Assembly (NCBI RefSeq): GCF_055900595.2 | Contig: NZ_CM148325.1 | DNA length: 64,000 nt | Reading direction: 5' to 3' (one strand) | Shown here: positions 1 through 64,000 of the stretch, piece after piece | Layout of the letters: each line of letters opens with the position of its first letter | How positions within the stretch are numbered: position 1 is the first letter of the stretch | Program-made: the position numbers and the translations under genes | Notes under the pieces: generated by a model | What the model was told of the DNA's origin: nothing | Seen by the model: only the letters and a program-made list of their open reading frames with translations | The model's database searches: none

Positions 1-535
1 TGACGAAACGAAAGCCAAAGCCGAATGGGATAAAGTGACGAGCAAACCCACCAGCCTGACGTTTCTCTACTCCGATAACGACCCGAACTGGGAACCTATT
101 GCTCTGGCAACACAATCCAGCCTCAACAAGCTGGGCATCAATGTGAAGCTGGAAAAGCTGGCGAACGCCACCATGCGCGACAGAGTAGGTAAAGGTGATT
201 ACGACATCGCGATTGGCAACTGGAGTCCGGATTTTGCCGACCCGTATATGTTTATGAATTACTGGTTTGAGTCCGACAAAAAAGGTCTGCCGGGTAACCG
301 CTCGTTCTATGAAAACAGTGAGGTCGATAAGCTACTGCGCAATGCGCTAGCGACCACCGACCAGACGCAGCGTACCCGGGACTACCAGCAGGCACAGAAA
401 ATCGTCATTGATGACGCTGCTTATGTGTACCTGTTCCAGAAAAACTACCAACTGGCGATGAACAAAGAGGTGAAAGGCTTTGTGTTCAATCCCATGCTGG
501 AACAGATCTTCAATATCAATACCATGAGTAAATAA
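1..535 (+). CDS. ddpA: D,D-dipeptide ABC transporter periplasmic binding protein, C-terminal part (5-prime end outside window)
   Basis: Reading frame is open from the window edge to the stop at 533-535. Translation shows a family-5 solute-binding protein C-terminus. Position immediately upstream of ddpBCDF matches the ddp operon. Confidence 0.85.
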   Translation, partial: DETKAKAEWDKVTSKPTSLTFLYSDNDPNWEPIALATQSSLNKLGINVKLEKLANATMRDRVGKGDYDIAIGNWSPDFADPYMFMNYWFESDKKGLPGNRSFYENSEVDKLLRNALATTDQTQRTRDYQQAQKIVIDDAAYVYLFQKNYQLAMNKEVKGFVFNPMLEQIFNINTMSK

Positions 536-536
536 C

Positions 537-1559
537 GTGACCTTCTGGAGTATTTTACGCCAACGCTGCTGGGGGCTGGTGCTCGTGGTGGCGGGCGTCT
601 GTGTGATTACGTTTATTATCTCGCACCTGATCCCCGGCGACCCGGCGCGGTTACTGGCGGGTGACCGCGCCAGCGATGCTATCGTGGATAATATTCGCCA
701 GCAACTGGGACTGGACCAGCCACTGTACGTACAGTTTTACCGCTACGTCAGCGACCTGTTTCAGGGTGACCTGGGAACATCCATTCGTACCGGGCGTCCG
801 GTGCTGGAAGAGTTGCGCATATTTTTCCCGGCGACGCTGGAACTGGCATTTTGCGCTCTGCTGCTGGCACTCCTGGTTGGTATCCCGCTGGGCATACTCT
901 CTGCAGTCTGGCGAAATCGCTGGCTGGATCATCTGGTGCGAATAATGGCCATTACCGGAATCTCCACACCTGCGTTCTGGCTTGGGCTGGGCGTCATTGT
1001 GCTGTTTTATGGTCATCTGCAAATTCTTCCCGGCGGCGGAAGGCTTGATGACTGGCTGGATCCACCAACGCACGTTACCGGCTTTTATCTGCTCGATGCG
1101 CTGCTTGAAGGCAACGGTGAAGTCTTCTTCAATGCGCTGCAACATCTCATCTTACCGGCATTAACGCTGGCGTTCGTTCACCTGGGGATTGTCGCTCGCC
1201 AGATCCGCTCAGCTATGCTGGAACAATTGAGTGAAGACTACATTCGTACCGCCCGGGCCAGCGGCTTGCCCGGCTGGTATATCGTTTTATGTTACGCGCT
1301 ACCCAATGCGTTGATCCCCTCGATTACCGTATTGGGGCTGGCGCTGGGCGATTTGTTGTATGGCGCAGTGCTCACCGAAACCGTTTTTGCCTGGCCTGGA
1401 ATGGGTGCATGGGTAGTAACATCAATACAGGCGCTCGACTTCCCGGCAGTGATGGGCTTTGCCGTCGTGGTTTCATTTGCTTATGTGCTGGTCAACCTGG
1501 TGGTGGATTTGCTCTATTTGTGGATTGATCCGCGTATCGGACGTGGAGGTGATGAATGA
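537..1559 (+). CDS. ddpB: D,D-dipeptide ABC transporter permease
   Basis: 340-aa ORF with multiple hydrophobic segments typical of a DppB-type permease. Tightly coupled to flanking ddp genes. Confidence 0.9.
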   Translation: MTFWSILRQRCWGLVLVVAGVCVITFIISHLIPGDPARLLAGDRASDAIVDNIRQQLGLDQPLYVQFYRYVSDLFQGDLGTSIRTGRPVLEELRIFFPATLELAFCALLLALLVGIPLGILSAVWRNRWLDHLVRIMAITGISTPAFWLGLGVIVLFYGHLQILPGGGRLDDWLDPPTHVTGFYLLDALLEGNGEVFFNALQHLILPALTLAFVHLGIVARQIRSAMLEQLSEDYIRTARASGLPGWYIVLCYALPNALIPSITVLGLALGDLLYGAVLTETVFAWPGMGAWVVTSIQALDFPAVMGFAVVVSFAYVLVNLVVDLLYLWIDPRIGRGGDE

Positions 1560-2452
1560 TGCTAAGCGAGGAAACGTCCGTCGTACGCCCACCAAAACAA
1601 ACGCGATTTAACGGTGCAAAACTGGTATGGATGCTGAAAGGCAGTCCGCTCACCGTGACCGGCGCAGTCATCATTGTATTAATGCTACTGATGATGATTT
1701 TTTCACCGTGGCTGGCGACGCATGATCCCAACGCCATTGATTTAACTGCCCGCCTTTTGCCGCCTTCTGCGGCGCACTGGTTTGGCACCGATGAAGTGGG
1801 ACGCGATCTGTTTAGCCGCGTACTGGTCGGCAGTCAGCAATCAATTCTCGCCGGATTAGTGGTGGTCGCCATTGCGGGTATGATGGGTTCGCTACTCGGG
1901 TGTCTATCCGGTGTGCTTGGCGGCCGCGCAGACGCGATCATCATGCGCATCATGGACATTATGCTGTCGATTCCTTCGCTGGTGCTGACAATGGCGCTGG
2001 CTGCCGCACTTGGACCGAGTTTGTTTAACGCCATGCTGGCGATTGCTATCGTGCGTATCCCGTTTTATGTGCGCCTGGCGCGGGGGCAAACATTAGTTGT
2101 TCGCCAGTACACTTACGTTCAGGCGGCGAAAACCTTTGGTGCGTCGCGTTGGCATCTGATCAACTGGCATATTTTACGTAACTCCCTGCCGCCGCTGATT
2201 GTGCAGGCATCGCTGGATATTGGTAGCGCGATTTTAATGGCCGCCACGTTGGGATTTATTGGCCTGGGTGCTCAACAACCGAGTGCTGAATGGGGGGCGA
2301 TGGTGGCGAATGGCCGCAACTATGTGCTCGATCAATGGTGGTATTGCGCATTTCCGGGGGCAGCGATTTTGCTTACCGCCGTCGGGTTCAATCTCTTTGG
2401 TGATGGTATTCGCGATCTGCTTGACCCGAAAGCAGGAGGAAAGCAGTCATGA
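1556..2452 (+). CDS. ddpC: D,D-dipeptide ABC transporter permease
   Basis: 298-aa membrane protein of DppC type. 4-bp overlap with ddpB indicates translational coupling. Confidence 0.9.
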   Translation: MMLSEETSVVRPPKQTRFNGAKLVWMLKGSPLTVTGAVIIVLMLLMMIFSPWLATHDPNAIDLTARLLPPSAAHWFGTDEVGRDLFSRVLVGSQQSILAGLVVVAIAGMMGSLLGCLSGVLGGRADAIIMRIMDIMLSIPSLVLTMALAAALGPSLFNAMLAIAIVRIPFYVRLARGQTLVVRQYTYVQAAKTFGASRWHLINWHILRNSLPPLIVQASLDIGSAILMAATLGFIGLGAQQPSAEWGAMVANGRNYVLDQWWYCAFPGAAILLTAVGFNLFGDGIRDLLDPKAGGKQS

Positions 2453-3435
2453 CCCAACCCGTTCTGGACATTCAACAGCTGCATTTGAGTTTCTCCGGTT
2501 TTAACGGCGACGTTCACGCGCTCAACAATGTGTCATTGAAAATCAACCGCGGTGAAATTGTCGGTCTGGTGGGAGAATCCGGCTCGGGTAAATCAGTCAC
2601 TGCAATGTTGATTATGCGTCTGTTACCGACGGGTAGTTATTGCGTACATCGGGGACATATTTCACTGCTGGGAGAAGATGCTCTTAACGCTCGGGAAAAA
2701 CAGCTTCGTCAGTGGCGCGGCGCACGAGTGGCGATGATCTTTCAGGAACCGATGACCGCCCTAAATCCGACACGTCGAATAGGTCTTCAGATGATGGACG
2801 TGATCCGCCATCATCAACCAATAAGTCGTAGGGAAGCCAGAGCTAAAGCGATTGCCCTGCTGGAAGAGATGCAAATCCCGGATGCCGTGGAAGTTATGTC
2901 GCGCTATCCGTTTGAGCTTTCAGGTGGTATGCGCCAGCGGGTAATGATTGCGCTGGCATTCTCCTGCGAGCCGCAATTGATTATTGCCGACGAACCGACT
3001 ACGGCGCTGGACGTCACGGTACAGTTGCAGGTACTGCGTCTGCTTAAACATAAAGCCCGCGCCAGTGGAACTGCGGTACTGTTCATCAGCCATGATATGG
3101 CCGTGGTGTCGCAACTGTGCGATAGCGTTTACGTGATGTATGCCGGAAGCGTGATCGAGAGCGGCATGACGGCAGACGTTATCCATCATCCCCAGCATCC
3201 GTATACCATTGGTTTGCTGCAATGCGCACCGGAACATGGAATACCACGCCAGCCATTACCCGCCATTCCAGGGACGGTACCAAACCTCACCCATTTGCCT
3301 GACGGCTGCGCTTTTCGCGATCGTTGCTATGCGGCAGGTACACAGTGTGAAAACGTCCCGGCGCTGACAGCGTGTGGTGACAACAACCACCGCTGCGCCT
3401 GTTGGTATCCTCAGCAGGAGGTCATTAGTGTCTGA
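2449..3435 (+). CDS. ddpD: D,D-dipeptide ABC transporter ATP-binding protein
   Basis: Walker A (GESGSGKS), ABC signature (LSGGMRQR) and Walker B (IIADEPTTALD) are present in the translation. Confidence 0.9.
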   Translation: MTQPVLDIQQLHLSFSGFNGDVHALNNVSLKINRGEIVGLVGESGSGKSVTAMLIMRLLPTGSYCVHRGHISLLGEDALNAREKQLRQWRGARVAMIFQEPMTALNPTRRIGLQMMDVIRHHQPISRREARAKAIALLEEMQIPDAVEVMSRYPFELSGGMRQRVMIALAFSCEPQLIIADEPTTALDVTVQLQVLRLLKHKARASGTAVLFISHDMAVVSQLCDSVYVMYAGSVIESGMTADVIHHPQHPYTIGLLQCAPEHGIPRQPLPAIPGTVPNLTHLPDGCAFRDRCYAAGTQCENVPALTACGDNNHRCACWYPQQEVISV

Positions 3436-4354
3436 CACGTTATTAACGTTACGCGACGTCCATATCAATTTCCCGGCCCGAAAAAACTGGCTTGGTAAAA
3501 CTACGGAACATGTTCATGCCATCAATGGTATTGATTTACAGATCCGTCGTGGTGAAACCTTAGGGATCGTCGGTGAGTCAGGCTGCGGCAAAAGCACCCT
3601 CGCACAGCTTTTAATGGGTATGCTGCAACCGAGCCACGGGCAGTACATCCGTTCAGGATCACAACGCATTATGCAGATGGTGTTTCAGGACCCGCTCTCT
3701 TCGCTTAATCCGCGCTTACCGGTGTGGCGCATCATCACGGAACCGCTCTGGATTGCTAAGCGTAGTAGTGAACAACAGCGGCGAGCGTTGGCAGAGGAGC
3801 TGGCTGTGCAGGTGGGTATTCGTCCGGAGTATCTCGACCGCTTGCCTCATGCGTTCTCAGGCGGGCAGCGGCAACGTATCGCCATTGCCAGAGCACTCTC
3901 TTCGCAGCCTGACGTGATTGTGCTTGATGAACCCACCTCGGCGCTGGATATCTCCGTCCAGGCGCAGATCCTCAATTTACTGGTAACGCTACAGGAAAAT
4001 CGCGGGCTGACTTATGTGCTGATTTCACACAATGTCTCGGTGATTCGTCATATGAGCGATCGGGTAGCGGTGATGTATCTCGGACAGATTGTGGAACTGG
4101 GCGACGCGCAGCAGGTGCTCTCTACTCCGGCACATCCATACACCCGATTATTGCTGGATTCCCTGCCCGCCATTGATAAACCGCTGGAGGAAGAATGGGC
4201 ATTGCGTAAAACGGAACTACCAGGAAACCGCACGTTGCCGCCGGGCTGTTTTTTCCGCGAACGTTGCCCCCTGGCAACCAGCGGATGTGAAGTTCGGCAA
4301 TCATTCACGACGCGGGAGGACGGACGTGAGATCAGGTGCTGGCGGGCGCTGTAG
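3428..4354 (+). CDS. ddpF: D,D-dipeptide ABC transporter ATP-binding protein
   Basis: Walker A (GESGCGKST), signature (FSGGQRQR) and Walker B (LDEPTSALD) are present. Start placed at the GTG overlapping the ddpD stop (gtgtctga), giving 308 aa; the track ORF begins further upstream inside ddpD. Confidence 0.85.
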   Translation: MSDTLLTLRDVHINFPARKNWLGKTTEHVHAINGIDLQIRRGETLGIVGESGCGKSTLAQLLMGMLQPSHGQYIRSGSQRIMQMVFQDPLSSLNPRLPVWRIITEPLWIAKRSSEQQRRALAEELAVQVGIRPEYLDRLPHAFSGGQRQRIAIARALSSQPDVIVLDEPTSALDISVQAQILNLLVTLQENRGLTYVLISHNVSVIRHMSDRVAVMYLGQIVELGDAQQVLSTPAHPYTRLLLDSLPAIDKPLEEEWALRKTELPGNRTLPPGCFFRERCPLATSGCEVRQSFTTREDGREIRCWRAL

Positions 4355-4362
4355 AGACGCTA

Positions 4363-4408
4363 ACAACGCATCAGGCAATCACGCGCCTGACGCGTCATCC
4401 GGCAACGC
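4363..4408. repeat. REP-like palindromic unit between ddpF and osmC
   Basis: Imperfect palindromes rich in GCATCAGGC / GCCTGACGCG / CATCCGGC, resembling enterobacterial REP consensus. Confidence 0.5.
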
Positions 4409-4409
4409 T

Positions 4410-4841
4410 TTACGATTTCAACTGGTAATCAAGCGTAATTTCAGCTTTCAGTACCTGAGAAACCGGGCATCCTGCTTTTGCTTTCTGGATAATGCCGTCA
4501 AAAGTAGAGGCATCAATACCCGGCACCGCAACTTCGCTCTTCAGTGCGATTTTAGTAATCGCAAACCCGGCATCCACTTTATCCAGCGAGACATCGGCGG
4601 TGGTATCAATCGATGTGGGCGTGAATCCTGCTTCCCCCAGCATTAATGAAAGCGCCATTGAGAAACATGCTGCATGCGCCGCGCCAATCAGTTCTTCAGG
4701 GTTAGTTCCTTTTTCGCCTTCAAAACGCGTATTAAATCCATACGGCTGTTGGTTCAGCACGCCGCTCTCGGTGGATACGGTTCCCTTCCCGCGTTTGATA
4801 TCGCCTTCCCAGTGTGCCTGACCTTTCTTATGGATTGTCAT
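4410..4841 (-). CDS. osmC: osmotically inducible peroxiredoxin OsmC
   Basis: 143-aa ORF with OsmC/Ohr-family sequence (conserved cysteines in ...AAHAACFSMAL... context). Synteny with bdm and sra. Confidence 0.9.
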   Translation of the reverse strand: MTIHKKGQAHWEGDIKRGKGTVSTESGVLNQQPYGFNTRFEGEKGTNPEELIGAAHAACFSMALSLMLGEAGFTPTSIDTTADVSLDKVDAGFAITKIALKSEVAVPGIDASTFDGIIQKAKAGCPVSQVLKAEITLDYQLKS

Positions 4842-5185
4842 TGTTGCTCTCCTGTGGGCTTAAAAAGGAAATTATAGACTACGTGAGAAACAGCACGAGG
4901 ATAAGCAGGATATTCCGAATAGAATCCGGCGAAAATATTATCTATGTACTTAAATAAAATTCCCACAATAGATAACCGGGAATATATAACTCAAGAGATA
5001 TTGCATCAATATTAATCGGATCATACCAATCACAATCCCTATGAATATCATGAAGTTAAAATATAAAAATCATCAACCAGGACTAATCTTAACAACGAAG
5101 CGGCAAATATTTGCCATGCTGAATGTGCTTTATAAATCTGCGATCCGTAGCAGACACCATAAATACACAGACACGGAGAATCACT

Positions 5186-5401
5186 ATGTTTACTTATTAT
5201 CAGGCAGAAAATTCAACAGCAGAACCCGCTCTGGTTAATGCCATTGAGCAAGGCCTTCGGGCAGAACACGGTGTTGTCACTGAAGATGACATTCTCATGG
5301 AGCTGACCAAATGGGTGGAAGCTTCTGATAACGACATCCTCAGTGATATCTACCAGCAAACGATCAATTATGTGGTCAGTGGCCAGCACCCTACGCTTTA
5401 A
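5186..5401 (+). CDS. bdm: biofilm-dependent modulation protein
   Basis: 71-aa product beginning MFTYYQAENSTAEPALVNAIEQG. Internal ATG chosen within the longer track ORF 5123..5401. Synteny osmC-bdm-sra. Confidence 0.8.
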   Translation: MFTYYQAENSTAEPALVNAIEQGLRAEHGVVTEDDILMELTKWVEASDNDILSDIYQQTINYVVSGQHPTL

Positions 5402-5502
5402 GGTGCTATGCTTGATCGGCAACCTAATTTAGGGGTTTAGCACGTGTTTCTTCGCTACGGCGATGTTGTCCTTAAAACTAGCAACAGGATTGAGGAGTTA
5501 AA

Positions 5503-5640
5503 ATGAAATCGAACCGTCAGGCACGTCATATTCTTGGACTGGACCATAAAATTTCTAACCAGCGCAAAATAGTTACCGAAGGTGATAAATCCAGCGTGGT
5601 AAATAACCCAACCGGCAGAAAACGCCCCGCTGAAAAGTAA
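5503..5640 (+). CDS. sra: stationary-phase-induced ribosome-associated protein (protein D)
   Basis: 45-aa [48 protein letters not shown], read directly from the sequence (below the size cut-off of the ORF track). An RBS-like GAGGAG lies upstream and a terminator downstream. Confidence 0.8.
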
Positions 5641-5670
5641 TCTTTAACAATCAGTCCTCAATGACGATTA

Positions 5671-5705
5671 AACACCATTGCCTGCGCAATGGTGTTTTTG
5701 TTTTT
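5671..5705 (+). terminator. rho-independent terminator downstream of sra
   Basis: Inverted repeat AACACCATTG / CAATGGTGTT followed by a T-rich run. Confidence 0.7.
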
Positions 5706-5796
5706 AACTGCTTTATACTTGGAGCCGACGCCCTGGCGGTAAAGCAAAGACGATAAAAGCACCCCAGGGATGGATATTCAAAAAAGAGTGAGTGAC

Positions 5797-7494
5797 ATGG
5801 AACCAAAAACAAAAAAACAGCGTTCGCTTTATATTCCTTACGCTGGCCCTGTACTGCTGGAATTTCCCTTGTTGAATAAAGGCAGCGCCTTCAGCATGGA
5901 AGAACGCCGTAACTTCAACCTGCTGGGGTTACTGCCGGAAGTGGTCGAAACCATCGAAGAACAAGCGGAACGCGCATGGATCCAGTATCAGGGATTCAAA
6001 ACCGAAATCGACAAGCACATCTACCTGCGTAACATCCAGGACACTAACGAAACCCTCTTCTACCGTCTGGTAAACAATCATCTTGATGAGATGATGCCTG
6101 TTATTTATACCCCAACCGTCGGCGCAGCCTGTGAGCGTTTTTCTGAGATCTACCGCCGTTCACGCGGCGTGTTTATCTCTTACCAGAACCGCCACAATAT
6201 GGACGATATTCTGCAAAACGTACCGAACCATAATATTAAAGTGATTGTGGTGACGGACGGCGAACGTATTCTGGGGCTTGGTGACCAGGGCATCGGTGGG
6301 ATGGGTATTCCGATCGGTAAACTGTCGCTCTATACCGCCTGCGGTGGCATAAGCCCGGCGTATACACTGCCGGTGGTGCTGGATGTCGGGACGAACAACC
6401 AGCAGTTGCTTAACGATCCGCTGTATATGGGCTGGCGTAATCCACGTATCACTGACGACGAATACTATGAATTCGTGGATGAATTTATCCAGGCTGTGAA
6501 ACAACGCTGGCCGGACGTGCTGTTGCAGTTTGAAGACTTCGCACAAAAAAATGCGATGCCGTTGCTTAACCGCTATCGCAATGAAATTTGTTCTTTTAAC
6601 GATGATATTCAGGGCACCGCGGCGGTAACAGTCGGCACACTGATCGCAGCCAGCCGTGCGGCGGGCGGTCAGTTAAGCGAGAAAAAAATCGTCTTCCTCG
6701 GCGCAGGTTCAGCAGGATGCGGCATTGCGGAGATGATCATCGCCCAGACCCAGCGTGAAGGATTAAGCGAAGAAGCGGCGCGGCAGAAAGTCTTTATGGT
6801 CGATCGCTTTGGTCTGCTCACCGACAAGATGCCGAATCTGCTGCCTTTTCAGACCAAACTGGTGCAGAAGCGCGAAAATCTCAGTGACTGGGATACTGAC
6901 AGCGATGTGCTGTCATTGCTTGATGTGGTGCGCAATGTCAAACCGGATATTCTGATTGGCGTCTCAGGACAGACCGGGCTGTTTACGGAAGAGATCATCC
7001 GTGAGATGCATAAATACTGTCCGCGTCCGATCGTGATGCCGCTGTCTAACCCGACTTCACGCGTGGAAGCCACACCTCAGGACATTATCGCCTGGACTGA
7101 AGGTAACGCGCTGGTCGCCACCGGCAGTCCGTTTAATCCGGTGGTATGGAAAGATAAAATCTACCCTATCGCGCAATGCAACAACGCTTTTATCTTCCCG
7201 GGCATTGGGCTGGGCGTTATTGCTTCCGGCGCGTCACGTATCACCGATGAGATGCTGATGTCAGCAAGCGAAACACTTGCTCAGTATTCGCCGCTGGTCC
7301 TGAACGGCGAAGGTCTGGTATTACCGGAACTGAAAGATATTCAGAAAGTCTCCCGCGCAATTGCGTTTGCGGTTGGCAAAATGGCGCAGCAGCAAGGTGT
7401 GGCGGTGAAAACGTCTGCCGAAGCTCTGCAACAGGCCATTGATGATAACTTCTGGCAAGCCGAATACCGCGACTACCGCCGTACATCCATCTAA
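5797..7494 (+). CDS. maeA: NAD-dependent malic enzyme
   Basis: 565-aa product starting [23 protein letters not shown] with malic-enzyme motifs ([20 protein letters not shown]-binding [10 protein letters not shown]). The track ORF starts 9 codons upstream at an alternative ATG. Confidence 0.9.
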
Positions 7495-7628
7495 GCCAGC
7501 GCCCGGTAGTGACTGCTACCGGGCAATTTTCCTCTTCCTTTTTCAGATCTCATCCATACTGGGTAGTGGCGAATAAATCTCATTTGCCTCACCTGCTATG
7601 CAGAACATCATCCGAAAAGGAGGAAACT

Positions 7629-8639
7629 ATGAAGGCTGCAGTTGTTACGAAGGATCATCATGTTGACGTTACGGATAAAACACTGCGCTCACTGAAACAT
7701 GGCGAAGCCCTGCTGAAAATGGAGTGTTGTGGCGTATGTCATACCGATCTTCATGTTAAGAATGGCGATTTTGGTGATAAAACCGGCGTAATTCTGGGAC
7801 ACGAAGGTATTGGTGTGGTGGCAGAAGTTGGCCCTGGTGTAACTTCATTAAAACCAGGCGATCGTGCCAGTGTGGCGTGGTTTTACGAAGGTTGCGGTCA
7901 TTGCGAATACTGTAACAGCGGCAACGAAACGCTGTGCCGTTCAGTAAAAAATGCCGGATACAGCGTTGATGGCGGTATGGCGGAAGAGTGCATCGTGGTC
8001 GCCGATTACGCAGTTAAAGTGCCGGATGGCCTGGACTCCGCGGCGGCTAGCAGCATTACCTGCGCGGGTGTCACCACCTACAAAGCAGTAAAACTGTCAA
8101 AAATTCGTCCAGGACAGTGGATTGCTATCTACGGTCTTGGCGGTCTGGGCAACCTCGCCCTGCAATATGCGAAAAATGTCTTTAATGCCAAAGTGATCGC
8201 CATTGATGTCAATGATGAGCAGTTGAAACTGGCAACCGAAATGGGTGCAGATTTAGCGATTAACTCACGCACCGAAGACGCCGCCAAAATTGTGCAGGAG
8301 AAAACTGGTGGCGCTCACGCTGCGGTGGTAACAGCGGTAGCTAAAGCTGCGTTTAACTCGGCAGTTGATGCTGTCCGTGCTGGCGGTCGTGTTGTGGCAG
8401 TCGGTCTGCCGCCGGAGTCTATGAGCCTGGATATCCCACGGCTGGTGCTGGATGGTATTGAAGTGGTCGGTTCGCTGGTTGGCACGCGCCAGGATCTCAC
8501 CGAAGCCTTCCAGTTTGCCGCCGAAGGCAAAGTGGTGCCGAAAGTCGCCCTGCGTCCGTTAGCGGACATCAACACCATCTTTACTGAGATGGAAGAAGGC
8601 AAAATCCGTGGCCGTATGGTGATTGATTTCCGCCGCTAA
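7629..8639 (+). CDS. adhP: zinc-dependent alcohol dehydrogenase (propanol-preferring)
   Basis: 336-aa product from [11 protein letters not shown], preceded by AGGAGG. Contains the zinc-ADH signature GHEGIGVV and Rossmann motif GLGGLG. Confidence 0.9.
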
Positions 8640-8648
8640 GAGGCCTTT

Positions 8649-8684
8649 GCTGCGACTGCCATGTTCGGGTCGCAGCCTGTTTTG
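8649..8684 (+). terminator. rho-independent terminator downstream of adhP
   Basis: GCTGCGAC ... GTCGCAGC stem followed by CTGTTTTG. Confidence 0.6.
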
Positions 8685-8824
8685 CGAGACGCTTTCCGCA
8701 ATTTCACTCTTCTTCTTTTCCTCCCCCATCTTTCCCCTCACAATTCGCGAAAACGTAGCGAAATTTGTTGCGCTGCACGGAACAATAGTGATAGTGTTCC
8801 TTTCGAGGGAACAAGGATGAAGAG

Positions 8825-9103
8825 ATGATAATGAATTTCAGACACAAGGGATTGCGTGACTTGTTTCTTCTCGGCAAAACCTCCGGCGTTATACCGACGC
8901 AAATCAAACGATTACGCCACCGACTCGCTGTGATTGATGCAGCAAGCTGTCTTGCTGATCTCGATATGCCCGGTTACCGACTACACCCGTTAAGCGGCGA
9001 TCGTGATGGAATTTGGGCGATATCTGTCTCGGGCAACTGGCGAATCACATTTGAATTCGTCAATGGCGATGCATACATACTGGATTACGAGGACTATCAC
9101 TGA
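8825..9103 (+). CDS. HigB/RelE-family toxin-like protein (plasmid-maintenance-killer type)
   Basis: 92-aa basic ORF directly upstream of, and overlapping by 1 nt with, an XRE-type HTH gene. Toxin-first order is typical of higBA modules. Start may be the ATG at 8825 or at 8831. Family assignment is from size, charge and context only. Confidence 0.6.
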
Positions 9104-9387
9104 TGAAAATGGCCAATCATCCCCGCCCGGGGGACATTATTCAGGAATCACTGGACGAGCTGAACGTCAGCCTGCGCGAGTTTGCCAGAGCAATGGAAAT
9201 TGCGCCCTCAACGGCAAGCCGATTGCTGACCGGAAAAGCCGCGTTGACGCCAGAAATGGCGATTAAACTTTCCGTGGTGATCGGCAGTTCGCCGCAAATG
9301 TGGCTGAATCTACAAAACGCCTGGAGTCTGGCAGAGGCAGAAAAAACGGTAGATGTGTCGCGACTACGCCGTCTGGTTACGCAATAA
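9103..9387 (+). CDS. yddM: HigA-type HTH (XRE family) antitoxin-like DNA-binding protein
   Basis: 94-aa ORF with an HTH segment ([27 protein letters not shown]). Located between adhP and fdnI, as yddM is in K-12. Confidence 0.75.
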
Positions 9388-9419
9388 ATAAATATCCTCC
9401 GGCATAGCCGGAGGTTTTT

Positions 9420-10095
9420 CAAATGCGCCTGTAAGGCTCTGTTACCAGCCGCGCCCTAACAGGCGCATACGATCTGACATTTGCATTCAACTTCGTTACT
9501 TACGGCCCGTAAACGGGCTGCCCGGATATGGAATCGATAACTGCTCCCCCATTTTATCCTCTTCAAGCTGGTGCTTTATGTAGTCCTGTATCTTCGCCGT
9601 GTTCTTACCCACCGTATCGACATAGTACCCTCGGCACCAGAACTCCCTGTTTCTGTATTTGAATTTCAAATCCCCAAACTGCTCGTAAAGCATCAGACTG
9701 CTTTTCCCTTTCAGATATCCCATAAAGCCGGATACGCTCATTTTGGGTGGGATTTCCACAAGCATATGGATATGATCTGCGCAGCACTCTGCTTCCAGAA
9801 TCCGTACGCTTTTCCACTCACACAGCTTTCTCAAAATACTGCCTATCGCCCTACGCTTCTCTCCGTAAAACGCCAGTCTTCGGTATTTCGGCGCAAAAAC
9901 TATGTGATATTTACAGTTCCAGCGGGTGTGCGCTAAGCTCTTTTCGTCCCCCATTGGGACCCCCTTTTGATTTCTTGTTTGACACTTGCAGTTGCCAGAC
10001 CGCAAGGTGTTTTAACAAATCAAAAGGGGTTTTAATAACTGGCTCAAAGCTGAAAGCTTTCCGGAACCCCCAGCCTAGCTGGGGGTTTTCTGTGC
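9420..10095 (-). mobile_element. IS200 insertion sequence (IS200/IS605 family); boundaries approximate
   Basis: Contains an IS200-type tnpA. The upstream end carries a GC hairpin (CCCCCAGCCTAGCTGGGGG at 10066-10085) and a long imperfect palindrome at 9961-10030 that would occlude the tnpA RBS, as described for IS200. Exact termini could not be fixed by eye. Confidence 0.7.
9496..9954 (-). CDS. tnpA: IS200 transposase TnpA (Y1/HUH transposase)
   Basis: 152-aa product MGDEKSLAHTRWNCKYHIVFAPKYRR ... with the HUH motif (HIHML) and catalytic Tyr region typical of IS200 TnpA. The track ORF extends 17 codons upstream. Confidence 0.9.
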   Translation of the reverse strand: MGDEKSLAHTRWNCKYHIVFAPKYRRLAFYGEKRRAIGSILRKLCEWKSVRILEAECCADHIHMLVEIPPKMSVSGFMGYLKGKSSLMLYEQFGDLKFKYRNREFWCRGYYVDTVGKNTAKIQDYIKHQLEEDKMGEQLSIPYPGSPFTGRK

Positions 10096-10097
10096 AC

Positions 10098-10131
10098 AAA
10101 AAAATGGCGCTTTTTACAGCGCCATTTTCAG
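10098..10131 (-). terminator. hairpin terminator downstream of fdnI (potentially bidirectional)
   Basis: AAAATGGCGC ... GCGCCATTTT perfect inverted repeat flanked by A/T runs, immediately 3-prime of the fdnI stop. Confidence 0.6.
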
Positions 10132-10149
10132 CTTAAAGTTCAAAAGAGA

Positions 10150-32739: not shown

Positions 32740-35700
32740 TTAAAATCTTACATAATCACTAAATATATCTCTAAATTCATCAAGTTCACTTTGAGTTGGT
32801 CTTTCCCATCGGTCAGTATTTCTATTCATTCGATGTTGGATATTTTTCCTAGAGATATCCCTCATAGATGTGACAATTTCAGAACCATCTTTTTCAATTA
32901 TATGTGCTCTGCCATTTGGTCCCAGTACAACCCACCGCCCATCTGATTGCTTTAATATATCGCTAGAACGCGCATTTTGAAGATCATTAATAACAGCACC
33001 AATAGGTCGACCTTCACGATGCCGTTGTAAAGCATGACTACTTTTCTTCAAAGTAGCACACATCTGTCCCAACGGATCGATCCAACTTAATGGATTCGGT
33101 GCATATTGATAGAGATTCAGTCCCCCCGCCAGCCCTATCGGGTCCGTTACCATGAACCGCCCGACATCCGGATCATAGTACCTGTGCAGATTGTAATGCA
33201 GCCCTGTTTCCCTGTCGAGGTACTGTCCCTGGTAGCGCAGGTTCTGCTCCACCCCGCCGTGGTCCTTCTCCTGTATCGTGTTACCCCAGACCTGATACCC
33301 CGTCTCCCACACGATTTTCCCGTCACTGTCCGTCATCTCTTCCGGCGCACCGTTCACATCCGTGTGAAAATACAGTATCCGGTTCGGTCCCTCTTTGCCC
33401 GCCTTATCCACCCGCGCCAGCGGTTCATAACTCCCCTGGTCACTGTAGATATACAGGCTGCCTGTTCCCTCCGGCCTGCTCTCCTGCGCCAGCCGCATTC
33501 CGTCCCATAAAAATGTCGTCCGGTTATACGGTTTACCGTCAGGGCTGATGTGCTGTTTTTCCGTCCGCCTCCCCAGCGCATCGTACACATACCGGTACGT
33601 TCCCCGCGCTGTCGTCACTTCCACCATCCGGTGTTCCGCATCATAACGGTAACTCTGCGCTCCGCTCCGGCCCTGCTTTTCCACCGTCCGGCCAAATTCG
33701 TCGTAACGGTAGTGCACACCACGGTAAGACATCAGCCGGTTGAACGGCACAACGCTGTTTTCTGCCGTGGCCCTTTCCCCCGCACGCCGCCCCAGCAGGT
33801 TTCCCGCCGCGTCGTACTGCCAGCTCGCCAGATACCCCTCATCCTCCGAGCGGCACGCCGTGATGCGCCCCGTGGGGTCGTAGAAGTAATCCGTTTCCCC
33901 CCGCCGGCTGTGCCGCGTCTTCAGCAGTTCATCCTCGCCGCTGTAGCTGTACTGCCGGTCCGTGAACGTCTCCGGTACCACCCCGCGCATCCCGCTGTAT
34001 GTCTCCCTGCGCTTCAGCCGCCCGGCGGTGTCGTAAAGCTGCCGCGTGCTCAGTCGCCCCTGACTTCTGAGCACCTCCCGGTGCAGGGCGTCACGTGTGA
34101 ACTCGCTGATGACCTCCCGGTCCAGATTTATCTGCTGGAGATGGCCGCTGCCGTAGTACAGATGGCGCTGCGTTCTGCCGTCCGGAAAGGTGGTGGCTGT
34201 CCGGTTGCCCAGTTCATCGTACTGATGGGTCAGGACGCCCTGCGCCGTCTCCTCGGTCAGCATCCGCCCCAGTCTGTCGTAACTGAAGCGGATAACTTCC
34301 GGCGCGTCAGTTTCGTGCCGCTGGCGGCGGATTTCCAGTAGCTGGTCTGCCGCATCATGGACGTATTCCGTATGGCTATCGGCTGTCTCCTTTGCCGTGA
34401 GCCGGCCCGCCGCATCGCGCGCCAGCCGGTGACGGATTTCACCGCCCCGGTCCCCGGTGAACACCACTTCCGTGACCGCGTTCAGCGCGTTGTAACGGTA
34501 CGCCTGGCGGCAGCCGTCCGGATTTATCTGCTCCGCCAGACGGTCCAGCACATCATGGCGGAACCGGTAGCTTTCTCCGTTCTCGTTCGTGAGCGTGACC
34601 AGACGCCCGTAAGCATCGTACCCGAACGCCGTCCTGCGCCCCGTCGCGTCTGTCCGGCTGCGCACCCGGCCCTGCCCGTCCCGCTGCCAGCGCGTTATCC
34701 TCCCCATCGGGCTGGTGTACTTCACCAGCCTGCCCGCCGCGTCCGACTGGTAATTCACCGTGCGGCCGTCCGCCAGTATCACCTCCGTCAGATGACCGCT
34801 GTCGTCATACCCGTAGCGCGTGCTGTGGCTCTGCGCGTCTGTCATTCTGATAAGCCGCGTGCGTTCGTCGTAGAACCAGGCCGTCTGCGAGCCGGAACAG
34901 TCCGTGTGCCGCATGAGCTGCCCGTCTTCGTTCCACTGAAGGTATTTATTCCCCCCACGGGCATCGGTTATCTGCACCACCTGGCCGTGGCGGTCATACT
35001 GATACCGGGTGTTCTGCTGCAGCGGGTCGGTCACCGCAAGAAGATTGCCGCGTTCATCGTACTCACAGCACCAGCTGTTCCCCGCCGCGTCCACCTCCGT
35101 TTCCGGCTGGTGCCACACCGGGTGCCACTGTGTCTGTGCCACCCGCCCCAGCGGGTCGTGCGTCTCCGTGATATGCCCCTGCCGGTCATACACATAGCGC
35201 CATTTGCCGCCCTGCGCATCGCTCATTCCCAGTAACAGCCGTTCTTCGTCGCTCCAGCGGAACGTCGTCACCTGCCCGGCTTCGTCCTGGTACGCCGTCA
35301 CCTGGTTCTGCGCATCCCACTGATGATAACGCGTGCGCCCCAGCCCGTCCGTCACGCACAGCCTGCGTGCCGCCAGGCTCCACGCCAGCCGGTACTGTTC
35401 ACCGCTGTCCGTGTGGTGCCCCGTCACCCGCCACGCTGCGTCATCCGGGCCTTCATACCAGCCCCACTGGTAATAATACCCTTCGCCGCCCGGCTGGCGG
35501 TGCAGGGTCATGCAGTGGTTTTCGTCGTAAGCAAACTCACGCAGCAGGTGCCCCGTGCTGTCGTACACGCCGTTCAGGTCGCCGGCCTCGTCATAGCGGT
35601 AACGACGCAGCAGTAAAGGAGCCGTCTCAGGGAAATGCTGATAAATCTGTGTCACCCGCCGGGGATGCGCCGCCAGTTCATAATGCAGACGAATGCACGG

Positions 35701-37371
35701 ACGCTGCTGTTCACCGCTGATTTGCGTGATGCGCCCCAGCTCGTCGTAGTACAGATTCAGACAGTTGCTGTTGCGGTCGCCCAGCATTTTCAGCCGCTGG
35801 CGCTGCGGGTGATGCGGGTCGGCTTCAAACAGAAAAAACTGCCCGTCATCGCTGCTGATAAGCCAGTGCCCCTGCTCACCCCGCCGTACTGCCAGTCCTT
35901 CGCCGGGGCTGTAAAACCCGCTCCCCGGCAGCACGGCCTCCATATCCAGGCGTCGTCCCATGCCCGACACAAAGGTCATACAGTTTTCGTCAGCAGTACC
36001 CGGCGTGCGCTCGAGGCTGACTTCATACATCACGCTCCAGCCCTGCCCGAACATCCCTTCCGTGCGGTCGTCACGACTGCTGTACACGCGCTGCCAGTCC
36101 AGCGGAAAGTGGCCCGGCAGACTGAAATCGAAGTCATCGTCATCCGCCAGATATTTGGCTCCGGTGGCGGCATTGACCGGATGCGGAAGGGCACTGATGG
36201 CCTTCTGCGTCATCACCCCCATCCCGACACTGGCAGCAAAACAGGCGATTTTAGAAAGCATTTTGCCCGGGCGAAGAAACATCAGCGCCACGGTTGCCAC
36301 CAGGGTTATCTGCGACCTGCCGCTTCTGATATCCCTGACCACCAGTAACGGACCGCCAATGCGGACATCCGGTGACAAAAACGCCCCGTTCCCCGGCTCA
36401 TTCACCACCCTGGCCTCGCAGGTACAGCGTGCCCCGCTGCGTGCCGCCGGCTGGCTGTTGATACGCACATCCCGCGCGCCTTCCGCGATATATTCCGCTG
36501 CGGGCGGTTCATCATCGCCTTTGAACAGATTACTGATGCTGCCAATAACCGCATTCACTCCCTGAAAGGCGGTTTCCAGCATACCGCCCGGACTCAACAG
36601 GTTAAGGGCCGTTCCCAGGGGGTCATCCAGAAAGGCGGCTTTTTTTTGTGCGAGAAACTGCGTCAGTGAGGAGGGATGTTTATGGCAGTCGATTTTATCG
36701 TCAGGGGTCGGGGTGGAGCCCGGGGCCGCACTGGCCACGGTGGGCTGCCATAGTTCCGACACAAAATGTGTCACGCCATCCACCATTTCAGAACGCCCTT
36801 CTTCCGTACTGAGCTGGTCGTGCAGCGCCCGGGACATCAGCACAGGCCCTGTCACCGGGTTAACCGCCAGGGCTATGGCCCCCGCCATTTCCAGATATTC
36901 CCCGGCCACATCCAGAAACGTTCTGGCATCCTCCTGACGCTGCGCTTCTTCCTGTTCCGCCTTCGCCTTCGCCTGCGCCTCCTGCGCCTCAATGTCCTGC
37001 CGTGATGCCGCAGTCGCCGCGGCCCGCGCGGCAGGTTTGCTGTTGATCCATGTGTCGCCAGAGCCGGTGAGGATGTAACCTTCAATCTGAGGCGGGAAAA
37101 GCCAGTTCGCCAGTTGCTCACTTTCCCTACTGATTCGGTCATTCCAGCCCTGATACGACATAAATACCGCTGTTGCTATACCGATCGCTAAAATGGTTGA
37201 GCAGCCCAGCGTTGCCACTTCAACTCCGCCCAGCGCCGCCATGGTTCCGACAACCAGAACATCCACCAGGGCTGTGGCGGCAACCTCTACAACTGCCCCC
37301 AGCACATCTGCTATAAACGACGTATGCAGCAGGGCATCACCCTGCCTTGCTGCCCAGAATGCCTCTTCCAT
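32740..37371 (-). CDS. full-length Rhs polymorphic toxin with N-terminal prePAAR motif, TM helices and PAAR domain (T6SS cargo effector)
   Basis: 1543-aa ORF. N-terminus has AARQGDALLH (prePAAR AARxxDxxxH) followed by hydrophobic helices, then a PAAR-like region (VRINSQPAARSGARCTCEARVVNEPGNG). Long YD-repeat core, conserved core end YAPNPLSWIDPLGQ, and a roughly 108-aa C-terminal tip of unknown activity. Confidence 0.85.
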   Translation of the reverse strand: MEEAFWAARQGDALLHTSFIADVLGAVVEVAATALVDVLVVGTMAALGGVEVATLGCSTILAIGIATAVFMSYQGWNDRISRESEQLANWLFPPQIEGYILTGSGDTWINSKPAARAAATAASRQDIEAQEAQAKAKAEQEEAQRQEDARTFLDVAGEYLEMAGAIALAVNPVTGPVLMSRALHDQLSTEEGRSEMVDGVTHFVSELWQPTVASAAPGSTPTPDDKIDCHKHPSSLTQFLAQKKAAFLDDPLGTALNLLSPGGMLETAFQGVNAVIGSISNLFKGDDEPPAAEYIAEGARDVRINSQPAARSGARCTCEARVVNEPGNGAFLSPDVRIGGPLLVVRDIRSGRSQITLVATVALMFLRPGKMLSKIACFAASVGMGVMTQKAISALPHPVNAATGAKYLADDDDFDFSLPGHFPLDWQRVYSSRDDRTEGMFGQGWSVMYEVSLERTPGTADENCMTFVSGMGRRLDMEAVLPGSGFYSPGEGLAVRRGEQGHWLISSDDGQFFLFEADPHHPQRQRLKMLGDRNSNCLNLYYDELGRITQISGEQQRPCIRLHYELAAHPRRVTQIYQHFPETAPLLLRRYRYDEAGDLNGVYDSTGHLLREFAYDENHCMTLHRQPGGEGYYYQWGWYEGPDDAAWRVTGHHTDSGEQYRLAWSLAARRLCVTDGLGRTRYHQWDAQNQVTAYQDEAGQVTTFRWSDEERLLLGMSDAQGGKWRYVYDRQGHITETHDPLGRVAQTQWHPVWHQPETEVDAAGNSWCCEYDERGNLLAVTDPLQQNTRYQYDRHGQVVQITDARGGNKYLQWNEDGQLMRHTDCSGSQTAWFYDERTRLIRMTDAQSHSTRYGYDDSGHLTEVILADGRTVNYQSDAAGRLVKYTSPMGRITRWQRDGQGRVRSRTDATGRRTAFGYDAYGRLVTLTNENGESYRFRHDVLDRLAEQINPDGCRQAYRYNALNAVTEVVFTGDRGGEIRHRLARDAAGRLTAKETADSHTEYVHDAADQLLEIRRQRHETDAPEVIRFSYDRLGRMLTEETAQGVLTHQYDELGNRTATTFPDGRTQRHLYYGSGHLQQINLDREVISEFTRDALHREVLRSQGRLSTRQLYDTAGRLKRRETYSGMRGVVPETFTDRQYSYSGEDELLKTRHSRRGETDYFYDPTGRITACRSEDEGYLASWQYDAAGNLLGRRAGERATAENSVVPFNRLMSYRGVHYRYDEFGRTVEKQGRSGAQSYRYDAEHRMVEVTTARGTYRYVYDALGRRTEKQHISPDGKPYNRTTFLWDGMRLAQESRPEGTGSLYIYSDQGSYEPLARVDKAGKEGPNRILYFHTDVNGAPEEMTDSDGKIVWETGYQVWGNTIQEKDHGGVEQNLRYQGQYLDRETGLHYNLHRYYDPDVGRFMVTDPIGLAGGLNLYQYAPNPLSWIDPLGQMCATLKKSSHALQRHREGRPIGAVINDLQNARSSDILKQSDGRWVVLGPNGRAHIIEKDGSEIVTSMRDISRKNIQHRMNRNTDRWERPTQSELDEFRDIFSDYVRF

Positions 37372-37389
37372 GTCCCGTTCCCTGTGTGA

Positions 37390-37842
37390 TTAATTCGTCC
37401 CGGCTTCCTGCCGTATCCTGAAGCGCAGATTCTTTTTAATTTCAGCCCAGCGCGTCATATCTGCCGGGGTCAGCGGTGTGGTTCTGGCGTAGGTGAAGGC
37501 CATCATGACCCGCTCACCCGGCAACACAAATGCCACCTGACACTGGTACACCTGCTCGTTACCCCGGAGAAACTGACTCTGTATTTCCAGCCCTTCTTCA
37601 CCGTCATTAATCCCTACCCGTGTTACCTGAACGGGCGTGTAGTGAAGATCCTTTACCTGTTTCTCCAGTTTTTTCATTTGCTGTTCAATCTGGGAGGCTA
37701 ATTCGTCTCCTTCCTGCATCTGGCCCCGGCTGATAATGAGTGCAGCGTCGGGATCGCTGAGACGCAGCATATTAATCGTACTGTCCTGAATAATATTCCC
37801 GGGGAAAGTTACAACAGTTTCATTGAGATAATACTCCGTCAT
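37390..37842 (-). CDS. DUF1795 / Eag-family effector-associated chaperone
   Basis: 150-aa ORF between vgrG and the prePAAR-Rhs gene. Size and position match Eag chaperones that stabilise prePAAR-effector TM helices; assignment is by context and size, not alignment. Confidence 0.6.
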   Translation of the reverse strand: MTEYYLNETVVTFPGNIIQDSTINMLRLSDPDAALIISRGQMQEGDELASQIEQQMKKLEKQVKDLHYTPVQVTRVGINDGEEGLEIQSQFLRGNEQVYQCQVAFVLPGERVMMAFTYARTTPLTPADMTRWAEIKKNLRFRIRQEAGTN

Positions 37843-37892
37843 AATGGTATGAGTCCTTGTTAATTAATAAATTATTTAATGATGGTTTTTAT

Positions 37893-39887
37893 TTATTTTT
37901 TAGTCATGAAGGTGACGTCTATTGCCAACTGAAGGGCTGTTTTCTCCGATGTTCCAGGCGGAGGTATATCTGCCGCTCTGTCATTCATATTTAAATCAAG
38001 CTGCCCTGATTGTGTATTTATCTTTCCATTTTCCGTTGCGGTAATATTAAAATTCTTACAGGTTATATTAAATATTCCGTCACTGGTCATTTGCAGGATA
38101 GTTTCTCCGCAGCTAAGAATAATGGAATCTCCCGCAGCAAGGCGTAAATTCTGTACGGCCTGAATCGTTTTATTTCGTCCGGCAAGGGAGGTATCATCCG
38201 TCTGGACTGTTAGAGAACGTTTCTCACCAATAATCGCAGTTTCTGTTTTATCAATGACTTTAAGGCGATTATTGCCCACCCAGTGGCTTTCATTATTATT
38301 TACTTCAATGCGTTGATCTTTCTCGGCATGCAACCAGATTTCTTCTCCGCCAGTTTTATCCTCAAAACGCAAGGCGTTAGCATTGGTCGGGCCGCCGCCG
38401 ATAGTGTGGCTGTAAAACCCGCTTTGCGTCGCTGCGCCCGGTAGTCCCCACGGTGGCATGGTGTCCTGATTGTAGGTACGCCCAACGATTATCGGTAAAT
38501 CCGGATCACCGTTTTTGAAATCCACCAGTACTTCCTGACCAATGCGCGGGATCTGAATGCCACCGAATCCTTTACCCGCCCACGGATAACTGACACGGAC
38601 CCAGCAGGAACTGTTTTCATCATTCTTACCGTAACGATCCCAGCCAAACTGAACTTTCACCCGGCCATATTTATCTGTCCAGATTTCCTGTCCCGTCGGG
38701 CCGGTCACGATGGCGCTCTGCGGGCCTTTAGTATGGGGTTTGCTCAGGGTTCGCTGCGGGCGGTAAACTTCGCTGGTGGGATGCAGTTCAAAGCTGGTTG
38801 AGTAAGAGAAATGCTGCTCCTGGCCGCTGTGTTGCGCATTGTCCTGTATAAATAGCGTGGTCTGAACCAGCAGATATTCCCGGTTCACTTCGGCTGTCGG
38901 ATAGTTTTCCAGGGTGAAGGTAAAACCTGTCATCAGGGTACGAATATTGCCGCTGCCCTGTACCCGACTACCGGGGCTACACTGTTCTTCCATGCGGATG
39001 CGTGTCAGCATTTCACCTTCACTCTTTGTGAAGTAGTCTCCCGGCCATTCGTAGTGCTCATATTCAGCAAGGCCAGTTTCACGCGGATTAGCCACGGTGC
39101 TCTTGAGCAGTGAACGCGGCTTCATAAAGTCGAAATCATTTAGTACCCACTGTCCGCTGCGCAGGCTTTCATTTGCTGTGATGGTATGGATAAATTCCTT
39201 GTCCAGTTTCAGCCCTTTCTGGTAATAACACACCAGTGGCGAATCTGCGCACGCCTTGTGGACATTAATGGCATCAGCCAGCACTAACGTGTGACTGTTC
39301 TCGTTGTGCTCAAACCACCAGTAGATACCCCACTCCTGCATCAGGCGCTGAATAAAATCGAAATCTGTTTCACCGTACTGCACCTGCCAGGCGCGAGTCG
39401 GATAATTTTCCACCAGTCGTTTTTCCACTGGCCAGGGGTACTCATCCAGTACCTCATCCAGGATCTCCACCACGTTTTTATTTTGAAACGCTTTGTAGTC
39501 ACTAGTGTGGGTCAGTATTTTTAACCACGGTTCAATCCGCAGTTCATACACCACCGAACGTCCTTGATGACCAGCCACGCGTGCCGCCGTCACCAGCCCG
39601 CTGATATAACGTTTTCCGCCGCCATCCAATTCGATATTGACGCACAGATCTTTGCCCACCATCGGTTTGAGCTGCAGGTTGGCTGCGGGGGAAACATAGC
39701 CCAGGTTCAGGATGTCAGGAGTTTTTAATTTAATAGAATAAGTAAATAGTTCCCCTACTGTTTCTGTCCCCCCTAAGCTTGCAAACAGTAACATTCCATC
39801 AGGAACTGCGCTGCCGCTCAAAGTCACGTTATGTGTACCCGATCCAGTTAGTGCGCCGGATGGATAATCTGTAGCTGCAAAACTCAT
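37893..39887 (-). CDS. vgrG: type VI secretion system spike protein VgrG
   Basis: 664-aa ORF with gp27/gp5-like features (e.g. [63 protein letters not shown], beta-helical repeats). Directly upstream of eag-rhs. The N-terminus is atypical; start taken as the first ATG after the upstream stop. Confidence 0.85.
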
Positions 39888-40242
39888 AATTAATCCTTTT
39901 AACTAGAAATGGCTAAGTGCTAATAAGAAATCTTACAGAGAATAAAATATGCAATATATTCGTAGCTGGCATAAAACATCTCAATACTTATGCGTGCTAC
40001 TGAAGATACTATCAACCATATATGCCTTGAAGAATGCACCATCATGTTAACCTGGTGGAAACATTCACCTAAAGTACATTAATAAAACCAATAAAATTAT
40101 TTAATCTGTTATTTGATATGATTATCATCAAATCTTAAAATACGTTCCCCGGTTCTAATTATGCTAAAACCATAATATTCTTTTGTACTTCCGGAAGAGA
40201 GCATATATTTCCCGATATACATAACATCTGAAGATAGCTCAC

Positions 40243-40464
40243 TTATGTCAATACATTGGGATCGAACTGACCTGTCACTCTTTTCAATTTTATTGCATTG
40301 CCATATTTACCTTCATATAAAATATAATTTGAAATAATATTCCCATCGTCTGGTTTTGAACAAACCCGCCCGTCTTGTAAATATACATTACCGGGTAACA
40401 ATGGGCGAACATAATCACCAACAGTGCATCCCGATAAAAAGAATAACAAAAAGAATCTCTTCAT
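40243..40464 (-). CDS. small predicted lipoprotein (candidate immunity/inhibitor partner of the upstream HExxH protein)
   Basis: 73-aa ORF with signal peptide and lipobox (MKRFFLLFFLSGC). Start overlaps the upstream gene stop (ATGA). Confidence 0.55.
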   Translation of the reverse strand: MKRFFLLFFLSGCTVGDYVRPLLPGNVYLQDGRVCSKPDDGNIISNYILYEGKYGNAIKLKRVTGQFDPNVLT

Positions 40465-41030
40465 ATGACACCAGCAGGAAATAAATTAAGCACCTTCTTG
40501 TATTTTTCCGATAGAGTATTCACTGATTCTGTTGTATCACCTACATAGTTAACATTTGCCAAATCAGAGACCAATCCATAGTTAATCAATAGCCAATAAT
40601 CAGCAACTATAGATGCTTGTTGTTCCATAGAATAAGAAGAAATTGACTGTAAATTAAGATCGTAATGATAATTTGCCGCCCAGGAAAATAAACCACGCAA
40701 CTTAACTGCATACCCTTTCTGATATTGCCAAACATGCATCGTTTCATGAATAAACAAGTGAGAAGCACCTGCAACTGTTTCACGATCACCAGGCATTGCT
40801 TGCGATGAAAAATCTGAACTATAAACAGCATCAGGATAATACATTTCCCCGTTTGGGGTCATCGCTGTTCTTTCCCCTTGACCAGGCAAATATTTTTCAT
40901 TGTGGATCCATACCTTGCTATAATCAATTGTATTCTCAAAAATCGATCTGGCCAATGTTAATTCACCAGATGTCATTCTCCTTAATGATATATCCTTTCC
41001 CCTGGAAATAATATCTTTCAGATAAAACAC
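40461..41030 (-). CDS. hypothetical HExxH-motif protein (putative zinc metallopeptidase-like toxin/effector)
   Basis: 189-aa ORF containing HETMHVWQ (HExxHxxQ). No signal peptide. Translationally coupled to the downstream lipoprotein and co-directional with vgrG. Family unassigned. Confidence 0.5.
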   Translation of the reverse strand: MFYLKDIISRGKDISLRRMTSGELTLARSIFENTIDYSKVWIHNEKYLPGQGERTAMTPNGEMYYPDAVYSSDFSSQAMPGDRETVAGASHLFIHETMHVWQYQKGYAVKLRGLFSWAANYHYDLNLQSISSYSMEQQASIVADYWLLINYGLVSDLANVNYVGDTTESVNTLSEKYKKVLNLFPAGVI

Positions 41031-41928
41031 AAACGCTCTTTGATGTTCAACATTTCCACTTTATACAGTATTGATGACATCATCTTCATAGAAAATGAAA
41101 TCAAAGTAAGTTATCAACGTTTCCCGTTATGATTTTTTAACCTTAATTCTCAGCATTTTTATTAATCTATCTTCAATATCAATAACCGATGCAAATGATT
41201 ACGCAGTTATCATAACTCCCATCAATTGATTAATATCTGTAAACGCTACCGCCCCACCCTGATATTTTAATCTGCACATAGCAATCTTAACGTTATGCCC
41301 CATACATTAGTAATGTAAATTAAGAATTCGGAATATATCAAATTCACTTCATAAATTAATATCGAGAATGATATACACATTAATTATATTGAAGTCATGT
41401 TTTAAGCGTTGTAATGACCATGGAACAGGACTAATTCCAGAAACTCCTGTCAGGCAATAGCGCGTTTATCACCCTACATGCCTTTTACATTTTTTAGCCT
41501 TTTCTGTAACGTCGGCAACTGGCTCATTTAATCAGCAATTGTATCGGCATTTGGCGTATTACCCCTGAAACCTGCCATGTGCTAGCCCCTCACTATTCAA
41601 TGATCCAACCACGCCAGTGTCCACTGCAACCACTGGCGTTCAGAGCGACGAACGAGTGGCGCAAGAGTAGGACTGCCGTCGGGTATCATCAAACCAATAG
41701 TGGTTGTTTCCGTCATAATTTCATCAGGTTGCTATTTTGTTGCCGGCCGCCTTTATCCCCGCATATTTATAGCGGGATTATTTTGCATCGTTACACGATA
41801 AAAGGTAGGATTCTGCGCCGACAGTTATACCCATAAAGAATAATGGTGAATCTTGTCATCGCCAGGATGAATAAACATTGTTCATGGCAACTTATATGAC
41901 TTTTTCATTAAAGCAATCAGGGAGAGCA

Positions 41929-43428
41929 ATGAGTAAACACGACACCGACACTTCAGATCAACACGCCGCGAAACGCCGCTGGCTTAATGCCCACGAAGAG
42001 GGGTATCACAAAGCGATGGGCAATCGCCAGGTACAGATGATCGCCATCGGCGGCGCGATTGGCACCGGCTTGTTTTTAGGCGCTGGAGCCCGACTGCAAA
42101 TGGCGGGGCCAGCACTGGCATTGGTCTATTTAATCTGCGGCCTGTTTTCATTTTTTATTCTGCGTGCATTGGGTGAGCTGGTGCTACACCGCCCTTCCAG
42201 TGGCAGTTTTGTCTCTTATGCCCGTGAGTTTTTAGGAGAGAAAGCCGCTTACGTTGCAGGCTGGATGTACTTCATTAACTGGGCGATGACCGGGATTGTC
42301 GATATTACCGCCGTCGCGCTGTATATGCATTACTGGGGCGCATTTGGTGGTGTGCCGCAGTGGGTCTTTGCGCTCGCTGCGCTGACCATCGTTGGCACCA
42401 TGAATATGATTGGTGTGAAATGGTTTGCGGAGATGGAGTTCTGGTTTGCGCTTATTAAAGTGCTCGCCATTGTGACCTTTTTGGTCGTGGGTACAGTGTT
42501 CCTCGGTAGTGGTCAGCCGCTGGATGGCAACACCACTGGCTTTCATTTAATCACCGATAATGGCGGCTTCTTCCCCCATGGTTTGCTACCTGCGCTGGTA
42601 TTGATTCAGGGCGTAGTGTTTGCTTTTGCCTCCATTGAAATGGTGGGTACAGCTGCCGGAGAATGTAAAGATCCGCAGACCATGGTGCCTAAAGCGATTA
42701 ACAGTGTGATTTGGCGTATTGGCCTGTTTTACGTCGGCTCCGTGGTGTTGCTGGTTATGTTATTGCCGTGGAGCGCGTATCAGGCGGGGCAAAGTCCGTT
42801 CGTGACGTTTTTCTCTAAACTGGGTGTGCCATATATCGGCAGCATTATGAACATTGTGGTGCTGACCGCTGCCCTCTCCAGCCTGAACTCAGGTCTGTAC
42901 TGCACCGGACGTATTCTGCGCTCAATGGCGATGGGCGGTTCCGCACCGAGTTTTATGGCGAAAATGAGCCGTCAGCATGTGCCGTATGCCGGGATCCTGG
43001 CGACGCTGGTCGTTTATGTTGTTGGCGTATTCCTTAACTATCTGGTGCCGTCTCGCGTATTTGAGATTGTGTTGAACTTCGCGTCGCTGGGAATCATCGC
43101 TTCATGGGCGTTTATCATTGTTTGCCAGATGCGTCTACGTAAAGCGATTAAAGAAGGCAAAGCAGCGGATGTCAGTTTTAAACTCCCAGGTGCGCCCTTT
43201 ACGTCGTGGCTGACATTACTGTTTTTACTGAGCGTCCTGGTGCTGATGGCGTTCGATTACCCGAACGGGACTTATACCATCGCTGCGCTGCCGATTATTG
43301 GCCTTCTGCTGGTAGTAGGTTGGTTTGGTGTACGCAAACGCGTTGCAGAAATACACAGCACTGCGCCAGTCGTCGAGGAAGACGAAGAAAAACAGGAAAT
43401 TGTGTTTAAGCCAGAGACGGCGAGTTAA
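41929..43428 (+). CDS. ansP: L-asparagine permease (APC family)
   Basis: 499-aa product from MSKHDTDTSDQHAAKRRWLNAHEEGYHK with 12 TM segments. The track ORF starts 17 codons upstream. Confidence 0.9.
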   Translation: MSKHDTDTSDQHAAKRRWLNAHEEGYHKAMGNRQVQMIAIGGAIGTGLFLGAGARLQMAGPALALVYLICGLFSFFILRALGELVLHRPSSGSFVSYAREFLGEKAAYVAGWMYFINWAMTGIVDITAVALYMHYWGAFGGVPQWVFALAALTIVGTMNMIGVKWFAEMEFWFALIKVLAIVTFLVVGTVFLGSGQPLDGNTTGFHLITDNGGFFPHGLLPALVLIQGVVFAFASIEMVGTAAGECKDPQTMVPKAINSVIWRIGLFYVGSVVLLVMLLPWSAYQAGQSPFVTFFSKLGVPYIGSIMNIVVLTAALSSLNSGLYCTGRILRSMAMGGSAPSFMAKMSRQHVPYAGILATLVVYVVGVFLNYLVPSRVFEIVLNFASLGIIASWAFIIVCQMRLRKAIKEGKAADVSFKLPGAPFTSWLTLLFLLSVLVLMAFDYPNGTYTIAALPIIGLLLVVGWFGVRKRVAEIHSTAPVVEEDEEKQEIVFKPETAS

Positions 43429-43434
43429 TTGCAA

Positions 43435-43460
43435 AATTGCCCGGCTATGTGCCGGGCAAA
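43435..43460. terminator. hairpin downstream of ansP (terminator-like)
   Basis: TTGCCCGGC TATGT GCCGGGCAA inverted repeat directly after the ansP stop; the T-run is weak. Confidence 0.4.
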
Positions 43461-43540
43461 TTCAGATTAGAAACGAGGGGGCCGCATGCGGCGTGATAAA
43501 AGTCAGGCAAGTCTCTCCGTTTTCACCCTCGCCATATCTA

Positions 43541-44602
43541 TTACAGCGCAATACGAATCACATCGTCTGGCTGGGTAGCTTCCTGCTGTTTAGTGGATTT
43601 TTGTTTCACACTGACATACAGCGTTTTGCCATCGGCAGACAGCGCCAGGCTGTTCGGATGAGTCGGGGTATCGAACGTTTTCACCACTTTATAGCTTTTC
43701 GCGTCAATCACACTGACTTTACCTGCCTGACGATGCGTTACGTAGGCTTCATTACGCGCTGGGTTAAACAGCACAGCCAGTGATTCCGGTGCCGCAACCT
43801 TCGCCAGAATATTGCCATTACGGGTATCGACCACTAGCACTTCTGCCGCTTTAGAATCGGTGATAAATGCACGCTGATTGGCGGTATCGAGGCTGATGTT
43901 GATAAAGAAGTGCTCTTTCCCATCATCCAGCAGCTTTTTACGGCTGAGGATTTTATTGTCGGCGGTGTCGATGGTAATCAATTCGCCGTCAGCGTTAGTG
44001 GTGTAAAGACGTTTGCCTTTGCTATCCAGCGCCAGACCGGTACTCATTTTACCGGTGTTCTGGATGGCGGTTTTCAGTTTGATATTCTCGCCATCAACGA
44101 CCCAAATCACGCTCTCTTTACCAATACCACTGATGTAAACGGTGTTCGTGGCATCATCAGCTACCAGCTCACGCGGTTGCAGCGGGCGCACCTCTTCCGT
44201 GCGCTTACGATCATCCAGCACCAGACGGCCTTTCACTTCGCCCGTTTTGGCATCTATCGCCGTGACCGCGCTGTTTACGGTGTTACCAAACCACAACGTC
44301 TGAGTCGTGTTATTGATGGTGGCACCAAACGGCTTGAGATCGTTATGGATCGCCTGCGTCACTTCCAGAGTGACCGGATCAAGACGATAAACCACGCCAC
44401 CTTTATCCAGTTTGCGGCTTTGCGAAGTGGCGAGCCACAGCGCGTTTTCTTGCTGGCTATAAGCCATTTCGTAGGCACCTTTACCTACCGCTTTACGCAG
44501 CATTTCTTCTGCGGCCTGCGTACTGAATGATGAAGCAACAAGCAATGAACCTAACAGTAATGAACCACGCAGGCGCGATGAAAACATATGACGTAAATGC
44601 AT
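43541..44602 (-). CDS. yncE: PQQ-like beta-propeller periplasmic protein
   Basis: 353-aa ORF with an N-terminal signal peptide (MHLRHMFSSRLRGSLLLGSLLVASSFSTQA) and repeated beta-propeller blades. Synteny with ansP and yncD. Confidence 0.85.
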   Translation of the reverse strand: MHLRHMFSSRLRGSLLLGSLLVASSFSTQAAEEMLRKAVGKGAYEMAYSQQENALWLATSQSRKLDKGGVVYRLDPVTLEVTQAIHNDLKPFGATINNTTQTLWFGNTVNSAVTAIDAKTGEVKGRLVLDDRKRTEEVRPLQPRELVADDATNTVYISGIGKESVIWVVDGENIKLKTAIQNTGKMSTGLALDSKGKRLYTTNADGELITIDTADNKILSRKKLLDDGKEHFFINISLDTANQRAFITDSKAAEVLVVDTRNGNILAKVAAPESLAVLFNPARNEAYVTHRQAGKVSVIDAKSYKVVKTFDTPTHPNSLALSADGKTLYVSVKQKSTKQQEATQPDDVIRIAL

Positions 44603-44843
44603 GACGACTCCCTTTGATGAACCGATATTTTTGCTGCTTCACAATGCTTCGCTAAGCGTAATCATCGTTACGCTCTTGTTATAAATGGGAATGGTAATCA
44701 TTATTTTCTCAAATGTGGAGCATTTCTTGCCGTTACGACTACAATTTTCTCAATTACTTAACGTATTGTGCCGTTTCATTTTCCATAAATTTACAATTTC
44801 ATTACCATGACGGCGTTTTCCCATTCTTAACCTGGCTTTTTTC

Positions 44844-46946
44844 ATGAAGATTTTTTCCGTCCGACAGACCGTTTTGCCCGCACTGCTTGTCCTTTCCCCC
44901 GTTGTTTTTGCCGCTGATGAACAGACTATGATTGTCAGTGCCGCACCGCAGGTGGTTTCAGAACTGGATACCCCAGCAGCAGTAAGCGTGGTGGATGGCG
45001 AGGAGATGCGTCTGGCAACACCGCGCATTAACTTGTCCGAATCACTGACCGGCGTGCCTGGTTTGCAGGTACAAAACCGGCAGAACTATGCGCAAGATTT
45101 ACAGCTGTCGATTCGCGGATTTGGCTCCCGCTCCACTTACGGTATTCGCGGTATTCGCCTGTATGTGGACGGTATTCCCGCCACAATGCCCGACGGGCAA
45201 GGGCAAACATCCAACATCGATTTAAGCAGTGTACAAAATGTGGAAGTGCTGCGTGGCCCCTTTTCTGCCCTGTATGGCAACGCGTCTGGCGGTGTAATGA
45301 ATGTCACCACCCAGACCGGGCAACAGCCACCAACCATTGAAGCCAGTAGTTACTACGGCAGTTTTGGCAGCTGGCGCTATGGGCTGAAAGCAACGGGCGC
45401 AACGGGAGACGGCACACAGCCCGGCGATGTCGATTACACCGTCTCAACCACGCGTTTTACGACCCACGGCTATCGTGATCATAGTGGCGCACAGAAAAAT
45501 TTAGCCAATGCCAAACTGGGCGTTCGCATTGATGACGCCAGCAAATTAAGCCTGATTTTCAATAGTGTGGATATCAAAGCAGATGACCCAGGTGGGCTAA
45601 CCGAAGCAGAATGGAAGGCGAATCCGCAACAAGCGCCACGCGCTGAACAGTACGACACGCGAAAAACCATCAAGCAAACTCAGGCTGGGTTGCGCTATGA
45701 ACGTAGCCTAAGTTCGCAGGATGATATGAGTGTGATGATGTATGCCGGAGAACGAGAAACGACCCAGTACCAGTCAATCCCAATGGCCCCCCAACTTAAC
45801 CCATCGCATGCGGGCGGTGTGATTACTCTACAACGTCATTACCAGGGGATAGACAGCCGCTGGACACACCGTGGCGAACTGGGTGTTCCGGTCACGTTCA
45901 CTACCGGCCTGAACTACGAAAACATGAGTGAAAACCGTAAAGGCTACAACAACTTCCGCCTGAACAGCGGTGTGCCGGAGTACGGGCAAAAAGGTGAGTT
46001 GCGCCGCGACGAACGCAATCTGATGTGGAACGTCGATCCTTATTTACAAACGCAGTGGCAGCTGAGCGAAAAACTGTCGCTGGATGCTGGCGTGCGCTAC
46101 AGCTCCGTATGGTTTGATTCCAACGATCATTACATTACTCCGGGTAACGGCGATGACAGTGGTGATGCCAGTTATCACAAATGGCTACCAGCCGGATCGT
46201 TAAAATATGCAATGACCGATGCCTGGAATATCTATCTGGCAGCCGGGCGTGGTTTTGAAACGCCGACGATTAATGAGCTGTCTTATCGTGCTGACGGTCA
46301 AAGCGGTATGAACTTTGGTTTAAAACCATCCACCAACGATACAATTGAGATCGGCAGTAAAACGCGTATTGGTGATGGGCTGCTTAGTCTCGCATTGTTC
46401 CAGACCGACACCGATGATGAAATTGTTGTCGATAGCAGTAGCGGTGGACGTACGACTTATAAAAATGCCGGAAAGACCCGTCGTCAAGGCGCTGAACTGG
46501 CATGGGATCAACGTTTCGCGGGAGATTTTCGCGTAAAAGCGTCCTGGACCTGGCTTGATGCGACCTATCGCAGCAATGTGTGCAATGAACATGATTGTAA
46601 CGGTAACCGGATGCCAGGGATCGCCCGTAATATGGGCTTTGCGTCGATAGGTTATGTACCGGAAGATGGCTGGTATGCAGGTACGGAAGCGCGTTATATG
46701 GGCGATATTATGGCAGATGATGAAAATACGGCCAAAGCGCCTTCTTATACACTCGTCGGCTTATTCACGGGGTATAAATACAATTACCACAATTTAACTG
46801 TGGATTTATTTGGCAGTGTCGACAATTTATTCGATAAAGAATACGTTGGTTCTGTCATTGTCAATGAGTCGAACGGGCGATATTACGAACCTGCGCCCGG
46901 GCGAAATTATGGTATCGGCGTGAATGTTGCGTGGCGATTTGAGTGA
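44844..46946 (+). CDS. yncD: TonB-dependent outer-membrane receptor
   Basis: 700-aa ORF with signal peptide, TonB-box-like segment (DEQTMIVSA), plug domain and C-terminal aromatic terminus (AWRFE). Confidence 0.85.
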   Translation: MKIFSVRQTVLPALLVLSPVVFAADEQTMIVSAAPQVVSELDTPAAVSVVDGEEMRLATPRINLSESLTGVPGLQVQNRQNYAQDLQLSIRGFGSRSTYGIRGIRLYVDGIPATMPDGQGQTSNIDLSSVQNVEVLRGPFSALYGNASGGVMNVTTQTGQQPPTIEASSYYGSFGSWRYGLKATGATGDGTQPGDVDYTVSTTRFTTHGYRDHSGAQKNLANAKLGVRIDDASKLSLIFNSVDIKADDPGGLTEAEWKANPQQAPRAEQYDTRKTIKQTQAGLRYERSLSSQDDMSVMMYAGERETTQYQSIPMAPQLNPSHAGGVITLQRHYQGIDSRWTHRGELGVPVTFTTGLNYENMSENRKGYNNFRLNSGVPEYGQKGELRRDERNLMWNVDPYLQTQWQLSEKLSLDAGVRYSSVWFDSNDHYITPGNGDDSGDASYHKWLPAGSLKYAMTDAWNIYLAAGRGFETPTINELSYRADGQSGMNFGLKPSTNDTIEIGSKTRIGDGLLSLALFQTDTDDEIVVDSSSGGRTTYKNAGKTRRQGAELAWDQRFAGDFRVKASWTWLDATYRSNVCNEHDCNGNRMPGIARNMGFASIGYVPEDGWYAGTEARYMGDIMADDENTAKAPSYTLVGLFTGYKYNYHNLTVDLFGSVDNLFDKEYVGSVIVNESNGRYYEPAPGRNYGIGVNVAWRFE

Positions 46947-46952
46947 TTATCT

Positions 46953-46982
46953 TGATGCCCGGTATTTGCCGGGCATTTAATT
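46953..46982. terminator. bidirectional hairpin terminator between yncD and mcbR
   Basis: ATGCCCGG TATTTG CCGGGCAT inverted repeat flanked by A/T. Confidence 0.6.
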
Positions 46983-47647
46983 TAACGATTATATTGCTGG
47001 TATAACATAGCAACATTTTGTTGCATAATTTCAGCAAGACAATGTCTGCATCGCTCTTTGTCTTTTACTTTCAACGCGGCGAGTAGTTCATGATAGCTTT
47101 CTATACGATCCTGTAATTCCGCTGGATTAATCGTTTCATAAAGATAATGTAAACCAGGTCCCATCCTGACCCACAGTTGCTCAATCATCTCACACAGGAT
47201 GGGCATATTTGAACGATGATAAATCGCTAAGCGAAATAACCTGTTCGCATTAATGATTTGTTCCATGTCGCCCTTTTCTTGCGCCTGCTGTAATTTATCG
47301 AGCAATTTCTGAAGTTCCGCTATATCTTGCGAGGAGAGGTTTTCTACAGCCAGAGCAACTGCCATTAATTCCAGTTCGTAGCGGATCCGATTGATTTCGT
47401 CTAATTGACGTTTCCCCACTTCCGGTACTGTAAATGCTTGCGCTGGTGCGACAGAGAGCGCATTCACCGAAACCAGACGTAATAATGCTTCACGCACGGG
47501 TGTAATACTCATACCTAATTGCTCCGCCAGATTTTTAGTAATCAGGCGTGCGCCAGGTTTTAGTGCACCAATACTTAGTTGATGTTTCAGGTCGTTCTCA
47601 ACCTGCATAGTCAAACTGACATGTTTCATTTTTTCCGTTCCAGGCAT
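46982..47647 (-). CDS. mcbR: GntR/FadR-family transcriptional regulator
   Basis: 221-aa product from MPGTEKMKHVSLTMQVEND with an N-terminal winged HTH (GMSITPVREALLRL). The track ORF is longer at the 5-prime end. Confidence 0.85.
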   Translation of the reverse strand: MPGTEKMKHVSLTMQVENDLKHQLSIGALKPGARLITKNLAEQLGMSITPVREALLRLVSVNALSVAPAQAFTVPEVGKRQLDEINRIRYELELMAVALAVENLSSQDIAELQKLLDKLQQAQEKGDMEQIINANRLFRLAIYHRSNMPILCEMIEQLWVRMGPGLHYLYETINPAELQDRIESYHELLAALKVKDKERCRHCLAEIMQQNVAMLYQQYNR

Positions 47648-47845
47648 TTTACTTCCTTCGCGTGTTTTCTTTCCGACCCTGCCTGCATGGCAGAAGGCGT
47701 TCACCTGGTGTGTTAAAATGAATAATCATAAGCCACTCACCTTTGTAGTTATTAGCAGCAGAACAATGATGTGGTCAGTTAATTAAAGCTGAAAATAAGC
47801 TTTTTGCCTGGATTTTTATGGCGGCCTTACGCCGCCGTTGAAACT

Positions 47846-48883
47846 TTAATCATCATCCGCCACGCGGATCACCACTTTGCCAAAGTTTTTACCCTTCAGC
47901 AGGCCGATAAACGTCTGTGGGGCGTTCTCCAAACCGTTGGTAATTTGTTCACGATAGTGAATTTTCCCCTCTTTCACCCATTGTCCCATCTCCTGCTGAA
48001 ACTCATGGATACGGTGACCATAATCCTGACCAATAATAAACCCTTGCAAGCGAATGCGTTTTTTCAGCACCGTTGCCATCAACAGGGGTAAACGATCCGG
48101 ACCGGGTGGTAGCTCTGTAGCGTTATAGCTGCTCACTAAGCCGCAGACGGGAATGCGCGCGGATGTATTGAGTAACGGTAGCACCGCATCAAATACCTTA
48201 CCGCCAACGTTTTCATAATAAATATCGATACCTTTTGGGCACGCTTTCGCCAGTTGCTCGGCAAAATCATCCGCGTGATGGTCAAGGCAGACATCGAAGC
48301 CCAACACCTCGGTAGCATGGCGGCATTTTTCCGCGCCACCAGCTACCCCCACCACTCTGCAACCTTTAAGTTTGCCGATTTGCCCCACCGTCGCCCCCAC
48401 TGGTCCTGTCGCTGCAGCTACCACCAACGTTTCGCCTTCTTTGGGCTGACCGATATCCAGCAGGCCCATATAAGCGGTAAAGCCTGGCATCCCCAGCACA
48501 CCCAGCGACCACGATGGATTTTGCGGATGATCGCCAAGTTTCACCAAATCATCACCACTGGATATGTCATAGTCCTGCCATCCACTGTAGCCCAGCACCC
48601 AGTCACCAGGCTGGTAATCAGGATGATTTGACTCCACAACACGGCTCACCGTACCGCCGACCATCACGCCGTCAATGTCAACCGGCGGTGAATAAGATGG
48701 CTCATCGCTCATACGTCCACGCATATACGGGTCCAGTGACAAATAAACTGTGCGCAGTAATACCTGTCCTTCACCCGGTGTGGCGACATCATCTTCTTCA
48801 AGACGAAAATTCTCCGGAACCGGCGCGCCATGCGGACGCGAGGCCAGAACCCAACGGCGGTTACGCTGCTTTTGTTGCCCCAT
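47846..48883 (-). CDS. curA: NADPH-dependent curcumin/dihydrocurcumin reductase (MDR superfamily)
   Basis: 345-aa product from MGQQKQRNRRWVLASRPHG with a Rossmann motif (AAATGPVGATVGQIGK). Confidence 0.85.
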   Translation of the reverse strand: MGQQKQRNRRWVLASRPHGAPVPENFRLEEDDVATPGEGQVLLRTVYLSLDPYMRGRMSDEPSYSPPVDIDGVMVGGTVSRVVESNHPDYQPGDWVLGYSGWQDYDISSGDDLVKLGDHPQNPSWSLGVLGMPGFTAYMGLLDIGQPKEGETLVVAAATGPVGATVGQIGKLKGCRVVGVAGGAEKCRHATEVLGFDVCLDHHADDFAEQLAKACPKGIDIYYENVGGKVFDAVLPLLNTSARIPVCGLVSSYNATELPPGPDRLPLLMATVLKKRIRLQGFIIGQDYGHRIHEFQQEMGQWVKEGKIHYREQITNGLENAPQTFIGLLKGKNFGKVVIRVADDD

Positions 48884-49063
48884 AATGCTCTCCTGTGCTT
48901 TTGGCATGAATCCATCAATAGTAGCAGGCTCGCAGGATTGGTTTTGTTTGCAGTCGTCACATCCCCTCTGCAACACGCAATAATTTCATCGAGGAATCCG
49001 TTGCTTCGGGCTGTTTTCGATAGTATTGATAACGTCATTATCATTATTTTATCGAGGCCAGAC

Positions 49064-49579
49064 ATGTCCATCCGTTTTGCCCGCAAAGCCGACTGTGCTG
49101 CCATTGCGGAAATTTATAACCACGCCGTGTTGTATACGGCGGCTATCTGGAATGACCAAACGGTGGATGCAGATAACCGCATTGCCTGGTTTGAAGCGCG
49201 GACCATAGCAGGTTATCCGGTGCTGGTGAGTGAAGAAGATGGCGTAGTGACGGGATATGCCTCGTTTGGCGACTGGCGTAGTTTCGATGGTTTTCGCCAT
49301 ACCGTGGAGCATTCGGTTTATGTCCATCCTGATCATCAGGGCAAAGGTCTTGGGCGTAAATTGTTAAGCCGATTGATTGATGAAGCGCGGGATTGCGGGA
49401 AGCATGTTATGGTCGCCGGGATCGAATCGCAAAATCAGGCTTCGCTGCATCTCCACCAGTCGCTGGGATTTGTCATCACCGCACAAATGCCGCAGGTGGG
49501 CACTAAATTTGGGCGCTGGCTGGATCTGACATTTATGCAGTTGCAACTCGACGAACGCAGTGAACCGGACGCAATCTGA
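49064..49579 (+). CDS. mnaT: GNAT-family L-amino acid N-acyltransferase
   Basis: 171-aa product from MSIRFARKADCAAIAEIYNH with a GNAT acetyl-CoA motif (HQGKGLGRKLL). Internal start chosen within the longer track ORF. Confidence 0.85.
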   Translation: MSIRFARKADCAAIAEIYNHAVLYTAAIWNDQTVDADNRIAWFEARTIAGYPVLVSEEDGVVTGYASFGDWRSFDGFRHTVEHSVYVHPDHQGKGLGRKLLSRLIDEARDCGKHVMVAGIESQNQASLHLHQSLGFVITAQMPQVGTKFGRWLDLTFMQLQLDERSEPDAI

Positions 49580-50028
49580 TGAATCAGTCGCTTACCCTTG
49601 CCTTTTTGATTGCCGCAGGGATTGGTCTGGTCGTCCAGAACACGCTAATGGTGCGCATCACCCAGACCTCCTCTACCATTCTCATCGCCATGTTGCTGAA
49701 CTCACTGGTAGGGATTGTGCTCTTTGTTGCTATTTTATGGTTTAAACAAGGCATGGCGGGGTTTGGCGAACTGGTGTCCAGCGTACGCTGGTGGACACTT
49801 ATACCCGGCTTGCTGGGATCTTTTTTTGTCTTCGCCAGTATCAGCGGATATCAGAATTTGGGAGCGGCGACAACTATTGCAGTACTGGTCGCCAGCCAGC
49901 TAATTGGCGGTCTGGTGCTGGATATCTTCCTCAGTCATGGCGTACCACTACGGGCGTTGATCGGCCCAATTTGTGGCGCAATTTTACTTGTGGTTGGTGC
50001 CTGGCTGGTGGCCAGGCGCACATTTTAA
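49579..50028 (+). CDS. ydcZ: DMT-like inner-membrane protein
   Basis: 149-aa hydrophobic ORF (4 TM-like segments), start overlapping the mnaT stop. Confidence 0.8.
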   Translation: MNQSLTLAFLIAAGIGLVVQNTLMVRITQTSSTILIAMLLNSLVGIVLFVAILWFKQGMAGFGELVSSVRWWTLIPGLLGSFFVFASISGYQNLGAATTIAVLVASQLIGGLVLDIFLSHGVPLRALIGPICGAILLVVGAWLVARRTF

Positions 50029-50262
50029 TCAGAGGATGGTGCCGCCTTTGGTTAACTGTTCGTGGCGCGCTTCCATATCTTCTTTATGCTTGCGACCGTG
50101 ATGGGCGATCGCTGTGCGCAGACGCTGCTGCTGGGTGTAGCGATCTTCCCGACTTAACTCCGCGTCATCGCTCAGGGCGATTAATAATTCGTTCATATGG
50201 GCAATGACGCTCTCTTCAATCGCGGCATCCACGCGCGTGATGACTTCATCCAGATGCGACAT
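50029..50262 (-). CDS. ydcY: small uncharacterised protein
   Basis: 77-aa ORF, charged and helical; assigned by synteny. Confidence 0.7.
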   Translation of the reverse strand: MSHLDEVITRVDAAIEESVIAHMNELLIALSDDAELSREDRYTQQQRLRTAIAHHGRKHKEDMEARHEQLTKGGTIL

Positions 50263-50347
50263 ACTTTCTCCTTAGCCACTTGTGAAATTTATCGATTCAT
50301 CCAAATGATATAAGTCTGCGTGGTGCCGTCAAGCCAGTGCGTAAGAT

Positions 50348-50521
50348 TTAAAACAGCGAAAACAACAGCGCCACCGGGAAACTCATCGGCCATGTTGCCC
50401 CCACCAGAAAGGCGCTTAAGAAACGGATGCGTTTCTTATCGTGAGAAAGAAACCAGGTGATAAGAAATGCGATTGCTGCCATAACCGCATAAAAAACAAG
50501 CATGTGTTGATAGAGAGACAT
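50348..50521 (-). CDS. ortT: small membrane toxin OrtT (TisB-like orphan toxin)
   Basis: 57-aa product MSLYQHMLVFYAVMAAIAFLITWFLSHDKKRIRFLSAFLVGATWPMSFPVALLFSLF, taken from an internal ATG of the 82-aa track ORF. Two hydrophobic helices. Confidence 0.75.
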   Translation of the reverse strand: MSLYQHMLVFYAVMAAIAFLITWFLSHDKKRIRFLSAFLVGATWPMSFPVALLFSLF

Positions 50522-50907
50522 GTACGGGCGTCCAGCCAGATGAATAAAACGCGCGCAAATATGCGTCATTTTTTGACGTGCATCAAGTTTTTTCACCAGT
50601 TTGAGAAAAAATCATCAAACAGCAACTTGCCCTTATCCATCTTCAGAATGAGTATTATTGCGGATTTTCTTAACCCGTACTATACACATAGGGGCAATGA
50701 TAAAAGGTGGCAAAAATGAATGTTTCCAGTAGAACTGTAGTACTGATAAATGTCTTTGCTGCTGTTGGTTTGTTTACTCTTATCTCTATGAGATTTGGCT
50801 GGTTTATTTGATGTAGTGATTTTGCACGCAGCACGTACTGTCAGAGAAATCAGTGCTCTGACAGTACGCAAGATCTTCTCATACTCTTACGATCTGCAAT
50901 ATTATCC

Positions 50908-52332
50908 TTAATGTTTAACCATGACGTGGCGGACGACGGTGTAATCCTCCAACCCATAAAGTGACATATCCTTGCCGTAACCAGAAAGTTTCTGTCCACC
51001 GTGCGGCATTTCACTAACCAGCATGAAATGGGTATTGACCCAGGTACAACCATATTGCAGCCGTGCGCTGACACGATGCGCCCTGCCCACATCTTTCGTC
51101 CATACCGAAGATGCAAGTCCGTACTGGCTGTCATTCGCCCAGTTCACCACCTGTTCTTCATTGTCAAAGGCCGTCACGCTCACCACCGGACCAAATACCT
51201 CTTTTTGCACGATGGCATCGTCCTGTAACGCGCCAGCCAGCAGCGTAGGCGCATAGTAATAGCCATTACCCTTGCGTTTTTCACCACCGGTGATCACTTT
51301 GATGTGCCCTGTCCCTTTCGCCTCTTCTACCGCCTTGCTGACACGTTCGAGATGTGCCAGCGAACTTAACGGTCCTAGCTCTGTGGACTCGTCATCCGGC
51401 GCACCAGATTTTAACGTTGCCACTGCAGCACCGAGTTTTTCTACCAGCGTATCGTAAATACCTTTTTGCGCGTAGATCCGACATGCCGCGGTACAATCCT
51501 GTCCGGCATTGTAATAGCCAAAAGTGCGAACACCTTCGACCACTGCTTCAATATCAGCATCATCAAAAACAATCACTGGCGCTTTGCCACCCAACTCCAT
51601 ATGAGTACGCTTAATAGACGGCGCTGTATGGCTGATGATGTGCTCGCCGGTGGCGATAGAGCCCGTCAGCGACACCATCCGCACTTTGGGATGTCCGGTC
51701 AGCGGATCGCCCACTGTTTTGCCTCTGCCAAACAGCACATTAATCACGCCAGCCGGGAAGATATCTTTCGCCAGTTCAGCCAGCTTCAACGCTGTCAGCG
51801 GGGTAATTTCTGATGGTTTAAGCACTACGCAGTTCCCTGCCGCCAGCGCCGGAGCCAGTTTCCACGCGGCCATCATCAGCGGATAATTCCACGGTGCGAT
51901 AGAAGCCACGACCCCCAACGGATCCCGACGGATCATTGAAGTATGACCTTCAAGGTATTCGCCGGCCGCCAGACCATTGAGGCAGCGCGCCGCGCCGGCG
52001 AAAAAGCGAAAGACATCGACAATCGCCGGAATTTCATCATTGAACGCACTATGCAGCGGTTTGCCACAATTACGGGACTCCAGTTCGGCAAAAACCTGAC
52101 CATTTTCTTCAATAACATCGGCCAGTTTCAGCAGGCATTCCGCACGCGCTTTCGGCGTGGTTTGCCCCCATTCGGCAAATGCTGCATCTGCCGCGCGAAC
52201 AGCAGCATCCACCTGCTCTGCGGATGCCTCGGCAATCTCCAGTAAAACGTCCCCCGTTGCCGGATTATAGACAGGCTGTTTTTCCCCTTCGCCGCTAACC
52301 AGTTCTCCGTTAATCAGTAACTTATGTTGCAT
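50908..52332 (-). CDS. patD: gamma-aminobutyraldehyde dehydrogenase (aldehyde dehydrogenase family)
   Basis: 474-aa ORF with ALDH motifs (catalytic Cys in [13 protein letters not shown], glutamate box ELGGKAP). Confidence 0.9.
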
Positions 52333-52353
52333 AGCATATTCCTGTATCAGTGG

Positions 52354-53148
52354 TTATTGACCATTGTCGCCTTCGCGGGTTAGCCACCAGGCCCCCAGGA
52401 TCGGCAAGGTTGTTACCAACATAACCAGCAGTGCCACCACGTTGGTTACCGGTACATCACGTGGTCGCCCAAGCTGATTGAGCAACCACAACGGTAACGT
52501 TCGTTCATGACCTGCCGTAAAAGTCGTCACGATGATTTCATCGAACGACAAAGCAAACGCCAGCATTCCTCCTGCCAGAAGCGCCGAACTGAGATTCGGC
52601 AACACCACGTAGCGGAAGGTTTGCCAGCCATTGGCCCCAAGATCCATTGACGCCTCAACCAGACTCCAGGAGGTGCGGCGAAAACGGGCGATGACATTGT
52701 TAAACACCACCACTACGCAAAAAGTCGCATGACCGACCACGATGGTGAAAAATCCCGGCTCCAGATTGATGGTTTTAAAAGCAGTTAATAGCGCCAGACC
52801 AGTGACAATGCCCGGCAGCGCAATAGGCAGCAGCAATAACAATGAAATGGCGCTTTTACCGAAAAAGTCCCGACGCCACAGCGCAGCAGCGGCCAGTGTC
52901 CCTAATACCAGCGCAATTAATGTCGCCAGCGCCGCCACTTTAAGTGACAGTGTCACAGCATCAAGAATATCACTACGCTGTGCTGCCACGCTAAACCAGC
53001 GCAGCGTCAGGCCTTGCGGTGGAAAACTAAACGCTGCATCTTCGGTATTAAAAGCATAGGCGGCGATAATCAGGATGGGAAAATGAAGGAAAACCACGCC
53101 GCCCCAGGCCGCCAGTTTAAGGAAAAACGGTGCGCGTTCAGAGTGCAT
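52354..53148 (-). CDS. ydcV: ABC transporter permease (spermidine/putrescine type)
   Basis: 264-aa membrane ORF, in operon arrangement with ydcU/T/S. Confidence 0.85.

Positions 53149-64000: not shown

Follow-up and report, generated by a model that had tools for sequence, protein, structure and literature searches.

The founding and best-characterised HigB-HigA system is that of the Proteus vulgaris plasmid Rts1, a toxin-first pair with a 92-residue toxin, an antitoxin carrying an N-terminal helix-turn-helix (HTH) domain and a hig promoter with two operators, O1 and O2 (PMC12266136). Mutation of any one of His54, Asp90, Tyr91 or His92 abolishes the toxicity of Rts1 HigB (Schureck et al., PMC5027501). 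The GraT-GraA pair of Pseudomonas putida (PDB 6F8S) belongs to the same HigB-like fold family and has a HigA-type antitoxin; GraT carries a disordered extension at its N terminus and functions as a derepressor (PMC12266136). Escherichia coli K-12 encodes a pair, YgjN-YgjM, which is also named HigBA and is likewise a toxin-first combination of a RelE-superfamily protein and an HTH protein, but differs from the pair described here in its locus and its subfamily.

The nearest described systems are the HigB-HigA pairs of CFT073 and other B2 strains (2ICP/2ICT; TA20 of NRG857c; TADB TA027334), which represent the same locus as the present pair, between adhP and fdnI. The structure of the CFT073 HigA antitoxin (2ICP/2ICT) is said, in a later paper, to have been described by Arbing et al. 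in 2010. The 2ICP/2ICT structure has been ascribed to HigA of E. coli CFT073, with the HTH located N-terminally in CFT073 HigA and Rts1 HigA and C-terminally in K-12 HigA (PMC6987408). A 2020 survey of adherent-invasive E. coli (AIEC) genomes lists the pair in NRG857c as TA20, parE-2/higA-2, with genes of 279 and 285 nucleotides that share a base, and records TA20 as common to CFT073, with the antitoxin only in K-12 and HS (PMC7232551). A 2024 review quotes the TADB entry TA027334 (higBA) for the pair and states that such pairs 'remain to be characterized' (PMC11205521). The higB-yddM pair is thus already known from RefSeq annotation, from TADB and from surveys of AIEC and uropathogenic (UPEC) genomes, and since the module already figures in annotations and catalogues of B2 strains, CFT073 and NRG857c among them, its recognition here is no discovery. 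The novelty value of the present analysis is accordingly small, and its use lies in an explanation of the K-12 state and in a clear population picture of toxin loss. The higBA knockout of Norton and Mulvey (2012) in CFT073 was considered as a possible earlier study of this locus and rejected: neither of its two 40-nucleotide homology arms was matched in the window at up to 3 mismatches, and the authors must therefore have targeted another higBA locus, of the K-12 type.

The window, that is, the whole stretch of 64,000 nucleotides analysed here, carries the pair at positions 8825-9387. This segment is very probably a type II toxin-antitoxin operon of the higBA type, intact and located in the chromosome, that encodes a HigB toxin and the antitoxin YddM/HigA and acts in the manner of the Rts1 system. 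The features of the locus are as follows.

8649-8676, plus strand: terminator-like hairpin of adhP, GCTGCGAC-N12-GTCGCAGC, between adhP and the toxin-antitoxin operon (inverted repeat, found in all aligned alleles)
8766-8784, plus strand: putative operator O1, TGTTGC-gctgcac-GGAACA (inverted repeat and allele comparison)
8795-8813, plus strand: putative operator O2, TGTTCC-tttcgag-GGAACA (inverted repeat and allele comparison)
8825-9103, plus strand: higB-like toxin gene, 92 aa, ATG start (open reading frame listing, homology and RefSeq WP_032303016.1)
9103-9387, plus strand: yddM, the higA antitoxin gene, 94 aa with an N-terminal XRE helix-turn-helix, ATG start (open reading frame listing, TIGR02607 and PDB match)
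9389-10097, minus strand: IS200, about 709 bp, between the yddM stop and the native terminator (transposase profile and empty-site alignment)
10106-10129, plus strand: native yddM/fdnI intergenic terminator, hairpin GGCGCTTTTTACAGCGCC followed by ATTTTC (empty-site alignment)

The toxin reading frame is intact and belongs to the HigB family of the RelE superfamily. Its ATG is preceded at a spacing of 7 nucleotides by a Shine-Dalgarno sequence, AAGGA (8813-8817), and its sole Pfam match is PF05015, HigB-like_toxin (E 3.9e-18; residues 4-92 of the query against positions 2-91 of the 91-position model). A phmmer search against all PDB sequences retrieved Proteus vulgaris HigB, the 'killer protein' of Rts1, over the full length (4MCT, 4PX8, 4YPB and others; E 6e-32 to 3e-30), the best match being chain 4MCT_B at E 6e-32. 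In BLASTP with the 92-aa Rts1 HigB, 92 of 92 positions were aligned without a gap and 52 were identical (57%), and the two proteins share H54, N71, R73, D90, Y91 and H92; all four residues essential in Rts1 HigB (H54, D90, Y91 and H92) are thereby kept in the window toxin at the same positions. Because the identity to solved HigB structures is gap-free at this level, the question of the fold can be answered from homology, and the toxin is expected to adopt the RelE/microbial RNase fold. The NCBIfam model for RelE/StbE, TIGR02385, gave only a partial match of 18 bits, below its cutoff of 27.9; the toxin is therefore a HigB and not a RelE proper, a member of the superfamily that lies outside the RelE/StbE subfamily. 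The family of the protein, its co-linear alignment with a toxin already characterised, its retention of the essential residues and the anatomy of the operon are established directly here.

Among other related systems, GraT-GraA is much more distant than Rts1 (toxin E 1.7e-7, antitoxin E 1.8e-11); the window toxin runs co-linearly with Rts1 HigB starting at residue 1. No chain of K-12 HigB or HigA appeared among the PDB sequence matches of the toxin or of YddM. The Rts1 copy is plasmid-borne, whereas the window copy is chromosomal. No plasmid or phage copy with more than 60% identity was found in the collections searched, barring three E. coli entries classed as plasmids, 4.9 Mb, 385 kb and 252 kb in length; these look chromosomal, and plasmid-borne near-identical copies of the toxin were rejected. 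The nearest mobile relatives, at about 57-59% identity, are the Rts1-type HigBs of plasmids of Providencia, Salmonella, Citrobacter and Pantoea and of phage GER2.

The antitoxin gene is equally well placed in its family. YddM scores 93.7 bits against the equivalog model TIGR02607 (HigA) of NCBIfam, for which the curated cutoff is 47.7, and is 100% identical over its 94 residues to the PDB entries 2ICP/2ICT, named 'antitoxin HigA'. It is 41% identical to Rts1 HigA, with which it shares the N-terminal HTH, and the window protein is 100% identical to YddM of K-12. Toxin and antitoxin genes meet in the sequence CAC TGA TG AAA, in which the toxin stop TGA (9101-9103) and the ATG of yddM (9103-9105) share one base (TGATG). 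An earlier note on this DNA had recognised, from its letters and reading frames, a toxin-first pair of 92 and 94 residues with a one-nucleotide overlap and had taken it for a higBA-type module; the reading frames at 8825-9103 and 9103-9387 and their shared base bear out the first claim, and the profile, BLASTP and PDB matches given above uphold the second. Its description of the 92-aa product as basic does not hold, the predicted pI being 6.9 with 11 Lys and Arg residues against 11 Asp and Glu residues.

Annotation by PGAP in strain EC42405 places the boundaries of both coding sequences at the same positions; RefSeq gives the names 'type II toxin-antitoxin system RelE/ParE family toxin' for the first gene and 'yddM: HigA family addiction module antitoxin' for the second; the toxin protein is 100% identical to RefSeq WP_032303016.1 (strain EC42405). 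The CFT073/B2 system resembles the window pair in its antitoxin, which is 100% identical to 2ICP, and in the 279- and 285-nucleotide genes with a one-nucleotide overlap, as in NRG857c. It differs in the toxin allele, since the window toxin shows 3 conservative residue differences from that of the B2 strain 536 and represents a rarer allele (I27, S41, L46), unlike the B2 systems, that is found in identical form in strains EC42405 and Z0117EC0005, and in the presence of IS200 directly after yddM in the window. The segment 8640-9387 is 100% identical to strain Z0117EC0005.

Upstream of the toxin gene, the two inverted repeats listed above as putative O1 and O2 are spaced 29 bp apart, and O2 abuts the AAGGA ribosome-binding site. 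Their layout resembles the O1/O2 arrangement of the Rts1 hig promoter, and YddM is presumed to bind there. The degenerate motif TGTTSC-N7-GSAACA occurs in the 64 kb only at these two sites, but this rarity gives no independent support, because the motif was built from O1 and O2 themselves. The independent support comes from the comparison of alleles. The toxin-less K-12, O157 and H15 alleles preserve both the half-sites and the distance of 29 bp, and their 7-nucleotide spacers are entirely different (O1 spacers gctgcac, gtaggaa and ttcctac; O2 spacers tttcgag, cagtgaa and tgatgaa). In the toxin-bearing alleles the observed differences internal to the repeats are confined to the spacers. A consensus scan of 8600-10200 found no sigma-70 promoter, and the promoter is therefore placed only by inference, at or between O1 and O2. 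In a genomic SELEX study with the K-12 sigma-70 holoenzyme, a promoter signal was assigned to yddM (PMC3946193).

RNase activity of the toxin, its neutralisation by YddM and operator binding are taken by analogy with the characterised system, and the following course of events is proposed. As in Rts1 HigB-HigA, higB and yddM would share a transcript, and the TGATG overlap would couple their translation. YddM, presumably a dimer like Rts1 HigA, would bind HigB, hold it away from the ribosome, and repress the operon at the inverted repeats at 8766-8784 and 8795-8813. On depletion of YddM, free HigB would enter the ribosomal A site and cut mRNA at A-rich codons by means of H54, D90, Y91 and H92, and this cleavage would lead to arrest of translation and growth.

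The occurrence of the two genes was surveyed in 5426 complete E. coli genomes. RefSeq annotates the pair in 1328 of them, always between adhP and fdnI. The antitoxin gene is nearly universal (yddM present in 5412 genomes), whereas toxin DNA gave any match in 1330, the toxin region being of full length in 1328 and partial in the remaining 2 records. An exact match to the frameshift allele of the ST131 strain 5506 accounts for 545 of the 1328, so that an open toxin frame is left in about 783 genomes (14%), which is an upper bound. The K-12-type toxin-less allele is carried by about 4080 genomes (about 75%), a group that takes in typical O157:H7 and variants whose adhP terminator carries SNPs. 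An apparent third allele class of about 1200 genomes, which matched yddM and not the adhP terminator, was rejected as a separate class; these genomes carry the K-12-type allele, in which SNPs break the megablast word.

Three forms of toxin loss were distinguished. In K-12 MG1655 the spacer between adhP and yddM measures 145 bp, against 463 bp in the window, and there is no toxin gene; the shorter spacer means that K-12 has lost the ribosome-binding site and the start codon together with almost the whole toxin gene. In the ST131 strain 5506 (L002, positions 1501-1778) one G is missing in codon 33, corresponding to position 8922 of the window; the gene is annotated as 'frameshifted', yddM is intact, and the toxin is a pseudogene in this strain. 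The figure of 545 complete genomes for this frameshift is a count of exact matches to an 81-nucleotide sequence. In the O157:H7 strain TR01 (L001, positions 1402-1546) a rare independent deletion has spared operator O1 together with the final 47 bp of the toxin gene; TR01 was tried as the typical O157 state and rejected, as a partial match is seen in only 2 of the 1330 records and typical O157:H7 carries the K-12-type allele. Given the K-12-type deletion, the codon-33 frameshift and the TR01 deletion, the toxin has been inactivated in at least three separate ways, and it is dispensable and repeatedly lost. The earlier note did not count the pair among the classical K-12 toxin-antitoxin systems, and the state of the locus explains this: K-12 has no toxin gene here and keeps yddM alone. 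The pair seems unfamiliar when seen from K-12 only because that strain, like about 75% of E. coli, has lost the toxin and retained the antidote. The K-12 yddM gene (b1477) is thus an orphan higA, with the same two operator-like repeats upstream.

Sequence variation indicates that both genes are maintained by selection. Six sampled intact alleles of the toxin differ at 16 codons, 13 of which vary only synonymously and the rest by conservative replacements (I27V, S41C and L46I), with pN/pS of about 0.07-0.44; where it is intact, the toxin is therefore under purifying selection in the sampled alleles, as judged from codon comparison. In yddM, 22 of the 24 codons that vary among eleven alleles do so synonymously. 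One and the same YddM protein is encoded in the window and in K-12, ST131, 536, H15 and TR01, where the alleles carry 9-16 synonymous differences from that of the window (pS 0.13-0.23), and it is altered only in one typical O157:H7 allele (E80A and T93A). By the same comparison YddM is under strong purifying selection with or without the toxin, even as an orphan. Direct results of the analysis likewise include the exact match of the antitoxin to a HigA of solved structure, the purifying selection that acts on toxin and antitoxin alike, and the polymorphism by which the toxin is present in some E. coli and absent from others. As a separate observation, the window yddM shows 12 synonymous differences from the B2 alleles (536 and ST131), while its toxin gene differs from that of 536 at only 5 sites; this disparity suggests a recombination breakpoint inside the operon.

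The frequency of toxin loss raises the alternative that the toxin frame is an inactive relic which happens to be open and that the locus works solely through YddM as a stand-alone transcription factor. The deletion of the toxin in about 75% of the genomes and its frameshift in 545 more accord with such a view, as does the selection on YddM, which is equally strong where the toxin is missing (the window and K-12 genes differ at 11 synonymous sites and at no non-synonymous site); in K-12 the protein necessarily stands alone, and it is among the candidate transcription factors studied there by ChIP-exo (PMC6237786). Moreover, no toxicity or RNase experiment on this E. coli HigB was found in the accessible literature. 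A relic would nevertheless hardly be of full length, co-linear with the active Rts1 HigB and in possession of its four catalytic residues, and the six diverged intact alleles, with synonymous change at 13 of 16 variable codons and three conservative replacements, are unlike those of a neutral relic. A relic is consequently regarded as improbable, and the reading of the segment as an intact HigB-YddM operon is preferred.

The naming of the toxin leaves room for another proposal, that of a ParE-type poison of DNA gyrase in place of an mRNA endonuclease, for the NRG857c orthologue is listed in the ParE_toxin superfamily as 'ParE-2', together with HigA-2 (PMC7232551), and the PGAP name cites a RelE/ParE family; both are labels at the level of the superfamily. 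No ParE-specific match to the toxin was obtained in Pfam, in NCBIfam or among PDB chains at E up to 1, all the PDB matches being HigB or GraT and PF05015 the only Pfam match, the HigB catalytic residues H54, D90, Y91 and H92 are present, and TADB, as quoted in the 2024 review (PMC11205521), names the pair higBA. A gyrase poison is hence very improbable. Still less credible, and of negligible probability, is the idea that the frame ahead of yddM is open by chance and is no gene. The lack of a promoter in the consensus scan and the absence of the sequence from many E. coli genomes could be cited in its favour, but it is refuted by the strong full-length homology to a characterised family and by the bias of substitutions towards synonymous sites, since with 13 of 16 variable codons synonymous the frame cannot be fortuitous; the correctly spaced Shine-Dalgarno sequence and the annotation of the same coding sequence in RefSeq also speak against it.

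Within the preferred reading of a HigB-YddM operon, a further suggestion concerns the antitoxin, namely that YddM does not serve solely as antidote in a module undergoing decay but has a selected, toxin-independent role. This is suggested by the identity of the protein in the face of synonymous differences and by the preservation of the operator half-sites in toxin-less alleles, and we advance it tentatively, as a possibility that we consider rather doubtful. Such a role may consist in standing immunity (anti-addiction) against HigB toxins that arrive from plasmids, phages or recombination with toxin-bearing E. coli; alternatively, YddM may regulate other genes. If a toxin-independent role were true, the presence and absence of the toxin would represent a balanced state rather than simple decay.

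The pair was also said in the earlier note to lie beside an IS200 insertion, and comparison with empty sites places the start of the element 1-2 bp past the yddM stop. The bounds given above are approximate and derive from alignment with the empty sites of ST131, EC42405 and O157. The transposase matches NF033573 at 143.9 bits on the minus strand; tnpA extends over 9496-9954 (152 aa) according to RefSeq, and the longest open reading frame reaches 10005. The element is downstream of both reading frames and interrupts neither gene, and it has pushed the native terminator about 710 bp away from yddM. Near its end, a hairpin, CCTCCGGCATAGCCGGAGG (9396-9414), is followed by TTTTT on the plus strand and scores as a terminator on both strands; it replaces the native terminator, and the insertion probably leaves the toxin-antitoxin module undisturbed. 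Each of the seven genomes with a match to the complete 8640-9500 query has an IS200 at roughly this position, and the element is annotated in GF60; IS200C occurs at about the same site in genomes with different toxin-antitoxin alleles, for example GF60. In Rfam, the 5' UTR of tnpA (9964-10087, minus strand) scores 146 bits against the family STnc490, which is an Hfq-binding sRNA with a gathering score of 56, and the insertion therefore puts an sRNA-like element beside the operon.

Some observations were made elsewhere in the window. A narY-like gene for the beta subunit of nitrate reductase Z (25493-27036) appears split: an open reading frame of 405 aa aligns with the narH profile (492 positions) from 1 to 402 before it meets a stop, and the remaining 106 aa lie in another frame (26716-27036), directly ahead of narW. 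The gene is probably a frameshift pseudogene. The region 16113-19948, between yddG and narU, contains, besides two leucine-rich-repeat proteins (about 416-419 aa), an intact OmpC-family porin of 366 aa (496.5 bits, cutoff 484); K-12 presumably has only the degraded genes yddL, yddK and yddJ between yddG and narU. A SECIS_3 selenocysteine insertion element (14100-14158, minus strand, 84 bits) is located in the gene for the alpha subunit of formate dehydrogenase-N, as expected for fdnG.

Follow-up and report, generated by a model that had tools for sequence, protein, structure and literature searches.

The window, the whole 64,000-nt stretch of DNA analysed here, carries an intact, autonomous insertion sequence of the IS200 group (IS200/IS605 family), near IS200C, that inserted precisely after the T-run of the fdnI terminator and is expected to be about neutral for its host, a reading to which we assign a probability of roughly 0.9. 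The complete element is 712 bp long and lies on the minus strand at 9387-10098 (equally 9388-10099), with its left end (LE) at 10098 and its right end (RE) at 9387. The element and its family are already known, and the site is annotated as occupied in hundreds of RefSeq genomes.

Identity and boundaries of the element

The ends were set by alignment, using four plasmid copies that NCBI labels IS200C, then both junctions of 10 copies from sites that are unrelated and, as a last step, the Salmonella IS200F and Yersinia IS1541A elements, for 12 copies with unrelated flanks in all. Read along the tnpA strand, conservation begins at (T)TGTGCACAG and stops at GGATATTTATT, and the sequence beyond these points is unrelated between copies. 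When the flanks at 9200-9387 and 10100-10300 were joined, the resulting 389 nt were 100% identical (389/389) to sequence in nine complete E. coli genomes. The joined flanks are thus an exact empty site, showing that the insert is exactly 712 bp and that insertion was precise and made no target duplication. A Blast comparison of the window with the genome of Z0117EC0005 likewise gave a 712-bp insertion without target duplication. Because the target is a homopolymer (A/T) run, the boundaries are ambiguous by 1 nt; we prefer 9387-10098 because, with nt 1 at 10098, the hairpins of the element fall at their published IS200 positions. The earlier note on this DNA, made from its letters, had placed the element at 9420-10095 and flagged the termini as provisional; the location was right, and the extent fell 33 bp short at the right end.

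The transposase gene tnpA occupies 9496-9954 on the minus strand (IS nt 145-603, with its ATG at nt 145) and encodes a 152-aa Y1 (HUH) transposase. The product matches Pfam Y1_Tnp (PF01797, E=7.9e-37) and the NCBIfam equivalog model transpos_IS200 (NF033573, 144 bits against a cut-off of 55), as well as the solved TnpA structures 2ec2 and 2f4f (Sulfolobus), 2a6m (IS608) and 2xm3 (ISDra2). Its DHIHMLV segment aligns with the HUH motif of 2ec2/2f4f, and RGYY, from the tyrosine segment RGYYVDT, lies opposite their RSYF. Compared with the IS200C TnpA WP_000526135.1, the protein is 97% identical with four amino-acid differences, and identical tnpA DNA is annotated as WP_000502112.1 at two other loci. 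The open reading frame and the Pfam, NCBIfam and structure matches all agree with the 152-aa IS200 TnpA that had been recognised from the letters, and matches to Y1_Tnp, transpos_IS200 and Rfam RF01405 place an IS200 where one had been claimed. A REP-associated tyrosine transposase (RAYT) was also considered and rejected, as NCBIfam REP_Tyr_transpos scored only 30 bits against a cut-off of 80.

At ~700 bp, the element carries tnpA alone, with no tnpB and no second ORF that has a family match. Terminal inverted repeats are absent, in that LE TGTGCACAG... and RE ...GGATATTTATT are not inverted repeats of each other, and subterminal hairpins are found at both ends (nt 12-34 of the element; 9396-9414 of the window), each after GAAAA. 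Copies with 100% identity over the full 712 bp occur in many E. coli chromosomes, some of them at the same site, and are annotated as 'IS200/IS605 family' without an isoform label; across 5426 complete genomes there are roughly 10,000 IS200 places. Neither a 15-mer scan nor a palindrome search found further IS200 copies in the 64,000-nt window.

Among named relatives, the copies labelled IS200C by NCBI are collinear over the 712 bp, with 95-96.5% DNA identity (97% for TnpA). Salmonella IS200F has 91.8% DNA identity to the window copy and shares its LE terminator hairpin (nt 12-34), 5'UTR stem-loop (nt 69-138), tnpA position and RE hairpin; it also lies directly after a hairpin and T-run. The two differ at LE nucleotides 4-8 (GTCTATG against GTGCACA), and Salmonella IS200 is given as 707 bp in PMC4513863, against 712 bp here. 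Yersinia IS1541A, which reaches a high copy number in Y. pestis, is more divergent in sequence (86.7% identity) and has the same architecture, with conserved end hairpins and an LE that again abuts a hairpin and T-run. More distantly, IS608 and ISDra2 share a Y1/HUH TnpA (2a6m, 2xm3), subterminal hairpins and the lack of target duplication, and they likewise insert 3' of a short target on single-stranded DNA. However, tnpB is also present in these elements and their targets are TTAC and TTGAT, whereas the window copy has no tnpB and its target is a T-run after a hairpin.

Isolated IS200 fragments, none of them annotated, were also seen in many E. coli plasmids. One is a 141-bp right-end fragment with ~89% identity in pO157-type plasmids (e.g. 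pO157, NC_011350.1, 94307-94447), and the other is a 338-bp fragment made up of the left end plus the 5' part of tnpA.

Hairpins and RNA features

The repeats at 10065-10087, 9961-10029, 9396-9414 and 9426-9467 are conserved in the E. coli, Salmonella and Yersinia copies. The first of these is the LE perfect palindrome AACCCCCAGCTAGGCTGGGGGTT (10065-10087, minus strand; IS nt 12-34), located by the Rfam RF01405 alignment and by folding, with fold energies of -18.7 and -20.7 kcal/mol; a DNA fold was also computed. This 23-nt palindrome occurs once in the window, where 0 occurrences are expected by chance, is invariant in IS200C, IS200F and IS1541A, and coincides with the IS200 LE palindrome at nts 12-34 of Ellis et al. 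(PMC4513863). It corresponds to the bidirectional Rho-independent terminator by which IS200 protects tnpA against transcription entering from outside, and it is probably also the LE hairpin bound by TnpA. For the bidirectional LE terminator of Salmonella IS200, the IS200 literature gives about 85% termination.

The tnpA 5'UTR forms a stem-loop that hides the Shine-Dalgarno (AAAAGGGGG) at 9961-10029 on the minus strand (IS nt 70-138), as placed by folding and by the Rfam structure; the published IS200 stem-loop spans nt 69-138 (PMC4513863). On the minus strand, 9964-10087 gives a hit to Rfam RF01405 (STnc490, covering the left end of IS200 with its 5'UTR) with 146 bits, where the gathering score is 56. 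The characteristic upstream hairpins that had been noticed in the raw sequence are therefore real features of an IS200, with a family-level Rfam match and folds that agree with nt 12-34 and nt 69-138 as published.

When the description in PMC4513863 is transferred to IS numbering, the antisense sRNA art200 (STnc490) would be expected on the plus strand at 9946-10035, a region nearly identical to that of Salmonella IS200F. Regulation by art200, by Hfq and by a 5'UTR sRNA targeting invF has been shown for the Salmonella element, and may by analogy apply to the window copy. On the same analogy, tnpA would be kept almost silent by the combination of the LE hairpin terminator, a promoter of low strength, occlusion of the ribosome-binding site in the stem-loop, Hfq and antisense art200. 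A scan of 8600-10900 found no sigma-70-like promoter, including for tnpA and art200.

The Rfam STnc490 match lies on the tnpA-sense strand, whereas STnc490/art200 is called antisense to the 5'UTR of tnpA by PMC4513863. Given this conflict, the match identifies the region only and not the strand of the sRNA, and the Rfam family seems to model the LE and 5'UTR structures rather than the antisense transcript. Two other Rfam hits, Ysr202 (31 bits, where the gathering score is 315) and STnc320 (22 bits), were generic matches to terminator hairpins and were treated as chance.

At the other end, the RE subterminal hairpin CCTCCGGC-TAT-GCCGGAGG lies at 9396-9414 on the minus strand, with GAAAAA before it and ATATTTATT after it. 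It folds with -15.5 kcal/mol (z = -4.5), is invariant in all 12 aligned copies, and was found on both strands by a terminator scan; on the plus strand it reads CCTCCGGCATAGCCGGAGG followed by TTTTT, a terminator-like arrangement 8 nt past the yddM stop. The LE and RE hairpins are alike, each with GAAAA, an 8-bp GC-rich stem and a 3-nt loop (TAG or TAT), and their stems differ at two positions that are both compensated (C-G to T-A, A-T to G-C). By sequence, the two hairpins look like paralogues. Between the tnpA stop and the RE hairpin there is a long imperfect inverted repeat, GCGCCTGT...ACAGGCGC (9426-9467, minus strand), which appeared in the DNA fold of the last 125 nt and is conserved in IS200C, IS200F and IS1541A.

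Hairpins flanking a transposase gene could in principle be native REP or terminator sequences, leaving only the region around tnpA as the mobile unit, and the earlier note had named native REP sequences as the finding that would overturn its reading. The K-12 intergenic region does have REP/BIME units, and the hairpin at 9396-9414 resembles a yddM terminator. However, the hairpins at 9396-9414, 9426-9467 and 10065-10087 accompany the element in 12 of 12 copies from three genera, whose sites are unrelated, they are missing from the exact empty site, and the K-12 REP units do not occur in the window. We consider a native origin to have next to no chance of being correct; the hairpins are parts of the IS that travel with it.

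The fdnI-yddM site and the history of the insertion

The element sits between yddM, encoding a HigA-family antitoxin (9103-9387, plus strand; TIGR02607 antidote_HigA, 93.7 bits, and annotation in relatives), and fdnI, encoding the gamma subunit of formate dehydrogenase-N (10150-10803, minus strand; Pfam Ni_hydr_CYTB and annotation in relatives), with 762 bp between the yddM stop (9385-9387, plus) and the fdnI stop (10150, minus). The yddM stop codon TAA at 9385-9387 abuts the right end of the IS. fdnI (fdnGHI) is co-oriented with tnpA, and its terminator is immediately 5' of the left end. This position between yddM and fdnI, adjoining the fdnI terminator, is the one originally proposed, now with both neighbour genes and the terminator located and with annotation in relatives in agreement.

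The native terminator, AAAAAATGGCGC-TTTTTA-CAGCGCCATTTT at 10099-10128, is a bidirectional intrinsic terminator acting on both strands, for fdnI and, in empty-site strains, for yddM too. It folds with -18.2 kcal/mol (z = -4.3), is present without the IS in K-12 and in empty-site genomes, and lies outside the block shared by IS copies. Its minus-strand T-run (10099-10104) is the insertion target. With the first IS base supplying the seventh T again, the fdnI terminator remains whole, and any read-through from fdnI is predicted to meet the LE terminator next. On the other side, the yddM reading frame and stop codon are kept, although the last A of the stop may be IS-derived with the sequence unchanged, and yddM is predicted to meet the RE hairpin and T5 in place of the shared terminator. 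It had been suggested that the element might influence termination or read-through of yddM and fdnI; with the fdnI T-run whole and the RE hairpin 8 nt past the yddM stop, we predict little such influence. Little change in fdnI/yddM termination is expected, disturbance of fdnGHI or yddM expression is unlikely, and the insertion is expected to be close to neutral. For annotation, the apparent yddM terminator hairpin is IS-borne, so that yddM would now be terminated by transposon sequence.

Two features of the neighbouring genes were observed in passing. A HigB-like toxin gene (8825-9103, plus strand) is intact, encodes 92 aa (Pfam HigB-like_toxin, E=3.6e-18) and has an overlap with the beginning of yddM (HigA), the two making up a full higBA pair; no HigB-like gene is present in K-12, TUM14771 or CFSAN061763, which makes their yddM an orphan antitoxin. 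For fdnG, only an 803-aa ORF is listed (11693-14104, minus strand) where relatives annotate a 3048-bp gene. We take this short ORF to reflect the expected in-frame TGA selenocysteine codon of the formate dehydrogenase-N alpha subunit and not a pseudogene.

The fdnI-yddM site of K-12 MG1655 has no IS. In its intergenic region of 406 bp, a 178-bp unit that holds a REP/BIME pair and one copy of the terminator hairpin is repeated in tandem, with 2.2 copies (95% matches), and K-12 also lacks higB, the HigB-like gene that precedes yddM in the window. With no IS at the site, tandem REP-containing units (two of 178 bp) and no higB in K-12, the window strain is not K-12, as the earlier note had concluded from the IS200, and the comparison with an empty K-12 site that it recommended shows the native terminator hairpin standing there without the IS. 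K-12 is reported in the literature to lack IS200 genome-wide; the comparison made here is of the local site. The expansion of REP units in K-12 and the IS200 in the window mark this terminator region as a hot spot at which two kinds of repeat have expanded or inserted.

Comparison with complete genomes bears on the age of the insertion. On the two sides of the insertion, each compared over 9.2 kb, Z0117EC0005 and the window are 99.97% and 99.90% identical, and the IS is the sole large difference; this genome has the exact empty site and 17 IS200 places elsewhere, one of them 100% identical to the window copy. Of 5426 complete genomes, 308 (5.7%) have IS200 at the site that it occupies in the window, on a different flank haplotype without higB. 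The flank haplotype of the window together with the IS was found in none of the 5426 (best match 99.1%), and nine genomes have that haplotype with an empty site. This distribution points to a recent gain in the window lineage, which is the simplest reading of the sequences. The alternative is that the insertion is ancestral and was precisely excised by TnpA in the nine nearest empty-site genomes. Precise excision that leaves a perfect empty site is within the mechanism of Y1 transposases, and the same site is occupied in those 308 other genomes, but the window haplotype is known only empty among the 5426, a single gain is more parsimonious than repeated losses, and both excision and transposition of IS200 are described as rare in PMC4513863. 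We consider ancestral insertion with later loss improbable.

The 308 occupied sites, lying on a different flank haplotype, suggest independent hits. Among these genomes we compared CFSAN061763, where the IS has 0/712 differences from the window copy and the flanks have 22 SNPs, the nearest 23 bp and 14 bp away, with one A fewer at the junction. The nine SNPs within yddM keep the protein WP_000781370.1 and are therefore all synonymous. The identity of the IS to the same-site copy in CFSAN061763, and to those in many other genomes, could also be explained by import through homologous recombination from a lineage already occupied at the site. Such import would need both crossovers to fall within a few bases beside the IS, given flank differences that begin 23 bp from its left side and 14 bp from its right and junctions that are one A apart, and the window has no donor-type haplotype beyond the IS ends, its flanks matching Z0117EC0005 at 99.9%. 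Import by recombination is therefore very unlikely, and independent insertion at the fdnI terminator in CFSAN061763 and in the window appears the more likely history.

A copy of an element with the very low transposition frequency described in PMC4513863 might instead be a dead relic, fixed and immobile. We give this little credence here: the ORF is whole, the HUH motif is present, both ends are whole, the copy is 100% identical to many others, and genomes with 99.9% identical flanks differ in whether the site is occupied. Such presence/absence polymorphism argues for mobility, as judged from genome comparison. IS200 is described in the same source as nearly dormant, and the apparently very recent insertion seen here sits awkwardly with that description. 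The window strain carries the IS at this site and its closest sequenced relatives have the site empty, which makes occupancy a recent strain marker usable for typing.

Intrinsic terminators as insertion targets

The arrangement at the fdnI terminator recurs at every site in our alignment. In a small and non-randomly chosen sample of 12 sites (10 from E. coli/E. albertii, Salmonella IS200F and Yersinia IS1541A), LE abuts a GC-rich hairpin and T-run in 12 of 12. The target stems are GC-rich and 8-13 bp long with loops of 4-9 nt, the T-run ends at the first IS nucleotide, and the 5' flank ends in TTNT inside the T-run at all 12 sites. For the 10 E. coli/E. albertii sites, the mean MFE was -17.6 kcal/mol for the last 45 nt of the 5' flank and -6.9 kcal/mol for the 3' flank. 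In five chromosomal cases LE lies just downstream of the end of a neighbouring gene (ybiJ, fadR, cutC, amtB or nagD) that has the same orientation as tnpA. The terminator pattern itself is not new, as a preprint has reported that terminator-like sequences are enriched upstream of IS200/IS605 elements.

We tentatively propose, with a little less than even confidence, that IS200 homes to intrinsic terminators, where the hairpin and T-tract in single-stranded DNA would mimic RE (hairpin plus ATATTTATT) and be read by the A-rich guide. The same pattern could arise from the survival of neutral insertions rather than from recognition by the transposase. What has already been reported is the statistical enrichment; targeting at the nucleotide level, recognition of the hairpin and mimicry of RE are the hypothetical parts, which may or may not hold. 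If homing occurs, the IS would bring its own terminators at both ends and its insertion would be nearly neutral. Homing would also explain how separate E. coli lineages took independent insertions at one and the same nucleotide of the yddM/fdnI terminator, how tandem IS200 dimers arise, and how a 'dormant' IS persists at high copy number. With IS200, IS200F and IS1541A all landing after terminator T-runs, the proposal offers a concrete target model for a poorly studied branch of single-strand transposons.

By the mechanism of the family, TnpA would excise the tnpA-sense ('top') strand as a single-stranded circle, and the circle would re-enter single-stranded DNA 3' of a T-rich target (TTNT) preceded by a GC-rich hairpin, preferably and probably on the lagging-strand template. 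In IS608, each hairpin has a guide on its 5' side, and this guide pairs with the cleavage site. By analogy with IS608, the A-run 5' of each hairpin here (GAAAA) is the likely guide, and the T-rich cleavage sites with which it pairs would be the target TTNT and the RE terminus TATT. GC skew on the plus strand of the window is negative overall, which would put the top strand of the IS on the lagging-strand template, as the IS608 rule predicts, at this one site. Two of six chromosomal sites (nagD and ybiJ) may break the lagging-strand rule, judging by K-12 gene orientations.

On plasmid pNMBU-W05E18_02 (NZ_CP042880.1, ~28.3-29.9 kb), a direct tandem of two IS200C copies has the junction ...GGATATTTATT-T-TGTGCACAG..., and the single T between the RE of one copy and the LE of the next fits a role of RE as a target mimic.

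Follow-up and report, generated by a model that had tools for sequence, protein, structure and literature searches.

A compact C-terminal tip of an Escherichia coli Rhs effector belongs to a widespread toxin-domain family and may be a BECR-like ribonuclease

The C-terminal tips of Rhs and CdiA proteins constitute a large store of antibacterial enzymes, most of which are unassigned. In the stretch of Escherichia coli DNA analysed here (64,000 nucleotides of contig NZ_CM148325.1, NCBI RefSeq assembly GCF_055900595.2; hereafter the window), an rhs gene ends in one such tip and is followed by a small acidic open reading frame (ORF). The question raised by this locus is what the tip is, and what it would do in a cell that receives it. 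An initial annotation, made from the letters alone, had described it as an Rhs tip of unknown activity, and this description holds as far as curated libraries are concerned, since searches of Pfam, NCBIfam, PHROGs, PADLOC and PDB sequences left the tip unmatched, and no member among 83 of its family matched Pfam, NCBIfam or PDB sequences either.

The system itself is of an ordinary kind (table 1). Indeed, from the N- to the C-terminus, the Rhs protein consists of a prePAAR motif, a first hydrophobic stretch, a split PAAR domain, a second hydrophobic stretch, DUF6531, the YD-repeat shell, the Rhs-associated core and the toxin tip, the two hydrophobic stretches (residues approx. 17–75 and 355–400) being judged by eye. 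NCBIfam models matched the protein as RHS_core (E = 9e-97), as YD_repeat_2x in 12 stretches and as Rhs_assc_core at residues 1359–1436 (E = 8e-29), and the Pfam scan retrieved DUF6531 as well as PAAR_motif at residues 293–323 (E = 1.7e-5) with a weak piece at 97–119; the PAAR domain is apparently interrupted by an insert of approximately 170 aa. The prePAAR motif follows the published definition (PMC8636562). The vgrG gene, a putative chaperone gene of the Eag (DUF1795) type (without significant match in the NCBIfam scan), rhs and the small acidic ORF all share one orientation, with vgrG and the Eag-type gene upstream of rhs, and the position of these genes is that of the E. coli rhsE locus. 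This locus is a pseudogene in K-12. Further downstream lies an orphan module, in which an Rhs core remnant continues in frame into a Tox-REase-7 tip, a SUKH-4 immunity gene coming next. The GC content falls at the tip boundary: the Rhs core has 0.61, the tip 0.37 and the immunity gene 0.31.

Table 1. Coordinates, within the window, of the features of the rhs locus.
Feature	Position	Strand	Content and basis
VgrG spike gene, 664 aa	37893..39887	-	ORF; RefSeq: type VI secretion system Vgr family protein
Putative Eag-type chaperone gene, 150 aa	37390..37842	-	ORF between vgrG and rhs; RefSeq: DcrB-related protein (identical gene)
Full-length Rhs effector, 1543 aa	32740..37371	-	ORF and translation; C-terminus ...YAPNPLSWIDPLGQMCATLKK...DYVRF
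prePAAR motif AARQGDALLH, residues 7–16	37324..37353	-	Read off the translation; fits AARxxDxxxH
Rhs autoproteolysis signature: DPIGL (1410–1414), 17 residues, DPLGQ (1432–1436)	33064..33144	-	Sequence; directly before the variable tip
Rhs C-terminal toxin tip	32740..33066	-	Q1436, M1437–F1543 (107 aa) and stop codon
Candidate cognate immunity gene, 105 aa from the ATG at 32727	32410..32727	-	Acidic; RefSeq hypothetical protein WP_129708641
Orphan module: Rhs core remnant ending DPLGL, fused in frame to Tox-REase-7 tip, then SUKH-4 immunity gene	31227..32306	-	Translations, RefSeq annotation
Tox-REase-7 tip of the orphan module	31908–32306	-	Pfam, E = 3e-8
SUKH-4 immunity gene of the orphan module	31227–31811	-	RefSeq annotation

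The domain matches and the translation bear out both the assignment to Rhs and the tip boundary proposed initially. The strand has to be corrected to minus, the plus-strand translation of the interval being full of stops, and the tip placed after the core end measures 107 aa rather than 108, because the interval also takes in Q1436 and the stop codon. It had further been called basic and His/Arg-rich; basic it is (pI 9.73; 14 Arg, 5 Lys and 4 His in 107 aa), whereas ‘His-rich’ mildly overstates its composition. In Photorhabdus Rhs1, two DPxGL motifs precede the C-terminal autocleavage, which takes place after the second, DPLGL (PMC8636562). By analogy, the Rhs protein described here is predicted to be cut between Q1436 and M1437.

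To place the tip among known proteins, we compared it with genomes, profile libraries and structures. It is carried by 8 of 5426 complete genomes, being 100% identical in three complete E. coli genomes and approximately 98% identical in five more. A profile search retrieved 410 cluster representatives at E ≤ 1e-3, 121 of them at E ≤ 1e-10, these clusters (more than 400) being defined at 50% identity. Since identical or near-identical copies in eight genomes are accompanied by hundreds of remote homologues, the tip stands far beyond chance as a feature. The domain occupies the extreme C-terminus in 107 of the 108 full-length matches, and its carriers comprise a CdiA protein of 3736 aa, VENN-motif proteins, Rhs proteins of Proteobacteria and Firmicutes, and HINT-domain toxins, from Gram-negative as well as Gram-positive bacteria. 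The search of plasmids returned a single Providencia plasmid and that of phages nothing, while Foldseek against AFDB50 found uncharacterised homologues only. Judged from these sequence relationships, the tip is a member of a widespread toxin-domain family and a mobile toxin module. The accessions of its Salmonella homologues are absent from the supplementary tables for 45 new STox groups (PMC12994826); this comparison being one of accessions and not of sequences, the family may already bear an STox name.

The acidic ORF downstream had been put forward as the immunity gene, with a length of 108 aa. As a candidate it is upheld by its pI and its linkage to the tip, and only its length is to be revised, probably to 105 aa. 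Indeed, 108 aa are obtained by reading from a GTG at 32736 (32410–32736, minus strand), whereas the ATG at 32727 is preceded by AGGTGA and RefSeq annotates the 105-aa product; the homologues form 15 clusters, most of those listed measuring 101–107 aa, close to the shorter form. The protein has no Pfam match and is unrelated to any named immunity family, and its N-terminus is not signal-like. A basic toxin (pI 9.7) is thereby paired with an acidic partner (pI 4.6), and the two genes also lie side by side in four further genera or species, including Salmonella, Pectobacterium and Proteus. Identities to the E. coli pair drop in parallel for toxin and immunity protein (Salmonella 95 and 86%; Proteus 86 and 76%; Pectobacterium 67 and 44%, respectively), and both genes are under purifying selection (dN/dS 0.05 in the toxin, 0.10 in the immunity gene). 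The tip and the downstream ORF very probably form a toxin–immunity pair of a polymorphic toxin system.

What the toxin does was approached through its predicted fold and conserved residues. Two AlphaFold2 (AF2) models agree (pLDDT approx. 83) on helices at positions 10–18 and 22–31 of the tip and on strands at 37–40, 45–48, 54–57 and 63–68, the strands making up a single blade-like unit that is flanked by four helices; the helix bearing H11 and R15 is modelled at low confidence (pLDDT approx. 53). Among 83 sequences of the family, the best-conserved positions are D28 (100%), R15 and R53 (99% each), T66 (98%), H11 (96%), R20 (95%) and H55 (93%), T66 being situated in predicted strand 4 and H11 in helix 1, and the family motif reads [KR][ST]xHAxxR...GR...D...GRxH...T[ST]. 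The BECR fold is defined by an N-terminal helix and a four-stranded meander; strand 4 carries a conserved Ser or Thr, and an N-terminal His is frequent (Zhang et al., PMC3482391). The tip agrees with this definition in its predicted helix-then-meander arrangement, its alcoholic residue in strand 4 and its conserved His, Arg and Asp, but matches no profile of a named BECR family (Colicin_D, Colicin_E5, Ntox7/19/21/35/36/41/47/48/49/50, EndoU, Barnase, RelE). The Pfam scan of the 83 members returned no family at E ≤ 0.001, the best related match being Colicin_E5 in one member (E = 0.04), and colicins D and E5 do not appear in the results of the PDB profile search.

We propose, with a probability of about one half, that the tip is a metal-independent BECR-like RNase which is delivered by a type VI secretion system (T6SS) and acts in the cytoplasm. 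RNases of the BECR type cut RNA independently of metal, with 2',3'-cyclic phosphate ends as the product. The RNase hypothesis is owing to the modelled helix and meander, the conserved T66, H11, R15, R53, D28 and H55, the basic/acidic pairing, and the precedent of Salmonella Rhs2, which is a BECR nuclease (bioRxiv 10.64898/2026.05.10.723254). A cytoplasmic target is proposed because the immunity protein is without a signal-like N-terminus and because approximately 165 residues separate the VENN motif from the toxin domain in the CdiA carriers. By analogy with established Rhs biology, the Eag chaperone would cover the N-terminal hydrophobic segments of Rhs, prePAAR and PAAR would place the protein onto the VgrG spike, the 107-aa tip would be held inside the YD-repeat shell, and an internal aspartyl protease would cleave after DPLGQ (Q1436|M1437). 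Once injected into a neighbouring cell, the tip would reach the cytoplasm, where a candidate active site suggested by the fold and the conserved residues, made up of His1446 (N-terminal helix), His1490 (strand 3) and Thr1501 (strand 4) together with Arg1450, Arg1455, Arg1488 and Asp1463 (full-length numbering), would attack its substrate, probably tRNA or another RNA of translation, so that protein synthesis would be blocked. Guarding the producer would be the task of the acidic immunity protein of 105 aa, whose gene lies 12 nt downstream and which presumably binds the toxin one-to-one.

No sequence or profile method ties the family to any BECR family, and a less likely but serious alternative is a polymorphic toxin that acts in the cytoplasm without RNase activity, for instance by cleaving DNA, by modifying nucleotides or RNA, or by inhibiting a translation factor such as EF-Tu through tight binding; the resemblance to BECR would then be that of a generic helix-plus-meander fold. 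The hedged guess of a nuclease in the initial annotation finds weak to moderate support in the predicted fold and in the His/Arg/Asp/Thr set, which point to RNA rather than DNA. Somewhat more doubtful is the idea that the tip could be the founder of an undescribed toxin superfamily, in which the H-R-R-D-R-H-T set on a meander similar to a propeller blade would serve a new chemistry or a new target. Cofactor- or translation-factor-dependent modification of RNA and stoichiometric inhibition of a protein are examples of what such a superfamily might do.

A further explanation would be that the cassette is decaying or undeliverable in this strain, either because a Gln at P1 blocks autocleavage or because a functional T6SS is absent. 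At P1, the predicted cleavage site indeed has Gln instead of the usual Leu (DPLGQ versus DPLGL), the window contains no T6SS core genes or cluster, the tip is rare among complete genomes, and three other E. coli genomes carry the same tip on a truncated Rhs beside a vgrG pseudogene. However, the residue following DPxG is variable in other Rhs carriers of the domain (R, M, H, N, Y or W), intact copies of vgrG, eag, rhs and the immunity gene are present here, and the tip retains every near-invariant residue of the family at the low dN/dS given above, all of which makes this explanation improbable. Slightly weaker still is a reading in which the tip core is by descent one blade of a beta-propeller (NHL or FG-GAP-like) and serves as a binding module, its conserved Arg and His having a structural and not a catalytic role: searches of the PDB by phmmer and two profiles yielded no toxin and only NHL-repeat proteins, but through summed repeat matches that are each insignificant alone (i-Evalue 4 to 3000), a likeness at motif level, while the tip has one unit flanked by helices where tandem blades would close into a propeller, the best-conserved H11, R15, R20 and D28 are not part of the blade-like unit, and neither a dedicated co-diverging immunity gene nor the fixed end position on at least three types of carrier (Rhs, CdiA and HINT-domain) would be accounted for.

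Several named families were tried and rejected for the tip. DUF4258 (PF14076) was suggested by the HAxxR...R-G motif, and hhalign of the family alignment against one PF14076 protein, itself found with a consensus-like query, recovered only a 12-residue HAxxR stretch, at a probability of 3%. As judged from the alignment, PD-(D/E)xK, HNH, deaminase and ADP-ribosyltransferase readings are contradicted by the lack of a conserved (D/E)xK or metal-binding His/Cys set, as well as by the domain being too small for them. The Tox-ColD signature comprises [KH]K, Hxx[ED], [ST] and [TS]xxK, with an ImmD-type immunity protein (PMC3482391); the tip does possess K7-K8-x-x-H11, but shows HAxxR instead of Hxx[ED] and no [TS]xxK, and neither toxin nor immunity protein has a Pfam match.

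The tip defines a compact family of approximately 100 residues which the Pfam, NCBIfam, PHROGs and PADLOC searches left unmatched and for which the sequence search found no solved structure. As this family is spread over Rhs, CdiA and HINT-domain carriers in two bacterial phyla, its activity, once demonstrated, would annotate hundreds of toxins together; should RNA cleavage be that activity, the BECR radiation would gain one more clade, perhaps one whose RNA specificity is new and could serve as a tool. In addition, the E. coli rhsE locus can house a complete vgrG–eag–rhs–immunity weapon with a rare tip.

Compared with known systems, the delivery part is familiar. The prePAAR motif, the hydrophobic N-terminal segments, the PAAR domain and the YD shell are shared with Rhs1–EagR–VgrG (toxin Tre23) of Photorhabdus laumondii and with RhsA of P. 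protegens, and so are the spacing of 17 residues between two DPxGL motifs and an upstream VgrG gene, together with what is here a putative Eag gene. The differences lie in the Gln at P1, in the seemingly interrupted PAAR and in the tip, which is unrelated, Tre23 being an ADP-ribosyltransferase. With regard to BECR tRNase toxins such as colicin D (1tfk, 5znm) and the CdiA-CT of E. coli O32:H37 (8ey4) and NC101 (5i4q), the tip is without detectable sequence or profile similarity: in place of the Hxx[ED] and [TS]xxK of colicin D, its family has HAxxR...GR and GRxH...T[ST], the models add two C-terminal helices, and the immunity protein falls in no named family. One of the closest known systems is Rhs2 of Salmonella Typhimurium, an Ntox47 toxin, together with its immunity protein SciX.

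Taken alone, the C-terminal tip of the Rhs protein (M1437-F1543) matches nothing in Pfam (E <= 10), NCBIfam or the PDB sequences; with respect to these libraries, the domain is as unassignable as the initial annotation held it to be. Only eight close relatives were returned by a word-indexed search, in E. coli, Salmonella, Pectobacterium and Escherichia sp.; a family profile built from these eight and searched against 1.84 billion representatives gathered 410 proteins at E <= 1e-3 (121 at E <= 1e-10), with the domain placed at the very C-terminal end in 107 of the 108 matches spanning it whole. Its carriers include a CdiA of 3736 aa from Pseudomonas nitroreducens (TPS domain and hemagglutinin repeats), VENN-motif proteins of Orbaceae and Providencia, Rhs proteins of Brevibacillus and Paenibacillus, and polymorphic-toxin HINT-domain proteins. 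As the carriers are widespread and none of the 83 aligned members matches a Pfam family at E <= 0.001, the tip belongs to a polymorphic-toxin domain that is widespread but missing from the curated libraries searched. Numbered with Q1436 as residue 1, the 83 sequences conserve H11 (96%), R15 (99%), G19 (93%), R20 (95%), D28 (100%), G49 (93%), R53 (99%), H55 (93%), G61 (90%) and T66 (98%), all of which the E. coli tip keeps (H11, R15, R20, D28, R53, H55 and T66 being H1446, R1450, R1455, D1463, R1488, H1490 and T1501). Unassigned Rhs tips are common (69.6% in a 2025 survey) and the rhsE locus itself is ordinary; the tip family is broad, has no counterpart in the curated libraries searched, is directly testable and may sit among the 45 new toxin HMMs of a 2026 Salmonella survey (PMC12994826).

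Coordinates of the rhs gene and of the neighbouring modules
Feature	Position	Strand	Description
Orphan Rhs module	31227-32306	(-)	directly downstream; in-frame fusion of an Rhs core remnant and a Tox-REase-7 tip
Candidate immunity ORF	32410-32727 (ATG at 32727)	(-)	105 aa, preceded by AGGTGA
rhs ORF	32740-37371	(-)	1543 aa, C-terminus ...DYVRF
Frameshifted lipoprotein gene (RefSeq)	about 40109-40464	(-)	next after the 189-aa ORF
189-aa ORF	40461-41030	(-)	upstream of vgrG; HExxH motif (IHETMHVWQ)

The interval 32740-33066 comprises Q1436, the 107 residues of the tip and the stop codon; on the plus strand it holds no open reading, its translation being full of stops. NCBIfam recognizes in the protein RHS_core, 12 YD-repeat stretches and an Rhs-associated core domain whose last residue is exactly 1436, and two DPxGL-type motifs are spaced by 17 residues. 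In Photorhabdus Rhs1, the same arrangement precedes the autocleavage site, and the last residue of the shell is the Leu of the second DPLGL (PMC8636562). Since the motif arrangement matches and the core domain ends at 1436, the boundary first drawn for the tip coincides with the expected cleavage site. The tip is indeed basic (pI 9.7; 14 Arg, 5 Lys, 4 His), at 107 aa rather than about 108. At P1, the C-terminal autocleavage motif has a Gln (Q1436, 33064-33066, minus strand), giving DPLGQ before M versus the canonical DPLGL; this position is L or W in close relatives and R, M, H, N or Y in Gram-positive carriers. As is usual for Rhs tips that have been exchanged, GC content falls: it is 0.61 for the core, 0.37 for the tip and 0.31 for the gene that follows.

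At the N-terminus, AARQGDALLH fits the prePAAR motif AARxxDxxxH and is followed by hydrophobic stretches, and Pfam finds PAAR and DUF6531; the delivery system is that of a standard prePAAR Rhs effector. The PAAR motif is matched in two pieces, residues 97-119 (weakly) and 293-323, about 170 residues apart (region of residues 97-323, window about 36400-37090, minus strand), and the domain may carry a large insertion; the insert between the two pieces holds an Ala/Glu/Gln-rich stretch, QDIEAQEAQAKAKAEQEEAQRQEDAR. Compared with its counterpart in NZ_CP098223.1 (9441-14066 of that comparison stretch), the rhs gene has 6 additional nt (2 codons) through an indel in the core, the tip and immunity region being 100% identical.

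The rhs stop codon is separated by 12 nt from the ATG of the next ORF, which is acidic (pI 4.6), as had been noted, although probably of 105 rather than 108 aa, and which has no signal-like N-terminus. No family match was found for its product in Pfam, NCBIfam, PHROGs or PADLOC; its 15 homologue clusters come from E. coli, Salmonella, Proteus and Gilliamella. The toxin gene has the immunity gene as its neighbour in Salmonella (consecutive locus tags QB794_004572 and QB794_004573), in Pectobacterium and at two Proteus loci, where 12 nt separate the end of an uncalled toxin ORF from the immunity gene. Relative to the E. coli pair, the identities of toxin and immunity protein fall together (Salmonella 95/86%, Proteus 86/76%, Pectobacterium 67/44%), and comparing E. 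coli with Proteus gives a dN/dS of 0.05 (toxin) and 0.10 (immunity gene). Gilliamella carries the immunity gene without the toxin, within an island of immunity genes. The Proteus mirabilis toxin-domain copies (L005 3516-3989 and L006 3135-3989, two comparison stretches) are orphans fused to Rhs core remnants, uncalled as genes in the source assemblies, which do call their immunity genes.

Structure prediction of the tip alone, which the initial annotation had suggested, gave two AlphaFold2 models, from 8 and from 83 sequences, both with mean pLDDT of about 83. Both predict a helix (22-31), four strands (37-40, 45-48, 54-57, 63-68) and two further helices (73-81, 92-101); with the deeper alignment, a further helix (10-18) of low confidence is predicted, on which H11 and R15 lie. 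Model 2 again returned CdiA-CT O32:H37 (4.8), colicin D (4.1) and CdiA-CT NC101 (4.0), in full-domain alignments (60-68 of 88-94 residues). The BECR fold of a class of RNase toxins is defined by an N-terminal helical segment and a four-stranded meander, with a conserved S/T in strand 4 and, for its colicin E5/D-like clades, an N-terminal His (Zhang et al., PMC3482391); in the models, T66 falls within strand 4 and H11 within the first helix. BECR nucleases likewise use a conserved Asp/His/Arg set (bioRxiv 10.64898/2026.05.10.723254). However, sequence and profile methods link the family to no BECR family, and the family profile instead gathers weak, summed matches to NHL repeats and other repeat proteins. 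We therefore regard a BECR RNase as the best hypothesis for the tip, with a probability of about 0.5, and not as membership. The NHL-repeat propellers matched in PDB are TRIM71, TRIM2 and Thin (E 1e-5 to 5e-3, summed weak matches), at positions about 25-72 of the family-alignment profile (tip residues D36-T66); 10 repeat proteins are matched in at least two stretches, 8 of them in six. At the motif level, the toxin meander resembles a propeller blade, whether by common origin or by convergence.

In the mechanism proposed, an Eag chaperone would cover the hydrophobic N-terminal segments while prePAAR and PAAR cap VgrG; the YD shell would cage the tip, to be cut by the aspartyl protease between Q1436 and M1437, and the tip would reach the cytoplasm after T6SS injection, delivery steps that are taken from established Rhs work (PMC8636562). 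A cytoplasmic site of action is proposed because the immunity protein is cytoplasmic and the CdiA forms have a VENN-to-toxin spacer of about 165 residues. There, H1446, H1490 and T1501, with R1450, R1455, R1488 and D1463, would cleave RNA without metal, probably tRNA, and translation would stop; the acidic immunity protein would block the toxin in sibling cells. This RNase chemistry is inferred from fold and residues only.

The window corresponds to the E. coli rhsE locus, flanked by narZ-narH-narW-narI-yddE-nhoA-yddH and, at its opposite end, by ansP-yncE. Among 5426 genomes searched, 3 complete genomes match the 901 bases around the tip at 100% identity and 5 more at about 98%; in one of these, RefSeq orders a Vgr family protein, a DcrB-related (Eag-type) protein, Rhs, a hypothetical protein, an Rhs fragment, a putative toxin and a SUKH-4 immunity protein. 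The window contains no T6SS core genes, and the rhs locus is thus an auxiliary module. In three other E. coli genomes, tip and immunity gene accompany a shortened Rhs (3231 bp) adjoining a vgrG pseudogene (6557-10740 of the NZ_CM128605.1 stretch), so that the module is decaying in some lineages. In the orphan module, the Tox-REase-7 tip (Pfam E 3e-8) is followed by the SUKH-4 immunity gene (RefSeq), and no ATG lies upstream of its late internal Met. The 189-aa HExxH ORF has no Pfam, NCBIfam or PHROGs match; with the lipoprotein gene, it could represent a cargo effector of metallopeptidase type whose immunity gene has decayed.

The E. coli Rhs shares its chassis (prePAAR, hydrophobic stretches, PAAR) with the described prePAAR Rhs effectors (PMC8636562). 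In its proposed working, the tip is most alike colicin D, the CdiA-CT tRNases and Salmonella Rhs2 (Ntox47), although by sequence it falls outside these, as outside every named BECR family.

Follow-up and report, generated by a model that had tools for sequence, protein, structure and literature searches.

Probable decay of a VgrG2b-type metallopeptidase effector and its immunity lipoprotein upstream of vgrG in Escherichia coli

What are the two small genes that lie immediately upstream of a vgrG-eag-rhs cassette in the 64,000-nucleotide stretch of E. coli DNA analyzed here (hereafter the window), and do they still form a working toxin and antidote? A preliminary description had noted a 189-aa open reading frame (ORF) with a single HETMHVWQ motif, coupled through an ATGA overlap to a 73-aa ORF with an LSGC lipobox, and had proposed an undescribed toxin/immunity or protease/inhibitor module. 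The ORFs, the motif, the lipobox and the overlap, in which ATG 40464-40462 of the lipoprotein ORF lies over TGA 40463-40461 of the HExxH ORF, were all found as described (Table 1). The pair is co-directional with the cassette and, as also described, AT-rich, with a G+C content of 0.32-0.37 across 40000-41500 vs about 0.5 in the flanks. K-12 carries yncG and yncH at this site, as the preliminary description had it, the gene order in MG1655 at the same position being ansP-yncG-yncH-rhsE(pseudogene)-ydcD. In a genome 99.9% identical to the one analyzed, a yncG remnant of 120 nt is annotated by RefSeq. Searches by tblastn and blastn found no vgrG fragment 5' of the effector gene in 40900-41950; such a fragment is present upstream of the effector gene in Citrobacter farmeri, where the counterpart of the PAAR-Rhs gene showed prePAAR, PAAR and RHS matches in Pfam. 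A promoter and terminator scan of 39700-41900 returned sites no commoner than in shuffled sequence, and has no bearing on operon structure.

Table 1. Positions of the features of the locus within the window
Feature	Position	Strand	Remarks
Effector CDS	40461..40991	-	176 aa; bounds from family and RefSeq
HExxH ORF from GTG	41030 to 40461	-	189 aa; ORF list
In-frame 5' extension from GTG 41030-41028	40992..41030	-	Possible alternative start; ORF list
Family start codon, ATA in window	40989..40991	-	13 codons inside the 189-aa ORF
HETMH zinc-binding/catalytic motif	40734..40748	-	H82, E83 and H86 in 176-aa numbering
Glu123, predicted third zinc ligand, EQQ motif	40623..40625	-	Aligned with EQQ of 6H56
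Immunity lipoprotein gene, frameshifted pseudogene	40109..40464	-	RefSeq label 'lipoprotein, frameshifted'; intact allele 118 aa
73-aa ORF, truncated immunity product	40243..40464	-	ORF list and alignment
1-bp deletion site (frameshift)	40256..40257	-	DNA alignment vs MEI003, column 225
Lipobox L-S-G-C	40426..40437	-	ORF translation
vgrG, spike gene	37893..39887	-	664 aa; TIGR03361, 557 bits; directly downstream of the pair
DcrB/Eag-type chaperone gene	37390..37842	-	RefSeq 'DcrB-related protein'; PF08786 matches the C. farmeri counterpart
PAAR-Rhs toxin gene	32740..37371	-	RefSeq RHS repeat-associated core domain protein

The HExxH protein, which the preliminary description could not assign to a characterised family, was placed by both sequence and fold. 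A phmmer search of the PDB aligned residues 17-152 of the effector with residues 99-235 of 6H56_A, the effector domain of VgrG2b (E 8.7e-20), bringing HExxH and EQQ of both proteins into register. The AlphaFold2 model of the effector (pLDDT 91.6, pTM 0.90) was compared with the PDB by Foldseek, the kind of structure search that had been suggested; it matched 6h56_A (E 5.8e-9, TM 0.65/0.63, 158 columns, 34% identity) and likewise 6h56_B, and these were the sole significant matches, the next one having E > 1. Residues H82, E83 and H86 align with H935, E936 and H939 of VgrG2b, and Glu123, the predicted third zinc ligand, is the counterpart of E983, the third ligand of VgrG2b (PMC6899460). H82, E83, H86, Q89 and E123 were invariant across 44 homologues, and the H/E/H/Q set with a downstream Glu was kept in 78-79 of 80 related loci from different species, indicating that the HExxHxxQ motif is not a chance occurrence. 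Relatives comprise stand-alone proteins, a PAAR fusion (P0059) and VgrG fusions (L081 and L084, and also proteins of 1000-1280 aa), in agreement with published architectures (PMC6899460). The E. coli HExxH protein is a stand-alone zinc metallopeptidase of the VgrG2b C-terminal type and belongs to an already characterised family; the module cannot be called undescribed, since a crystal structure has been solved for that family and data on both toxicity and immunity are available (PMC6899460).

The window protein matched nothing in Pfam or NCBIfam, the latter having no model for the effector. Membership of DUF4157/eCIS_core (PF13699) was considered and rejected, as the window protein gave no match at E <= 10; against the 44 homologues this profile matched weakly, with E <= 0.1 in 25 and E <= 1e-3 in one. 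Judged from these scores, the relation of the effector to PF13699 appears marginal at best. Members of the VgrG2b-type family are frequently annotated as DUF4157 (Wood et al. 2019, PMC6899460).

The family is defined by Wood et al. [quoted passage not shown] For VgrG2b, zinc binding and T6SS-dependent delivery were demonstrated; toxicity in the periplasm requires H935, E936 and H939, and the C-terminal domain is harmless in the cytoplasm (PMC6899460). PA0261 binds and neutralises the toxin, immunity requires DsbA, and the enterobacterial homologues of PA0261 are outer-membrane lipoproteins (PMC6899460). The pair SARI_02727/02726 of Salmonella arizonae was confirmed experimentally in 2026, in competition assays and by co-expression (PMC12992299).

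The downstream partner of the E. coli effector was in turn compared with immunity proteins. The 73-aa ORF consists of a signal peptide, the lipobox and the first 56 mature residues, followed by four out-of-frame codons and a stop. The truncation is caused by a 1-bp deletion relative to MEI003 that lies after codon 69, the gene encoding 118 aa in other E. coli. The intact allele scored 31.4 bits (E 1.7e-7) and the 73-aa ORF 30.7 bits against NF045617, 'putative T6SS immunity periplasmic lipoprotein', neither reaching the cut-off of 43, which is passed by cluster representatives of the partners in other genera (78.5 and 46.1 bits). Against Pfam the intact allele gave no match at E <= 10, DUF7480 (PF24295) included; this domain was matched by partners from Salmonella and Serratia and is also carried by SARI_02726 (PMC12992299). 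When the ORFs that follow the effector at 60 homologous loci were made into an HMM, the intact E. coli allele scored 33.5 bits against it (E 1.6e-11 in a search of nine sequences), and two Cys residues were invariant in an alignment of 32 pairs. An assignment of the E. coli lipoprotein to the NF045617/PA0261-type immunity proteins is thereby supported, on the basis of rather weak profile scores together with synteny and the pattern of Cys residues. According to an AlphaFold2 model of effector, linker and immunity protein fused in one chain (paired alignment; pLDDT 77.7, pTM 0.66), from which the strands and the position of the truncation were read, the frameshift comes before the second invariant Cys (C71) and before four of the seven predicted beta strands, all of which are lost. 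The frameshifted gene should be non-functional.

A survey of 5426 complete E. coli genomes found the locus in 230 (about 4%). Of the 80 related loci, 66 have next to the effector gene, on its 3' side, an ORF that belongs to the family of the lipoprotein, in most cases overlapping the effector stop by 4 nt; 61 of these 66 have a lipobox, and the mature part contains exactly two Cys in 53 of the 61. Co-occurrence with secretion genes, proposed in the preliminary description as a check, was observed in part: T6SS genes lay within 10 kb of 28 of the 80 loci, in clusters or as fusions, and the remaining 52 are orphan pairs with no detectable T6SS gene within that distance. Clusters of the order clpV-effector-immunity-vgrG were found at 14 of the 80 loci, hcp follows downstream at eight, and the order effector-immunity-vgrG recurs across many genera. 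C. farmeri and Snodgrassella alvi share the arrangement tssM-tagF-...-effector-immunity-vgrG-eag-rhs. Some members of the family come from taxa in which a T6SS is rare (Wood et al. 2019, PMC6899460) and, together with the orphan loci, this means that delivery by a T6SS cannot be taken as proven throughout the family. Two further papers, consulted for Hcp-dependent delivery and for a report on the E. coli protein, do not deal with the latter (PMC8262886, PMC10763514). For the pair as a whole, homology to VgrG2b, an NF045617/PA0261-type partner and recurrent placement at T6SS loci support the idea, already put forward in the preliminary description, of a secreted zincin-type T6SS metallopeptidase with lipoprotein immunity.

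The effector gene of the window also departs from the family. In a DNA alignment with MEI003, the family start at 40991-40989 reads ATA in the window, where most E. coli alleles have ATG. That this is the family start is indicated by the homologues P0001, P0003 and P0004, which begin MSLRR, and by RefSeq WP_032303072.1, annotated at the coordinates of the 176-aa CDS in a 99.9% identical genome; the alignment, in which close E. coli homologues begin at the downstream codon, lends no support to the extension from 41030 as coding sequence. A second change affects the motif, which reads HETMH in the window vs HEMMH in other E. coli alleles, with Thr replacing Met at the first x, a position at which the family has either Met or Leu (HE[ML]xH was itself the pattern used for scanning). 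This Thr may be tolerated, leaving the effector not dead, and translation could still start at the in-frame GTG 41030 or further on, at ATG 40976, which is codon 19 within the ORF of 189 aa. Given the ATA start and the Met-to-Thr change in the motif helix, little or no effector is probably made unless translation starts at the upstream GTG. The lesions are rare, being confined to 8-9 of the 230 locus-carrying genomes: of the 5426, eight have the exact frameshift allele, NZ_CP098223.1 among them, and nine the ATA allele. What had been presented as a toxin/immunity pair is one in family and type, and is not an intact module, on account of the frameshift in the immunity gene, the ATA start and HETMH. 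Combined, these data make it very probable that the pair is the E. coli version of the VgrG2b C-terminal metallopeptidase with its PA0261/SARI_02726-type immunity, present in the window as a decaying copy.

The order in which the lesions arose can be read from strain R32_14_1F, which combines the ATA start with an intact immunity gene, implying that the start-codon change preceded the frameshift. This order fits a loss of toxin output first, with selection on immunity relaxed afterwards. More tentatively, such a lineage-specific order of lesions might illustrate the way in which an effector and its immunity gene in the T6SS are dismantled without self-killing. The same succession weighs against a rather unlikely alternative, that immunity alone was lost while an active effector is still made from GTG 41030, from the ATA or from the ATG five codons on, the loss being tolerated since the toxin does no harm inside the cytoplasm, and sisters would be intoxicated only upon firing of the T6SS. 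Such a reading agrees with a frame that stays open over 189 codons with every catalytic residue present, with the call of an intact effector gene by RefSeq and with the lack of toxicity of the cytoplasmic VgrG2b C-terminal domain (PMC6899460). It is countered, besides the evidence of R32_14_1F, by the Met-to-Thr substitution at a Met/Leu position of the family and by the poor spacing of the AGGAG that ends 1 nt 5' of the downstream ATG.

Two other readings concern the nature of the pair. A primarily anti-eukaryotic role of the effector in place of an antibacterial one is very unlikely: VgrG2b, called a trans-kingdom effector that favours entry into epithelial cells, was first linked to host-cell internalisation (PMC4453011; discussed in PMC6899460 and PMC12992299), but the E. 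coli protein stands alone, lacking the remainder of VgrG2b, the coupled periplasmic immunity gene seen at 66 of the 80 loci is a signature of antibacterial toxins, and the stand-alone Salmonella member works in interbacterial competition (PMC12992299). A new peptidase family, or a housekeeping protease-inhibitor pair outside the T6SS, such as the unrelated protease-inhibitor pair that the preliminary description had left as an option, might be read into the missing Pfam and NCBIfam matches and the many orphan pairs distant from T6SS genes, but is hardly credible against the strong homology in sequence and fold to a solved T6SS effector domain, the fusion of the same domain to VgrG and PAAR elsewhere, a partner in a named T6SS immunity family and, as regards housekeeping, the low G+C content and the presence of the locus in just 230 of 5426 E. 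coli genomes.

The working of the intact module, that is, with the 118-aa immunity protein and the ATG start, can be proposed by taking the pair as a VgrG2b-type effector with its antidote. A zinc peptidase of roughly 20 kDa, devoid of a signal peptide, would be delivered by the T6SS, as cargo, to the periplasm of nearby Gram-negative cells, where toxicity would be exerted through the HExxH+E gluzincin site. By analogy with VgrG2b, it may disturb the envelope and cell division, lipoproteins having been proposed as the substrate. The producer and its kin would be shielded by the translationally coupled lipoprotein, predicted to be a small all-beta, disulfide-bonded binder of the toxin in the periplasm. 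The conserved place directly upstream of vgrG, or of hcp in other genera, suggests that the carrier is the adjoining VgrG spike or the Hcp tube. Tentatively, and with less than even chances, the metallopeptidase might ride, without an adaptor, as a further cargo on the VgrG that carries PAAR-Rhs, making a dual-effector spike; this idea draws on the order effector-immunity-vgrG-eag-rhs, kept in E. coli, C. farmeri and the distant S. alvi, and on the order clpV-effector-immunity-vgrG of 14 other genera.

A VgrG2b-type T6SS peptidase with a lipoprotein antidote is known already, and the window copy is an ordinary, partly decayed member. New are the recognition of the 73-aa ORF as the remnant of a 118-aa gene, the ATA start, the HETMH motif and the rarity of these changes. 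Some 230 complete E. coli genomes label the pair as 'hypothetical protein' or, wrongly, as 'type IV secretion protein Rhs', and could be renamed to VgrG2b-type T6SS metallopeptidase effector and immunity lipoprotein. The E. coli/Citrobacter subclade escapes the Pfam and NCBIfam cut-offs and would be useful for widening the profiles. The frameshift strains offer a natural experiment, as they should be sensitive to the toxin of E. coli with the intact module. Beyond annotation the finding contributes little, and neither the substrate nor the loading of the free form is easier to test at this locus than in the published models.

Among the known systems, PF13699 (formerly DUF4157, today 'eCIS core domain') is a zincin-like domain of polymorphic toxins that shares a short HExxH-centred region with the effector, yet has no profile match to the window protein. 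With VgrG2b C-ter/PA0261 the E. coli pair shares the catalytic domain (34% identity structurally, TM 0.65) with its HExxH + Glu gluzincin site, an effector without signal peptide, a small Cys-containing envelope immunity gene just 3' and the association with vgrG. It differs in that the effector is a free protein of 176 aa encoded 5' of vgrG, whereas the VgrG2b domain is a C-terminal extension of an evolved VgrG, encoded inside vgrG; being free and not fused to VgrG, the E. coli effector must load non-covalently. The E. coli immunity protein is a lipoprotein and PA0261 a soluble periplasmic protein and, unlike VgrG2b/PA0261, the window copy is damaged. With SARI_02727/02726 of SPI-20 in Salmonella enterica subsp. 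arizonae the pair has in common a stand-alone cargo of about 184-189 aa, an overlapping lipoprotein immunity frame and a place just 5' of vgrG. The E. coli effector is 42% identical to P0351, a member from Salmonella enterica that may differ from SARI_02727. The Salmonella immunity proteins, of 130-162 aa, match DUF7480, whereas that of E. coli, of 118 aa, is too divergent for Pfam and stays under the NF045617 cut-off. The Salmonella pair lies in a complete T6SS cluster and the E. coli pair in an orphan vgrG-eag-rhs island, and it is for SARI_02727/02726 that toxicity in the periplasm and protection have been established by experiment.

The HExxH protein encoded upstream of vgrG shows all the features of the VgrG2b C-terminal domain family that can be checked in silico. 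Scans against Pfam and NCBIfam gave no match. A sequence search of the PDB retrieved 6H56_A, 'Effector domain of Pseudomonas aeruginosa VgrG2b' (E 8.7e-20, residues 17-152); the match aligns both HExxH and an EQQ motif further downstream. An AlphaFold2 model built on 44 homologues (mean pLDDT 91.6, pTM 0.90) was submitted to the structure search proposed in the preliminary description, and Foldseek matched it to 6h56_A/B in the PDB (E ~6e-9, TM 0.65), the runner-up having E > 1. Residues H82, E83, H86, Q89, E123, Q125 and D131 (numbering of the 176-aa protein starting at 40991-40989) are invariant in the 44-sequence alignment. In the crystal structure of VgrG2b (PMC6899460), the zinc is held by H935, H939 and, as third ligand, E983, and the catalytic residue is E936. 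E123 aligns with E983 and is the predicted third zinc ligand that the preliminary description had suggested looking for. The protein was not found to belong to DUF4157/eCIS_core.

Both ORFs, the motif and the ATGA overlap, formed by the TGA stop of the HExxH ORF and the ATG with which the second ORF begins, are present as originally described. The G+C content of the pair region is 32-37% versus about 50% in the flanks. Downstream, on the same strand, lie a canonical vgrG (664 aa; TIGR03361, 557 bits), a DcrB/Eag-type gene and a PAAR-Rhs gene whose product has 1543 aa. At the same chromosomal position K-12 MG1655 carries ansP-yncG-yncH-rhsE(pseudogene)-ydcD, with yncG and yncH intact and rhsE shortened; this gene order and a yncG remnant annotated in RefSeq bear out the earlier placement of K-12 yncG/yncH at this site. 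The remnant in the window, set against the K-12 arrangement, indicates that the island either replaced other genes here or was itself replaced. Past the full-length Rhs gene, the interval 31233-32733 is an orphan Rhs toxin/immunity array. The RefSeq annotation of the 99.9% identical NZ_CP098223.1 (locus L001, 3134-4634) has four features there: a small hypothetical gene, which is probably the Rhs immunity gene, a fragment of an RHS core, a gene called 'putative toxin' and an immunity gene of the SUKH-4 family.

Features of the effector-immunity locus in the window
Feature	Position	Strand	Source
HExxH ORF, 189 aa from GTG, contains HETMHVWQ	41030-40461	-	ORF list and sequence
Second ORF, 73 aa, starts MKRFFLLFFLSGC	40464-40243	-	ORF list
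yncG (glutathione S-transferase) remnant, 120 nt, between ansP and effector	41597-41716		RefSeq annotation of 99.9% identical genome

Searched with a profile of the family, 1.84 billion representative proteins gave 3776 clusters with E <= 1e-3, of which 1720 reached E <= 1e-10, comprising stand-alone proteins of 165-230 aa and C-terminal domains on proteins of 280-450 and 1000-1280 aa; one homologue (P0059) bears an N-terminal PAAR domain. Species-representative genomes yielded at least 568 relatives, of which the best 80 loci were analyzed. HExxHxxQ was found in 79 of these 80, and additionally the downstream (L/M)ExQ in 78. The two loci departing from this pattern are decayed copies in other species: L007 of Rosenbergiella gaditana (10001-10507) has HKMMH, the catalytic Glu being replaced by Lys, and L037 of Cedecea neteri (10001-10501) has an in-frame stop within the EQQ motif. 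Some species carry three or four effector-immunity pairs per genome, as observed for R. gaditana (L007, L015, L038, L048), C. neteri (L008, L037, L067) and Serratia plymuthica (L019, L025, L054). E. coli has a second, paralogous member (P0367, 182 aa), distinct from the subclade of the window and about 70% identical to a Cedecea/Enterobacter type located in T6SS clusters. In databases most members are entered as 'type IV secretion protein Rhs', a legacy name that misleads, as the family proteins have neither Rhs repeats nor a link to type IV secretion.

In 66 of the best 80 loci (of at least 568) the ORF that follows the effector is a member of a single protein family. The median length of these partners is 136 aa, and for most of them the overlap with the effector stop is 4 nt long. 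A lipobox was present in 61, and in 53 of these 61 the mature part contains two cysteines and no more. Partner representatives exceeded the cut-off (43 bits) of NCBIfam NF045617, 'putative T6SS immunity periplasmic lipoprotein', with scores of 78.5 and 46.1 bits, and Pfam DUF7480 was found on the Serratia and Salmonella partners. The intact E. coli immunity allele scored 31.4 bits, under the NF045617 cut-off of 43, and gave no DUF7480 match in Pfam; an HMM made from the partners that accompany related effectors matched it. Together with synteny, the lipobox and the Cys pair, this match points to a divergent member of the family of NF045617 and PA0261, the VgrG2b immunity protein.

Linkage of the family to T6SS is real but not universal. 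The co-occurrence anticipated in the preliminary description held for 28 of the best 80 loci (of at least 568), which have T6SS genes within 10 kb, and failed for 52, which look like orphan pairs. The order clpV-effector-immunity-vgrG, in complete clusters, was seen in 14 of the 80, hcp directly after the immunity gene in 8, and VgrG fusions in 2. Two gene orders come nearest to that of E. coli: a Citrobacter farmeri member 67% identical to the window protein lies in the order tssM-tagF-...-vgrG fragment-effector-immunity-vgrG-DcrB-Rhs, and Snodgrassella alvi has tssM-tagF-effector-immunity-second immunity-vgrG-eag-rhs. The E. coli island resembles the distal part of a cluster of this kind. 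In S. alvi (L068, 10537-11680) a single effector gene is followed by two paralogous immunity genes in tandem (154 and 163 aa), and the vgrG-eag-rhs set resembles that of E. coli, with VgrG 66% identical. In C. farmeri (L003, 3271-7980) a 326-aa 5' vgrG fragment, 82% identical to the N-terminus of the window VgrG, directly precedes the effector; this fragment and a nearby DDE transposase suggest recombination between vgrG copies. No such upstream fragment is present in the window.

The copy of the pair in the window is partly decayed. RefSeq annotates the lipoprotein gene of the 99.9% identical genome as 'frameshifted' (span equivalent to 40109-40464), and alignment with E. coli MEI003, which has an intact allele, located a 1-bp deletion between 40257 and 40256. 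The intact immunity protein has 118 aa, and the window product consists of 69 native residues followed by NVLT. The frameshift removes C71 (E. coli numbering), invariant together with C35 in a paired alignment of 32 effector-immunity pairs, and in a fused AlphaFold model four of the seven strands of the all-beta immunity part lie past it. PA0261, encoded directly downstream of the VgrG2b gene, binds and neutralises the toxin and requires DsbA (PMC6899460), which makes protection by the 73-aa product very unlikely. The effector differs from that of MEI003 by M1I, Y61F, M84T and A143S. M1I affects the family and RefSeq start codon, which is ATA in the window and ATG in MEI003 and most E. coli; M84T turns HEMMH into HETMH at a position where family members have Met or Leu. 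Some effector may still be made, since two in-frame candidate starts are left, a GTG 13 codons before the ATA and an ATG 5 codons after it. The locus was found in 230 of 5426 complete E. coli genomes and the ATA allele in 9, of which 8 also carry the frameshift. The ninth, R32_14_1F, has an intact immunity gene, indicating that the start-codon change came earlier. This order would fit a course in which less toxin was made first and selection on immunity relaxed afterwards.

In the mechanism proposed here on the model of what is shown for relatives, a peptidase of about 20 kDa without signal peptide would be delivered by a T6SS into the periplasm of neighbouring cells, where its zinc site would cause envelope and division defects, and the lipoprotein would bind the toxin and protect the producer and its kin. 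The repeated occurrence immediately before vgrG points to the VgrG spike as a candidate carrier, and in eight loci a position ahead of hcp points to transport inside the Hcp tube; an effector this small could travel by either route. That the small toxin and the Rhs toxin are co-loaded on one VgrG spike, in a module whose order of decay is documented, is a rather doubtful joint reading, of modest interest if true.

Wood et al. 2019 (PMC6899460) described the C-terminal domain of VgrG2b as a gluzincin that does no harm in the cytoplasm but has acute periplasmic toxicity, which depends on H935, E936 and H939. Besides evolved VgrGs and PAAR proteins, the same work found this type of domain in putative cargo effectors that stand alone, present in 'many members of the Enterobacteriaceae', where the immunity homologues are outer-membrane lipoproteins; it proposed that the toxin frees lipoproteins from membranes, naming no physiological target (PMC6899460). 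A stand-alone pair, SARI_02727/SARI_02726 of Salmonella arizonae SPI-20, was validated in 2026 (PMC12992299) through competition between bacteria, toxicity in the periplasm and a partial rescue with the lipoprotein. The preliminary description was thus right in kind in proposing a T6SS metallopeptidase effector with lipoprotein immunity, as the 6H56 match also indicates, and mistaken in calling the module undescribed. The E. coli/Citrobacter subclade, not previously studied itself, fits the published model throughout. A Salmonella enterica member (P0351), 42% identical to the window protein, is encoded within a T6SS cluster ahead of a vgrG, and its partner carries DUF7480.

Follow-up and report, generated by a model that had tools for sequence, protein, structure and literature searches.

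A probable RfaH-loading leader of a T6SS auxiliary operon in the mosaic gap upstream of ansP

Classical ops/JUMPstart leaders (rfaQ, wzx/rfb, hly, kps) carry a 12-nt ops on the non-template strand, upstream of a long horizontally acquired operon. Our account of which ops bases matter, and of RfaH binding at the closest homologous site, is taken from the literature. The ops core, C3–G8, is contacted by RfaH or forms the non-template-strand hairpin (PMC5995543); the essential bases are G4, G5, A7 and G8, and pausing requires T11 (Zuber 2018, PMC5995543). G12 forms the TG pause dinucleotide of the classical targets, and in vitro a G12C substitution abolishes the pause while RfaH recruitment is kept (PMC5995543). 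The closest described system is the T6SS auxiliary locus c1882–c1889 (PAAR–vgrG) of E. coli CFT073, where an RfaH–ops element of the kind discussed here has already been described (PMC9765446). Its ops, GGCGGTAGCGTA at CFT073 positions 1715753–1715764, lies 313 bp upstream of c1882, adjoining ansP (c1878), and is one of eight RfaH-bound leader ops sites detected by ChIP-seq in a ∆hns ∆stpA strain (Hustmyer 2022, PMC9765446, Data set S2A). At the kps and c1882 sites, both validated, position 12 is A, not G (PMC9765446). In the same mutant background a σ70 ChIP peak lies upstream of c1882 (PMC9765446), and in K-12 the yncH–rhsE spacer has an RpoD SELEX peak and is bound by H-NS (Shimada 2014, PMC3946193). 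Functional ops sites in a T6SS cluster are also reported in a preprint on EAEC. A search for published work on ansP together with yncG, or with vgrG and Rhs, found nothing useful.

Here we describe the gap between ansP and an opposite-strand gene for an HExxH protein in a 64,000-nt stretch of DNA (the window), reading the anatomy, homologies and constraint pattern of the gap, and the sequence, orientation and position of its ops, directly from the DNA. With ansP starting at 41929, after the PGAP call in the 100%-identical genome NZ_CP098223, the gap measures 898, 937 or 952 bp, since the HExxH reading frame has three candidate starts (GTG 41030, 40991 as called by PGAP, and the first ATG at 40976); the spacer at the equivalent position in K-12, between yncG and ansP, has 266 bp. 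The sequence-only reading had claimed a long, AT-rich non-coding stretch without a credible gene. Its length and its lack of a gene are borne out: the gap holds no credible ORF, and the 85-aa ORF at 41579–41836 (plus strand) lies on the strand opposite a yncG remnant, with a frameshift in three of ten haplotypes. AT-richness is true of the left ~370 bp (29.7% GC in 41031–41400, within a tract of 33% over 39888–41400) but not of the remainder (44.3% in 41401–41928), the whole having 38.3% GC against 49.8% across the window. Nor is the gap uniform non-coding DNA. Among eight full-length haplotypes, variable sites amount to 6% of 41243–41392, 8% of 41781–41928 and 20–29% of the rest of the gap; third codon positions of ansP vary at 36% (73/200) in the same haplotypes. 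The parts also occur in nested sets of 5405, 786 and 229 of 5426 E. coli genomes. Other strains do not share an ordinary ansP regulatory region of this length; only the last ~150–200 bp are common. The stretch is largely ordinary, and its sequence reads as a patchwork of the ansP control region, a yncG wreck and the start region of a T6SS toxin operon. The most informative feature of the gap, a conserved ops-bearing leader of the opposite-strand operon, is absent from the earlier reading.

The right end of the gap, 41781–41928 on the plus strand, is an ordinary ansP upstream region with the presumed promoter and 5′ UTR, recognized by megablast, blastn and low variability (12/148 sites variable among the eight haplotypes). 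Sequence directly 5′ of ansP is conserved across E. coli: window positions 41774–41928 were matched by megablast in 5405/5426 genomes, and with sensitive blastn 41729–41928 is 82.8% identical to K-12, the homology weakening back to 41729. The Shine–Dalgarno sequence of ansP, GGGAGAG, stands at 41920–41926.

To the left of this region lies, on the minus strand, a pseudogene of yncG, which belongs to the glutathione S-transferase family, in the same position and orientation beside ansP as K-12 yncG, with which the locus also shares the ansP-proximal ~200 bp. Two fragments survive in one frame: a middle fragment at 41605–41735 (YncG residues ~57–100; tblastn, blastn and PGAP) and a C-terminal fragment at 41490–41589 (residues ~168–200; tblastn and blastn). 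Residues 59–100 of K-12 YncG align with 41606–41731 (42 aa, 57% identity, E=1e-10, tblastn), and residues 175–200 with 41492–41569 (26 aa, 50% identity, E=4e-4), across a stop; at the DNA level the fragments are 67% and 66% identical to K-12 yncG (blastn). A deletion has taken the first ~57 codons together with ~64 bp ahead of them, codons ~101–167 are replaced by 15 bp (41590–41604), and the in-frame stop of the C-terminal fragment is common to ten of ten haplotypes. YncG similarity is thus present at the syntenic position, and the intact 205-aa frame is absent. Whereas K-12 yncG is full-length, the remnant has stops, two large deletions and no N-terminus, and yncH is missing altogether. Full-length E. 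coli yncG alleles are 92.6–96.3% identical to one another, yet the remnant has only 65–69% DNA identity to any of them. It has no intact relative that we could find: a 44-aa conceptual peptide searched against 5.8 billion proteins returned only the cluster of the 39-aa ORF described below. The remnant (41490–41735) occurs in 786 of the 5426 genomes, and 50/244 of its sites vary, close to the neutral rate.

PGAP calls this remnant inconsistently. A 39-aa ORF within it (41597–41716, minus strand) bears the PGAP name 'glutathione S-transferase' (WP_072000954.1); it is frameshifted in haplotypes L004 and L008, is lengthened by a 12-bp insertion in L009 and has no match in Pfam or NCBIfam. Between the remnant and the constrained element described below runs a fast-evolving spacer (41393–41489) that has no blastn match in K-12, where ~620 bp including yncH take its place; pairwise divergence in this region is 10–12%, with 43/149 variable sites in 41393–41542. 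In strain CUWW06 an IS1 is inserted at 41460. The sequence-only reading had suspected gene remnants left by island insertion. Remnants are indeed there, as two in-frame yncG fragments with stop codons and two large deletions, but their attribution to island insertion is not supported: the vgrG/Rhs island, or its wreck rhsE, is found at this very place in K-12 and in other strains too; K-12-type loci keep intact yncH and yncG between that island (or rhsE) and ansP. In the window lineage yncH and most of yncG have simply been lost.

Left of the spacer, variability drops sharply. The element at 41243–41392 (minus strand) has 9/150 variable sites, against 78/299 in its flanks (Fisher p=7e-8, eight haplotypes), namely 35/150 in 41093–41242 and the 43/149 given above (23–29%). 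Alignments characterize it as a constrained, promoter-like upstream element with an ops-bearing leader, belonging to a vgrG/Rhs auxiliary island and reading toward the operon of HExxH, immunity, vgrG, DcrB and Rhs genes. Homologues with ~74% identity occur in 4614/5426 genomes, at a median of two places per genome. The other of these places lies ~340 bp ahead of the vgrG linked to cusS (strains B, O157:H7, LR-28 and CFSAN061768); in strain 405 the element stands upstream of an intact vgrG–Rhs at the ansP locus, and in K-12 a copy stands upstream of the truncated rhsE. A contig search with TATCAGGGTGGRGCGGTAGC returned only three species representatives, E. whittamii, Escherichia sp. E1V33 and Superficieibacter electus; Pfam searches of the genes neighbouring the Superficieibacter copy were uninformative. 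Just upstream of ops the alignments show a conserved block, AACGTTAAGATtGCTATGTGCAGAT...TATCAGGGTGG (41254–41293, minus strand), which is common to Superficieibacter electus and has JUMPstart-like spacing without the JUMPstart hairpin. Element or island has been destroyed in many lineages: in ST131-like genomes ISEc1 cuts exactly between leader and ops site, in E2348/69 the ops site is deleted, and in K-12 rhsE is truncated.

The ops-like, putative RfaH-loading site itself, 5′-GGCGGTAGCGTT-3′, occupies 41242–41253. It reads in the sense orientation, from 41253 to 41242 on the operon's non-template strand, and the annotated HExxH start follows 262 nt downstream. It agrees with the consensus GGCGGTAGCGTG at positions 1–11, that is, at 11 of 12 ops positions, including C3, G4, G5, T6, A7, G8 and T11. 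The exact core GGCGGTAGCGT occurs once in the 64 kb, where 0.01 occurrences are expected, and it is invariant in 17/17 variants examined, that of Superficieibacter included. Position 12 is not G: all window-type haplotypes have T, and the K-12, CFT073 and cusS copies have A. Among the RfaH targets validated in the cited literature we found none with T12; we infer that an ops with T12 still works.

Candidate σ70 promoters for the operon lie at 41312–41341 (minus strand), located by a consensus scan and a scan of 11 variants. The first candidate is TTGATA (41341–41336) and TACATT (41317–41312) at a spacing of 18, and the second, which overlaps it, is an extended −10, TGaTATATT, with TG at 41340–41339 and the hexamer at 41337–41332; K-12-type copies score poorly for one of the two. 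Both stand 50–70 nt upstream of ops, and transcription is predicted from sequence to start at about 41305–41325. The −10 column reads TATATT in the window type, a perfect TATAAT in CFT073 and TAAATT in the cusS-locus, K-12 and strain-405 copies, the last of these being a scan match in strain 405 only and read from the alignment in the other copies. A conserved palindrome, GAATTTgatAAATTC / GAATTTGATATATTC (41346 to 41332), precedes ops and overlaps the −10. Judged by eye, no CRP, FNR, Fur or σ54 site fitted. The exact promoter and H-NS silencing in the window strain we infer. Divergent promoters, another suggestion of the sequence-only reading, are plausible in that two constrained blocks lie at opposite ends of the gap and face outward. 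The consensus scan found no plus-strand σ70 match in the ansP upstream region.

Downstream of ops, a variable, presumably untranslated leader of 30% GC (40992–41241, minus strand) runs to the first gene. It is specific to the HExxH cassette, occurs in 229/5426 genomes and, right after ...GGTAGCGT, replaces the proximal leader of the K-12 and cusS loci; 35/150 sites vary in 41093–41242, as counted above, and its RNA fold is no better than that of shuffled sequences (z=−0.86). The first gene (40461–40991, minus strand) encodes an HExxH metallopeptidase effector. No significant Pfam or NCBIfam match was found for its product, which phmmer identified (E=1.6e-19) through PDB 6H56, 'Effector domain of Pseudomonas aeruginosa VgrG2b'. 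On the same strand the gene is followed by an immunity lipoprotein gene (40109–40464), whose match to NF045617, 'putative T6SS immunity periplasmic lipoprotein', falls short of the curated cut-off, by vgrG (37893–39887) and then, as far as ~31233, by a DcrB-like gene, Rhs and more toxin/immunity genes. The whole is a co-oriented, AT-rich T6SS effector operon of ~9.8 kb. Since the immunity gene is frameshifted in the window strain, the operon may be decaying.

The comparison with CFT073 is close. There, too, ansP, yncG debris and a vgrG island follow one another, and the c1882 ops aligns as a homologue of the window ops, in a ~60-nt homologous block with the core GGCGGTAGCGT in the same orientation. 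The distance from ops to the first gene, across a presumably untranslated leader, measures 313 nt in CFT073 and 262 nt in the window. The surroundings of the CFT073 site are AT-rich and H-NS-bound; the window would be expected to bind H-NS on the strength of the CFT073 and K-12 data. The loci differ at position 12 (A in CFT073, T in the window, G in neither), in the first gene (a PAAR protein in CFT073, the VgrG2b-like HExxH effector in the window) and in yncG, which is full-length but frameshifted in CFT073 and reduced to two highly diverged fragments in the window lineage. RfaH binding has been measured at the CFT073 site and is predicted at the window site.

With the classical leaders the window shares a 12-nt ops on the non-template strand ahead of a long, probably horizontally acquired operon and, with wzx in particular, a CAGG directly ahead of ops and a distance of 26–27 nt between ops and an xxGTGC motif. 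The CUGG...CCAG hairpin of JUMPstart (Rfam RF01707) is absent from the window leader, and the Rfam JUMPstart model found no match in 41190–41350 at E<=10, let alone one of at least 35 bits, the gathering threshold. As controls, the model scored wzx at 60 bits, rfaQ at 55, CFT073 c1882 at 19.7, hcp-tssH at 17.8 and hlyC at 17.6; the hlyC and hcp-tssH sites fall below the threshold and yet bind RfaH, and the window site resembles them in lacking a JUMPstart match.

The best explanation of the gap, to which we give a probability of about three in four, is a mosaic junction in which the control region of the core gene ansP, neutral yncG debris and an RfaH-loading leader of a T6SS auxiliary island operon adjoin. 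The constrained element would drive the opposite-strand HExxH effector–immunity–VgrG–DcrB-like–Rhs operon. Initiation would be from a σ70 promoter at about 41312–41341, with H-NS silencing expected, and some 50–70 nt downstream RNA polymerase would expose GGCGGTAGCGTT on the non-template strand. Loaded at this ops, RfaH would then see the polymerase through both the 250-nt leader and the operon, which would be Rho-sensitive and coated with H-NS. The spacer and the two yncG fragments, lying between the control regions, would be neutral debris.

Should all but the ansP promoter instead be inert, H-NS-coated junk, the ops match would be a non-functional relic and the block would owe its conservation to recent spread. 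The departure of T12 from the TG pause dinucleotide of classical targets would suit such a relic, as would the frameshifted immunity gene of the window strain and the loss of element or island in ST131-like genomes (ISEc1), E2348/69 (deletion) and K-12 (rhsE truncation). However, variable sites are four to five times scarcer in the block than in either flank of the same haplotypes, and a recent sweep would not leave such a pattern between hypervariable flanks. The ops core is, moreover, unchanged in another genus and across loci whose identity is only ~74%, and the homologous CFT073 site, likewise without G12, binds RfaH (PMC9765446). We therefore consider this alternative unlikely.

The same conservation could reflect a recombination anchor at the island end; homologous exchange of vgrG/Rhs cassettes, and not selection on transcription, would then keep the block similar. 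In favour of an anchor, the block invariably lies on the outer margin of a vgrG island, at both chromosomal loci, and differing cassettes (HExxH, PAAR, or vgrG directly) start right after ...GGTAGCGT. But with only ~74% identity between the two loci the block is a poor recombination substrate, and its conservation peak falls exactly on the known RfaH-contact bases. An anchor would also be compatible with a regulatory role; as a replacement for the RfaH-loading leader it strikes us as quite improbable.

Slimmer still is the chance that the block is a small RNA, a small protein or a leader peptide. The small RNA that the sequence-only reading allowed for finds no backing: searching the region against Rfam, at E<=1 and at E<=10, brought up no relevant family and a single chance snoRNA match (E=0.23), a terminator scan gave no terminator-like site, and an alifold consensus of nine variants (−4.95 kcal/mol, its covariation term being positive and thus unfavourable) showed no conserved structure. 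For a peptide, an ORF MCR..YQGGAVA(Y/F) over ops has its ATG 15 nt upstream of TATCAGGG in 16/17 variants, Superficieibacter included, and the cusS-copy substitutions GGG>GGA and GCG>GCA are synonymous in its frame; but it measures 15–39 aa and its tails are unrelated, its Shine–Dalgarno sequence is poor, no ORF is conserved across the ops site, and E. whittamii has lost the ATG and conserved the DNA. The leader peptide MCRxxYQGGAVAY was accordingly rejected as merely the translated ops block.

The proposed RfaH-loading leader would matter beyond this locus. For annotation, a seemingly empty gap of ~0.9 kb holds a pseudogene, the control region of ansP and, probably, that of a T6SS toxin operon. 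Two routes by which such a system is lost can be seen, ISEc1 insertion in ST131-like genomes and ops deletion in E2348/69. Leaders of this kind stand at the ansP and cusS loci and in the K-12 rhsE wreck, in roughly 85% of E. coli genomes, and another genus has one as well. A single-strain ChIP-seq observation at CFT073 c1882 is extended to a constrained element upstream of vgrG/Rhs auxiliary islands at two loci in most E. coli. It is possible, and we put it forward tentatively, that these leaders form a distinct and very widespread RfaH-loading subclass for orphan vgrG/Rhs islands, never with G12, without the JUMPstart hairpin, and preceded by the palindrome GAATTTgatAAATTC that could bind an island-specific regulator. 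In that event the silence of orphan vgrG–Rhs islands would come down to RfaH, with the putative regulator, as the missing factor. In EHEC, VgrG1 and RhsF were undetected after a swap of the vgrG1 promoter, in a paper that does not mention RfaH (PMC13141884); their non-detection could then be explained. From the constrained element itself we predict that, besides relief of H-NS silencing, these antibacterial toxin operons require antitermination by RfaH, and this prediction bears on the silence of vgrG/Rhs islands in the laboratory.

Known processes account for the ORF-poor gap between the HExxH gene (−) and ansP (+): a pseudogene decaying where the island meets the core genome, together with two control regions of ordinary kind. 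The window comes from E. coli and in this region is 100% identical to strain Z0117EC0005 (NZ_CP098223). Given an ansP start at 41929 and three possible starts for the oppositely oriented, 176-aa HExxH gene (GTG 41030, PGAP 40991 and first ATG 40976), the gap is 898-952 bp; the K-12 yncG-ansP spacing is 266 bp. There is no credible ORF: an 85-aa ORF (41579-41836, +) runs antisense to a yncG remnant, and both it and a 39-aa ORF labelled 'glutathione S-transferase' by PGAP are frameshifted in some haplotypes. The sequence-only reading of a long, AT-rich non-coding stretch upstream of ansP is thus borne out in length and non-coding character, while AT-richness (gap 38.3% GC vs window 49.8%) holds for 41031-41400 (29.7%) but not for 41401-41928 (44.3%).

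The stretch is a mosaic, and its components have nested distributions across the 5426 complete E. coli genomes searched: 41774-41928 is found in 5405 (~90.5% identity to K-12), 41257-41928 or 41400-41790 in ~786, and 41031-41260 in only 229. Sensitive pairwise alignment to K-12 recovers four pieces: the ansP-proximal 200 bp (41729-41928, 82.8% identity), yncG codons ~57-100 (41605-41735, 67%), yncG codons ~168-200 (41490-41589, 66%) and the segment between truncated rhsE and yncH (41240-41384, 73%). Lost relative to K-12 are the first ~57 yncG codons with ~64 bp upstream, codons ~101-167, and ~520 bp including yncH. The suspected gene remnants are therefore real: tblastn with K-12 YncG matches residues 59-100 (57% identity, E=1e-10) and 175-200 (E=4e-4, with a stop inside), both in a single frame. 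Since the stop is common to all ten haplotypes and the remnant also occurs in E. whittamii, the pseudogene is old. Against full-length E. coli yncG alleles the remnant (41490-41735) reaches only 65-69% identity, while these alleles are 92.6-96.3% identical among themselves (differing by 4-7%), and a search of the conceptual 44-aa peptide against 5.8 billion proteins found no closer intact relative. Identity to K-12 is 94% in the 5' part of ansP and 83% upstream of it, so divergence climbs steeply toward the island; the remnant may be an ancient pseudogene or a foreign allele. In strain CUWW06 (locus L004, 4283-4980) an IS1B interrupts the variable spacer that separates the ops element from the remnant (equivalent to window 41460).

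We aligned ten haplotypes of the HExxH-ansP interval and counted variable sites in the eight full-length ones. The element at 41243-41392 (−) has 9/150 variable sites, vs 35/150 in the left flank (41093-41242) and 43/149 in the right flank (41393-41542; Fisher p=7e-8). Counts are 50/244 in the yncG remnant and 12/148 upstream of ansP (41781-41928); first, second and third codon positions of ansP have 7/200, 0/200 and 73/200. The gap therefore contains two constrained islands, one per end and facing outward, and the DNA between them evolves at close to the neutral rate.

In the operon sense (−), the invariant core of the element reads ...ATGTGCAGAT-N5-TATCAGGGTGG GGCGGTAGCGTT. The last block (41253->41242) matches the RfaH-recruiting ops consensus GGCGGTAGCGTG at 11 of 12 positions: positions 1-11 are intact and position 12 is T. 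Across the 64 kb, this 11-mer has a single exact occurrence against an expected 0.01. Hustmyer et al. (2022) catalogued the ops sites of CFT073 and mapped RfaH by ChIP-seq; one of their eight RfaH-binding leader ops sites, GGCGGTAGCGTA at 1715753-1715764, lies 313 bp upstream of c1882 (PAAR-vgrG...) and adjoins ansP (c1878) (PMC9765446). Our alignment shows this site to be homologous to the window block: the c1882 leader occupies the same ansP junction, and the window leader is a T12 variant with the HExxH cassette. According to Zuber et al. 2018 (PMC5995543), RfaH recruitment depends on G4, G5, A7 and G8 as essential bases, C3 and T6 have a roughly threefold effect, T11 is required for pausing, and G12C loses the pause yet keeps recruitment. 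Two validated sites, kps (GGCGGTAGCATA) and c1882, likewise have no G at position 12 (PMC9765446). Judged by sequence, the constrained leader bears a candidate ops site, for which CFT073 provides a demonstrated precedent at this very junction. In EAEC, a preprint describes functional ops sites within the Sci1 T6SS cluster (10.1101/2025.02.08.637259). Farther downstream in the c1882 island of CFT073, past the second vgrG and the M35 peptidase gene, lies another ops-like sequence, GGCGGTAGTTTA (L021, 13031-13042 (+), about NC_004431.1 1726030), which is not among the 42 published sites.

With the Rfam JUMPstart model, wzx scores 60 bits and rfaQ 55 bits; three validated sites, hlyC, hcp-tssH and c1882, reach only 17.6-19.7 bits, and the element region gives no match at E<=10. 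The element is therefore a candidate ops leader without the JUMPstart hairpin. It has the xxGTGC motif at the same distance from the ops site as JUMPstart, 26-27 nt. Two overlapping candidate promoters (−) lie in the constrained block: TTGATA(41341-41336)-18-TACATT(41317-41312), and an extended −10, TGaTATATT, with its hexamer at 41337-41332. At this alignment column CFT073 has a perfect −10 hexamer, TATAAT; the copies from K-12, strain 405 and the cusS locus read TAAATT. With either candidate, the ops site would lie 50-70 nt into the transcript, inside the 27-135 nt reported for rfaQ, wzx and hly (PMC9765446). RpoD holoenzyme and H-NS bind the K-12 yncH-rhsE spacer in genomic SELEX (PMC3946193). 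The divergent promoters proposed earlier are plausible, given two outward-facing constrained islands.

Homologues of the element (~74% identity) occur in 4614/5426 genomes, at a median of two places per genome. The second place, seen in B, O157:H7, LR-28 and CFSAN061768, is ~340 bp upstream of another orphan vgrG-DcrB-Rhs island adjoining cusS, where the element is oriented the same way with respect to vgrG. In strain 405 a K-12-type copy precedes an intact vgrG-Rhs island, with yncH, yncG and ansP next in order; in K-12 the entire vgrG leader directly adjoins 5'-truncated rhsE and shares 88.7% identity with the cusS copy of LR-28. The island does not, then, sit where K-12 has yncG, contrary to what had been supposed. 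With copies upstream of vgrG/Rhs at both loci, the element is the outer boundary of vgrG/Rhs auxiliary islands on their upstream side. The HExxH-plus-immunity cassette of the window begins directly after ...GGTAGCGT, where other loci carry a different proximal leader.

Upstream of the rhsE pseudogene, K-12 BW25113 (L002, 3526-3537 (−)) keeps its vgrG-type leader in full together with GGCGGTAGCGTA, an ops site additional to the two operons at which K-12 RfaH is recruited (PMC9765446). In the ~550 genomes that have the yncG remnant without the HExxH cassette, such as an ST131-like strain (L003, NZ_CP124436, 4862-5040), ISEc1 (ydcC) abuts the element at the exact boundary of TATCAGGG and the ops site (equivalent to window 41257); the ops site and entire island are absent, leaving only the promoter-side half of the element. 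E2348/69-derived EPEC1 (L005, NZ_LT903847) has lost ~140 bp (equivalent to window 41146-41284), and with them the ops site and some of the leader; it retains the HExxH and immunity genes beside a truncated vgrG. In wlxctx60 (L020, 3702-4013 (−)) GGCGGTAGCGTA lies by an intact yncG and heads six small hypothetical genes, not a vgrG island. Another genus, represented by Superficieibacter electus (L015, 3858-3915 (−)), has the same ~60-nt block, GCGTTAAAAT...GTGCAGAT...TATCAGGGTGGGGCGGTAGCGTA, with a 193-aa ORF on one side and, on the other, consecutive small ORFs that match no Pfam model; no vgrG occurs in the 11.5 kb fetched.

The conserved block could possibly have a side role as a recombination anchor, but the two loci are merely ~74% identical and conservation peaks on the RfaH-contact bases. 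A small ORF across the ops site was rejected, as its length and tails vary and its ATG is absent in E. whittamii. The suggested small RNA is rejected too: the region has no Rfam match, terminator, conserved structure or covariation, and the leader RNA folds no better than shuffles. Elsewhere in the window, Rfam matches above gathering threshold are the Hfq-binding sRNA STnc490 (9964-10087 (−), 146 bits) and the selenocysteine insertion element SECIS_3 (14100-14158 (−), 84 bits).

Downstream of the candidate ops leader, all operon genes are co-oriented (−) from ~40991 down to 31233. The HExxH protein (40461-40991), named 'hypothetical' or 'type IV secretion protein Rhs' by PGAP and matching no Pfam or NCBIfam model, is a homologue of the VgrG2b metallopeptidase effector domain (PDB 6H56 'Effector domain of P. 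aeruginosa VgrG2b', E=1.6e-19), encoded free-standing upstream of vgrG. Adjoining it downstream is a frameshifted immunity-like gene (40109-40464; NF045617 'putative T6SS immunity periplasmic lipoprotein', below the curated cut-off), intact elsewhere (118 aa, e.g. FHI_NMBU_03); were the operon expressed, the lack of functional immunity beside an effector would be unusual. VgrG, a DcrB-related protein, a 1541-aa Rhs protein, a small hypothetical protein, an orphan Rhs fragment with a putative toxin and a SUKH-4 immunity protein complete the operon. Typical RfaH clients are long, AT-rich, horizontally acquired operons, as here. The constrained ops-bearing leader is the sole feature of wider interest: its breadth across E. 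coli vgrG/Rhs islands modestly extends the CFT073 work, by a mechanism that is not new.

Follow-up and report, generated by a model that had tools for sequence, protein, structure and literature searches.

ortT, a GhoT-family gene without an apparent antitoxin, and its chromosomal neighbourhood in Escherichia coli

Introduction

A 64-kb stretch of DNA (hereafter, the window) contains a small open reading frame (ORF) that a first-pass annotation had described as ortT, an intact, TisB-like orphan membrane toxin of 57 aa retained next to ydcY with no cognate antitoxin apparent. Such a locus raises the question of whether the gene is what it seems to be, to which family its product belongs and, if an antitoxin is indeed lacking, what keeps the toxin in check. 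The gene itself has little value as a discovery, as ortT was named and characterized in 2015 and automated annotation recognizes it in every E. coli genome. Its interest is that it cleanly illustrates how a member of a toxin family can be maintained in the core chromosome with no antitoxin.

The functional data on OrtT come from the work of Islam, Benedik and Wood (2015; PMC4344625) on the K-12 protein, which is identical to the one encoded here. Overproduction of OrtT stops growth, an effect abolished by an ATG>ACG change of the start codon, and lysed 99.99% of the cells; TEM revealed membrane damage and nucleoid condensation, ATP dropped 27-fold and persistence increased (PMC4344625). Deletion of ortT increased metabolism and allowed better growth in the presence of trimethoprim or sulfamethoxazole, and the ortT mRNA was induced 3-fold by trimethoprim, 4.6-fold by mupirocin, 89 +/- 80-fold by serine hydroxamate (a noisy value) and 2-fold by heat (PMC4344625). 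This evidence consists of plasmid overexpression and of modest deletion phenotypes in K-12, and the native OrtT protein has never been detected (PMC4344625). In later screens, ortT was recovered among blue-light-protective genes and, in AIEC, among the toxin genes induced in macrophages, and a plasmid-borne homologue from Pantoea affects fitness in contaminated groundwater. The first-pass annotation was thus right to call ortT a known feature and, given the 100% identity to the K-12 protein, the OrtT encoded in the window is predicted to be toxic and membrane-damaging as well.

Identity and coding sequence of ortT

The ORF runs on the minus strand from an ATG at 50521 to a TAA ending at 50348 (Table 1) and encodes the protein MSLYQHMLVFYAVMAAIAFLITWFLSHDKKRIRFLSAFLVGATWPMSFPVALLFSLF, which is 100% identical to OrtT/YdcX of K-12 MG1655 (b1445) and matches the PF10753 profile (Toxin_GhoT_OrtT) over positions 1-55 of 55 (96.9 bits, with a cut-off of 22.1; E = 8e-28). 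The alignment with the K-12 gene, which had been proposed as a check, therefore bears out both the identification and the 57 intact codons. At the DNA level, identity to K-12 is 99%, with two base differences in 458 nt of gene and flanks, namely, a synonymous TCA>TCG change in codon 55 (window position 50357), the only one within the coding sequence, and a change 8 nt beyond the stop codon, in the intergenic DNA 3′ of the gene (window position 50340). The former yields a third GCU in ortT, compared to two in K-12; GCU is the cleavage triplet preferred by MqsR according to Islam et al. (PMC4344625), and the extra copy is probably inconsequential.

A 901-bp query containing ortT matched 5415 of the 5426 complete E. 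coli genomes (with coverage of at least 80% in 5405) and PGAP calls ortT in a genome that shares 99.93% identity with window positions 14001-64000, so that ortT is not a chance ORF. The locus is the ordinary E. coli ortT, a real and previously characterized gene. The same count bears on the statement that ortT is 'retained': its presence is confirmed, but the word implies too much for a gene that is essentially core.

The mechanical ORF list contains, in the same frame, an 82-aa ORF starting from a GTG at 50596, and we considered whether this longer form could be the true product. Upstream, the first in-frame stop codon is the TGA at 50614-50612, and many automated public gene calls are 77-97 aa long, but the Pfam model spans only residues 29-82 of the extended protein, conservation across genera begins sharply at the ortT ATG and the putative ortT promoter falls within the extension. 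Furthermore, curated annotations give 57 aa, and toxicity is lost upon the ATG>ACG change (PMC4344625). The 82-aa form was rejected on account of the Pfam coverage, the mutant phenotype and the start of conservation, and we consider it highly improbable.

Table 1. Coordinates of the ortT locus and of other features noted in the window (positions are those of the 64-kb window)
Feature	Position	Strand	Description and evidence
ydcZ	49579-50028	+	
ydcY	50029-50262	minus	DUF2526, 77 aa; PF10735, E = 1.8e-46; 85 bp downstream of ortT
Putative ydcY promoter	50332..50305	minus	Sigma-70-like, TTGACG-16-TATCAT; promoter scan
ortT (ydcX) CDS	50348..50521	minus	57 aa + stop; ORF, K-12 identity, PF10753, PGAP 'orphan toxin OrtT' in the near-identical genome
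ortT-yncL spacer	50522..50715	.	194-bp divergent intergenic control region; conserved blocks at both ends
ortT Shine-Dalgarno-like element	50531..50533	minus	GGA, 9 nt before the ATG; the sole one, very weak
Putative ortT promoter	50558..50586	minus	-35 TTGATG (50586-50581), 17-nt spacer, -10 CATATT (50563-50558)
Putative yncL -10 element	50680-50686	+	CTATACA, sigma-S-type; within the yncL-proximal conserved block
yncL	50716..50811	+	31 aa; membrane protein of the stress response with a single TM segment; NCBIfam equivalog NF000537, E = 1.8e-20
patD	50908-52332	minus	
ydcS	55111-56255	minus	ABC transporter substrate-binding; two overlapping ORFs, 55809-56255 and 55111-55827
hicB, C-terminal fragment	57985-58221	minus	Between yncJ and ydcR
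Type VI secretion effector cluster	~31230-39890	minus	Coordinates transferred from the NZ_CP098223.1 annotation and maybe a few bases off

Genomic context and distribution

The gene order around ortT (ydcZ, ydcY, ortT, yncL and patD) matches that of K-12 and of a dog isolate 99.93% identical to window positions 14001-64000; the K-12 locus shares the neighbours patD, yncL, ydcY, ydcZ and mnaT, as well as an identical 194-bp spacer upstream of ortT. As stated in the first-pass annotation, ortT lies next to ydcY, which follows it on the same strand and appears to have a promoter of its own. This adjacency was not found in any other genus examined. In Salmonella, Citrobacter and Intestinirhabdus, an srfB/Virul_Fac operon takes the place of ydcY beside ortT, and in Kosakonia, Buttiauxella, a third lineage and Pantoea, the neighbours are different again. 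ydcY is neither an antitoxin gene nor a conserved partner of ortT.

Across genera, it is yncL, not ydcY, that remains beside ortT. As in Escherichia, yncL was located by tblastn in divergent orientation upstream of ortT in Salmonella, Citrobacter and Intestinirhabdus, with a spacing of 175-194 bp among the four genera; no yncL is present at three more distant ortT loci (Kosakonia, Buttiauxella and the third lineage), with patD still nearby. The comparison thus points to yncL rather than ydcY as the neighbour of interest.

We found no phage copies of the ortT family, and on plasmids it is restricted to Pantoea megaplasmids of the non-mobilisable type and to pieces of chromosome mislabelled as plasmids. 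Given this distribution, ortT does not behave as a mobile addiction module, and in E. coli it is found at one conserved site. As a case of the mislabelled kind, the 33.7-kb E. coli 'plasmid' NZ_CP110997.1, typed as non-mobilisable, carries the chromosomal segment yncL-ortT-ydcY-ydcZ-mnaT-pqqU and probably represents a piece of the chromosome or a misassembly rather than an instance of plasmid-borne ortT.

Protein family and membrane topology

The hydropathy profile of OrtT, computed over 17 residues at a time, peaks at 2.33 for stretches that begin at residues 8-9 and at 1.63 for the one that begins at residue 38, and the corresponding hydrophobic segments flank a basic loop, H27-D-K-K-R-I-R33. 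An AlphaFold2 model based on 12 members of the family contains helices at residues 3-27 and 29-56 (mean pLDDT 77), compared to the transmembrane (TM) segments 6-26 and 34-54 predicted by Islam et al. (PMC4344625). The first-pass annotation had made its claim depend on the presence of TM helices, and both hydropathy and AlphaFold2 yield two of them; going by the positive-inside rule, the loop between the two probably faces the cytoplasm. We found no solved structures for the GhoT/OrtT family, and NCBIfam is without an OrtT model, though YncL has one.

Orthologues of OrtT in Salmonella, Citrobacter, Kosakonia, Buttiauxella and Intestinirhabdus share 81-91% identity with the E. coli protein. The invariant core of the alignment comprises W23-F24 and the C-terminal T43-W-P...P49-V-A-L...S55-L-F57. 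Residue 38 is F, V, I or A, with V, I or A found in Citrobacter, Buttiauxella and Intestinirhabdus. The F38R substitution lowers the toxicity of both OrtT and GhoT of E. coli; the residue is not conserved among orthologues, which puts the mechanistic weight of Phe38 in doubt. Two GhoT/OrtT-family paralogues lie close to each other at each of two loci, the Kosakonia locus (3001-3443) and another locus (2097-3216); the paralogues show 84% and 61-65% identity to OrtT and are accompanied by neither GhoS nor yncL.

The likeness to TisB put forward in the first-pass annotation is not borne out as a statement on family. TisB is a small hydrophobic peptide of the inner membrane, induced by the SOS response, which reduces both the proton-motive force and ATP and favours persistence; it is a one-helix type I toxin with an antisense RNA antitoxin, IstR-1, and istR is annotated beside tisB. 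BLASTP produced no alignment between OrtT and K-12 TisB even at E<=100. TisB is 29 aa long and, by common description, forms one helix, as opposed to the 57 aa and two helices of OrtT, and whereas TisB is under the control of an antisense sRNA, no RNA partner was found for ortT. 'TisB-like' would be acceptable solely as a loose functional analogy, both being small toxins that cause the proton-motive force to dissipate.

OrtT is a homologue of GhoT. The two proteins belong to PF10753 and are both 57 aa long; K-12 GhoT (b4559) aligns with OrtT without gaps over 57 residues at 63% identity (E = 8e-27), with the C-terminal helix being nearly identical, and both proteins damage the membrane and deplete ATP (PMC4344625). 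By contrast, the genetic settings differ. ghoT sits directly downstream of the antitoxin gene ghoS, the product of which cleaves the ghoT mRNA according to Islam et al. (PMC4344625), whereas there is no ghoS near ortT or elsewhere in the window. The deletion phenotypes differ as well, that of ghoT being linked to carbenicillin and that of ortT to trimethoprim and sulfamethoxazole (PMC4344625).

Search for an antitoxin

With K-12 GhoS as the query, tblastn detected no homologue in the 64-kb window (best E = 0.27) and none beside seven orthologous ortT loci, compared to 1.5e-63 for the ghoST control locus. Nor was any protein partner conserved among the ortT loci across seven genera, a survey that covered Salmonella, Citrobacter, Kosakonia, Buttiauxella, Intestinirhabdus, a third yncL-less lineage and Pantoea. 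A small ORF downstream of the Pantoea ortT homologue was considered as a partner and dismissed as unrelated; its N-terminus looks like a signal peptide with a lipobox. On the RNA side, there was no Rfam match within 3 kb of ortT at E<=1, and neither the ortT leader (z = -0.65) nor the 3′ region (z = +1.28) folds into significant structure when compared with shuffled sequences; a structured 5′ leader that hides the start codon was rejected, the MFE being no better than that of the shuffles. No intrinsic terminator was detected between ortT and ydcY. In the published tests, OrtT was not neutralised by YdcY, by GhoS or by the intergenic regions on either side of the gene (UTR construct), and a genomic library with 2.9x coverage and 622-bp inserts yielded no antitoxin-bearing survivor clone (PMC4344625).

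The absence of an apparent cognate antitoxin reported in the first-pass annotation is therefore upheld, and the orphan status of OrtT stands on the window, the orthologous loci, Rfam, folding and the published evidence. In terms of toxin-antitoxin types, ortT lacks the adjacent gene for a GhoS-type endoribonuclease that marks type V, and it shows neither the TisB homology nor the antisense or neighbouring sRNA of type I, an undescribed sRNA being formally possible. A concrete form of the latter would be a cis-antisense RNA ending at a plus-strand hairpin (50549-50566) followed by a T-run (to 50575), which the terminator scan lists antisense to the ortT leader. This type I-like reading is very unlikely and was rejected: the three terminator-like sites are within chance expectation (1.2 +/- 1.1 in shuffles), no plus-strand promoter was detected inside ortT and the hairpin is not kept in any of Salmonella, Citrobacter and Intestinirhabdus, where the conserved sequence reads as the ortT -10 and discriminator. 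In addition to the empty Rfam search, the flanking regions left toxicity unreduced (PMC4344625).

Control region and translation

The putative ortT promoter (Table 1) matches the sigma-70 consensus at 8 of 12 positions, slightly under the scanner threshold, hence its absence from the list of scanned promoters. Its -10 element is followed by a GC-rich stretch, TGCGCGCG, in the position of the discriminator, and transcription from it would start near 50549-50552. In the alignment of the spacers from Escherichia, Salmonella, Citrobacter and Intestinirhabdus, all four share TTG and GCATA-TT amid diverging sequence, and GCGCGCG follows the -10 in three of the four genera. The same region also reads CTTGATG-N14-ACGCATAT, which resembles the sigma-32 consensus.

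The first-pass annotation proposed that the promoter region be checked for (p)ppGpp-responsive elements. To our knowledge, no dedicated cis-element of this kind has been defined; sensitivity to ppGpp/DksA follows the composition of the discriminator, GC-rich versions being typical of promoters that are inhibited rather than activated. The only relevant feature that we could identify is the discriminator, and it is GC-rich, which suggests that any effect of ppGpp on ortT would be indirect, exerted through sigma-S, sigma-H or sigma-E. We infer that the stringent induction of ortT is likely to proceed via competition among these sigma factors. Such indirect control fits with the strong genomic SELEX peak of the RpoS holoenzyme (intensity 28.5) assigned to the yncL<>ydcX spacer (PMC5493296), as well as with the predicted sigma-E and sigma-H promoters for ortT cited by Islam et al. 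(PMC4344625). The comparison points to the spacer, with its SELEX peak, conserved promoter-like elements and GC-rich discriminator, as the place to look for the way in which stringent conditions turn on ortT.

Translation may be a further point of restraint. The predicted duplex of the Shine-Dalgarno (SD)-like element with the 3′ end of the 16S rRNA has an energy of -3.3 kcal/mol for ortT versus -9.1 for ydcY and -7.2 for yncL; orthologues carry AAGGA, AGGA or GGA at the same position. The weak SD may limit the translation of ortT.

At the other end of the spacer, the strongly conserved block proximal to yncL includes a candidate sigma-S-type -10 element (Table 1), and yncL is sigma-S dependent in Salmonella (PMC5437024). 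YncL depolarises the membrane and condenses the nucleoid (PMC12542507) and is cleaved by RseP in vivo. The class represented by YncL and YohP resembles OrtT in that it consists of small hydrophobic proteins induced by stress or in stationary phase, which depolarise the membrane, condense the nucleoid and lower metabolism, but differs in having a single TM segment, a length of ~30 aa, sublethal effects and no homology to OrtT. No functional link between YncL and OrtT has been reported in the literature examined. The UTR construct of Islam et al. extended 217 bp upstream of ortT, that is, over the spacer and ~23 bp of yncL (PMC4344625) and, accordingly, full-length YncL fell outside the published antitoxin tests.

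Proposed mechanism and alternatives

We propose that OrtT is a 57-aa hydrophobic helical hairpin that would insert into the inner membrane and, when present in quantity, would damage it, leading to the collapse of the proton-motive force and ATP, slow growth and, possibly, lysis. OrtT is paralogous to GhoT, the type V toxin, but has no antitoxin of the GhoS type or any other, and would probably be restrained by its level of expression, set by a putative stress-dependent promoter in the spacer and a seemingly very weak ribosome-binding site. The inducers reported are heat and treatments that bring about amino-acid starvation or stringent conditions, namely, serine hydroxamate, mupirocin and trimethoprim (PMC4344625). 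We assign a probability of roughly 0.9 to this reading, in which OrtT is a two-helix paralogue of GhoT that damages the membrane in quantity, lacks an antitoxin and is checked by expression level.

A tentative alternative, possible but less probable than not, holds that OrtT is no dedicated toxin at all but a mild depolariser akin to YncL and YohP that slows metabolism, so that lysis would be an artefact of overexpression and an antitoxin would be unneeded. The gene is core, vertically inherited and non-mobile, it lacks a partner conserved across genera and its weak SD suggests low native levels of the protein, all of which would be expected under this alternative. The stress-responsive spacer is common to ortT and yncL, the product of which depolarises the membrane sublethally and condenses the nucleoid; nucleoid condensation was seen with OrtT too, and the ortT deletion phenotypes are those of a 'metabolic brake' (PMC4344625). 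Set against this are the clear paralogy of OrtT with GhoT, which does have a dedicated antitoxin, and the extent of lysis upon overproduction (PMC4344625). This alternative departs from the proposed mechanism more in emphasis than in the mechanism itself.

The constancy of yncL raises the further issue of whether OrtT is an orphan. We consider it unlikely that yncL and ortT constitute a back-to-back depolarising module with one spacer controlled by stress sigma factors, in which YncL would tune OrtT, either antagonising or potentiating it; were this so, OrtT would be no true orphan. We place this low because inherited synteny among close relatives accounts for the linkage and because ortT is found elsewhere without yncL. 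A related proposition, namely, that YncL or another factor modulates or antagonises OrtT in the membrane, appears quite improbable. It draws on the maintenance of the gene pair and its spacing in four genera while the flanks change, and on the limits of the published tests, in which the UTR construct lacked full-length yncL and the library was of modest coverage and insert size (PMC4344625). However, these four genera are close relatives, for which inherited synteny suffices as an explanation, and ortT persists without yncL in Kosakonia, Buttiauxella and the third lineage. Moreover, YncL itself depolarises the membrane, so that its effect would more likely be additive than protective, and the library yielded no clone that survived by virtue of an antitoxin (PMC4344625).

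Other features of the window

Three further features of the window were recorded (Table 1). The type VI secretion effector cluster encompasses vgrG, a DcrB-related gene and a 4.6-kb RHS core protein gene with a small ORF downstream, along with an orphan RHS fragment, a gene annotated as 'putative toxin' and a SUKH-4 immunity gene. The ydcS gene, split into two overlapping ORFs, is a frameshift pseudogene and is flagged as such in the near-identical reference genome too. Finally, PGAP marks hicB as 'missing N-terminus' in the 99.93%-identical genome, no hicA is annotated between yncJ and ydcR, and the hicB remnant looks like what is left of a decayed HicAB toxin-antitoxin module.
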